DNA of 64,000 nt, taken from positions 1-64,000 of the forward strand of contig NOWV01000179.1 in the NCBI GenBank assembly GCA_003344405.1, written 5' to 3'. The stretch is from Trichoplax sp. H2. Its lineage: Eukaryota. Position numbers and translations under genes: made by a program. Below are positions 1 to 64,000 of the stretch, piece after piece (the first letter of the stretch is position 1; every line of letters starts with the position of its first letter). Under the pieces are notes generated by a model, which saw only the letters and a list, made by a program, of their open reading frames with translations, had not been told where the DNA came from and did not search any database.

Positions 1-2139
1 TTTACGGACTCACGTTACTTGAAATAAAATTTAATTTATTACTATTAGTCTTTATAAAAGATCGTCCACATTTATATATACTTTAATAAAATGCAAATGT
101 ATAGCTTACTAGATAAAAAACCGTGTACTAACATTAATAACAGATTGTAACGATAATTAACAATAGTTATTGTCGATTATAATCAACCAAGGTTAATGTA
201 GGAGACAGACTTTCCGAACTAATGTCATTACAAAACAAAATTTATCACTACAAGTATTTACGAATATCATCCGTATTCTTATTTGTAGATATCTACAGGA
301 TGTAAAATCTATCTAACAAGAGATATGACACTAGTATTTACAGTAAATGTTCTAATCTGACGTTATGATTTAAGATATAAACTGTTAAATAATTAATTTA
401 TCATAGCGATTAATTATATTAGAAACACCATGTCGACTCTCACTATCGGTTCTTGTTACTGTTACATTGATATAAACCTAATTTACAGGATGTGTAGAGT
501 TATTTTAGCAGAGATGATTTTAAAAAGCCTGTATGATTATAAGGTTAAAGACACTAGCTGTCAATTGATAGAGAAGAACTAGAAAGGATAAACATAATTT
601 TTCTATAACTATATTACCTTCGTAAATAGTTAATATCCCGTATGTAGAAATGAACTGCTTTTAATGTGAATATCTGTACATTGTGCATAATCATGATCTC
701 TATTACAGCAATCTACACATTACAGTAATGTAGTAATATAGTACGATTACAATTTATCGCAATATTTACTATATTTACGGATAAGTAAGCTCATATATTC
801 TTATGGCGACCTAGAATTGTTACGTAGTAGCTCATTTAGGATATATTTATTCGTATTTTACAGGTTACTAAAGAGAATTCGTTACGGTTAATATAGAGCC
901 GTAGAATGGAACACCTGTATAAATAATAACCTTTGATAATAAATTCAGCTCAAGAACGCAGTTATTCAAGTGATTTAATCAAGTAAATTAGAATATAGTC
1001 TTAACTTACTTTATGAGTTGACTTAAGCATCGTAGCCTGATAGATACTACGTACAGTATAGTACTTTAAGTAATTTAAGATTGGGAGATAGATAGACTGT
1101 GAAATTAATTAATTCTGCTAGTATATCTGTATCTACTCGCTTGAGTGTTATTGTAAGAAATTATAAAGGAGATCGCTCGGTCGATATTTTCTTCTTACAC
1201 GTTACGCTTTATATTGTTAAATATTACAATACAAATAAGAAAAACTTTCTAAACCTCTAGATTGCAACGCTTTATAATAAATAATTATACAAGGCGAAAA
1301 GAAATTGACTACTTCCGGAGATATCATGAATAAACTTATTCTCATATAGCTAAATAGATACTTTGTGTTATAAATATGACAAACTGCAGTTTTATTTCAG
1401 ATAGAATAAAATAACAGTAAAATCGCTAACACTATAGTGTATCAGTGAAGACTGGCGTTACGATGGAGGGATACTCGTTTATTTACTGTCCTATAGCTTA
1501 TATGTAAAATATATTCCTACTGAAGATATTTGTGAGAATATTAATTGATTTATGGAGTAATTATAAGAGAACATCGCAAATTTACAGATAACCCCATCAA
1601 AATTTAAAGACATCTACTGTAGCAGTATATCTAAAATAAACGTATATTCCTATAATACTATGCAAGTATATATTAACAATAGTTAGCTATTAATTACACT
1701 ATCATTGATTGAACTGTGTAATATTGGATTTTTTCGTTCGACTGATTATCTTAAAGCTGTAAATTGTAAACTCTAGCTTTACTGATCGCTGTAAACTACT
1801 GTATAGAAGAGAAAAATTTTAATTACAAAGTCTCTTGACCATAATCTAGCCTATTCACGTTTCAACGTAGGTAAACATCGGTGGATTGTAACGAAATGGA
1901 CAGCACTAGGTGATAAATGTAACTGCAATGGTTAGCAACGGTCCATAATGATTTTAAAATGCGGTTATAATATTCTATTCCTTAAAACTTTAATTTTTGC
2001 TTGACTATAGAATAAAGTTACTTGGCATCACTAACTCGACTGCAGCAAATTATGATAATAACGAACAGTTATGCGTTATTAGTTTTATGATAAGTAGTTT
2101 ACTGATGTCACAGTTATCTTCGACTACCGATAGACTTAC

Positions 2140-2360
2140 CTTACTATAGCGTAAATTCCATCAGAAAGAGCTAAATTAATAGTTAAAGCATCACTTAAGT
2201 TAAGATTATGTGCTTTTCTTCCGATAGCGTAACATAAGATTCCATTTCCAATACAGCTGAGTAGAGTAGTAATTACCAACAAGACCAAAAATACGATAGA
2301 TGTTTCTCGCGGATAGTAAAGATCGGAGTTAGATATATTTGTGTTTAGAGAAGAGTTCAT
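2140..2360 (-). CDS. Rhodopsin-class (class A) GPCR, first coding exon (N-terminus, TM1, TM2); remaining exons not identified in the window
   Basis: MNSSLNTNISNS N-terminus with N-glycosylation sequons, hydrophobic TM1 ending in GN (SCIGNGIL), TM2 motif INLALSD; AG|GTAAGT donor at 2139. Confidence 0.7.
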
Positions 2361-3332
2361 CTTCAAAGATATCTTATTATCGGTATTAAAATCGCAACAC
2401 GAACTATCTCGTTTAATATAATAGATGTAATAGGATTTTATGATCGTAGCCGTCACCGAGTGGTGGAAATAGATATTTATTTCTCTCTCCTCTTTAGGAT
2501 CTATTACATTGGCTTAATATTATTTACTATTTAAGACCTATCATAATTCAATATCATAAGTTGTTATAAGAATTGGAGACATGCGAAGTACTTGAAAGTA
2601 AAGAATTTAATATAATTATTAAGTAACGTAGTTACCATTACAGTATAGCATTATTATCATTTTACACATTCAATATTCTTTTCAAAGTCGTAGGCAAATA
2701 ACAATTAGTTTTAGATGGTTTAGATATATGTAGCTGTTTCTACACAATTGTATTTTAAATTGATGTTTAGTATTAATTTATTTATTTATAATTGCCGTAA
2801 TGACGCTATTGTAGTCGATGGCCAATAAAAATATTTCCTTTTCAATTTTTCATCATTGTACATAACATGGTTTCGTCCTTTACTTTATCGTTATTGTAAT
2901 TAGTTAATAACGTAAAACGAAATTATTTTATGCCTTGATAGATGATTGAATCGAGCATTAAATAAACTAAGATAATAATACTACACTAATCTTTTTATTA
3001 CGAACTGAAATGAAAGAATTGATTATTTCTAATGATTACTTTTAAAAGACTGACACGCGAAAACGTCTTACTGTTTATCGTTTATTAATTTTAAGATTAC
3101 CCAGTTACAATTCCTATAGTTTGTATTCTTTCCGGAAGAGAAATGGATATAAGTAATTGTATAAAATTTATTTAGGATTAAAGGTAAACGAAGGAGGTAT
3201 TAGATTTGTATACAGGAAATGGAAATAAACTCTAAGATTAATAATTGATCGATTAGCTCGTAACATACATAAAAGCTGATGGAGATTATTCTTAATTATG
3301 TAGATCCTATTTAAAGGACAACTTTAATTTTA

Positions 3333-5089
3333 CAAATTATGATTAGTCCGTCAACCTACTCAGGTCGTTAAAACTATTACCAAAATTTAAATATATAAGA
3401 CTCATGATTACAGTCACTTTCGTCACCATTGTACGTAAGGCTATTAGTGGGACGAATTGTAAACAGATATTGTAAGGTGTTATTGTAAAATTTCCCTTTA
3501 TTAGTGATCTGAATAGCCAGTTAATTTTCTTATAATTATTAAACAACTTAGTTGATCCAACTTATACGTGAGATCATCTGATTTTTGGTCGCTTAAATTT
3601 ATGATTAAAATTCAAACATGGTATGAAATCTTTACTAATATCGTTATTAAAACATTGAGCATCTATTTGACTATTTGGCGTTTAGATTGAACGCTTCTAA
3701 CGGAATATTTATTATTGCTTTCTAGAAAAATAGTCTCTTAGTGAACTTTTCATAGTAGTCACCGAGTTGGCCTCAGCAAATTAGAAAAGAATTTTTTAGT
3801 ATAGCAATATCAAATTTGAAAACATTCTTTTTCACGAGTACGATACTCTAACCAATCTTATACAACTGTTACAGTTGGATGCGATAGAATTTTCAATTAA
3901 ATCAAACTTGAGTCGAAATACTATACGCTACTGTACGCGTAGCTACTACTTTTAACACCTGTCGCATTGGTGACAAAACACAGAATACAGTAAGTAAGGT
4001 CGTGGCAATGAACGGAAATAACGTTATCGGGTCTAATCTACTGTAAACTACTCAACCTAAGTTGAAGTTAAGTCAATCACGTTACCAATTAACTAATTAT
4101 TGATTATATACGAGTATAATTAGTGAATAATGAACACCTTAGAATAGTCTAGGTAAGGTGATATGCTATGTTAGATATTTATTTTGCGAGGCTCGTAGTT
4201 AATATTTTAGTAATAGAGTTGTGATATAAAGTATCAACTATTACGAGTTTATCAGCTAAAGATTGAAAGGCATACTAGATTTTAATATATAATCAAACCG
4301 TATATAGAAGGAGAATGAGGATTTCAAGACCTTAAGTTCCAGAATATCTACATATTCGTATCTATTTAGTAACTGTGCAGTATATATTAATTAATGCAAC
4401 TTGTAAAGTGTGTGTTGTATTAACTCCAGTCAACACCGGAATTCATGATAGAAATCAGTTTAAGCGTATGTGGTTGTAAAATAAAAGTAGTAATTGCTTA
4501 AGCTAAGAAGTGTTCAGGAGTTGTAACGTAAAGAAAAGTGTAGCAATTAATCNNNNNNNNNNNNNNNNNNNNCAAATTATGATTAGTCCGTCAACCTACT
4601 CAGGTCGTTAAAACTATTACCAAAATTTAAATATATAAGACTCATGATTACAGTCACTTTCGTCACCATTGTACGTAAGGCTATTAGTGGGACGAATTGT
4701 AAACAGATATTGTAAGGTGTTATTGTAAAATTTCTCTTTATTAGTGATCTGAATAGCCAGTTAATTTTCTTATAATTATTAAACAACTTAGTTGATCCAA
4801 CTTATACGTGAGATCATCTGATTTTTGGTCGCTTAAATTTATGATTAAAATTCAAACATGGTATGAAATCTTTACTAATATCGTTATTAAAACATTGAGC
4901 ATCTATTTGACTATTTGGCGTTTAGATTGAACGCTTCTAACGGAATATTTATTATTGCTTTCTAGAAAAATAGTCTCTTAGTGAACTTTTCATAGTAGTC
5001 ACCGAGTTGGCCTCAGCAAATTAGAAAAGAATTTTTTAGTATAGCAATATCAAATTTGAAACATTCTTTTTCACGAATACGATACTCTA
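3333..5089. repeat. Near-identical ~517 bp duplication (3333-3850 vs 4573-5089) flanking a 20-N gap (4553-4572); probably uncollapsed haplotypes
   Basis: The second copy starts exactly at the gap edge. By eye the copies differ by about two substitutions and one 1-nt indel. 3851-4552 follows only the first copy. Confidence 0.8.
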
Positions 5090-8000
5090 TAAATCGGTTC
5101 CAGCTTAGTACGGTAACGTAAACAGTATCACAGCTCTGGTAGATATAGTAATGTACAACAGTATTTCCGCTACCAATATAACAATAAAACTTCGTCTAAT
5201 GAATTTTAGTTTAGGCAGTATATAAATATGAGACAGGAGTTGATATCAAAATAGAAAAATATTGATTTTGCAAACTACAATCATACTTTTGCATGAGTAT
5301 TGTGATCAAATTAAGGTATAATTCAGGAAAAGTTACTTCATTCCTTAGTTTGGCATCACCACTATCATTGCTATATTTGATTTAAAGCTCCATACTTTGT
5401 ATGTTGGATTTTGCTGAAAAATTTTAGCAGAAGTTTTGCCTGACCCAAAGTTACTATCTATTTTTGCTTTTGCAGATGAGATAGTACTATCGGTGTATTT
5501 GGAATTGGATGTAATTGAGTCCTTTGCTTCGATTTTAACTAGTGAGTTTTTAGTATCTTTTGTAGTTTGATGGCTATAAATGTTTACAGATTGACTTTTT
5601 TTATCAATGTCAGACAAATCATATAAGTTGTTATTCAGAAAGGAAGATTCAGCAAACTGAATACAGGAAACGTCCAAGCAATACTTTCCAGCACCAAAAA
5701 ATACGATATGGCATTCTTGTTCAATAGTTTGAGCAATTTTTAACTGATTTAAAGAGATAAATAGAAATTAGAGCTATAATAAAATTTACGGCAGCATTAT
5801 TAGGCGTTATCAAGGCCAAAAGCAGTCTTATACCTCAGGAACAACAAGGTGCTCAGTTCCAACTACCGCACATTTATCTAATAGCTGGGTATCGTAGTAA
5901 CCATTTTCGTAATCTTGGTATGATTCGATCGTAATACAAAGATTTTGCAACGGTGAGCCTAAATCGTAACGATTAATTAGTTTAGTATAATACCGTAAAT
6001 TAATTATCAAAGCACTCACCAGAAATGTTGGTTATGACGGCTTTCACAGATACAGTACTTCCAACAGTAAAAGAATCTTGCACTTCACTGCTAATTGGTT
6101 TATCGTTTACATGCACATCTGTTAAAAATATAGTTATAATACATAAAGATAAATGACGTATCGCTTTTGATAAACAACCATTAACTAACCTATTTTTACT
6201 GGAGCCAAGGTAATTCTGTCAATCATTCCTAAAGTTAAATGGTTTGAATTAAGTTGAACTATTCCGGATTTTCCGCAAGAACGCTATGTGCACACTATTA
6301 AGGATCAAACGAAAAACTTTAAAGACAATAGTACTCCATAACGGACTCATTAGTAGATTTTTCTGTATAACTTATAGGATACAATCCGCCATCTTAATTC
6401 TATAGCATCGGAGAGCTTCTTTAAATACAACTTTTCTTTTAATAAATTTTCCTGATTAGAAACTTTCGCTATTTCAATTTTTTCGATAGAAATCGCAACA
6501 CTGCGGAAAAAAAGGCAATAAGAGCTCCTTTAAATTAAATTGCACAAATTGCAAGGTTTTTATTTACCACAAGTACCACATGTAATAGTTGGTAAACTAA
6601 CCGTCTAGCTGCCCCTTTAGGAATAAGTATGTGAGTCGGTTTACCAGTTTTAGTTACAGTCCAGTAAAATTCGATCGAGAAAGTGGTTAAGTTTTCGACA
6701 TCGAACACAATTAGGCACTCATTGCAGCTAAAAAAATTCAAAAAATTACCTATTGAGCTAGTCGTAAATGGCGCAATACTTGAAATACCAAGTAAAATAT
6801 ATTCACACTATAGAACAATTACCTATCGTCGGATAAAACATCAAAATTTAAAATTCTTACAGAAGGTTTTATCGTAATATTAAATACAGCTTCAATTTGA
6901 CGACAGTATTCATTGTGAATGATGCCTCCACTGTAAGTACATTTCAATGCGGAGGTAATTTTTTCTGTATTAACGTCGGTAACAGCTGCAATATCGTTAT
7001 ATGGGATATTTAATGCAATCGGTAATTTTATAGTCTTTCTCTGTTGGCATGGTAACTTATGTTCCAGATCTTCATTACACCAATCGAATAAGGTAGCACC
7101 ACCTATTACAAATATAGTAGTCGGCATGAATGTAAAGTATTAGTTTTAGTTATTAAATCCTTTGATCAGGGCAATACAATTGTACTCACTGTTACTGCTG
7201 CTATTAACGACTTGTAGATTTAAGAAGTTCACATCGATACATGATACGTTCTCGAAAATCATGTCGAAAGGATTTCTATTGAAAAAATCTATCATTAGCC
7301 GTTCTGGTACTCTTAAACTTTTGATGGGTAAAAATTTATCTTTACCTTTCTCCAGTATAAGTAGTTAAATTTGTAACCAATGTTTGGATTTCATTTGATG
7401 TTGTAACTACAAAACCAGGTGATAATGTGGACGAAATACGTATCAGGGGTAACGCAGGTATAACGTCAATTTCACGACGCAAACTTTCGTTGCAGAATGT
7501 TGACGTGCATAAGCTATTTAGTCCAAAAACTTGGCTGCTGTAGCCTAAAATATGTAATTTGCCTTTGCTACATGGAATACCAGTTAACATCATAGACACA
7601 GGCTCAGATTTTGGAGGTAGTGCAATAGCCGCCGGATGGGGATCGAAAGCAATATCATCCACTAACAGTGTCATCTTGCTAACCTTCACTTCAAGAGGCA
7701 TGGGATTAACTAGTTTTATTTCAACTCTAAGAGTTTCGTTTTGAATTGTAATTGGGATTTCATCGGTTTTTCCTTTAGTTGATCGTTTCTGTAGTGCGGA
7801 GAATATGAAGCAGTTCTGATTATCGGAATCAGTATTTGCTAACATCTTAACAGGTCGCAATTGGGTAGGAAGTGGGACAATAGTAAATTGGATAATACAG
7901 GGAAACATTGTCATTGCCATTGGTTGGCTACCGTAATTGCGATTAAAAGTAAATTGATACGGGCTTCCAGTGATATTTTTCGACTGCATCTCAAGAAGGG

Positions 8001-10624
8001 CACAGTAAGTTTGTTTATCCGAATCACTCAGTGAACTATCCATAAATTGTAAAATAAAAATAAGAAGTCGGGAAGCAATAGCAGGATCATTAAGGTGTCT
8101 CGAACACATTATTAATTCCTTTAAAACATGTAACTGAAGGGCTGGCCAACCAGATCTATCCTTAGCACATAATTGGAAATCAGGATGTAAGTTATACCCT
8201 TTCAAGGCCTTTTTCATGAGTGAATATACAGCAATCCAAGGATGATTTGTAATATTTCTCGATAAACACTGCATTGATGCTATACGAGATATAAAAGCAG
8301 CTTTTCGGCCAAAATTAATCTTTTCATAAATATGGCTAACAAAGCAATAACGTTGAATTTTTTGCTCTTCGCTCAATGGATAGTTGGTATATAAGATTCT
8401 CATCAGCGTTTCTGATGTCTCTACTTTTTTATCTGCAGAAGCCAAAACATTGGCTAACTTGATATTAGCTTCTAATTCAATTAACGGTGCAACATTGATC
8501 CTGTTATAAATTTTAATTGCTTCTAGATATCTTTCAATAACGTCATTCGTTGATAATAGGTTAGCATTCAGCGAAGGTACAGTTGCGACAGCGTTATCAT
8601 CTTTGGTCGCTACAGCATTAAAAGATGGAGATCTTCTACCTTTACCTTCAGGTAATACAGCAGCACTCCCAGGAGTAAGGACGTAGTCTCCACCTTTTAA
8701 AAATTAGATATCTGTATTACTAATATGTTGATTTTTTATTAGTAAAGTATAAGAGAAGTAAAGTTTATAGCAGGTTACTGCATTTTCAAATATCAGCAAT
8801 TGTATTATATCGAACGTTTTCAAGCAAATGAACGACTATGCGTGCACATTATGAGTTCAATTATAAAAAGTAGCAATGACTGATCTGGTAATACTATATT
8901 CTAACTTTTTATTGATAATTTGAATGGACTATATCCCAGTAGAACTTGAACTCTTATCTGAATACCGCAATCGCAAAAGTACTTTACTGTTGATAAAATT
9001 TGAAAGCTCAAGCTTTCATACGCTTTGGAGAAGATAGAATCATGACAGTGTATGTGTGCATGTGTAATTGCAAAAGAAAGAACGCAACTAAGTGGTCAAG
9101 ATAAAGAGTATGATTGGTTGTTATTTAGTAGATATCGGTTTTAATAAAATGCAGAATTAATAGTTCCTATACACTTGTCGAATATAATACCCGTAGAGGG
9201 TAAAAAAAAGAATACCTCTATACATATAGTATTACACTATCATAGCTAATTTAACGGGGACAGTATTTACTTTTGCATATGATGGTAGCAGCACAGATGC
9301 CTTCTAATGCGCTGGCTAGCCAGAGTAAATCATTTGCAGAGCGTAGCCCATCGACAGCAGCAGCATAGTGGCTCAAGGCATCATAGGATAAATTGGCCAG
9401 TAAACATAAATCACCAAGTCGTTTTTTATTCCTGCCAGCACATTTCTTCTTATAGCCGCTATTACATATTTGACAAAAAAAAAGTTGCACGGAATAAAAA
9501 ACAATCTAAGTTAAAATATACAATACTTCCTATTTATTAAATAGCTTTGAATATGTACGTAAGAGACACAGGTGCTACGCTCGATTTTACGACAACGCAA
9601 CTAAGCACTTTATCATTCAGTATAGAATAATATTTGAATTGGGAGACGGAAAGGTTAATAAGTCGTATTAATGATATACGGTAAATGATGATAAAACAAA
9701 CAATCTTCTACTACGTCGAGATCATACTACACTATCGTACTACATTATCAAGATAATCATATTGTTATTTCTGTAATGTTGCTATCGATCAGGTAGAAGT
9801 TGACAGACTTACCTTTGATATACATCGAAAACATTTCTGTTGCTGTCCGTTCTTGTATCATATTAAAATAAATTACATCAGTACAGTAGAATGTTTGAGT
9901 ATACGCGTATACCAATTGATGTCTATTGATATCATTACAGTATAAGAGAAGAGGAGGAAATCAATTGTTGACAAATGACTGATTACTATTGCGCTGCGAT
10001 TGTAATTGCTAGCGTGACAGCAATGGATAACATTGGTTTGCAATAGTTTTACCTATCATCTTGAGATCCGCTGTCATTTTCTAATGATATTTTTAACATA
10101 GTCATTTTATCAGGCTTTTCATTCAGTTTTTCGACACGTTTAGAGTCCAAGATCCAGAATAGAGATGCACCAAATTCAGGTATTGCAGTAGATAAGACAT
10201 GTTGATAGTTTTGCAAATTGATGACAATCGCTTCAGTTTGATCAGGTAACGATTGGTCAGTCATAATAATGAAACGACTATCGAATAAAGTTTCAGAATA
10301 TTGGGTAAGCGTATCTTGAAATTTTTGGTTTAGTTGGGCAAATTGGTCATTGGTTTTTGTTAAATCGCCTATGCAAAATAATCCTAGAACTTGCTTATGC
10401 ATATGCAAGGTGCCCCAAATACGACTTTCATGAGCATGAACATTTTGAACAAATTTAAGTCTAACTACACGATTGGCATTGGGTAGGCTAACACGTTGAT
10501 AACGGCTACGCAACAGCGTATAAATACGTTGAAATTGTTGACGAGGAATATTGCCCACTGGTTGAACTAAAACTAACATACATCGATGATCAAATGTCGT
10601 TTGTGAGAAGTCAATGCCTGCCAT
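5013..10624 (-). CDS. TRAPPC9: Trafficking protein particle complex subunit 9 (NIBP/Trs120), multi-exon; 3' end uncertain
   Basis: ATG 10624 (MAGIDFSQTTFDHRCMLVLVQPVG); exons include 10624-10053, 9458-9271 (YKKKCAGRNKKRLGDLCLLA...DLLWLASALEG) and 8693-7346 (FGRKAAF, SGWPALQLHVL, FIFSAL, LVNPMPLEVKV), then several short exons including YQDYENG and FLGAGKYCLDVSC. Last exon tentatively 5195-5013. Confidence 0.92.
6284..6382 (-). other. U12-type (minor spliceosome) GT-AG intron in TRAPPC9, 99 nt
   Basis: 5' site GTATCCTAT at 6382; branch sequence TCCTTAAT at 6304-6297; AG 14 nt after the branch A; no polypyrimidine tract. Splicing joins ELRWRI|RSCGKSG in frame. Confidence 0.85.
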
Positions 10625-10954
10625 GATGAGGTGATGATCGCCCTTTTCAAGGTTGATTTGTATCTCTTGACTCGTACACCACTCCAATGATACAGTAATA
10701 TCAAGAAAACATGCTGGAAAGCCAATTTACCTTGACTTTGACTGAATTAAACATGAATGACAAGATTTCAATGTTATCAAATCTACATAAGCTGTTACTA
10801 GAGCGGCTAACAGCTACAACGGGTAGACAAGAATTACTGCTCAATTGGTAATAATCTCGCAGGCGGAGGATTTGACGCTGGTGATTTCGATCCTTGTCGT
10901 ACCGTGTGGTAGTAGTGTGTAGTATGTGTGGAGTACAGTAGTAGGCTTGTACCT

Positions 10955-11575
10955 GAGTGCTGTGAAGATGTTGTCGGCCATAGAAGTTTTCTAATGCTGT
11001 ATCTCTATGGGAACTGGACAGTACTGGTACTGTGAAGAATCAAGATATTGTCGGCCATAGAAGTGCGCATACTCTGTATGGGAACTGGATAGTACTGGTA
11101 CTGGTACTGGTGCTACTGGTACTGTGAAGAATCAAGATATTGTCGGCCATAGAAGTGCGCATACTCTGTATGGGAACTGGATAGTACTGGTACTGGTACT
11201 GGTGCTACTGGTACTGTGAAGAATCAAGCAAGATATTGTCGGCCATAGAAGTGCGCATACTCAGTATGGGAATTGGACAGTACCAGTACTAGTACCAGTA
11301 CTAGTACCAGTACCAGTACCAGTACCAGTACAGTGCTGTGAAGAATCAAGATGTTGTCGGCCATAGAAGTTTTAATACTCTCTATGGGAACTGGACAGTG
11401 GACAGTACTAATACTAGTACCAGTACCAGTACCAGTACAGTAGAGTGCTGTGAAGAATCAAGATATTGTCGGCCATAGAAGTTTTCTAATACTCTCTTAT
11501 ATGGGAACTGGACAGTATGCAGTATCAGTATCAGTACCAGTATCAGTATCAGTATCAGTATCAGTACCAGTACAG
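10955..11575. repeat. Minisatellite, 6 units (period 77-118 bp): conserved core plus variable hexamer microsatellite spacer
   Basis: Core TTGTCGGCCATAGAAGT...TATGGGAACTGGA starts at 10971, 11048, 11140, 11236, 11354 and 11466. Spacers are (ACTGGT)n, then (ACCAGT)n, then (ATCAGT)n. Confidence 0.9.
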
Positions 11576-12379
11576 CACTTCCTTTTATAAAAACAGCAGA
11601 TAGTGTTGTACTGTACAATGTACTGTACTTACAGTACAATCGTACTGTACATTCGGTTTGATAGTGTTGCTGTTGCTGACTGTCCAATACTGTATCCATC
11701 CATTCTTGTCACTGTAACTTACAATAGAAAGTACTATAAGGTCGCTCATTATGTACTGTACAGTACTGTACTACACTGTGTACGTAGAGATACACAGTGT
11801 AGTACAGTACTGTATAAGAAAGTCTATGGCTTACAGTACAGTACTGTACAGTATGTACTGTACACCAAGGGTCTCCAGCCTAGTCTGTACAGTACAGTAC
11901 TGTACACTAATGTACTGTAGATAGAGATAATCCGGCAGCACTGGCACTCGATTGATATACTGTACTGTCAAGCAGTTCATAACGACGGTATCAACCCCCC
12001 CCCGCCTATTACGCTTTGGTCAGGAGCCAACGTGGCTTGCAGTAGCTAGTTGACAGTACTATAGGCTTTAAAGGCGGAAACACTGCAATGACGTAGCACT
12101 ACCACAGCTGATCAAAGCTGAAAATTAGAAACGAGGTTTTTGGACCATTGGTTTGATTATTTTGCGTGTGTTCGAGAATTGATGGTATTCAAACTATTTC
12201 AAAGTGCAATGCGTTTCGCAATCCTATGCGTAGAGTAGATGTGAATACACTGTACTGGAGCGATCACAGGCCACACCACTAATACAGTATACTGTACTTG
12301 TACAATATTGGATAATTTCATAAATAATCAAGTCATCCAAACCGGAAAAGCCATAACAGCATCTTGAAGCAGAAATAGG

Positions 12380-12526
12380 ATGAGAAATAGGTTATGCTTG
12401 TGCGTTTACGCCAGTGGAGCGATTGTGCTTGGAATGGGCATTCAGTATGATTGGAGATTTCTCTATAATCTACCGACATACAGTGGTGTTGCTGGGAGAT
12501 GGAAATACATGACAACTTTGAATTTC
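12380..12526 (+). CDS. AIG1: AIG1/ADTRP-family locus 1, variable first exon 1a (49 aa, includes catalytic Thr)
   Basis: MRNRLCLC...GVAGRWKYMTTLNF followed by GTAAGT at 12527, phase 0; matches the family YGGxWKFLT motif. Confidence 0.85.
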
Positions 12527-13195
12527 GTAAGTTTCAACAGCTCAAGTTTCCTACCGCTAGTGATAGATTCCAACTCATTCATTCATTCATTCATTAACCT
12601 CCTAGTGAAGCAGTACCGCACTGCATTATTAATTCAATTCAATGGTCAATTAGGAGCAACCGCAAGTACAGTAGTAAGATTCATTCATGAATTATCACAA
12701 CTCTATTGCAAATGGAATAGAGCATTCTGAATATTTTGGCGGTGCTGTATAGTAGTATAGTTAGTATATTGTAAACGCTTACCAATTTCGATGGTAAGTT
12801 ATGAAATAAAAAAATGTATAATGACGTATCATTCATTCTCTTTTCATTTTCTACTAGTTAATTTTGAGATTTACAAGCGTTTACAATATGCTTACTCAAC
12901 CACATGATGATGACGTAAATTTCCTCTAAAAAAAAAATGGAAAGTGAAGTCAGGAACGGGGAGTAGCCTGTGTACAGTACAGTACTGTACACTGTACAGT
13001 GTACAGACTGTGCGACAGCTTCACCCGCTCTCCTCCCACCCCACCCCACCCCCCGGCGTACATAATATACTGTACTGTACAGTGGATACTGGGTAGTGTA
13101 CAGTATACACCAAACTCCACTGACTCAGTTCAGCATATTTAGCCTTATGACTTGTATCATAGCCGATCGATCTATAGAACAGGGAAGCAAGCACG

Positions 13196-13342
13196 ATGAG
13201 AAATAGTTTACTTTTATGCTTTTACGCCTTTATGGCAGTTGTGTTTGGAATTACGGCAAAGTATGATTGGGATAATCTCTGTGATATGCCGTCTCGCAGA
13301 GGATATGCTAAACGATGGAAGTATCTGACTGTATGGAATTTC
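13196..13342 (+). CDS. AIG1: AIG1/ADTRP-family locus 1, variable first exon 1b (49 aa, includes catalytic Thr)
   Basis: MRNSLLLC...GYAKRWKYLTVWNF followed by GTAAGT at 13343, phase 0. Confidence 0.85.
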
Positions 13343-14281
13343 GTAAGTACCCGCGATACTGTAGGCAACTCGACAGCGTGCCAATCCTCAATTTGCCATG
13401 TTGATATCCGTGACAGTTCATTCCTTTTTTTATACTTCTTCTTTCCGCTTCCGGTATGCGGCTATCCATAAACTATCAATAAATCCTTGATCCATAAAGC
13501 TCCAAAGTTTGCTTTGTTACCTTATGCTAACATTCCCAATTGATCCCGAATTGAAAAAAACTGAAATGATGACAAGATTATTGCTCATGGCTCGATTGCT
13601 TGATACTACCACTTGTTGATTTGAATTGCTCAAGTTACCATTAAAGTGTACAATGTTAATTGACTGTGATGCGTATACACTACTGCGCAAGACTACTTTG
13701 ACGTCATCAATCCTCTCGATCCCATTTAGCATGGGTCATTCTTTCTTTCTTTTTAGTACTCCCACTACATCGTGCCCAAACAATACTGTACTCTATAGGG
13801 CACAGTAAGCGAGTATGGTCTAGTTGAGGCTGCACTAAGCCAAAATCGGACATCTACCTTGAACCATACTGTCTTGGTTGTCCTCATATCGAGCCACGTG
13901 GTATCGCCGGCAAGAGGTCACCCACACTGACATGACCCCTGTGCCTTGACCCAAACTATCCATTTTTGCGGGACCTGCAAATATGGCAGTCTGAATGGTT
14001 GGCACGGTACTATTGTACCGTCGAGTCGAGTCTTTCTCCTATCCACAAATAACTCCTTTGATGCATTTATTATTGGAATAATTTTATTAGAATCATTACT
14101 GCAATCCTTTAACCCAAAGTATCTTGATATCAATTGAATTGATTGAGAATCACCGAAGCTTGTTGATAATCTTTGACCTCCGTACCGAACCTTCTTGGTG
14201 TTTTAGCCGGTATCGAGTTACTTCCAAGTAGATTAAGAATCATTTAGTGGACAGTGAAGCCTGATTGAATAATCGATTGTA

Positions 14282-14428
14282 ATGGAGAGAGTAGTTTGGT
14301 TTTTATTATATCTAGTCTTTGCAAGTGTATACGCTTATTCGTCGTATTCTTCTCGTGCATTTATGGCGGATCTGCCTATCGCTAAAGGATATGGTGGCTT
14401 GTACAAATTTTTAACTTCATGGAATTTG
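14282..14428 (+). CDS. AIG1: AIG1/ADTRP-family locus 1, variable first exon 1c (49 aa, includes catalytic Thr)
   Basis: MERVVWFL...GYGGLYKFLTSWNL followed by GTAGGT at 14429, phase 0. Confidence 0.85.
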
Positions 14429-15378
14429 GTAGGTTGTGCATCAATGCAGTACAGGACAGTATAGCCTATCTTGGCAATAGATTATATAGTGGAAATGCGT
14501 TTGTAAATTACTCGACTGTACTGTATAAACAGTTCAAGAACCAACGTCATTATGCCTGCATGCCTGGGGTGCTAGTGCTACGTAGGCTCTATTACAATTT
14601 CATTGATGATGGATTGTTATTTTTACGGCCACATGCACTGATGGAAGACAACCAATCACCCCAACCAATACCATCAAGGAGTTGATTTGTATGGAGATAG
14701 ACTAATATTTTGATTGACACCAAATGATAGGAGATAAAGATTAGATTAGCATCGAGTTTAAAATGATCTTGATCTATTTTTGATACGTTGCTAAAAGCTA
14801 GAATGAGCTGCAATATCGAGTATAGGATATGCGGATATCAATTGACTTGGATTACAAATGACAATGCGTAGTCATCATTCATAACTGGATTGACGTACTA
14901 TTGCACTTTCTATTCACCTCTGTCAATTTTCCTGTAGTAGTATTTGCAATTACTGTATCTGATACTATGACAGTTGAAACCAAACAGGGTAAAAATCCGA
15001 TTATATCAAATTCACTGTCCAATATTAACATATGCGATTATGGACGATTATTATCCACGTTAGATGCATCGTTGTCTTACAAGTAAGGTACAGAATGATT
15101 CATTCGCTTGTAATTAATACCAACCTAAGGTAACGCACTCAGAGTTCGATAATACATTGAAATGGTACAGTAAATTTGAGATAGAAGATAATGGCTTGAT
15201 TGCATTCTGTCCTAATCAGGATCAAAGGACAACGTCAATTATTATTAAATCATGGCAACAAGTCATTAGGATAATAATAATAAAATGGCACCTTGCTAGA
15301 GGAGTATTTGCATTCTTGCAAACTTCTAACATTATAATTATTCCATTGTATGTCTAAGCATGTTCTTTTCTTCTTTAG

Positions 15379-16576
15379 CATTTACAGACACTGTATTACT
15401 ATTATGCCCTGCTGGCTACTATGTACGTGCTCATCAGTAAAGCTGAAAGAAGTATTTTATTAACAATAAGAGATTATATATTTGGTGCTCTGGTTTTTCC
15501 GATTGGCATGGTAATTTCTTTTAAATACAACCAATTGTAATGCTATATACATCGTAGTTCTTGCCAATAAATAAATAGCGTATAGATTTATTAAAGTACT
15601 AAAAATTGCCTTAGTACTTTATTTCATATACGTGTATACGAAGTAATTCATGATCTGTAGTTTCACAAGTCTGGACGTAATTGAAATGCTTATTTTCTGT
15701 TATATCTTGGATAGTACGTTGGAGTGATATTTTGGGCCATGTATAACTTCGACCGTGAAGTAATTTATCCTCGGTCATTGGATCAATATGTTCCAGTGGT
15801 GATCAATCATGTCTGGGTAAAATAATCGACACAAATACTGAGATTTTAATGTTACAGTTACAGTATTAATGTTCGATTATATCGTATGTGATATAGTGAC
15901 ATTCTTAACGCTACATACCTTTCAACCTGTGAGATTTCTTAGAAAATAAATGTATTCGACTTTGCTTAGTGTTTGGCGTTAGTATAGATTAGTAGTTTTA
16001 TTTTATTTTCGATACATGTGAGTAAAGTGTGATAGATCAATTGTGATACTTATTGAGTTTATTTGCTTACATATAGCATACTGCTGTGTTAGTATTCCCT
16101 ATAATTGAATCACTGCTTGTAAGACATGACAAGTTTCCAAGTCGTTCAAAAGGTTATGTAGGATTATTCATATTCAAGCTATTTTATTTGATATGGTGAG
16201 TATGCCTTTTGCTACTATTGTGCAACGTATAGATGTAGTTATAAATAGAACGTCTTATGTTGGATAGGGTTTTCTATATTGGATTATATCATAATCTATG
16301 GATATATCCGTTTATGCGAGTGATGAACAACACTCAATTTACAATATTTATACTGGTGTCAATTATTATCGATGCTGCTTGTTTCGAGGTTGGATACCGT
16401 CTAAATAGGGTAAAGAATCCTGGCAATGAAGGTAGGACTCGTTACTGCAGTACTAGTAAACATCAAGTGTCATGAGCGTCTTATAGTTATAAAGTTAAAA
16501 TTGTGTCCGTTAACAATATAATTTATCATCTTCATAAATAACAGGATCCACTGCAGAAAAGGTTAAGGGACAATAA
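15379..16576 (+). CDS. AIG1: AIG1/ADTRP-family locus 1, shared constant exons 2-6
   Basis: Exons 15379-15510 (HLQT...RDYIFGALVFPIGM), 15715-15816 (FWAMYNFDREVIYP...NHVW), 16077-16195 (HT...; first codon is the catalytic His), 16268-16431 (WIYPF) and 16545-16576 (ends KVKGQ*). All introns GT-AG and in frame; AATAAA at 16711. Confidence 0.92.
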
Positions 16577-17686
16577 CACCTTGCGATCAAGTACGATTTA
16601 GCATCCGGTATTGGCCGCAAGAATGATCCATTCTCACCCATTGAGCATATGACTATGTTAAATTATATGTAATTGATGATGACAGTGACTGTGTTAATAG
16701 ATAATTTTATAATAAAAGTTAACTAAATTTACTATAAAGGCAATGAACAAATTGTTTTATTACATGAATATTCTGAAAGTTTCAAACTTATTATCACCAT
16801 GTATTATTTAGATGCATTTTATCAAACTTACTATTGTCAGGTCCATTCTTGATTGAATTTTGTCAAATCGCCATTACATCCATTTGTTCAGTGTACGTAG
16901 AATAGCTAGGCTCTTGCTTATTTAGATTATTCCATCATGACAATTACGTCATGTGTCAAGAGTAGCTCAGTACATACAAAAACATTCAAGGCTATTTCTT
17001 AACCAACAACATAATTCGTATTTATTGGATACATTCTTGTAATAACCTTGATAGTGGAATAGGTCAATTTGTAATGCCAGCGCTTTCAATTCTACGATGG
17101 GATGATTGACATCATCAGCGAATCGTGTAATTATAGCATTTTAGACAGGTATATTTGTCATGGCTTTTTGATAAAGTTTCGCTATGCATAATATTCATGG
17201 GCTTGTAAACGTTTATCATGTACGCATAAATTAATAAAATCAGTAAAAATAAACCTAGGTGTACGCGAATTATGAACGTATATGAAAGCCACAATTTCCG
17301 TGCTTATTAGTGGGAAATATTTACTAGGAGTAATTTCATCCCTAATCATTGTCGGAATTCTGAATGTCTGTATGTCCGTATTAAGTTTCTACAATAGACA
17401 GCCATTAGAGTGACGATTGGACAGCTGTAGAGTGTTTGTAAGCTAGTGAGTAAAGGGTTAGAAAACGTAGCTCTACTTTTACATCTCCAACTTCTGCAAG
17501 TAGTACTAAGCATTTTATAAGTTGTTGTCGACTTTATTGAATAAATCGACACTCCAATTCTACATTATAGGCAAACTAATTTACTTATCATTTATTTGTA
17601 GGGAATAAGCAGTTGTTATAGCCTCAAATATTCGTCTTGTACGCACATTTATTCACCTATCTTACTACATAAATCAAATTGAAACG

Positions 17687-19765
17687 ATGGCAAACCCTAA
17701 CTCTCAATCGCCACTGTTATTTCATCTGATTTGTTTCACTCTATATTTTGGTGCTTTATTGTATGATATGCTATTTCTTCCTACCTTTGGACTCCGAAAG
17801 ATTTATGGGCACAGGTGGAAATTTTTAACAATTTGGTGTTTGGTAAGGTTACATTAAATTTTTGATGTATATAGGTACTTTTAAACTGTATCATAATAAC
17901 GTGTAACATTTCGACAGCATAAGAACGATTGAAGTTTGCTAGTGTGATATTATGGTTATAATGAAAATAATCTGCATCGCTCGCCATAACGGGTCGCTGC
18001 ATTATCGTACGTCGTATTTTTGGATGTATTTTTGACGATATGATATAATGAGTCGATGCAAGAGTCACGCTTTATCCTGGAAGAAGCTGATGATCTCCAT
18101 TAGTACCTCAATCAATTCAATCAAAAGCAGATTACTGTTCAGTATTTTTGTATATTGTTGCAAACATAGAATTACATGTTGTACATCAATTAAAATTTTA
18201 ATTGCATAAGCAGAATCTATTGTTACTTAAGAAACGCTTCAATATTCTCCACTACGATAAGTCGAATGTAAAATCTGTCATTTTTGGTAGCAGGGAAAGT
18301 AATTTTTTATCCTGCACTGCTTCTAAATTAGGTAGAATAATCCTGATTGCCGTTACTACGCTAAAATTGAGCACTTTATTGTTTCTAGTTGATCCAAATA
18401 CTGTATAACTTCATCGCTGTCCTGTCCGCTGTCACCCCAATATTGACGAACAGGGTGAAATCCTTGAAAGACTTTTTATTTGCTTCACTGGCATTCCCTT
18501 TCGGAATGGTAAGTGTGACTTATTTTAAGTCTTAATTTATAATTGCTTTTATCACATTTTGTGTAGCTATTTACGTAGACTACTAGATATGCTTTCGGTA
18601 GATACAATCTTTACGAGTATATGCATTAGCAAATCTTATCTGAAAATCAGAATATAAGAATAGCTACGATCATGATATTTGTATCTATAATCTCTCCTTT
18701 ATATCATCAAAGCTCGGATTATGTAGAAAGAGTTGTACGATTATCATTGCTACATGTTGTAGGATTACAGTATACAGACTCCAGAAATTTTAGCTGTTAC
18801 GTACGTTTCTCAAACAGTTATAAGATATTCTACGGTATGCATAGGAGCTGGTGATGGAATTATGATAAACACCATAAATAAAAATGAAATATAAAATATG
18901 TGTAGTCATCTACTTTAATCATCTACTAGCAGAAAATTGCAACTAAGAAGCTTTTAAATAATTACAATTCTAGCTCGTTTCGTCCATGTTTTGGATATTA
19001 TACTGCTTGGAACCAGACTTCGTTTATCCTTTGGCTGAGAGAAAAATTGTCCCTGTAGCGTTGAATCATATTTGGGTAAGAATAATTTGAGTATACTCTG
19101 TAATCATTCGTATATAAGATATACCTCTGATACTCGAAAAATATCCATACAATTTCACTAATGAATATTTTATATTTAATAGCATACCTTAGTATTTATT
19201 AGTCCTATGCTCGATGTACTACTTTATGAGCATAAATATCCTTCAAGGATCTATGGGCACTTTTGCTTAGCAACTTTTGCATTACTCTATATTGGATGGT
19301 GAGCAATTATCAAATGTGATATAGGTTTTTATAACCTCAATGCATTTTAAATGATGCCATTATTCAATAGTCTAAGGTTTTAACATCAGCTTTTATATTT
19401 TATATTTACAGCATCTTTTGGATAGCTCATGTTGCTAAAGTATGGATATACGGAGTATTAGAGACTATGTCTGCGCCAATGGTCGTTGTTTTTTGTTTAG
19501 TGCTCGTTTTAGTAACGATTCTATTATATGAATTTGGATACTGGCTGGAACGAAGGAAGAAACGGGTATTGGTAGTCTTTACGACATGTCATCAGTATTA
19601 ATAATACAATTAATGTAGATACCTATGGTTAAGTAGTTTTTCATAGCAAAATATAGCGAAAATTATTGGTCATTTTCGAGTAATTGAGCATCGTCATCAC
19701 TACAAATTATATGATCTTGAATAGTTTTATTTTTTATATGATTACAGACGCTAAAGTTAAATTAG
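17687..19765 (+). CDS. AIG1: AIG1/ADTRP-family hydrolase, paralog 2
   Basis: Exons 17687-17842 (YGHRWKFLTIWCL), 18389-18508 (KDFLFASLAFP), 18974-19075 (NHIW), 19183-19298 (HT...HKYPSR), 19412-~19571 (WIYGVL) and a tentative last exon 19748-19765. Intron positions match locus 1. Confidence 0.9.
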
Positions 19766-20957
19766 TTAGCAAATATTTCTTAAGAAAAACTTATGGTCTA
19801 TGATGGATTGTAAAGACACTCAGGAATGAAGTTTACAGAGAATCGCTTTGATAACGTTGAATACTTCAAAAATTTGAGATTTTAGTCCTAAAGTGATAGT
19901 AATTCAAATCGATTAGATCGTTTCAGGCATCCCCTGCGAATCTAATATACTAACCGTCTGCAATTTCTGACTCGCAAACAAACTTTAAATTTATCAGGAA
20001 GAGGCTACTGAGTTTGAGCCTCAAGAGTCAAGATATGATTTAATTTGTTATTGAATTAACTAGATATTTCAGTTTTAAAGAAACTAGGATCCTAAGACAT
20101 TGAACATGATTAAGTTCAAATCTTTGGTACTAATAAAATAATCTATCGTCGTTTACTATTGATAATTAATTATCATCAAAGAATATCCAGCTAGTGTATT
20201 CATACTGAATGCTATCTTTAGGTTCCTATTCCAGATATCCATCTATTTGCTCCAATATATTATTGGGAGAAAAAATAGTATTCTGCATTTTGTTTTACGA
20301 AATTTAAGATCAGATAATTTTGTATATCCTTTACGTAACGTATAGCAAGTTATTTATTGTATAGTATAGTTATCTCAACGTGTTGGTTACTCTTCAGTAT
20401 TTTATGATATAATATGGTTGAAGTTAAATTAAATATTAACTACAAAAATAAAGGTGAAATAACATTTATTAAAATTAACATTAAATTTCTGTTTAAATTT
20501 TTGAGGCAGTGAATGATTTATGACAGCAAACATGAATGAACGTGATTAGATCTAGTCACTGCGGTATTTTACTAATCTGTCAATTGAAATCACAACGACA
20601 GCATATCAATTATTGCATAGCATTATCTTAATACCACAGTGCATGTACGATATTTCTGCAAAGTAACACACTCTGAGAGTATAATTTCGATATTTATAGC
20701 ACTAAGTTTTAACATCGTGCACGGTGGTAATTTATACTACCTCATTTATAGTAACACACTTGCAAATCTGACGGTTTACAAAATGTCTGGTATCTATTTA
20801 CATACTTTATAACCTTCCACTATAAGTGCTGTAGATTCGCTTTTTACAACATTAGATCAAAATATTACAACTATAATTAGTGAAGCCATGCTAGTTTTTA
20901 ACATTTTAACATTAACAATACGTGCAACAGTAGACTCAACGTATTACGTTTTGTTAG

Positions 20958-21388
20958 CCTCTGCTACTATGTTGTCACAACGTCGTTTGCAACAATCGGA
21001 TTCCCGTTCCACACTTATCCTACTCTCCTCTGTCCTACCGTAAAACTGCCACCAGGCGTCACTACTCGCTCTACTTCAGCGAAGGACCTCAGTCAACAGT
21101 AAAGGCGGACTAGAAGCGTCTGGATAAATTTACTAAACTAACTTTATTAGGTCTCCGTATTTTCCTCCTCTCTAGCGAGGTAAATTACAACCTCTTATAT
21201 ACTTGTATCAAATCTACACCTTTTCCACCTGTTAATTATTCTTATGCATAACTTAGTCTTTTCTATAACTTTGTAATCCTATTAATTAGTATCGAAAAAA
21301 TATGTGATAATTGATATTATTATGCACTAATAATATTATAGCGCCAATTAACAATTTAAGATCTAACAGATTCCCTACAAGTGTGACA
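20958..21388 (-). mobile_element. LTR-retrotransposon 5' LTR (20973-21388, 416 bp) with adjacent tRNA-iMet primer-binding site; internal region decayed or absent
   Basis: Termini TGTCACA...TGTGACA. On the minus strand TATATAAG (~21200) precedes AATAAA (~21148). Three nt after the LTR is TAGTAGCAGAGG (20969-20958), an 11/12 match to TGGTAGCAGAGG, the complement of the animal initiator tRNA-Met 3' end. Confidence 0.7.
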
Positions 21389-23256
21389 ACCGCCATTTTG
21401 GTTATTACACGTCATTGGCATATTAAGTATCTTACTTCTACACATTTGTTAATGGAAGTCCATTAACGATTGAATCTCACAATATTAATAGATCATAATA
21501 TTTATGATTATCTAATCGTAACCGTCTATTTCTTCTTCAATAACATTATCACATAATATCTTAAACCGTAACATATGTACAAAAGCAATTTGGATATGGC
21601 CAAGTTAGGACTTAATTGGATAACATAGCATACATGTGATCATATGCTTAGCTTATGAAAGTAATTTAGCTGATTTGGCTTTCTTTTTGTACGATAAATT
21701 AGACATACATAAGCATTCATTATTAATGATTAAAATAGTCCATATTCAAATACCACTATGTAGTGGAATAATGGTTACTGAACATTTTTACGTCAAAAGA
21801 CAAGATTAGACGATCAGAAATCTACTACATGTTAGAATATTAAGCTTATGTAGGTAATAAATCGCTGTATAATTAATTTAGAATAATAATTATAGCTCAA
21901 AGAATATATGCTCTTATATTTACAAAAATTCATTACAGTATTAGTTACCGCTTCCTACCTCCATGCTGTGATGAATGCCTAATAGAATCAACATACTATA
22001 GCACATAGTCGACGTTTTAATGCGCACAGCAATAAGCTAACTGTAGCACCCCAATTATAAACTAATTGCCTGGGTGCAAATTCATAGGTAGCACATTTTG
22101 TTCATTTTATCCCAAGTAATTGTAAACTGTCCAACAATTTGAGTATACGTATGCTATTGGTAAGGGTAATTTCTCATAACGTACAAGTAACAGTAAAATT
22201 AGTAAGGATACTCGCGTATAGTAGCTTACGGATAGACATCTATACCCGTATGGTATCACGAGATTCAAACAATATAATGATCCATGCGAAAATATGTGAG
22301 AAAATTATTGGGGCATGGAGAAGTCTATGATTGGATATCATGAATAAAATCACACCATAGCTGCTATAGCTTAAAAAAAGTGATCTATTACTTATTAATT
22401 AATAATCTAAAAGTATGCATTATAATTATTAAAGTTTGTAAGAATGTATTGTATATATGCCATACGCAGGAAAATAAAACTGTAAACATTACTAAATTAT
22501 ATTTACAAAACATGATTTGCTTTCAGTTAATGCTGACAATGTTAGAAAATTTATAAAGCTAACGATAGGTTAAAGCATATCTATTCTACCAAATATTTTT
22601 ATGGTAATAAAGTAGCTAGATTGATTCGTTGCTGTAAATACTAGATGTAAGTGGGGCTATCGACACTATGTAATTAAACTAAATTAATACTGTAGCCTCG
22701 AGTTCGTAGAGGCTATTATCGCGATGGACTATGGATCAAAGTACATGTTTACTGCACTAATAATATTTACTGTTGCATCATGTGTATGATTTAATGTTAT
22801 TATACTATTCATAAGGGCAAACTTTGAATAACACAGCTATTGAATGAAACGATAAGCAACATAGTAGGCTAATTAAATATTTAATAACCATGAGTAAAAA
22901 CAGATAGCTTAATCATCAATAATAATAGTTAACCTTTCTCGGTCAAATGAGGATTGTAGGGTGTGATGCTTGCATATTATATTTTATTATACAGTTAAAG
23001 GCGGTTAATTATAATATATGCATACGTTTGTATTATTTACAGGCTGCAGAGTAGCGAATATCTATTTATTATTGGTAATAACTTTGATACGAAACCTTAA
23101 ATACTATTAAATATCTTACCTATGGTACAAAAATAATATCTATTGGCGGTATTACCAAAGTATATACTGTTGAAGATCTTTTCTATCGTCTAGGACGACG
23201 AACGAAACATTTTTTCCTTAATCGATAATCAATATTAGGAGGCTACTAAACCAGAA

Positions 23257-24978
23257 ATGAGTCTATTATCATTATCCTTCCACTCAACTTTATTGTTCCT
23301 GTATACTTATGCAACATGGTACGATCTCAACTTTATACCCCTATTAGGAGTTAAGAAAATGTATGCAGGCAGATGGAAATACTTGACTCAATGGTGCATG
23401 GTAATAAAGTTAGCTTCTCTTTATAAACTAAGTAAATGGACGCAATCCATTCGATTACATGCGTAGTAATTTGATTTAAACTGATCAGAGAAGGATGATC
23501 TACCTTAACAATAATTCTTTAAATATGATGACGTTTCGGCATTAAAATATAATTTTTTAATATCGATTTAAGATCTAACTTGGATAAAAGTGCAACTTGT
23601 TTAGGCTGTAGCTTATTTGGTCTAAAACTTCTTGATTATCATATTGTAGGTCATACAACTAAACTATCAAGCTCTCTGCGTTATAAGTTATCTCTATTCG
23701 AACAGCAAGAATATCACTAAATTCAAGAAAATAAGAGAGTATGTATTTTCCGTTCTGGCTTTCCCTGTCAGCATTGTAAGTCAATGACATTTTATTACTA
23801 CTTGAGAGCTGAAAGAATAAGGTTTTACTACTATCTTAATTGATTGTCAATTTACTACAATGACCTAACTGGGTAGTTAGCATACTAGGCAACAGCATAA
23901 GCTAGGGTATTCAAGCAGTAGCACATTATAACTTAAAAGTAGTGGTTAAGAGTCCAAGTGTTGATAGCTTCGTACCAATAGATCTGCTTTTATATGATAC
24001 TTAAAAAAATAGTTTTAAGGCTCCATCAAATCAGAAGGTGAAAAGTTATTAACTTCGATACTTTAGATTTAGTTATGATCAACCTATCTGTATCCATTTC
24101 AGTATAATATAAAAGTACCTTGAGCTTAATACTTTAACTTAATTTTTTCAACGCTATTTTTAACACAGATCATATTATAGCTCTACAAACATACATCTAC
24201 ACGTATATATTATAATCGATTGATTGTAGAGGTAAATATATGACAGTACTGAACTATTATTGTACTCGAATATGTAGCTATTGCATTCTCTTATAGAGTA
24301 TTTTAAAGCTGCTGATAATTCATATTAGCAAATTATATGTTAAAAATTTAATTTGCTCTGTGACTTATTTTGTAGATAGTGACTGCTACCTTTTGGATTT
24401 TATATATAAAAAACCCGAATAACGTCCGAGAAAAAATGTACGAAAATATTATACCACCTCACATTAATCATTTATTTGTAAGTATGAATGATTATAGTAG
24501 ATAAAATTATTTTATTTTCTGTTACCCTTGCATTAATTACGCATAATATTTCATAATTGTTAGCATACCGTCATCGCTATTGCCAATATTCTCGATTTAT
24601 CAATGCACCACCACGATTATCCTGTAAGAAGAAACAGCTATGTTGGGATGGCTTTGTTTTCGCTATCATTTATAACCTGGTTAGTGCTGAAGACTTTAGT
24701 CGTAATAATATATATATCTATACGAGTATGATATCTACTTGGTGTCATCTACAAATCGCAATACAATATATACATCTACCATCTATTTCTGTAGGACAAT
24801 ATGGATCAAATATAGAGCTAATATTTGGGCCTATAAAATATTGCATAAGATCCCGACACCAATTTTACCAGCTTTCTTTATGAGCTTTCTTTTTATGCAT
24901 TTCGGGCTCTACGAATTTGAATTATGGGTAAAATCAAAGCAGACAGCAACTAATAAGCTGAAAAATAAAATGAACTAG
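23257..24978 (+). CDS. AIG1: AIG1/ADTRP-family hydrolase, paralog 3
   Basis: Exons 23257-23400 (YAGRWKYLTQWCM), 23650-23775 (REYVFSVLAFP), 24376-24477 (NHLF), 24564-24679 (HT...HDYP) and 24795-24978 (WAYKIL...KNKMN*). All GT-AG and in frame. Confidence 0.9.
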
Positions 24979-27625
24979 ATTTTATTAAATATTGCAACCC
25001 GAAAGATTGTAATTAACGTGAAATATCTTATCGTTCAACTTTATTACCTCACTAAAATCGGAAAGCATTTGTCAACATTTATGTAGATAATAGTGGATAC
25101 CGTTGTTTATAATCTCACTCTAGTAATTTTAGTTTAGCATAATAGTTCGTAGAATCGCTATCTAAAAGGAATCGATAATAATTTATTACATCTGCCAAAT
25201 AGATTCTTATAATCTATCGAATTAGCTTAAACTAAATGGAAATGTATTGTTTACGTAAGTTAGATAGATACTAACAGACAAGACTACTTTAATAATTTTA
25301 ATTTAAAAGATTTAGTACAACGATTCGTAGATAATCATAAGGAATGTGTAGAGAATTTATACTGTCTTTCAAATAGATTTTTGTAATCTATCGAATTAAT
25401 TGCGTTATTTTTTATTATATTATTATTCCAGTCATCTAATGATTAACAATGGATTATATTGAATGGATATGTAAGAGATGTACTAATCAAAGTTATGGAC
25501 AGTCTCAGTTTTAACAATGGTAATCTTTACATTTTGGTATTACAGTCTTACTTACCGTAGTAATTTACTTCCTTCAAGCCATATAATACCATATGGATGA
25601 AATTACCATGATCTTACTTTTACTTATGAGTTAAAGCAATTCTGAAGATTTAAAATAAAATGTTTGTACGAAAAAGTACTCAATTTCATAGTAAACACAA
25701 TCAGCAATCATACAACTATATAATGCCAGTTCTAGTGATTCCAATTTATATTATCTGGAATTTATCAAATCTGAATCTGGATATCAAGATTTATTATCAT
25801 TCATGAGAAACTATAGTTACTTTTTATTTATATGCAATTATTTTTATTACACTCATGCCTAAAATTTAATTAAAGGTAACCATTTAGCAAAGGCTGGACA
25901 ATTGTAAAACTTATATCATTTTGAACCTATTATGATAAGCTGTTAAAAGTTATTATGCGTAATATATCATACGCGATAATGGTACCTAATAAACTTATAA
26001 AGGTACAAATATGTATACTTGTGGTATACATGAGTATCGAATAGAACAGAGCTAATGACTTTAAATTTTAGAAGATTAAATTCTGTCTTATAAAAATGGA
26101 TAAACGAAAGAATATCATGCATATCTCTAAATTATGAATGAAACGCTGATATAGTACTTATTAGTTAACATTGTACTTATTAACAGTTTTAAAGTTGCCA
26201 TAGTATTCCATTTTTTATTGCAATTCTGGATATATTAAATAATCACCATTTGAATTTTATCTCAATGGTTTTTAAAATAAAATAACATGATCATCTATAC
26301 GTTTTTAATACTGATGTGGTATTAAATTTAATAGCAAGTATTGTAAGCATGTTCGAAGTAATTTATGAGCCTCGCATCAATGACTTTCTCGCCTATTAAT
26401 AATATTTTTTTTGTATTAATTAAATTTGCTTGCAATTATAAAGTGATTTTCAAGTTTACACTTTGTTGTAATATAGACGATCTATGATAAATTTAAGAGA
26501 GATTTAATTATTGCCGACATAGACGAGATTGCTATTGGCAAAAATGACAACATTAATAACTGTAAATGACCATCATAAATTAAGACACAATGCAGCAGCA
26601 AAAGGAAAATCAACATCTCAGTTTTCTATATCATTTACAAAGGGAATTACTAATATATTAAGTTAATTAAATATAGAAATGTATATAGTAACAGTAAATT
26701 AGAACTTACTGTACATAGATATTTTGTTAAAATATTATCCGATGTTATCTACCTCATATCACGATAGTTTTATCAAAATTGATGTAACACGATTGATTAC
26801 TATAATGATCAGCTTGGTCCATACAAATCAGAGATGAATAAGGCTTTAATTATAGGGTATACGATTTAGATAGATATATTTTATAAATATTCTAGCTGAT
26901 TCCATCAGTAAAGAGATAAATATACAATATAGCAATTATGGTATAATATTTTTTATAGCATATTATATCATAATCATGGCAGAAAAGCAATATAGCATTG
27001 TATATTGAAAAGATGATCTAGCATTTTCATTGAAATTAAGTTATAAAAGACGATAAACTAGTATAATTATTAATGCTTTTAATTGTAAACAGTTACCGTA
27101 TATCAATTTTATAAAATGCAAAATCTTGAAGAACAAGTTTATCAAATAGTATAACAATTGCGTCTAGTAACTCAAATTTATAACATTTCATTACTTCAGC
27201 TCCTTCTAAATGCTACAACAAGATATTCTATACAGCTATGATTTCATAATTATACATTAGCTAATTTATCAATGTACATATTTACAGGACATAAAATTTA
27301 TAAAATCGATGCTATTTATAAGTCTGCTGATAGTAAATAAAGGATCTATTATTTAGTCAGAGTAACTTTATATCAGCATGATGTATACCTGTATGCAATT
27401 AATTGATCTCGTTAAGATAGATTAATTACAGGCATATATCAAGCAGAGTAACCATAATTCGGTAATTGACATTTTCGCTTATCGCTTTCAAAAGTTACGC
27501 ATAATAGCATTAAATCGTGCTAATATTTGAACATGAATCATGTTATTATTTTCGAGTTTACCAGCATTATAATATGTTGATGAACTATATATACATGTTA
27601 TAAAAGTTGTATAGTCTCTTTATAC

Positions 27626-27630
<5 letters not shown>

Positions 27631-27656
<26 letters not shown>
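27631..27656. repeat. (AT)13 microsatellite, followed by a degenerate GATA/GACA tract to ~27800
   Basis: Directly visible. Confidence 0.9.
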
Positions 27657-27661
<5 letters not shown>

Positions 27662-27790
27662 CATATTAAGAGAGATAGGTAAATCAGATAGACAAATTGA
27701 TCGTTAGAGACATTGGTATTGACAAATAGATTGCTAGCGAGATAGTTATATTGGTAGATAGATAGGTAGATAAGGTAAACAGATACACAG

Positions 27791-30700
27791 TTAGACAGAT
27801 AAACTCTCTTCAAATATCTTCTCCGAAGGATTTCTTGAGGAAGATAGTTTTAATCTATTCCATTTCGAGGTGCTGTCCTTAGTATTGAGCTTACGCTATG
27901 CGTATAGAATCAGGTGTTTACACAATATACGAGCATATATATATGTAAAAGATTTGATCTACTATAAAAAAGATTCGATTTTATTCAGCATATGATTTTA
28001 TTGGACCGGGTATTGAACCACGTAAAGTTATAAAGCGTTGATTAGATGTTAAATCAGCGATTTTACTTCATTGTCTAAAATGGAAAATATTGAAAAATTT
28101 TACTTTAATTTGTAGCAACAATGACAGCAAGCGAATTACTACTATAAATTATATAGTATTCAATATCTAATAGCAAATGCTATAAAATTTAAAACACCGA
28201 CATATTTAACCAGAATAAAATTGATGATGAAAAATTGGCAAATGCATAATTAAAATTGAAATTTTAAAGCTAATTTTACTTACACTTTTAGTATAGATTT
28301 CGATACAATCTTCAACGGAAACATTGTTATTGCGCGTACCACATTGGCATGATTTGTAAAAGCATGGGGTAATGCATTGTCGGCCATCTTTGCAAAGAGT
28401 TGCTTTTTGATTACTATCGCAATTAAATTGACAGTTACAGTAATCGACTTGTTGAACGGGATCTTCATCAGCAGGATCACATTCACCATATTTAACAAAT
28501 TGTAGAGACGGATTTAAACATTTTTCTTTGTAGTAATCGCACCAATTTGGAAAATTTTGATTACCAAATTGATTCTTCCCACAAATTGGATGGCTATGAC
28601 GGAAGGCATCACATTTAATATCACGGCATTTAATTGGGCATTTTCCATGACTGACAATTTTAACTGGTTTAGCATACGATGGGATACTTTGAACAACATC
28701 AAAATAGCATTGATTGGCGTAAGTTATATTATCATCGCCACATAGCATCGTTGAATTTGTTGCATTAGCAATATTACAGTCGGTATAGCGCCGACAAGTT
28801 GAATAATCAACACTTGGTGTTGGGCTTGTTGGTGGTATTGTAGTTGGATTAGTTGCTTTATTCTCACATTTGCCATTATTGCGCATTTTAATTTCAATTT
28901 GTTGGCGTTCCATTTTTATACATTGAGCTAAATCGAAATGGTAAAGGTTACGATAAGTTACACCATCAGAAGCGCATATAACATCAGATTTTGCATTCTT
29001 GAATGCTTCTGCTTTTTTCAAACATCTTTGACTAATAGTACATTGTTCAGTATCGTTTAATTCTTTCACTTTCTTATTGTGATGATTGGCGGCATAACAA
29101 CGAGCAAAACGAAGTTGGCATCGATTAAGATAGAGAACACCATCGCTACCGCAGATTGGTTCATCTTTAGTACCACAATTATTTGGACACTTTACTAAGC
29201 ACTTTCCTATATATTTAATCGATAATGCTGCTTCTTGTTTATTTTTACTATTAATTTTCTTCTTACATTGTGCAATTGTAAAATAGCATAGATTAGAATA
29301 AGTTTTTCCATCACTAGCGCAAATTGGTTGCGATTGATCACTCTTACATTTGGATTCATGGCCACATAGAAGAGTATCGTGATCACATTGACCATCATAC
29401 ATTTTGGTAATATCAATCTTTTTCAATTTTGCTTGACATACAGCTGTCTGGAATTGGCATTGATTGGAATAAGTTTGGCCGTTACTAGCACATATGGGTT
29501 GATTATCTTTCGTTGAATTTGATGATTTACAGCTTTGCTGGCAAGCTTGTTGACAAGTACCTTTACGATAAGCGATATTAATGACATAACGGGAAGTACA
29601 ATTAGCTAATCGAATAAAGCAGATATTGCTATAGGTTTGGCCGTTACTACCACAGAGTGGATTCACTTTATTGACTTTACATCGATAGAAACTCTTACAA
29701 AGAACGCTAGGTAATGGAATTTTGGTCGCTAAACCATTTGAAGGTTTAGTACTTGCTATAGTCGCTATTGGCAAATTAGTATTGATAGGCTGTGTTGCTG
29801 GCACAGTACTTGGCAATATCGTGGTTGGCATGGTGCTTGGCAATATCGTTGTTGGATTGATTAATGGCTTACAAAAACTTTTACGTACAACCTTTAATTT
29901 CGACTTTTTTAATTTACTTGCTTTACACTTTGCAATGATAAATTGGCATTGTGAGAAATACCATTTTCCATCACTAGCACAAATTTGCTTGGATTGATAA
30001 TATTCTTCCTTATTACATTTGACCGAGCAAATAGGGTCTAAGCATCGATAGTGTTTATCCAATTGCAATGCATTATTATACGTTAATAATTGGCGTCTTC
30101 TTTCATATTGATAAACACATAAATTATAATAAAGTCTACCATCGTTGCCACAAACTGGTTTTTTATCCGTTAGATCGCAGCCAGGTGCGCATCTTCCTTG
30201 ATAAGCAATTTTCATTTTTTTCTTCCATTTAGGTAAATTGCGATTATGAACACACGATGCAATTTTATAAGCACAAAAATTGACAAAAGTCTCACCTGTG
30301 GTTGCACAAATGGGTGCAAAAGTTGTATTGCTTTGACAATTATATTTAGTCTGGCAACGCTTGACTTTCGTATAGACTGGATGATGGCAAGTTTTAGTAT
30401 AATAATTAACGCGCAATTTGGTTTTTTTATCCCTTATTTCAGCTGCACATTTATCAATTTTAAAATTACATCGATTAATATACATAGTGCCATCGCTAGC
30501 ACATACTAAGGCGCCTTTAGTACCACACTTACGCCAGCAGTTTTTATACGAAGTTAATGGAGCTTCAGGACATGCAAAATGATATTTGATAGCATTGGTT
30601 ATATTCCATCCAAATCGGCAATAAATTGCGTTCATTATGCATCGATTGACATAATTGATATTTTCGCTAGAGCATACTGGTTGATAGGTATTTTCACATA

Positions 30701-33700
30701 TTGGGCATTTGGAAGGCGGCGAAAAAGGTTGGGCATCATGGAGTAGATATTGTTTTGGTTTAACTTTAGATAGTGGTTGCGTTGGTTTAGCGGCAAGAGG
30801 ATGAAATTTTTCTTGCGGAAGGATATCATTCTCCTCCTCTTCTTCCTCATCATCATCATCGTCATCATCGTCGTCGATACTCTCGTTATTAGAATTGTTT
30901 TGGTTGATATTATTACTGCTATCCTTTAATCCATCCGATTCAAGAGTGTTATCATAATTCATAGCATGGCATCGAGTTAAATAAATCTTAGGCCTATCGG
31001 GTGAATTGGATCGTGAACAATTTTCCATTCTCATAAAACATGAATTAATATAAACCCGTTGATCAGAGCCACAAACTGGATCGTAGGATACTCGACAAGA
31101 TTTTGGACACTGATAATTAATCTCATTAACTCTTTCTAATTGACTTGTATTACAACTATGCCAATGTTGAATAGTCGATAATGATAAAGTGGATGGATGT
31201 TGGCGACTACCATTCCTACAAAACCATTTTTTCAATTGGCAATAATTAGGATATTCTCGGCCATTTTGACTACAAACAGGCATAATAGTATTGATACAAT
31301 GTTGTCGACAATGGACAGCCAATGTTTTCCCGTTATGCTTTTGATCGTCTTGGTTATAATGTGTAATAAAATCAATACCAGTTAATTCAGAAACTGAACT
31401 ACATCGTCCATAGAATATCATTTCTCGATGTTGATTGCTTGATGTATGGATAGAATGATGCTGAATTAAATGGCACATGGATTTTTTAAATTGGCAAGGA
31501 TCTAGATAAAGATGGCCATGGCTTGTACATATAGGTATATCTCGTGGTTGATGACCACTACGATCACGTACTAAAGCCATTTGTGCATAACTACAATTTT
31601 GATCGCAAGGCGATGTTAATTCTGTGCCCAGACAAGGGCCATGGTGTGACTGAAATAGCCATCGACCATGTCGAGCTAATTGACAACTGAACATTTTTAA
31701 ATAGCAATTGTTAATAAATGTAACTCCATTAGAAGCGCATACCGGTCGGAATGATGTCGATGAACATTGCAATGGACATTCAACATGAATAATATGACTT
31801 AATGCATTAGAACGATTTCGGCATGTGCCCAAATAGGCTATCGTTGGGATCGATTGGCTTTGATGTTGTTGGTAATACAACTTGGCTTTTTCAAATTCAC
31901 ATCGGTTAAGATAGGTTTGAGAATTACTGCCACAGATGGGATCCCAATACAGCGGGCAAAATTGTTGCTGCTTATCATGGTAAGATCCACTTTTACCAAC
32001 CGATTGATCGCCTAAAACACCTAGATAGAATTAATGGATACCGAGTGAGTAATATCAATATTGCTCATTATGCAAGGAATACAAAATAACATCATGGAAA
32101 CATAGCAAGAGAGCATTTTTCCTGCATTGAATGAAACACTTTAAATAATAATGCTTTTCTCTTTCATCCTTAAAAGTCCATAATAGTCTGTTTTAAAAGT
32201 GCCTGTTAGTATGATTTACCGGATGTATTTTATGCATCTTGTGGAAAAAATAGATTGAGAGTACTGTTGAAATTTATTCCTTAGAATAAAAGACTATTGC
32301 AATAGGATAGCTAGAATCGGCCATTCAAAATAACAAGCCAATGTCGACAAACCTGGATAAAAGATACGATAGGAAATACGAGTAGGATAACTTAAATGGG
32401 TTACTGAAAAGGATAGCTAGTTTTCAGTAACGCGGGCGGAAATAATGGAATGACTGGAATAAGTTAGCGAGATCGATAAATCGATGTCGATAACGCCGAG
32501 GAATAGGTAGGATAGGAGGGTCTACTTTAGTTATTCTATTTTCGTAGATCCTTCTCTAGCTTTTCGCCTACGATGTCGACATCGAATCGTAGTTTTCAAG
32601 ACTTCTAACGGTACGAATTTCAGTTATCCTATTTCGTGGATCCTTTCTATCCTATTTTTTTGTCTGCACAGACGACATGGATTTGGAGTTTTAGTGATGT
32701 ATATCGGTTTTACGTTATTTCGTAGATTCTTGACAATTACAAGTAGATTTAATGTGGGCTGTGCTAGAATGTACAGGCGCTGAAATGGAAAAAAGCGGAT
32801 TCAATATTGATCTTCTAAGAGATCTGAGCATATTTGCATGGATAGAAAATTTATTCGCAAAAGAGATATCGGATAAGATGTAGCGGAGACTAGATTATAA
32901 AATACTAGCGTTGAAGTATTAAAAAAAATGGGATTCAATGCAGGATGTTTTAACAAACTGGAGCATACTTCCATGGAGAGAGAATTGATTCATAAATTGA
33001 TGTCGGATAAGAAGATACAATAAAGTCTAGATTATGGAATACTAACGTTGAAGTAGAAAAAATAAGATTCTAGGTGTGATATTTTAAGGGGCTGGCGAGG
33101 GCAGCAAAGGATAAGCTATCAAATTTATTGGCAATCTATTTTACCCCCTTATGACATTATTATTATTTAATATTTAGACTGGTTCTTCTCTCATGATACT
33201 TTGTATTATTCTACACTAGACAAAATGATTCGTTATTTCAGTGACTAGATTGGCTTCCACCTAGAATTCTAAATTTACACATGATTTGAATCAATAGCCC
33301 CTACGTTCGACTATCCAGACAGTTGGCAAATACAAAAAAAGCGGTATTGCTTTTTATTCTCTCAAATGGATTAAGGGAAAATGGAGTTAATGCTCTATAT
33401 CCTGTACTCTACTTATTCCTATTATAACTGAAATTAAGGATAGATAATACGGTTAATTATGGCTGATAGAATTTTTTGCATGGGGGCGCTATGAAAACTC
33501 GGCCGTAATGAAATTATGGGTAAACATTCCTTCTTAATTGAAAGGGTGCTCTAGTCTTTAATTGCCACTAAAAATATTCAGTGTCAGTAATGGAATATCC
33601 CTTTAGTCAAGTATAACTAATATTAGTTAATTAATTGTTAGCAAATGTTGAAAGAAAGGGGGAGAGAAACCTTATGCGTTGATATTTTATACTTCATAAA

Positions 33701-35552
33701 ATGTTTTTGTCTACGCTAATCTAGGCACAATGTACGCGTAGAACAACACCCAATTTTATACGATAAAGGAGTTCAAAAATGAAATAAATAAAAAAATTTT
33801 TTCTCTCTATGTGGATCCTTTCGCTACTTTACGTTTATTAATTAATGTGATGAAGTAAGATTAATGAAAACAGATATTTTTCTTTCTATTGAAACTTTTA
33901 GTCGTTTAATACTCGAAGAAGAGGAGTTGAAATGGTGTAAATTATAAAGTAAACCTAAATTCTTTCCTAAAGCAGTATTATATAATTTGAATCTCTTCCT
34001 AGGATTTTTTCTGTACTCTAATCTTTCACTTCGTCGTATTATATTGATTAATTAATATGATAGGGTAAATACCGAATAAAAACAGAGTGATACTTTTTCT
34101 TTCTTTCTAAACTCTTAGTCGTCTACTATGTCATTGTTAACAGAAGAAGGGGAATTGAAATGATGAAGAGGATAGCATCTGCTCTATCATCAAAAGATTT
34201 ACTACACCCAATAACCTTTAATAAAATTCAATAATTTCATTTTAGAAACAGTCTTGAAATGATTTGAAACGATGCCTGCTTATCTCACAAGCTGTAGACG
34301 CTTGTTATGGCTAGCCATCTCAGCAAGCTAGAAAAAGATTGTCAATAGGAATTTTACTTTTTCAAAATCTTGCTACCGTCAATTTCTACTTTAGAACAGA
34401 ATAGATTTAGACAATATTCATTTTAGTAGCCATGATGAAACACCGGTTTACAAATATTTTTTTCAAAAATAACTTTATAAACTAAAGTTGAATTTGTCAT
34501 CTATTTTTTTTCCTTTCAGCGCTGCAAGCTGAAGTATCATTGTCATCATCAGCATTATTTTCCATATAAATGTATCTTGATAAATGGCTTGAAAGTAGCT
34601 AGAATAAACACTATTGGACAAATTTAATTAAGAAATTAAATATTATTATTCGAAAAGAAATTCAAATAGGGTGATGAGATTCGAAGTCATGTTGGCTGCA
34701 ATTGAAAATGGATCATCAAAATCAAGCGTTTGATAAAGCAAGGAAAATACTTTGTCTTGGTCGCCATCATGATTTTTACACCTAGTTTGGACATTTTGAT
34801 TGATTTCACTTTTTTATCAAGCCCTCCACACGAAATTACTCTTAGTGGTATATTTAATTTTCAATCAAGTAGATAGTAAACAGAAAACCACATTAATTCA
34901 CTTTAGCTATCAGCATATGAATACAGACAGTGATCCCCGCTGATAGTGTTATTGAAAATAAAAGCATAGAATATTTTTATTTGTTGATGTTTGATATTCT
35001 ATAACTATAGGATTCAATTTTGGCGGAATTACTTGATAACAATTGCTAATATTGAAATGACTGTAGAAAGTAGATTAAAGTCGATTGAGTAAATGTAGAT
35101 TAGAGCACAATATTTTATCGTGGAATCCAAGGATGCTGTGAATTTTTTACCCTCTTTATCATTCTCGGCAAAAAAGGATAAGTCAATAGATTACCGAAAC
35201 TGAGCTATACATTGGTGAACAACGGTGATCAAATGGATTGAAGGATTAGTATTATTTAGACTTGTCTAATCTGAGCGGAAAAAATTATCTATCTAATAAG
35301 GGATAATAAAATGAAGAAAAATCGTATAAGGGACTTAATAGGTATCAAAAAATAACTATGTTCTGATAGAGAGCAAGGTAAATGCAATGGATTGATATTG
35401 AGCTAGAAAAAAACGATCTTATTTTGCCTAAATAACTTGTTGCTTGTGAATGAAAGTGATAGAAATGATAAACATGATCATTTTATCCATATGAATTAAT
35501 TTTTTTTACCTAATGGGTAGGCCACCACTAAGAAAATAACCCATCCAATCAT
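27791..35552 (-). CDS. Secreted multi-Kazal-domain protein (~18 Kazal/follistatin-like domains, ~1300 aa)
   Basis: A signal-peptide exon 35552-35510 (MIGWVIFLVVAYPL, phase 1) splices in frame to a 3.7 kb exon starting at 32020 (GVLG-DQSV...) with repeated P[VI]C[AG]S[DN]GxTYxNxC motifs. GTAAGT donor at 28283 and a candidate last exon 27895-27791; alternatively the frame reads to the stop at 28206. Confidence 0.85.
32340..34170. repeat. Degenerate inverted and tandem repeats inside the Kazal gene intron
   Basis: 11-bp stem GTTACTGAAAA/TTTTCAGTAAC at ~32400-32431; a TAGGATAACT-type motif in both orientations within 32370-32730; a diverged ~130 bp tandem unit at 32760-33090; a diverged ~210 bp duplication at 33790-34170. 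Confidence 0.5.
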
Positions 35553-38095
35553 GATGTTGAACTGAATACGTTGCAGTTGTTGTTGATAGGGCGATTATAA
35601 TTTAATTTTTCCACAGAGTTGATCGCTAGCAATCTTGACGTTGATTCGACAAATACTACAAGGAAATTGAATATAAGTTGTAGCGGTTATATTTTATTTT
35701 AATGGTTCTTCTTATTATCCTTCTACTTGACGGAGTAATCGATCTTGGACGATAGCCAACTAATCAAGATTTCAATTCTATCAGGAATGGCATCAATGAG
35801 GTACGTCAAATCATGGAGAGATTAAGAAAGTAACTGAATGATACGAGTTCCATTGGGCTCCTTAAAAATTAAAGGGGGGTTGGGTAGACAACTTGAGCAG
35901 ATGTTGATGTTCACATAAATAAATTTAGAATATGCAATTGCCTTCATTGATTCTTTTGACTAGTATTGTCTTAACGGCTTTCTATTTTCTTGACAACTCG
36001 CATACTTATGGCTAAGCTAAGCATTGGTGTCAATTCGTTTGGTAACGCCTTGAGAAGATCAATTTGACTTCAAGCTACCTTTAAGCAGCACTAATGAGAC
36101 ATAAAAAAAGGGCAATTTTATTTTTTTTTTCTCCTCACTTTGGACAATTTTATTTTTTTCTATTAATATTAATAGAAGAGAATGAATACAATTTCATGCA
36201 TAACCGTTGAATGTAAGAAGAGAGAAGAACAAAAAATAATGAGACGATGATTATCGTTGCTACTATCAATGCATTAGTATAACAAAACCAAAATATTATA
36301 AAAGTTGTAGTCTGTAGAAAAGCTAGTATAGTCAATGAAATGGAGACATTTTGACAAGTTACTAACTGGATTACAATGAATTTTTTTCAAGCGTGGAATG
36401 TTTCTAATAAAAGCTGTCTTGTTATTTACCTTTATTTGATTCTTATTGTCTTCAACGAATAGACTTCCATCGACACGCTTCTATACAACATGATAATTGT
36501 ATGGCATTATTTTCAATCCATTGCTCCTGTTGTCCATTCAATGGATAGTCTACTACAAATAAGAGAGGAAATGACTATTTTGCAACTGGTTGAAAATAGA
36601 AGTCAGAGGGAAAAATGAGATCGAAGAGAGGAGAGGAAAAAAGAATTCAAATCGACCGATCATATCATTATCTCTTAGCGTGATAATAGTTGGATATATC
36701 ATCATCATCATCATTGAGGAGATAGTTATTGAATTTCTCATCATCTAAATTCGATCATGTCGTTGATATTTGACATCACTCCAATTGGATGATGATCGTC
36801 CTTTGCAATTGGTATGATTGCAAGTAATAAACGATGTCGATAGAGCTTCGCCATCATGAAATAATTCTTTTTTCTATTATCATTATTATGATTAATAATA
36901 TCTAGTTATTATATCGCAAGGGGTTGAAAATTGCGCGGCTAAATGGATTCGTTACTTTGCGGAAAATAAACCGGTGTCTTCTTTCCTGATGGAGTATCAA
37001 TTTTCATTGTAGACGACGTATGGAGATTGATTGTTCCATTTCTCATTAGCAACATTGCTCTATTCTTCATTCTGCTAAATAATTGTATACAATATTTGGA
37101 CAGTTGTATTGATGATAGATAACATTGGGGGAGGGAAGGAAAGAAAGAATATATACGGGAAAAAAAACCTCAAGGCGCTAAAAGATTATCATGACAAATA
37201 GTTGACTTTTTTTTTAGCTTGAGGTTAATAGTTGACTAGGGATAACATTCAATTAAGTAATAGCGGGTAATAACGTTGAAAGTATTCATAGTCATGCTAA
37301 TGCCCAAGGTAAAAGAATTTATTGTAAGTGAATTGTTCTCTATGGACTGACGTAGATCAATAAAGTATTCTTCCATATCAATGGCTAAATTGCTCCTATT
37401 ACGCAAATAAAACACAGGTAAGTAAAGTATGCCAACAATCAATCAACAGTAGGACAAAGATAGATAGACTAAAGCGGCTGTAGCTAACGTATCGGATCGA
37501 TATTGCAGACAAATATTTTGAATTAGTATTATCCTTCATCATTAGCTAATAATCCCATCAACAAATTATTTTCTCTTCTTCTTGACTAAAGTTATTTCTA
37601 CATTAGATAAAATACAATTTTATTTCTAGATATTAAAATTGGCATGCCAAATAGGCAAAAAAGGATTACTATTTGTAGCGATGGATCGCTCGGCAAGCTG
37701 CAATCGTGACATCTTATTCCCACTATCCCCTCCTACCCAGTGAGATTACATTTTTCTCAAGTAAATTTTCCACCAGGGTCATCTTTGCAAAAGAGGGAGT
37801 TAACATATATTGTACATGCTTAAAATAGTTGTATAGTCTTGTAGGATAACTAACAATTCCATTAAGATATGGAATCTATTTCCAGTATTATCATGATAAA
37901 AAATTCTATTCTCACATTTTTCATCCGTCATGGTACATTTTTCTCAGGTAATTTTTGATCACTCATCACTGACAAAGACGACGGTAACTAATTGAGTTGT
38001 TAGAAATACCTAAAATACCAATTTATAGCTATAATTTGTTCTTAATTTAGAAGTAGAATAATTTAAGTCAACTATGTATACTTTTATCCGCTGCA

Positions 38096-38600
38096 TTTTT
38101 CTCAAGCAAGTAATACCTTTATGATATTGATGAAACAGCTGATTTATACAGACTGGTATGATAAGATAGATTAAGATCGATTTTTCTTAAGCAATTACTA
38201 CCGTCATAATATGAGTGAAGCAGCTGATTAATACAGACTAGCATGATAAAATAGATTAAGATCGATTTTTCTCAAGCAATTACTACTGTCATAATATTGA
38301 TAAAACAGCTAATTTATACGGACTGGTATGATAAGATAGAGTAAGATCCATTTTTCTCAAGCAATTACTACTGTCATAATATTGATAAAACAGCTAATTT
38401 ATACGGACTGGTATGATAAGATAGAGTAAGATCCATTTTTCTTAAGCAAGTACTACCGTCACAATATTAATGAAACAGCTGATTTATACAGACTGGTATG
38501 ATAAGATAGATTGAGACAAGTTTTTCTCAAGCAAGTACCACCGTCATAATAATGAAACAGCTAATTTACACAGACTGGTATGATAAAATAGATTGAGATA
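38096..38600. repeat. Tandem repeat, 85-bp unit x6
   Basis: Units beginning TTTTTCT[CT]AAGCAA at 38096, 38181, 38266, 38351, 38436 and 38521, each containing CAGCT[GA]ATT and GATAA[GA]ATAGA. Confidence 0.95.
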
Positions 38601-41600
38601 AATGTAGACAATTGCAGACCTCTCGAGAATGGATTCTTTATCAATATTCATCTACTCATGATGAATATAGTGAGCGGTATAGGCTTTATAATCGTCATCA
38701 AGTTATTAACGTTAAATTATTATGCGCAGAATTATATCCGAAAAATTGAATCACTTGAATGTCGTAATTATCTTTATTATCGCATTATTGAAACGAAATT
38801 TCTGTCTACTATGTCATATGAACAACTTTCTTTTTAACAGTAGCGCTTAAAAATTATGCATTAGCTACATTATCGTGGATATTATCGTTAACAGAGGCCT
38901 ATTTTGGCTAAAGTCAATATTTTATGCCATCATTATGTGTAAGGAATAGTCAAAAAGGTGTAAATGATATAATTAATTATATACATCAGACTTTCAGTAA
39001 TTTGGATATTTCGGAGAATCACTTATTTATGGAAATATGTTTACTTAGTTATACTTTAATGGGATCAAGAGATAAAAAATTTCTATAGTATGTTGACGTG
39101 CTTACTTAAATTCTATTCTTACATTGTTTATAATTTTTGAACTTTGCGCAAATGAAATTTTTTCACAATGATGCGTTGTAGTCTGTGGTATCTATCATAT
39201 GTTATGACTATATCATAGTTGTCCAGCTGAAATTTAAAAAAGATTAATGACTACTGGCAAAAGAATTCCACTCTTAATTCAATAAATGGATTTATTAGCT
39301 AATTTACTCAAATTTATACGCTGCTAATAGGTTTTGTAGTCTTAGGCCTCTAATATATTTCTGCCTCATTGCATAGTTCACAGGTAATTTTCTATTTATA
39401 CTTGATGCTAATACTTATGTAATTAAATTACTCCCTGGATAGTATAAAGCCGATACCCTAAGAAAAAATGGAGTATTGACTATCACAATATCTATTCTAT
39501 AGACATGTATATGTCGTTTGCCCAATATCAGCCATTTTGCAAAATGACCGATTATAATTATCTATACGGTAAACGACATATAAATATATCTATCTTTCTA
39601 TTGTTTATGCGAAAAGAATAGAAGGAGAATCTCTCACTGGTGATGGCTAGAATTTCTCGAGATATTTCTCTTATACTGTATTTCTTATAAATTAAATAAG
39701 TAATTATTTCCATCTGGTAACTTCAAAATACAATGCAAAGCTATGATATTCTCGTGTTTTAAGTTGAAAATTGCGTTTATAAAATAAAATAAAGTATTCA
39801 ATACAGTATTCCATAGTCAATATTTCATTAAAATAGATATTTTGATCAATTGATAATCTATGTGATAAAACTAAATAAAAAATTTGTAATACACTATGAC
39901 GTATATGATTTAGCTGATTTATTATTGACAGCATTACAGCAGGTTAGTTCTACTCCATTTTAAATTTAAAAATTATTGGTCATTAGATTGTAGCAGTTCA
40001 TACTCTATATTAAGTGATAGGAGAGAAAGTGTATGACTTCCATATTAGTACCTGAACTGTTACTTTCATTTCCTTCTTTACGGTATATCTAATACCAGGA
40101 TTTTAGTAACTGTTACTGATCCTATATCCTTACTGCCAGATTGATAAAAATTTCTTGATCAATACAATTTTAAAAGCCTAGCCTCGATGAGTTTCTTTTC
40201 GGCTTTTTATATTATTTTATTTACTGCTCAGAAGTCTTTACTAAGTAAGGCTGATTTACTATCTTGTGAGGATATGAAATAATCCTTTCATTTAATTTTC
40301 TGAATTGGCTAACTTATAAATGAAGTGAGATAACAATTTATCTGTATGCGATTATATATGGAAAGGCAATGATTTTGCAGTTACAACTTTTACTTTACGT
40401 TTTTACAACTAAGTAATTCATAGTACGTATTACTCAGTTCTTTTGGGGATGGAGTATTTCAAAACATGCTTAAATTACAGCTGGAATTTTTAGAAGTAAA
40501 AGTAACGAGTTAAATTGCACTGTATTCCAACGTTGTGAGTTTAATTTTATAAAGTGTCAAAGGTACTCAATCTTTTCTTGGTTGTTGTTACTGTTATCCA
40601 TTGATAAAATTTTAACGTATCTTATTTTAAAAATTAATCTTCATGTCAATTTACATGATTAAATTATAAACGGAGTCTGACTTGACTGCTTCAGCTCAAC
40701 GAGTAATTATAAATTCTGAAACTATCACTACAACTTAAAAATAATGTACTGGAAGTTTTCTCATTGCTGTTAAATGTCATCGATAGAAAAAATTTTTAAA
40801 TTGGTTCATATTCCATTTTTGAAATGATAGGTTGACGTGTTCAAATTAGAAGTTATTAATTTATTGTTGATAGAAAGTTATCTGCTTTAATCATTTTATT
40901 CTTAAAGTTTTCTTAAGGGTAAGGAATTAAAATTTTTTCTTTCTTGCAGCATTTTTATGATTGCTTTTGACCTCTCTGCATTGTAGTGAATTAAATTACC
41001 ATGAAGTATAAAAGAATTTTTAGTCACTATTATTCGGTATCCAATTAAGAACTTGCTACGAATATTGTTAGTTATGTTTTGATCTTGAGTAGAGTGTAAT
41101 ATCAATAGTTATATAACAATTCATTAACGGTAGCTCACTTTCTATAAGTTTATAAAGTTGAAGTTAGATTAAAGGGGAAAGATTTAACTTTCCTGATTAC
41201 TTTGTAATAATCATTTATATTTGTTAGTGTTTATGCTTTGAGTTAATCTGAGTAGTAGGAATCTTTTTAAAAATATTATTAATGTAGCTATACAATTTAT
41301 AAATATTTAGTTATTAATTTATTGATTGCATTAGCTACTCTAAATAGTGGTGAGTGAATATATATTATTAAGAATCCTTAGGACTATATTGACTAAAATA
41401 CTTACAACTATAATATTTTAATTTCCAGAATGATGGCATTTGATTACGCAATAAAGCTTGTCTAAAGTAAATACTGCAAAATAATACATTACAGTAGAAT
41501 TGGCATAATTTAAATGGACTGTGATATCATCAGAACTTAAACTTTTGGATGGGAGTCCGATCTGTTGCTAGAAGCAATTTCAGTATATGTGTATTGAACA

Positions 41601-41930
41601 GACTAAATACAGCAAATTTAATGTATGAGTATTGCAAGTAAAAGATTTAATCACACGGTCGATCCTAATTAACTATTATGCTTTTAATATCAGTATATAG
41701 TAGAAACTGCAGAATTGCTAAATTAAATTATATTGGCTAACAAAATGAAAGATTAGAAACAATTTTTAACTTAATTAATATGTGAGATTATTGTATACCA
41801 GCTATATTCTATGCTACTTAAGCAATCTATTAGGTGTAATTCAAAGTATCTGTAGTGACTTTCTCTTAAGATAGGTACTCTCTACCTTCGATAATCTAAT
41901 CATTTTCTACCATACTGAAATTGATATTAC

Positions 41931-42793
41931 TGTCACAAAACAGCTTTGCAACAAGATAACGCAATATACGATCAATAAGTCAATTCCTTGAACCACGTAT
42001 CAAGGAACGATATCTGCACTATCAGAAACACTTTNNNNNNNNNNNNNNNNNNNNAGAATTGCTAAATTAAATTATATTGGCTAACAAAATGAAAGATTAG
42101 AAACAATTTTTAACTTAATTAATATGTGAGATTATTGTATACCAGCTATATTCTATGCTACTTAAGCAATCTATTAGGTGTGATTCAAAGTATCTGTAGT
42201 GACTTTCTCTTAAGATCGGTACTCTCTACCTTCGATAATCTAATCATTTTCTACCATACTGGAATTGATATTACATTATGAGTCTCTCGGTTATAGAGAA
42301 TGCGAACAATCTGAAGTAGAAAGTCGATTATCTCAATTTTTGATCAATCATAATTTATTATTAATGATCTATTGATTACAAGGCCAATTTCTGGGAAGAC
42401 AGGAAATTTTTAGATAATCGGTCTAAATTTTAATGATNNNNNNNNNNNNNNNNNNNNCTTAATGCAGACAACAGTATTTACGAACATAGACATATAATGA
42501 CTAATACAGAATAGTCAGATTACGATATGTCCTATCACGGAACATTTCCATGATAATTTACAGTCTACTATAAGTAAATTACAATCACAATGATTCGAAC
42601 TGTAAGCAGATGATTTGCATTCTCTATTATAACTATTAATTTCAGTATGTGTATAAGTGTCACTGTCATAAAAAGTCAGTGCTATATTAAAATACAGTAT
42701 ATCCAAATTAGAGGTTAACTAAATAAGGATAGTCTAATAGAATTATCCTAACATTGATATTTCTACTGTAATACAGTATATAACACTGTAACA
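41931..42793. mobile_element. LTR-like insertion present in one haplotype; the mini-contig 42055-42437 between two N gaps is the empty site
   Basis: 42055-42274 repeats 41711-41930 and 42275-42437 repeats 42800-42962. The extra sequence starts TGTCACA (41931) and ends TGTAACA (42793). Its start resembles the LTR end at 20973 (TGTCACAA...TTTGCAACAA). Confidence 0.55.
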
Positions 42794-45700
42794 AATTGCA
42801 TTATGAGTCTCTCGGTCATAGAGAATGCGAACAATCTGAAGTAGAAAGTCGATTATCTCAATTTTTGATCAATCTTAATTTATTATTAATGATCTATTGA
42901 TTACAAGGCCAATTTCTGGGAAGACAGGAAATTTTTAGATAATCGGTCTAAATTTTAATGATTTTACTATATCTATTGAGTAGAAAGGCTTCTTGCTTTC
43001 ACTTCATTCATCAACTGCTTAACATTTCAAGTATTGAAATGTATAGTCTAGCATTCTAGACTTTATCAGTATACATTCATAAGAATATTATAATAATTAT
43101 AATCCGATCTTTATACTAAGAGTAACCTCAAAAAGCATCAGGATTGAAATAAATTTAGGAGATAATATTGGCTTTATTTTGCGTATTTATATATGGCATT
43201 TTTAAATTGAGAGCTTGATTATTAATACATGTAATTTAGTATTGATGATTACTGTTAAGACATGATTTGCTAAATTTACGTATGGGTTGAATCTTTATCG
43301 CTAAGATGGTGCGAATGGAGTAGGCATCTTATTTAATTATTAAGTCAAGAGAAAAACCCTTATACTGCATACATCACACGTAGTGAAGGATGAGCACATA
43401 GATGCGCTTTTGCTAGAACATAACTAATATACGAAAGTTCAGAAAATATTTATACGTTAATGCAAGTAAAAGAATTACAACGTTTTAAACATTTGTTAGT
43501 GAAGGGCGCGAAGTGTTTGCTATCCATCTACCCTAACCCTTAACTGGTATAAATTTAATAGGCATTTACTTGGATATTACAATAAAGAAACCTTTTTTGG
43601 CTCATACTATAGAATAACTGCTAGCAATTTTGTATTATATAATCGCTAGGATAGTGAAATTTGAGCGTATTCATATTAAATCATTAAGATAAAAAAGAGA
43701 GAAGTCTATTCAAATGTAAAAGCTTAAATCTATTATTTTGTGCTAAGAATTAAATCGATATCTAGAAGGTGTACGGTATATTAGTCGTATTATATACTGA
43801 GTTCATCGTAAGACATAGGCCTTCATATATTTAATGAAAAAGATCCCCGTAGTTTTAGGTGATATTATTTTAGTGACGACAAAATAGAGTAAAATATTAA
43901 TAAGTCGTATGTATATTAGAAAAAATTCGTCCGTTTCATAGTACGATGTTTAGATTTATTGTTGAATCGATAGAAATAATCTAACACTTGATAGTTGCAA
44001 CTGTATGATCAAGTACGCTTATGTTCATCGTATATCGACATCTTGATGTATATTAATTGAGGAAACATAAAAAAATTTTAGTCTAGAACAGGTAATACTT
44101 ATTATCGTATTGATATACTTATATGCAAAATTGTGGTGCCTTTAATGTTAACAACATTATGTTTTCATTTTTGTTCAACTTCGCAAAACATCGATTTTAT
44201 AAAGTTGGATGCTAGTGTCATTGTGTAAGCGAAATTTTACTGTTTGCTAGTTGCTCATAATTATAATATTGTCATCGTAACTTTATTCTTCATGATGACT
44301 TTGCTGTCAATTTTTACTCAATCTATCGGTATGGATAAATAATTGATAAATAGCAATAATGCAAAACATACTCAAATTGTAAAATCGATTTAATCATGCA
44401 AGTATTTATCTTTTACTATATGCTAGCTATCTCATAATGGTGAACAGTCTGTTATTAAAATTGAACAATTTGATATTAGAAATGCCTTTATTGCTGTATT
44501 ACAATCAATGGCCGTACTTGATCTTCTTTAATATCATAAATAGGAGCTATCATTCAAGAATTAATTATGCATATTTTATAATTATAATATCAAAGTATTA
44601 TTGATTCCTAACTTTATTATCTTTTTTCTGACATGATAATAGTATTATATACATTAAATCTTCTGAATGATAGTTTACAGTTGTTATGCTATCAATAGAA
44701 TAACTTTAATTCCTTAGATCTTTTGTACTAGCCTGCTAATGTTATACTCTCTTTCTATACATATTTACTTTAATAATAGCCATCTTTAACAAATGGCTAG
44801 TTACCTTTCTTTAAGTTACTTTGTTATTTGTCTTCTATAATAGCAACAACAGACTATTGAAGAAATAAATACTTGAAATTTTTCCACTGGATGGCTTAAA
44901 TTTTGGAATGTTACCTGTACTTTTCCTTTTATATTAGAGTTGATGAATGAGAGGATAAGAATCTTTATCTATTTTTTTACGCACATCCGCCGAAAATGTA
45001 TTTCCCTGATAGCTGTTGTAAAGCTAAATAAAGAACTGCTGTCTTGATCATAAGCAGAATTATTATATACGCATATATACGTACAGTATATTGACCACTG
45101 AGATGGATACATTGTTGTGATCATATACGTGTACATCATTCAGATTCTTGTTTTCCTAGATTCTTGCATACAATTTTAATGAAACATCTATTATCTTAAT
45201 TAGTGACCGATTTTATATAATATCGATAGTACCATACCGGATGCTTCTAATTTAAAATCAACTGATGGTCATAAAGGAAATAGGTTCACGTAATGAAAAT
45301 CGACAGTCTTAGTAATCAGTTTTACATGATATTGATAGTGCCTTCCTAGATCATTCTTTTACTTCTTATTCTTATCAATTCGCCATAAAAAGGAATATTA
45401 ACTCGTAGCGAAAAGTAGCCATCTTTAATGATTGGTTTTATTCATATTAATAGTATTGTAGCAGATACTTCGTACTTAAGTCAACTGATCAAAAAGAAAT
45501 ACGTATACGAATTAAAAAGTAGGCCATCTTAACGATCAGTTTTATGTTATGTTGACAGCATTGTAGCCAATACTTTCAATTCAGCTGATGGCAATAAATG
45601 AAATAGGTACACGTCCATATGTGGATATTAATTTAATCAAAACGATCATTACTCTACTTAGTAAATATGTTTTTTAGCCTGTATGATCACTCGCATCTTT

Positions 45701-48700
45701 CTTGTCCTAGTTTACTGTGATCATTTTAAGTAATGCTAATCATGGATTATTTTTTTCATTTGGTTAGTAATTTTTTGATTATTTTTAAATAATATGGCAT
45801 ACTGGCTTTTCAGGTAAAAATTATGAAACAATTAATATATGAGCACAAGATTGCATATACATGTTTATATATTAATTATTATCGATGAAGAAGTTAAAAA
45901 GTAATACGAAATCTATCCTATAAATGGACAATTTTTTTATCTCTTTTTGTACTATTTTACAGGATAGGTCTAGTTCACTTGAAGGGACAGTAATTAAGGC
46001 TTTTAGACAAAAATTTTTTAGGACGTGTATTCTGATGACAAGTTGACACAAAAGTAGATTGAACTATTTTAATGTCAGCTAGCTGTAAAAGTAAATAATA
46101 TCGATGGTCTAAAAACTGCAATCTAGCTTAATATCTTTGATATTTAACTGTAATACAAATGTATCAAATAATTATCCCTTAAGGACAAGGGTAAACCGTA
46201 GGTTATCATAGCTTGTAAATAATCTCCTTATGTTGTACAGTACATTAATTTTCTCTGTTAACAGATATAAACAATGTATCGTTGTGATTAAAGCACTAAT
46301 ATTATAAATAACTCTATTTCACTATAAATACATTTGGATATTAGTGATAATATCAATTTACAATAGATATTTGTCTCGATTAGTTGTATTTTGATGATCA
46401 GTTCGCAAATTTATTAAGATTCTATTTTCCTATTGATTAAAAATAGAAAATAAATAAACTGAATAGACTTAGTTTCTATTATAATGAGAGGAGGAAAGAA
46501 CGAATGATATGATGAAAATTGCATAGGAGAATAATTTACTTTCCAATGCAAACAAGGAATTGGATTAAATGCCTTCTGGCAAAAATTCACACTCATTATC
46601 CTAACACTTTATATTATTCATGTGTATAATCTAGATACCTATTGTATCGTTCCTTAATTAATTCCTTATTACTGATTTGCAATAGGTAAAACCTTGTCTT
46701 GGTAGTGTTTATTGTTCAGTTGATAGACATCTTTTACGTGTGTGAAAATGACGGCTGAATGATTTTGAGCACCGGTCTAGTTTCACATTGGATTGCCTTA
46801 GTGAAAATATCTGACAGAAACGGTGTGGAATGTTTACGGATTCAGCTAATTATTTTTCAGCTTTTATACAGGAAGATATGATTGAAAGCACCTACCACCT
46901 GCTTGATTACATTATCAATCTCTACTGTCTTGAGATGATTCACTAACCACATCATCATGTCAAAATATAATGCCTAATGAATAAATATATAAAAAATGAA
47001 ATATGTGTAACTAAATAAAGACGCATGTTGTTTTGCTTGACATACGAGTATTCAATAATTACACTCATAGGTGCCTATTAATCGTCATTATCATTTTGTA
47101 GCTTTATCGATTTTCTACTATATTTTATTTAATAAAATTTTAAAGCAATGAGAATCATATTGATAAATTACGTGATTTATTATTAAAGTTTCCTTTTTAT
47201 TTTAAAGGTATGATACGACCACATTCATATAACTCACTAATTTGTCTTCAACTAACAGATTCGATGGTAAAATATTAATGTGATATTTGTAGCATCATTT
47301 TGATTCATAATCACACATTATATATCAATAATTAATTATACGCATGAAAAATACCTTTAAAGAACCATTGGATTATGACCATTCTGATATAGCTATTGAA
47401 AGGTTCTATAAATATTATTTATTTACTTGTGCTTATTCACTTCAAATTTTCTATCTCTGTTAATTTTTTAATGGACAGTTCAGTTTATCTAATCGAAATG
47501 TAATTATAGTTTTAATCTATCTGCAGTTAGAGATTGTACCAACTATAAAGTGAAAGCTTACCAATAAATTCGATACTATATATACACCATTATGATTTGA
47601 TACGCTTTACAACTACTGTGCTTCATTGTCGTAAGATTATAACAGAAATATCATTTGCTTGGATGCAATATTACTCTTATAAGTATTAGATTATCTCGTA
47701 TTGTTATTTTGTTTTTGATAAGAACATGTTGACCAAAATATTAGTATTTATAATGAGTTTAGATTACTATTCAATATGAAGGTTTTCTATTTAATTATAC
47801 ATATGGAAATGGTTCACTAAAACATGTTACGTAGTTCTAGTATAGCTTTTTACGGCTTTCCTAAGGCCCTTCATTCTAATAAATTAGAATCATCAAAAGG
47901 GAAATTCACTGACCTGATCAGCTTAATGAAACAAGGTTTTTCTTCCTCTTCGCATAACGTTTTAGATGAATTGCGATATGTCAGTGTAAAATAATTATAC
48001 ATGCTGTTGTCTCTTTCACTTGATTTAGCTAATTAAAAAAATAGGTGAAAGAACTTATTTTATTTCTATGTTTTACATAACAAGGTTACCCAAGATATAA
48101 TCTCTTTAATTGAAGGCTCAGATTCTAAAGAAACCGCCCGTTACTAAATCGATCTGCTATTTATTAACTTCTTATTAAGGATATTCCCTGAGAGGTGATT
48201 GCTGTATCACATAAATACTTTGATCCTCCGTAGAAACAGTAATTTACAACGTACAAAATTAGTAATACCAAAAATATTATACAGTATTGTTTGTGTATAT
48301 TGTCCTTACACCCTACAATTACTATTTGATGTTTTATTAGGTAATGGTTGCTGAATAAATCAGTAGTTGTATATCAGTAACGTCTAGTGTATTCATATAG
48401 CACACATCGCAAAGCAGTAACTTCTTAATCTCGTAATCATGGTAACAATAATTTACAGCAAGTAAATCTCAAATTCTTTTTGCACTTATGTTGCGACTGC
48501 CCTACAGTCTCTGTAAGGAAATCTCAATTTAAGCAATTGAAAGCTTTGCGAAAATTTGTTTGAAATAATGTCTTAAATATCGTAATTTTCGTCTAATATA
48601 CAGCTACAAGTACAAGACTTTATTAATTCTACTGGTGAAAATTAGTTATGTCACAATTTGAGATCCTATTAATAGAAGATATAAAAATCTACAGCTTAGC

Positions 48701-50298
48701 TAGCTTGAATAACCTGTGATAGAAACTACCTTGAGTAATTTTGGTAATCTCAGACACTTGCTTAATTTTGCTCATATTCCTACAGCAAATGGATTTATGA
48801 AATCAATGATAACTAATAGAAATCATATTTAGATTTTTTAAAGCATCGATACCAAATCAATTCTAAGTATAAACGTTCTGAATTTGGTAGTTTGTCTACA
48901 TGTGTATATATATTACTACTAAAAATGAATATCGACAGTAAAGCGTAATCAAAGGATGGTTTTAGTAATAATAGGAATGAAATAGGACCTACTAATTAGA
49001 TATAATGTATGGTGATAGTATATGGCCTATTAGTAAACATTAGATATATCGATTTTATGGTTATACGATTGTATTCAATGACTAACTATTTCGAAACAAT
49101 CGGTAAATTCTATAATTTCTCCTTTTTTGGCAGTAAATTAGTTTCTTTAGCTTAGCTGTATTAAGATTGTAATAATACCTATGTTATATATTATTAAACG
49201 TGTTGGAGGATAGCATGAACAGGAACACAAATATACTGTATTACTACCGTTCAAATGCACAATTTAAGAAATTTTACATTGAACATTGTCCATTCCTTTC
49301 GTGGAGCTGATGTTATCACTTAATACCAGCCTAAAAGGTACTTAATATTGGGAGTCAGCTATGTTTAGGAGTCATTTTTTACTTGCGAAGAGAATTTTTG
49401 TTATATAATGGTCAGTTGACGTTACTGAATATATTGGAATTTACCGTAAATGTATACGCATGAAGCTACATTTTAAGACGGCACTAATAGGCAGAATTGG
49501 TATCATCTAGTAGTATACAATACCAAGAGTGTCTAATGCAGTAATAAGAATCGTTGTTGTATTTAAGTTTACCCTAAACGTGATTCAAATGAAGTAGTAG
49601 TCTATTAGATGGTCAAAGTGCTAAGTATAAACTCGTATGCACAGAGCAAGTTAAACAAGATCGGTAATATACATATATCAATTTATCAACATCAAGGAAA
49701 CATCAATATCTGGTTTATAACCGGGTAGCTTTATCATTTACATTAACAACCGCATTACATAGGCAGTGAAATTTCTTATCGTAAAACATTGCATTAAGTC
49801 GACAAAATGAATATCTCCATATAAACTCGAAAAGCCTAGAATAATGCCTGCACATATACCAATTAACTGATAACTTTAGGATCTATTCCCTAAATCTAGC
49901 CTAGCTGTTACCGTTTTGTAATTGATGGCAAGAAATGATAATCTGATAAACGTTCATATAACATAAGATGAGATCAATTACTTATCTTACATGGTTTTGG
50001 CGAGCATCATCAAAACATTTATTTAAGATTATTTTGTAATCTCCGTTACTGTACAGAATAGCAATTATATTAGGAAATGAGATCATTTAAATTTATAAGA
50101 TCAATACAGTAAAACGGTGGCAGTAACATACAGACAAGTATTATTCACACCTGTTCACTCTATAAGAGATACAGTAATACATGGAAAAGTGCGGTGCGTT
50201 GCAAACATTATTTAACAATAATAATAATATTATTTACAGAGCCGTGTTGATTAGATTATAATAAAAATGTGTTTTTAATGTAATTAAATGATATTATA

Positions 50299-51648
50299 TC
50301 AAGTCTTTAATTCAGAAAAGTCATCTGATAAATGTTTCATCTTTTCGTTATATTCATTATCGACTTTTTGGCATTTTTCATTCATTTCTCTCATAAATTC
50401 ATCCCATTCTGCAGCAAACTCGTCCGCTACACTTTCACTTCGTGGCCTGGTCTATTAGTTAATGTAAAATATTGATACCAAATTAGAGGTTGATAAATCG
50501 GTGTTATGAGCTAAGCTAGGTATTATATCAAGCTAAGTTAGCAAACCTCTGTTACTTCTTCACTCGAATCTTTCTTTATCATTTCTGATAAGTTTTGTGT
50601 TAAATCATTTACTGTCGTAGATAAATTTGATATACTGTAAGGTTACTTTACTGTTAGTACAAATGATAAAACTATTTACGACGTCCAAGTGTACAGTACA
50701 TAGTTAGGTTTTTCATGATAAGAAATGTGATTAAGGCATGATATTGTAGGTCTACATAATGTAGACATATAGGTTGTTCTAGTAACATACTAGGTATACA
50801 TCAGCTACCACATTTTCTTACAAAGGTATATCTTAAATATTTGAAGATTGTTCTTACTCTTTTCAGCTGCGCTCTCAATTTGATGTTGAAGATATTGCAC
50901 GCATTCAGGGTGTAATTGGATTTGAACATGCCTAGTTTTCTCGTGGCATTTATTGAGCAGCATTAGTTCACGATCGTTGCGTTTTATCTAAAGTTGAAAT
51001 AAACATTCAATCCTCGATAGTGATTTTATGCAGGATTCTTCTACGTTCAACGTTAATACGTAGGATGAAGAATAATGATGGTTTGAGTGTAATTTACCAC
51101 ATGCCAAGATATGTGCATATCAAAAATAATATTATTTCTCCCTATTTCACTGTAGCTCTTATGCTACAAGCATGAGATCAATACAGGTTGATGAATATAA
51201 TTCTCATAGGATTTTATGGCAATTGTGTTTAATAATTTTACATTTTGGATAGGCTAGTGCTTACTACGTCAACTACTGTAGTATATTGGCTAATTTCTAG
51301 TTGTATCTATATCATAAAGTTTACTAGTCATTCAAATTGAAAGATTGACTTGCATTTCTCTACCTCAAGCTCTTTGATTAGATGGTTTACTTCACCATGA
51401 ATTGCTGCTCGGTGATCGAAGAGTCTGGCATAGATTGCCGAGGTGTCTACACAGTGAATAAGTTTCATTTAGACGAATTATGTTGACAGTATTAGAACAT
51501 TTATAGCATTAAAACTGTAGCTTTCCTCATCTATGCTATAGAGTAAGTATTCACTGTACTTGTATCAGTATGTACGCGCACGTATTATAGTACTATGCAA
51601 GGACGCATCTCTGAACATTTTACCTTTAAAAACTTGCTCCGCACTCAT
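50299..51648 (-). CDS. BLOC1S5: BLOC-1 subunit 5 (Muted), 151 aa, 5 exons
   Basis: Exons 51648-51624 (MSAEQVFK), 51446-51364 (DTSAIYARLFDHRAAIHGEVNHLIKELE), 50987-50858 (IKRNDRE...HPEC), 50611-50547 and 50451-50299 (EWDEFMREMNEKCQKVDNEY...*). GT-AG with consistent phases; matches Muted motifs RLxDHR, ExKRxxRE and WxxFM. Confidence 0.9.
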
Positions 51649-53399
51649 AGTTATTTTTGGGGTAGCCGGTAAAAGTTTGACTGTTTTCAATACACGCAAG
51701 AATGATGTCTAAATTCCTTAAAAGTAGGTAAGTTGCCAATGTGGTGCAGAGATTGCCACGAAAGCTGTCGATGTAAATGGTAGAATACGCATAGTGAGCG
51801 ATTGTACTTAATAGTAAGTAGTCAAGATGACAAGATATGAGAAATTAGGTAGTGATAGAATGGCAGTGGACTACCGTAAAACTATACATATCTATACATC
51901 TAAAATAATAACATCCAACTTTTAGCTTGATTGCTACGTTCCGCGATCGTATGAATGTATCTTAACAATCAAGCCATTTAAAAAGTAGAACATTGCTGGG
52001 ATCTTCTGTATCATTATACCGTATATTATAATGATAAGCGTACAGTATACATCAATAATAAAGAAACCGGATTAAGAAGACTAATGTAAGCGTAGCGAGT
52101 AGGCCACCAACTAGTAATATACACATATAATTTAGCATTCATAAGCAGAACAGGTCAGATCAATACAGCCAATTAAATAGGCATGGTATAGTATCGTATA
52201 CGCGTATGTATCATTCTAGGCGTTCATTTCAGTTCAAAAAGTATAGAATCATCCACATTGGCTTCCAAGCGAGCGGGCTGTAGGCTAGTCCTGATGAAGT
52301 GATTAAAACTTACAGTAGATTAAGTAATACTCAATCTATTTCGATTGTAATCAACTGTAAACTGTTAATTAATCCATTATAATTATCAACAACAGTACAA
52401 GTACATCCGAATCAATAGTCATCTAGCATTGTAGTCATTGACAGTAATGTCGCAAGGAAGTTGGAAAATTACACAAAGTACTCCGCTGTCATGATTGCTT
52501 CCAACCTGCAAAGAGGCTGCAAGATTGCAGTTGAAACTGGTGAGTAAAACGAATCAATCAATAAGCAAGTCTTGAATTAGTCTGCTACGCGTCCCATTTC
52601 ACAAGTTCTATTACAGCAATGTTGTAAAACCTGCAAGACAAGATGGCCGTCTAGGGAAGCTTTAGCCGTCGCTTTCTGCGATCAATATACACTACAGTAC
52701 TGTACTGTATGACAGCACTGCCACTACAGTACAGTATAAACTAGTATAAACTGTTGTGTAATCCGGCCAAGTTCTGTCTGATTCTTGGATATTTTACGGC
52801 CACTTTCCATATGTTCTGTTAATAGAGTACACCTGTTGATGGTTTACTTCGAACCATCACGTACAACTTTCCATCAAAAATATTCACTATTTTTCATTAT
52901 AATCTTCTAATTTGATCGAAATACGCAATTACTATCCTCCATTTCATCAAAGCATCGCGCATATTTTGGCCATTAACTTCCACCATTCGATGCTTTCCGT
53001 ACAGTGTACAGTGTACAGTACATTGTATAGTACTGTACTGTACGTTCTGAGCACCGATCAGAGAGTGTACAGACAGCCAGAAGGATTAAGCAACATTTCA
53101 ATTTCCCTTGATGAAAGAAGTTGCACAGAGCTGAACTTGGAAACTCAGAGAAGGATTTTGAATCTTTGGTTCATATGCTTTTCTATATTGGCCATTTCCC
53201 AAGGAAAGACCGAAAATAGACCTATACTAGAGGTCTTATAGGGTAAGGAATAGATTTTTTCACTCTGTTATCAAGAAAAAATACCTAGTTTACATAACGT
53301 CAGCGACACTTGAGTAAGACAACATGGCACGTATCATATTTATACAGTACTATTTGGAGGTGTTGCATCCTGATAGCTATAATTTCTAGTATGACTGCT

Positions 53400-53885
53400 G
53401 ACTTCTATCTCAGCTATGGATCAGTTGTAATCGTTCAAGACAACTTACATGCTACTCTACAACAACTGGTGCATTCTTACGTCGATTGTAAGCTGCAATA
53501 AATGATGATAAAATTCTGGTATAAAATCTCATCCGTTTTATTTGGGAGAAGATGATTGCAGCATGACCATGCTGATACGAGCAGTTGTGGATCCCAATTA
53601 TCAAACAATTGCAAGATTTGCACAAGATGCTGGGCAGTATACTGTATAGCTAAAGATGGGCAGATAATACTTGGTTTCTCTTCTACAGTAGGCGATTACA
53701 ATTTCTTAGAAAAGATCGTAAATGAGAAAGGTTATGCGTTACATCAGATAGCAAAACATGTTGTTCAAGATGAATATGTGATAAAGTGCGCACATGAGTT
53801 ATATGCATCTTCGGCCGGTAAAGACACTGACTATGTAGTAGCCAGTGCGGATGCAACAACCCGCCAAGTGTTTCTCTGCTCTTAA
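53400..53885 (+). pseudogene. Possible decayed DNA-transposase fragment (Kolobok/Mutator-like)
   Basis: Stop-interrupted, intronless frame with motifs in order: VIVQDNL..LQQL, GSQLSNNCKIC, AVYCIAKDG, GYALHQ, VVASADAT. This loosely resembles the N-terminal part of Kolobok-type transposases up to the first catalytic Asp. Recall only. Confidence 0.3.
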
Positions 53886-54780
53886 GATATTTCAAGAATC
53901 AAGATTGATTCAGGGACTTCTCCTCTTAAAAGTCTCTAATTAATCCATATCGACTTTTTTCAAGAATCAATATTGATCCATACCAGTTTTATGCATGTTC
54001 ACTTTAAGTTCTTTTCTGCACCTAGATTTCAGACTACCTTATGTTGAGCGGGAAATAGGTTAAAGTAATTTAAAGTAAATGTATTCCTTTAATGTATTAT
54101 CAAAATTAGTAACTCCTGATACGTATTATTAAATTTTTTAACTTATACATGCTTAGATTGGAGGTAAAGTATTGGCAAAGAATAAAAACAAATTTAAAAC
54201 ATTCTCGTCAATTTTTTTATTGGAAATCATTCAAGAGTCATTCAAAAAGTCATATTAATATTAAACTCAAACTACTGTACGTTTGATGACATTGAATTTC
54301 GGAGTATACTAAACTACAGACTGCTAAAAGAAAGAGGGATATAAAACTCGTTGACTGAACAGGTATTTGGGAGGCTTAGTAAATAATTAGAATTAATTAA
54401 TTATATACGGACACATGAGGCCTAATAAACAGTTACATAGTCTGCAAGCTTAGTGTAAAATGCTCGGAAGCGGATGATGTAGTATCGTTTTTGTAGAAGG
54501 TTGTACTTTACTCTGAGCAATGATATACTTTTTAATACAGATAGCAATCTGAATTTTAAGCTCTGTGATCTGATCTCAGTCTATTGTAGAAATTTTATTA
54601 TCCAACATGTGCTATACTGAGTTAGTACTCGTTTAATATATTCCTACATATACCTATAAGTATATTATATACTATATACGTAGCTAACTGTCGAATAAAT
54701 AAATGCTACTCTTTAGATTATCAACAACGAAATGTGCTATCCCATGACGAAGATACACATTGAACTATTTTATATAACTG

Positions 54781-56863
<2,083 letters not shown>

Positions 56864-57856
56864 TAACGATACTCAAAATATCAAGTGCCGCCGAAGTTAT
56901 CCTCTTACCCTAGCCGCTTATATTTTTAAAGGCTAATCATAATTTTGACTAGACCAAGGTCATCTGCAAGATTTTATGATGAGAGTTTAACATATAAATA
57001 TTATATATATATATATAATAAATCTAAAGTTTATCAATTCTAATAAAATTCCATTCACCAGAAGCCATAAATGACAACTTAATGTGTTAATAGTTTGAAA
57101 ATACGTTGAAAGTGTAGCGCAAGATGCGTTAAATTCGAGTCTAACATTATTCATTAATTCTACATACTGGTCAGCTTAAGTAGCGAAGCATTAACTTTCA
57201 TTAAGATTCATATTACTAAGCGGAATCACCGGTGTTAATTTGGTAACGCATTTTAGAGAGTTGTTATCAAAATTTACCATTATAATACTTTAAAAAGCCA
57301 CAAAATATAGCTGAAAATTAAGTTGTTTGGTATAGCTGTCAGTATGTATGGATGAATTAGACTGGGTCAATTTTTATGCAAGCATGAATAAATATAAAAA
57401 AAGTAATGTTTACTGAAACACGAACTAGCTGTTGTGTCTGCATTACTAGTAGTCAACCGTGGATGTATTTTAGAAGTTAATGATATAACAGTCTGTATTC
57501 TGATGTAATCGTAGATCAGAAAGACAGTAAATTATATCGAACATATCAAGTATAGAGGAAAAGAGTAGTGCCTGTTGACTATTCACTATTTTGGTTCATG
57601 ATATTCTGTTAGTCGATACTGCAAGACTACAATGTAATTGATGTTGCTATACCCATAGAAATTAATATTAGTACACTGCAGTGGATGATGACAAATCAGA
57701 AATACAGTACAGCAATTCTATACTGACACAATGTACTTAGTCAAAGAATTACATAGACTATAAGTTAATCTTATTAATAATAAGAATTGAAATTTTTGAC
57801 AGTGAACCATAAGAATAGGTATAAATTGGCTACATAGTATAATAATAAAGATATCT

Positions 57857-58345
57857 TCAAGGTCGTTTAATCGTAGGAGATTTAACATGTTTTGATGTAC
57901 CAGATTTTCGAAAAACATTCGAGGCTGCCATTAGATTATCTATATATTGTCCTAAGACTTGATTTTCAGATTTTAACTTTGCATTCTCTTCTTTAACATT
58001 GTCAACACGCTGTGATAAATCATCTAGAGTGTGCTGCAATTCTAGTACCTCAGCAATTAGTCGCAATTTATCATCTTCTTCCTCCTTGTCCTGATTATCG
58101 CTCTTTTCTTGAATATCATCATCTTGAATTGAATCATCATCTTGAACATTGGTCTCTTGAACAACATCGTCACTAGTAGTAGTAGCATTATTGTCTCTAT
58201 TATTAGGTGACGGTGTGTTATTTTCTTCATTGACAGCAACATGACTGCTTGATAATGGAACATCCTGAAGATCTTCCTGATTTATGTCATCACTAAAGGG
58301 ATTCGTCGCATCATCGAAAACTTCTTCGTTCTCCATGTTTTGCAT
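57857..58345 (-). CDS. SCOC: Short coiled-coil protein (SCOC/UNC-69), coding region intronless, 162 aa
   Basis: C-terminal [53 protein letters not shown] is the SCOC coiled coil; acidic low-complexity N-terminus. Confidence 0.95.
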
Positions 58346-58678
58346 TCAACTGGCGATCAGTTTTGGGCTAAAACATACGTACCTCAAGCGCAGGACCTTC
58401 TCAATGCAGCCTATAAGCATGCGCGAGCTTTCTCATACGGTACAGTCAGTGCAATGCGGTAAGGTAACTTGCAGACAACGGAACTATACTCTACCATCCA
58501 GTACTGCATAGCTACAGGTACACTATGACCATTTACGCTAGAACAGCAGACTTTATGCGTGGATATCCACTATAGTGTTTTTTGAACGGGACTTGGCGGC
58601 TAAGTAAAAGCGTTTAGGAACTATTTTAACCGGTTGCAGTTGGATTTTATTACTGATTGACGATTAGTACTGAAAGTC
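58346..58678. promoter_or_regulatory. Probable bidirectional promoter between SCOC and SPAG1
   Basis: 333 bp separate the divergent start codons; locally GC-richer than the surrounding sequence. Confidence 0.6.
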
Positions 58679-61600
58679 ATGGAAGGCTACGGTAGAGATT
58701 ATGCAAAAAACTCCAATATTCCAGTTGAGCATTTAGATTATTCTTATATCAAAAATTGCAACAATGCTAAAGAGCTGGAAAAGATTATAAAAGTCCTACG
58801 GTAAATGCATGATGGTTTCACTTTGGATATTGCGCTTTCGTCATTGCTTGACCATAATTTGATGATTCGATATTATACATTCATGATGTCTCTCTCAACT
58901 ACATAGATCGGGAGATGAAGGTTTATATCCAGATTTAATTGAATTTGCTGAAAAGAAACTAGAAACCGTTAATCCTAAAAGGTCTGAAAGATTACAAAAA
59001 TCATGTAGTTCAGCTCCACCGCAGTTGCTATGGTTACATGAAAGAAAGTTAAGCAACTAGCGGTTGGATAAAGTTATTAACTATCGCCAATTTTCCATCT
59101 TAATCTCATTTTATTCCATTTTCTTCTTGTGTTATTGATTAAAAATGCTTCAATAATGGTTATAGCTGAGCTAATTGCAGATATTTTTGTTTTTTCTTGC
59201 CTTAAATTGGTAATATTTTCAATGTAGTAAAATGCTATGGAAAGAGAAACCTGCTGTTAAAACGTCTCAACTAGAGAAGAATCAACGTGATACACTCATT
59301 CAAGATATGGAAGAATGGATGACTTCAATAGCAGCAACAGATGATCACTTAAAATCCAAGTCTATGTCAAAGGAAGCGTTTGATGATGTACCCGCAGTAA
59401 GAAGCTCTGGTGATCGCTCAAACATTGATTTGGTTGGTTGATACTAGTAAATAAAATAAAATAAATAAATGATAGCGAAAAGGTCAAGATGCTGTGTGAT
59501 CAGATTTGCTTAGCCATACAGTACTTGACCTAAAGGCATCATTTTCTCTCTAGTAACTAATCCCATGTAAATTACTTTAAACATTAGTCAAATAAGAAGG
59601 ATGCAGATGCCAGTCTTAAGAAAAGTGATAACAATGCCGGGAAACCTCCTGCACCAAGGAGTTATTCTGAATGGGATAAGTAAGCGTCATGTAAAATGGG
59701 AGTTAATTATATCGTGTTAAATAGCCAAATTTATTAAATATAATCTAATTCAATATAGAATAAATATTGATGAGGAGTTGGCTAAGGTCGGTAACGATAA
59801 TAAGGACACAAAATCGGTGAGAAAGCCTACAGGTAGTAAAAACGAACTGAAAGAATTACAGCAACAAGTAAACAAAGAAGGCGAGTTACGGAAATTATCA
59901 TACTTATAATTATAGAATTATTTAAGCTTTTAACATATCGAATTTCTAAATCCATGTATTGTGCCTTCTTTTATACTTAAATTTTATGCAGGATTAGATG
60001 ATAATGAGCTGATAATGAAGGCCAATAGGGAAAAGGATAAAGGAAATGAAGTACGTACATACAGTAACTTAGGCATATTAACGTGATATTATCCAGCAGT
60101 ATGATATATCCGGTATACTTATTTCTATTCAGGTTTCAATGTATGTTTTATAGATTAATTCTTATGTACATATCTTAATATTACAGGCTTTTAAAGCAGG
60201 AGATTATAATGAAGCTATCGTATATTATGATAGGAGTATATCTCTTATTCCAACTGCTGCTGCTTATAATAATCGAGCATTGGCAGGTCAGCCTCGCTGT
60301 TTAGACATATTAGAAATTTAAAAGTTCTTAAATTGTGATTTCTTGACTTTTCTATGTAGCATTGCGAATGAAGGACTATGTTAAAACAATTGAAGATTGT
60401 ACGAAGGTAATAGAGATGGAGCCACGTAACTCTAAGGGTAGGTGATTCAATCGAAAATATAAATCAGTGCTATTATATACTTTAATTAATTTTCATTATA
60501 TTCCTTACGGATAGCGTATTTGCGTCGAGGTATTGCAAAGAAGGAAAGGAAAGAACTGAAAAGTGCAAAACTAGACTTTGAAACTGTTCTAACATTTGAT
60601 CCCGAAAATAAAAAAGCTATGGTATGCGAACTATAGTAAATATACTAAATTATTAACTGCTATTAGCTGTTGTACTCGTATTATAATCACCGTTAGTTTA
60701 GTAGGTACTATATTTATTGATAACATACTGTAATACTGAGTTAACGCGCATTAACGGAAAGTCTAATTTATTATAGGAACTACTAAAAGACTTAAAAGAT
60801 GAAAGTTCTAAGGAACAATCCAATACTGAAAATGAAGCCGATATTAATTCTAAGCCTAAAGAAAAAAAAAAGGGTCGCCGTATGGTAATAACAGAAGTCA
60901 ATGAAGATACAGAATACTCTGACACAATTAACTTACGAAATGAGGAAAAATCACAAACTGATGATGTCAAATCTAGTATTCAATCAGCTGGTGATTCACT
61001 AACAAATCATACCACAGACGATAAACAGGAATCTGATTCACCTATAATTATAAACGAAAATGCGATCCCCCCTAAATCAGAGGTTATTGACGAAGGGATT
61101 ACATCTACTATAACAAAAATCACTAGCGAGAGTACGGAACTAAGTGCTATGGAAAATGATAAATCTCAGGATCCCATTATCACACCAGAGCCTAATTACA
61201 CGCCCACAGTGGCAGTTCAGCCAGAACCAGAAATACCAGAGGGAATTCTTACTATTAAAGACGAGGGAAATTTACTCTATAAAAACGGCCAATACGGAGA
61301 GGCATTGAAAAAGTACTCTCTAGCAATTGATTTACTTAAAAAAGGTTAGCAAGATCAATGTTATACTATTTAAAATATGTGTTATTAAATATAAAATTGT
61401 ATCATAACGATTGAATGAAATCTTTATCTAGAAACAAGGGTAAATCAAACTGCACTAGCATCGTTATTGAACAATAGAGCTGCGTGCCACCATCGTATTG
61501 GAGACTGTCGAAATTGTATTATTGACTGTTCGGAATCTCTCGATATTATACCGAATGCAATTAAGCCATTGATGAGAAGAGCAGCTTCTTACGAAATCCT

Positions 61601-63899
61601 TGAAAAGTAGTAAAAATGATTATAAAGCGTATTTATGCCTTAAACTATTTTTTACAATATGATCTTATCATATATTGAATATAGATATCGTAAGGCATTT
61701 CTGGACTATAGATCCGTAAATGTAATTGATAGGAGCAACAAAAATGCTTCAGATGGTATTTCAAGGTTAGCTGTCACAAAAATAATAATCTATTTTTCAA
61801 TTGAGCAAATTTATGAATTGCCCGATGACTAGTATTTCTTGACTTTATTTTAGAGTGTCACGTGCGTTACGTAACATCGATGGGCCTAAATGGCGTGATA
61901 TAATTGACGGTAATATTTCCTCCAGTGTTGAAGAAAACACAGGCAAAGCCAAAATTACCAATAATGAGATTCCTTCACCTAAATCCGATTCAAATTACAC
62001 AGAGGAATATTATATTCAAATGAAAGAAAAAGGAAATTCCTACGTAAAAAAGGTTGTGAAATAGTACGGATTGGGTTCTAACTACTTCTTTATATAATGC
62101 ACAGCATATTTTATTTAAGCATAATAATGGTACTTTAGTTACATTGGCATCTGTCAATAACTGGGATCTTTATATGTTAGGGAAATTATGAGGAGGCTAT
62201 TAAGTCATATACACAATGTATATTAGTACGTCCAAATGAGGTGGCACCTTATACAAATAGAGCTCTTTGCTATCTAAAAACGAGCCAAGCCGCTCTGGCT
62301 GAAGCGGATACTGAAACGGCTTTAAAGGTCGATCCTTCGAATGTAAAAGCATTATTCAGACGAGCTTTATCGAGAATTGTACGTATGGGTAATCTAAACC
62401 GCTCGTGATACTTACGAGTATATGAGTACTTATCGCAAGTTTCTTTGTACTGATGATGTATTGCTAGATCTGCTGATAAATATCACTCCGTATACAATAT
62501 AATTTAATATACACGTATGCTTACAAATTTTAAAGGCTTTGGAAAATTATAAAGAGGGAATTCGCGACTTAAATTTGTTATTAAAGATTGAACCATCGAA
62601 TGTAGCTGCTAGGAAAGAGCTAGACAAGGCGAAGCAGAAATGGCTGAAGGTAACTCATTTTAAGTGAATTGTTCACTTTTCGCTTCTGACGTAGGTAGAG
62701 TACTAGAAAGTTTCTATACCTTAAAATCGCCCAACTTAGGAAATGCATAATTCAAGTCAAAATGAAAATTCTACCTCTAATAAAAAAACAACGGAAAATA
62801 TATCTACAAAAAATAAAGAAACTACAGATAAAGTAAGCAATAAGCAACAGAACATACCACGAAAACGAATGCAAATAGAAGAAATAAATGAAGATGAAGT
62901 AAGTTTAAACGCACTAGTATTCTCAATTTTTATGTCATCCTGCTGTAAGTAGTCCTTGCCCGCTTGATATGATACTGTCAATAATGCCATTTATTAGGAT
63001 GAGGTGGTTCCTACGGAAGTTTTAAGCGAGCCGACGAAATTTGACACACACCGATTTAAGAATTCTGCGAAAGATCGTACGAAGGATAAAGATTATAAAA
63101 ATCAGAGTTTCAAATCTAATCAGCAAGTTCCAACCCATCAAGAAAAGCACGAATTAAGATCGGTATTAGACGCATTTCTAGTTCTTGAAACTGTCTGCGT
63201 GCAACATTTATACAATTTAATTAAATTTTTTTTTTGTTTGCACATTTTACTTTTAAACATCCTATGTAATACCTAATTCAAACAAAAATTTCTTATAGGG
63301 CAATCCATATGAATTCCTCAAGGCATGGGAGACAGTTCGCAAGACAACGAATTCAACAGTTGATTACGCTAGATTGCTTAGGCAGATATCCCCTAGCTCT
63401 CTTGTTAAGGGTAATTAATCTACTTAATGATAAAATGCATCAATAATCTCATTTAATCTAAGATGAAGTTAACAGGGGGAATTTCATTTGTAGTTATTAG
63501 CAACGGTCTTGAAGCAGATACACTTGTGTCAATCATAAAAACTTTATTAGAACAATTTAAAGATAGTAACGGTAAGTACTCGGAAAATATACTTAATGAA
63601 AGTTTTTAGTTTCTAACACATAATTTATCCTTTGCATAAGATGATATCTTAACTTCGTACGAAATTCTGAAGTACCTCTCGAAAGTTCCAAGATTCGAAA
63701 TGTCACTACTTTTTCTCAGTGCCTCTGAGAAGCTAAGTAAGTTAACCAGAATTTCGTAAACAACTTTAGAGTTTAACTAACACAGTGTAATCCAACACTT
63801 TCAGATATTAAGCAAGCCTTTAATAACATAGTAATGGCTAATCACCCTAAAGTAAAGACCGAAGACCTGACTGCTCTACGGGCCTTATACAAAGTATAA
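58679..63899 (+). CDS. SPAG1: Sperm-associated antigen 1 (TPR co-chaperone, dynein assembly factor), about 21 exons
   Basis: N-terminus IPVEHLDYSYIKNC..ELEKIIKVLRSGDEGLYPDL is SPAG1-specific. Three TPR clusters (REKDKGNEAFKAGDY; KDEGNLLYKNGQY; KEKGNSYVKKGNY) and a C-terminal RPAP3_C-like domain (NPYEFLKAW...LSKVPRFEMSLLFLS). Stop TAA at 63897-63899. Confidence 0.95.
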
Positions 63900-64000
63900 T
63901 TTTTCTTTTATAGAACATAATAATTTAAGAGGTATATTTGATATCATATATCATATATGTGATATACATTATAACTTAATCTGTATAAAGAGCACTCCAT

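What the first reader, a model, noticed from the sequence alone, without database searches (positions are those of the whole stretch)
12380..16576. Variable/constant AIG1-family hydrolase locus: three swappable catalytic-Thr first exons on one shared His-bearing constant region
Seen: three exons (12380-12526, 13196-13342, 14282-14428), each exactly 147 nt/49 codons from its own ATG to a phase-0 donor (GTAAGT, GTAAGT, GTAGGT), with no stops or indels. Hand alignment gives 25/49 identity for 1a/1b, 12/49 for 1a/1c and 13/49 for 1b/1c. M1, Y10, A14, V16, P32, G36, K42, T45 and N48 are invariant. I found no exon-2-like sequence between them; only one set of exons 2-6 follows (15379-16576). Established: mammalian AIG1/ADTRP hydrolyse FAHFA lipids using a Thr in WKFLT (AIG1 T43) and a His in NHxxH (H134); UGT1A and clustered protocadherins diversify through tandem variable first exons spliced to constant exons. 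Inference: one locus makes three enzymes whose active site is split across the junction, with TM1, the loop and the nucleophile variable and the His constant, potentially tuning substrate or cell-type expression. Deep divergence with intact length, donor and catalytic residue argues against dead duplicates. I know of no such arrangement described for this family.
Basis: partly seen in the sequence, partly recalled or inferred. Interest (0 to 1): 0.92.

Follow-up and report, generated by a model that had tools for sequence, protein, structure and literature searches.

The report
Placozoan AIG1 gene, three first exons
A Trichoplax gene for an AIG1-type membrane lipid hydrolase has three interchangeable first exons, each carrying the catalytic threonine, joined to one shared body; similar isoform sets are annotated in amphioxus and the bed bug, so it is a neat but not unique arrangement.

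Summary
The window is Trichoplax sp. H2. The deposited 231-aa protein uses exon 1c only and is a clear Far-17a/AIG1 member.

A family HMM finds no hidden constant exons between the first exons. Contigs from other runs tile the interval collinearly.

Contigs with GT..AG joints show 1b>exon 2 (X13, X18) and 1c>exon 2 (X4, X18). For 1a, one X18 contig stops exactly at the donor with 23 unplaced letters, but no 1a joint was listed. Exon 1a is the weakest: it has the lowest HMM score, and one run carries a W25 stop allele.

The layout is not unique. Deposited isoforms of Branchiostoma lanceolatum (at least four) and Cimex lectularius (three) swap paralogous Thr-bearing N-terminal segments on an identical body, at the same boundary four residues after the Thr. 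My searches found no paper describing this.

Verdict: a real alternative-first-exon gene, a new member of a known kind, of moderate interest.

The parts
12380..12526 (+). Alternative first coding exon 1a (49 codons, donor GTAAGT). It encodes TM1, the loop and WKYMT with the Thr. It is the weakest of the three.
   Evidence: Translation. HMM 16.6 bits, E 6e-4. X18 contig lies on 12269-12526 and ends at the donor with 23 unplaced letters; no joint was listed. X4 carries 12453 G>A, which turns W25 into a stop.
13196..13342 (+). Alternative first coding exon 1b (49 codons, donor GTAAGT), WKYLT.
   Evidence: Translation. HMM 31.0 bits. Joint 13342>15379, GT..AG, in X13 (1 contig, side 30) and X18 (2 contigs, side 22).
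14282..14428 (+). Alternative first coding exon 1c (49 codons, donor GTAGGT), YKFLT. This is the exon used in the deposited protein.
   Evidence: Translation. P0004 begins with it. Joint 14428>15379 in X4 (side 29) and X18 (side 21). X18 contig 14076-14356 is collinear upstream of the ATG.
15379..15510 (+). Shared exon 2 (phase 0/0), the rest of TM2.
   Evidence: Pfam piece. Joint 15510>15715 in X4, X13 and X18.
15715..15816 (+). Shared exon 3, ending in ..INHVW (N124, H125).
16077..16195 (+). Shared exon 4. Its first codon is H128 of the NHxxH motif.
16268..16431 (+). Shared exon 5.
16545..16576 (+). Shared exon 6 with stop TAA. RNA contigs run on to at least 17132-17200 (3' UTR or read-on).

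Best explanation
One Trichoplax sp. H2 gene of the Far-17a/AIG1 family carries three tandem, paralogous first coding exons (1a, 1b, 1c). Each has its own ATG and a phase-0 donor. Each is spliced, one at a time, to the same acceptor at 15379 and the shared exons 2-6, giving 231-aa isoforms.

The variable exon encodes TM1, the first loop and the first turn of TM2 with the family's catalytic Thr (T45). The conserved His residues (H125, H128) and the other helices are common to all isoforms.

Shown here: the exon anatomy, family membership, and the 1b>2 and 1c>2 splices.

Inferred: that 1a is spliced to 15379, that each exon has its own promoter, that the proteins are lipid-ester hydrolases like mammalian AIG1/ADTRP, and that swapping the first exon changes substrate access, localisation or expression rather than the chemistry.

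The exons most likely arose by local duplication of exon 1. Exons 1a and 1b are the younger pair.
For: Anatomy and identities.

P0004 (deposited protein, Trichoplax sp. H2) equals 1c plus the shared exons.

Pfam PF04750 scores 139.8 bits against a cut-off of 24.5.

Conservation among 120 representatives: the T45 column is Thr in 106, H125 is His in 112, and H128 is His in 119.

The HMM scan finds three exon-1 hits and one set of later exons, with nothing between them.

Contigs:
- GT..AG joints 13342>15379 in X13 and X18, and 14428>15379 in X4 and X18.
- All four constant joints in X4, X13 and X18.
- X18 covers the three first exons and exons 2-6 but has zero depth in the intron bins.
- X18 contigs are collinear with the genome for 111 nt upstream of the 1a ATG and 206 nt upstream of the 1c ATG.
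- Unspliced contigs of X4, X13 and X19 tile 12122-15570 collinearly.

In-frame stops lie just upstream of each ATG.

dN/dS for 1a/1b is 0.52. Neutral drift would keep the ATG and open frame with P of 0.10 (25 changes) or 0.015 (51 changes).

The AlphaFold2 model has pLDDT 94.5, with helix 2-28 and a helix from residue 44 running across the exon 1/2 border.

Deposited amphioxus and bed-bug isoforms show the same kind of N-terminal swap.
Against: The joint 12526>15379 was not among those listed (5 joints were not shown). Use of 1a therefore rests on one 281-letter X18 contig that stops at the donor.

The X4 contig carries a nonsense change in 1a (12453 G>A, W25 to stop, depth 22.3). X18 has T33I in 1a, and X4 and X13 have M31I in 1b. 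Of the 16 X4 differences I tabulated over 12122-14933, 2 fall in exons 1a/1b, so at this shallow divergence the exons are not visibly protected.

Exon 1a scores only 16.6 bits against the family profile, versus 28-40 bits for the other four exon-1 pieces in the window.

No deposited protein with 1a or 1b was found (the tool calls this weak evidence).

All the runs were contigs, which cannot show transcript starts or amounts. X18 is RNA only by a guess plus its spliced, exon-only pattern. X4 and X13 also hold unspliced or genomic sequence.

No other placozoan species could be compared.
Confidence: 0.8

Rival explanations
1. Only two first exons (1b, 1c) are productive. Exon 1a is a decaying or dispensable copy that is transcribed but contributes little or no functional enzyme.
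For: No 1a>exon 2 joint was listed. X4 has a stop allele at W25, and X18 has T33I. Exon 1a has the lowest profile score, 16.6 bits. It has M at the position that is Leu in 102 of 120 family members, and L where 67 of 120 have Trp.
Against: In the window, X13 and X18 the frame is open, the ATG and donor are intact, and K42, T45 and N48 are kept. The X18 contig ends exactly at the donor and continues with 23 letters that are not the intron. X18 has no depth in the intron after 1a.
Confidence: 0.25
2. Exons 1a and 1b are dead relics of tandem gene duplicates whose later exons were deleted. Only 1c makes a protein.
For: The window holds a tandem cluster of paralogous genes. The deposited annotation uses only 1c. 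There is a weak tblastn match of exon 5 at 13066-13185 (E 0.003, composition statistics off).
Against: The 1b>exon 2 joint stands in contigs of two studies. The frames, ATGs and donors are intact despite 35% nucleotide divergence. The family HMM does not support the exon-5-like match, with nothing at E<5 there; that stretch overlaps a TACTGTAC-type repeat.
Confidence: 0.03
3. The three exons are internal, mutually exclusive exons fed by one shared upstream non-coding exon and a single promoter.
For: Contigs cannot show transcript starts. The 5' part of the 1b transcript is not covered in X18, whose contig begins at 13200.
Against: X18 contigs run collinearly from 12269 into 1a and from 14076 into 1c, crossing the proposed acceptor near 14207. 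No joint into the 5' side of any first exon was listed.
Confidence: 0.07
4. Misassembly: 1a and 1b each have their own downstream exons that the assembly collapsed.
For: The window has three N gaps and an exact 300-nt duplicate next to one of them, though all lie elsewhere in the window.
Against: Contigs of other runs cover 12122-13704, 13313-13956, 13813-14428, 14399-14933, 14819-15330 and 15301-15570 collinearly. There are no N in 12000-17000.
Confidence: 0.02

Closest known systems
Branchiostoma lanceolatum 'androgen-induced gene 1 protein-like' isoforms (XP_066269632.1 X1, XP_066269633.1 X2, XP_066269637.1 X6, CAH1247420.1)
   Same: At least four paralogous N-terminal segments are each joined to an identical remainder. 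Each segment has a hydrophobic helix, a loop and K[FY][LM]T. The boundary lies four residues after the Thr, as in Trichoplax.
   Different: A different phylum. The segments are 26-44% identical to each other and 18-27% to Trichoplax 1a-c, so the duplications could be lineage-specific, although peptides this short do not settle it. I saw only the proteins, not the genomic layout. Those isoforms are already annotated, whereas the Trichoplax 1a and 1b forms are not.
Cimex lectularius 'androgen-induced gene 1 protein-like' isoforms X5, X6, X7 (XP_014256062.1, XP_014256061.1, XP_024086251.1)
   Same: Three 254-aa isoforms differ only in the N-terminal segment up to KFLT.WD[AL], and the rest is identical.
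   Different: X5 and X7 are 75% identical over the N-terminal segment, which suggests a younger duplication. Further isoforms (X1, X2) carry an extra exon-1-like piece in series. I did not inspect the genomic layout.
UGT1A and clustered protocadherin loci (variable first exons, shared constant exons). This comparison is from established knowledge, recalled, and was not tested here.
   Same: Tandem paralogous first exons, each spliced to the first shared exon, so that one locus gives a family of proteins with a common C-terminal part.
   Different: Only three variable exons of 147 nt, against 9-13 or dozens of large exons. The variable part is one helix, a loop and the nucleophile, not a whole domain. 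One promoter per exon is not shown here.
Mammalian AIG1 / ADTRP (FAHFA hydrolases)
   Same: The same Pfam family. The Thr and His needed for hydrolase activity (T43/H134 in AIG1, T47/H131 in ADTRP; passages of PMC8123165) have conserved counterparts here.
   Different: About 29% identity to the shark AIG1 representative P0015; the best relatives of any kind reach 42%. In the vertebrate clusters I inspected (sharks, lampreys), isoforms differ at the C-terminus or by N-terminal extension, not by paralogous first exons. The activity of the placozoan protein is untested.

Membership tests
Far-17a/AIG1 (Pfam PF04750) | Profile match above the curated cut-off over the whole domain | tested here: met
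   P0004 scores 139.8 bits against 24.5, covering profile positions 3-205 of 206. Exons 2-5 match singly. With my own family HMM, the three first exons map to positions 8/11-60/61.
Far-17a/AIG1 (Pfam PF04750) | Conserved Thr (AIG1 T43 / ADTRP T47 equivalent) | tested here: met
   T45 is present in 1a, 1b and 1c. That column is Thr in 106 of 120 representatives. The residue numbers come from passages of PMC8123165.
Far-17a/AIG1 (Pfam PF04750) | Conserved His of NHxxH (AIG1 H134 / ADTRP H131 equivalent) | tested here: met
   N124-H125-V-W-H128 spans the exon 3/4 border. H125 is His in 112 of 120 and H128 in 119 of 120. I did not test which of the two corresponds to H134.
Far-17a/AIG1 (Pfam PF04750) | Polytopic helical membrane fold (six predicted TM helices in ADTRP, per PMC8123165) | tested here: inconclusive
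   The AF2 model has pLDDT 94.5 and six long helices at 2-28, 44-69, 75-110, 121-141, 150-175 and 188-216. No solved relative exists to compare it with (0 hits). Membrane insertion was not computed.
Far-17a/AIG1 (Pfam PF04750) | FAHFA (lipid ester) hydrolase activity | not testable with these tools
   This needs an enzyme assay.
Variable-first-exon / constant-exon gene (UGT1A, clustered Pcdh type) | Two or more tandem paralogous first exons, each with its own start codon and 5' splice site | tested here: met
Variable-first-exon / constant-exon gene (UGT1A, clustered Pcdh type) | A single shared set of downstream exons | tested here: met
   The HMM scan finds nothing with E<5 between 12532 and 15382. 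Independent contigs are collinear across the interval.
Variable-first-exon / constant-exon gene (UGT1A, clustered Pcdh type) | Each variable exon spliced directly to the first constant exon in RNA | tested here: inconclusive
   Met for 1b (X13, X18) and 1c (X4, X18). For 1a there is only a contig ending at the donor, and no joint was listed.
Variable-first-exon / constant-exon gene (UGT1A, clustered Pcdh type) | A promoter of its own in front of each variable exon | tested here: inconclusive
   X18 contigs are collinear 111 nt (1a) and 206 nt (1c) upstream of the ATGs, and the intron bins are empty. Contigs cannot show starts.

The most novel reading that the evidence does not exclude
In the AIG1/ADTRP hydrolase family, the ancient phase-0 intron four codons after the nucleophile Thr has been used repeatedly as a pivot. 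Placozoa, a cephalochordate and an insect each show arrays of swappable 'TM1 + loop + Thr' first exons on a common His-bearing body. On this reading it is a family-wide way of diversifying the lipid entry side of the active site, so one locus makes isozymes with different substrate range or cell-type expression, and the Trichoplax locus is its earliest-branching example.
Probability: 0.3. Interest if true: 0.65.

Novelty: new member of a known kind. Interest (0 to 1): 0.5.

Why it matters
It adds two unannotated isoforms to a placozoan gene. It also shows that a membrane hydrolase can exchange the part of its active site that carries the nucleophile while keeping the rest.

Natural chimeras of this kind, three in Trichoplax, at least four in amphioxus and three in the bed bug, are ready-made material for asking what sets substrate choice in AIG1/ADTRP enzymes, for which no structure is solved.

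It does not open a new category. Variable-first-exon genes are textbook, and the same kind of isoform set already stands in public annotation for two other animals.

Tried and rejected
- No whole genome is held for this window, so other placozoan loci and genome-wide copies could not be searched.
- Protein word-index searches returned only P0004 itself: exon 5 with 'longer', an alignment of five exon-1 peptides with 'longer', and P0004 with 'near'. They did not even return the window's paralogous genes B and C, so they say little about whether 1a or 1b forms exist in databases.
- There is no solved structure by sequence.
- Earlier findings of the scan returned nothing.
- A tblastn match of exon 5 at 13066-13185 (35% over 40 residues, E 0.003) looked like a relic constant exon between 1a and 1b. 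The family HMM does not support it, and it overlaps a TACTGTAC-type repeat, so I dropped it.
- X19 covered only repeats and 14819-15570 unspliced, so it says nothing on splicing.
- Parts without cover in single runs, and the different first exon joined to the exon-2 contig in X4 (1c) and X13 (1b), cannot be read as absence or as differential use, because contigs drop rare forms.
- Of 27 other 90%-identity clusters looked up, I aligned or read the isoforms of eight species groups. Only Cimex and Branchiostoma showed paralogous N-terminal swaps. Isoforms that fall in other clusters would have been missed, so this is a lower bound.
- The fold was not compared with structure libraries.
- Supplements of the papers were not seen.
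Full report
**What is there**

The stretch 12380-16576 lies in an AT-rich (32% G+C) intron-bearing genome.

Translating the three claimed exons gives 49 residues each, from ATG, with no stop. The donors are GTAAGT, GTAAGT and GTAGGT.

In-frame stop codons lie 4-7 codons upstream of each ATG, so these are first coding exons, not continuations of an upstream frame.

Downstream I read five further exons with GT..AG borders:

| Exon | Coordinates |
|---|---|
| e2 | 15379-15510 |
| e3 | 15715-15816 |
| e4 | 16077-16195 |
| e5 | 16268-16431 |
| e6 | 16545-16576 (stop TAA) |

**Identity**

A search with exon 5 returned one protein, P0004, 231 aa, named by its source 'Androgen-induced gene 1 protein [Trichoplax sp. 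H2]'. Its sequence is exon 1c plus exons 2-6, letter for letter. So the window is placozoan, and the deposited model uses 1c only.

P0004 matches Pfam PF04750 (Far-17a/AIG1) at 139.8 bits against a cut-off of 24.5. It has no solved relative by sequence.

An exhaustive representative search found 946 relatives at E<=1e-3. None is closer than 42% identity.

In an alignment of 120 of these, conservation at the key positions is as follows:

| Residue in P0004 | Conserved in |
|---|---|
| T45 (Thr) | 106 of 120 |
| H125 (His) | 112 of 120 |
| H128 (His) | 119 of 120 |

A review states that hydrolase activity depends on T43/H134 in AIG1 and T47/H131 in ADTRP (passages of PMC8123165). I did not test which of the two His corresponds to H134.

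N124 and H125 end exon 3, and H128 is the first codon of exon 4.

**One set of constant exons**

I built a family HMM from 120 representatives and ran it on every stop-to-stop fragment of all six frames of the 64-kb window.

Exon-1-like hits (profile positions 8/11 to 60/61) occur at five places:

| Start | Bits | Belongs to |
|---|---|---|
| 12380 | 16.6 | exon 1a |
| 13187 | 31.0 | exon 1b |
| 14282 | 28.2 | exon 1c |
| 17687 | 32.4 | gene B |
| 23248 | 40.0 | gene C |

Exons 2-5 occur once each for the gene in question and once each for genes B (17687-19553) and C (23248-24948). Nothing with E<5 lies between 12532 and 15382.

A tblastn match of exon 5 at 13066-13185 is not supported by the profile and overlaps a repeat.

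**RNA and assembly evidence (contigs only, one call allowed)**

I laid four coded runs on 11500-17200.

GT..AG joints listed:

| Joint | Runs |
|---|---|
| 13342>15379 (1b>e2) | X13 (on record as RNA, 1 contig, side 30); X18 (2 contigs, side 22) |
| 14428>15379 (1c>e2) | X4 (on record as RNA, side 29); X18 (side 21) |
| All four constant joints | X4, X13, X18 |

X4 and X13 belong to one study and X18 to another.

X18 is RNA only by a guess. However, it has depth over the three first exons and exons 2-6, none in the intron bins, and one 1096-letter contig with all constant exons joined. It therefore behaves as a transcriptome.

For 1a, the evidence is one X18 contig of 281 letters. Its letters 1-258 lie on 12269-12526, so it ends exactly at the predicted donor, and 23 letters are unplaced. 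A 12526>15379 joint was not among those listed, and five joints were not shown. I therefore count 1a as transcribed and probably spliced, but not shown joined to exon 2.

An X18 contig lies collinearly on 14076-14356 and so crosses the acceptor proposed near 14207. With the contig starting at 12269, this favours separate 5' ends, but contigs cannot show starts.

Unspliced contigs of X4, X13 and X19 tile 12122-15570 in the same order as the window. This argues against a collapsed assembly.

**Constraint**

For constraint:
- 1a and 1b differ at 51 of 147 bases yet keep the ATG, frame, length and donor.
- Simulated neutral change keeps the ATG and open frame with P of 0.10 (25 changes on one copy) or 0.015 (51 changes).
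- dN/dS for 1a/1b is 0.52 over only 49 codons.

Against constraint:
- The X4 contig carries 12453 G>A, turning W25 of 1a into a stop (depth 22.3). X13 and X18 have G there.
- X18 has T33I in 1a. X4 and X13 have M31I in 1b. The one listed change in exon 2 is synonymous.
- Exon 1a also has the lowest profile score and unusual residues at two conserved positions.

So 1b and 1c look like working exons. 1a may be dispensable or decaying.

**How it probably works**

The AlphaFold2 model of P0004 (77-row alignment, pLDDT 94.5, pTM 0.90) has helix 2-28, two short helices in the loop, and a helix that starts at residue 44 and runs to 69. The variable exon therefore supplies TM1, the loop and the first turn of TM2 with T45. 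TM2 continues in the shared exon 2.

I infer that choice of first exon, probably by choice of promoter, gives isozymes with the same His-bearing core and a different nucleophile-side wall. Joined 1a and 1b isoforms were not folded.

**Comparison with what is known**

Looking up 27 other 90%-identity clusters of relatives turned up two parallels.

*Cimex lectularius.* Isoforms X5, X6 and X7 (254 aa each) differ only in the N-terminal segment up to KFLT.WD[AL] and are identical afterwards.

*Branchiostoma lanceolatum.* The isoforms carry at least four different paralogous N-terminal segments on an identical remainder.

In both, the boundary lies four residues after the Thr, as in Trichoplax. This fits one intron position being the pivot, but I did not see those genomes.

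First-exon peptides are more alike within a species than between the three species: Trichoplax 1a/1b 51%, Cimex X5/X7 75%, amphioxus 26-44%. Trichoplax 1c, however, is closer to a mite (43%) and a nemertean (38%) N-terminus than to 1a or 1b (24-27%). Peptides this short cannot settle whether the arrays arose once or several times.

In the six other species groups whose isoforms I read (Bemisia, mosquitoes, lampreys, Artemia, Schistocerca, sharks), isoforms differ at the C-terminus or by N-terminal extension.

**Literature searches**

| Terms | Result |
|---|---|
| AIG1 / ADTRP / 'alternative first exon' (at least 2 of 3) | 42 papers; of the 15 listed, one holds the exon phrase together with ADTRP |
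| Trichoplax + 'alternative first exons' | 0 papers |
| 'variable first exons' + AIG1 | 0 papers |
| 'androgen-induced gene 1' / 'first exon' / isoforms / amphioxus (at least 3 of 4) | 72 papers; none of the 10 listed holds 'androgen-induced gene 1' |

In the one paper, the passages I read show the exon phrase only in a reference title (PMC10410515). A phylogenetic study of the family says alternatively spliced sequences were removed (passages of PMC8394805).

So I found the arrangement in annotation but not in print, within the library searched. Supplements were not seen.

**Verdict**

The central interpretation is supported for two of the three exons and is likely for the third. Functional tuning is untested. 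The claim of uniqueness fails.

It is a new, unannotated member of a known kind of gene organisation, with a modest wider point: the same kind of exon-1 swap appears in this enzyme family in three phyla.

Noticed in passing
window 17687-19553 and 23248-24948 (+ strand): Two further complete AIG1/Far-17a-like genes (B and C) lie in tandem downstream. Each has one exon 1 and one set of exons 2-5 by the family HMM. Their exon-1 peptides are 46% identical to each other. The word-index protein searches did not return them.
   Followed up: partly
window 12453 (exon 1a), run X4: G>A in one contig of depth 22.3 changes W25 (TGG) to a stop. X13, from the same study, and X18 have G. This is a possible null allele of isoform 1a segregating among strains.
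   Followed up: partly
window 11000-11965, 12972-13105, 52040-53043: The octamer TACTGTAC occurs 42 times against 2.4 expected. It is clustered in satellite-like arrays (a 92-nt tandem unit at 11022-11295, and hexamer runs of GTACTG/CAGTAC) just upstream of exons 1a and 1b. These places have very high summed contig depth and many loose ends in the runs laid, so it is a dispersed repeat family.
   Followed up: partly
window 3333-3632 and 4573-4872; N runs at 4553-4572, 42035-42054, 42438-42457: An exact 300-nt direct duplicate begins immediately after an N gap, with spacing 1240. It is probably an assembly artefact at a scaffold join.
   Followed up: no
P0062 / P0154 (Cimex lectularius isoforms X2, X1): These isoforms carry two exon-1-like pieces in series (..TKFLSFWNL then ..LKFLTFWDA). 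Either an upstream exon-1 copy is spliced into an internal acceptor of the next one, or the model is wrong.
   Followed up: no
window 16577-17200: Contigs of X13 and X18 that join the constant exons run on for about 560-620 bases past the stop codon, towards gene B (ATG at 17687). This is either a long 3' UTR or read-on.
   Followed up: no
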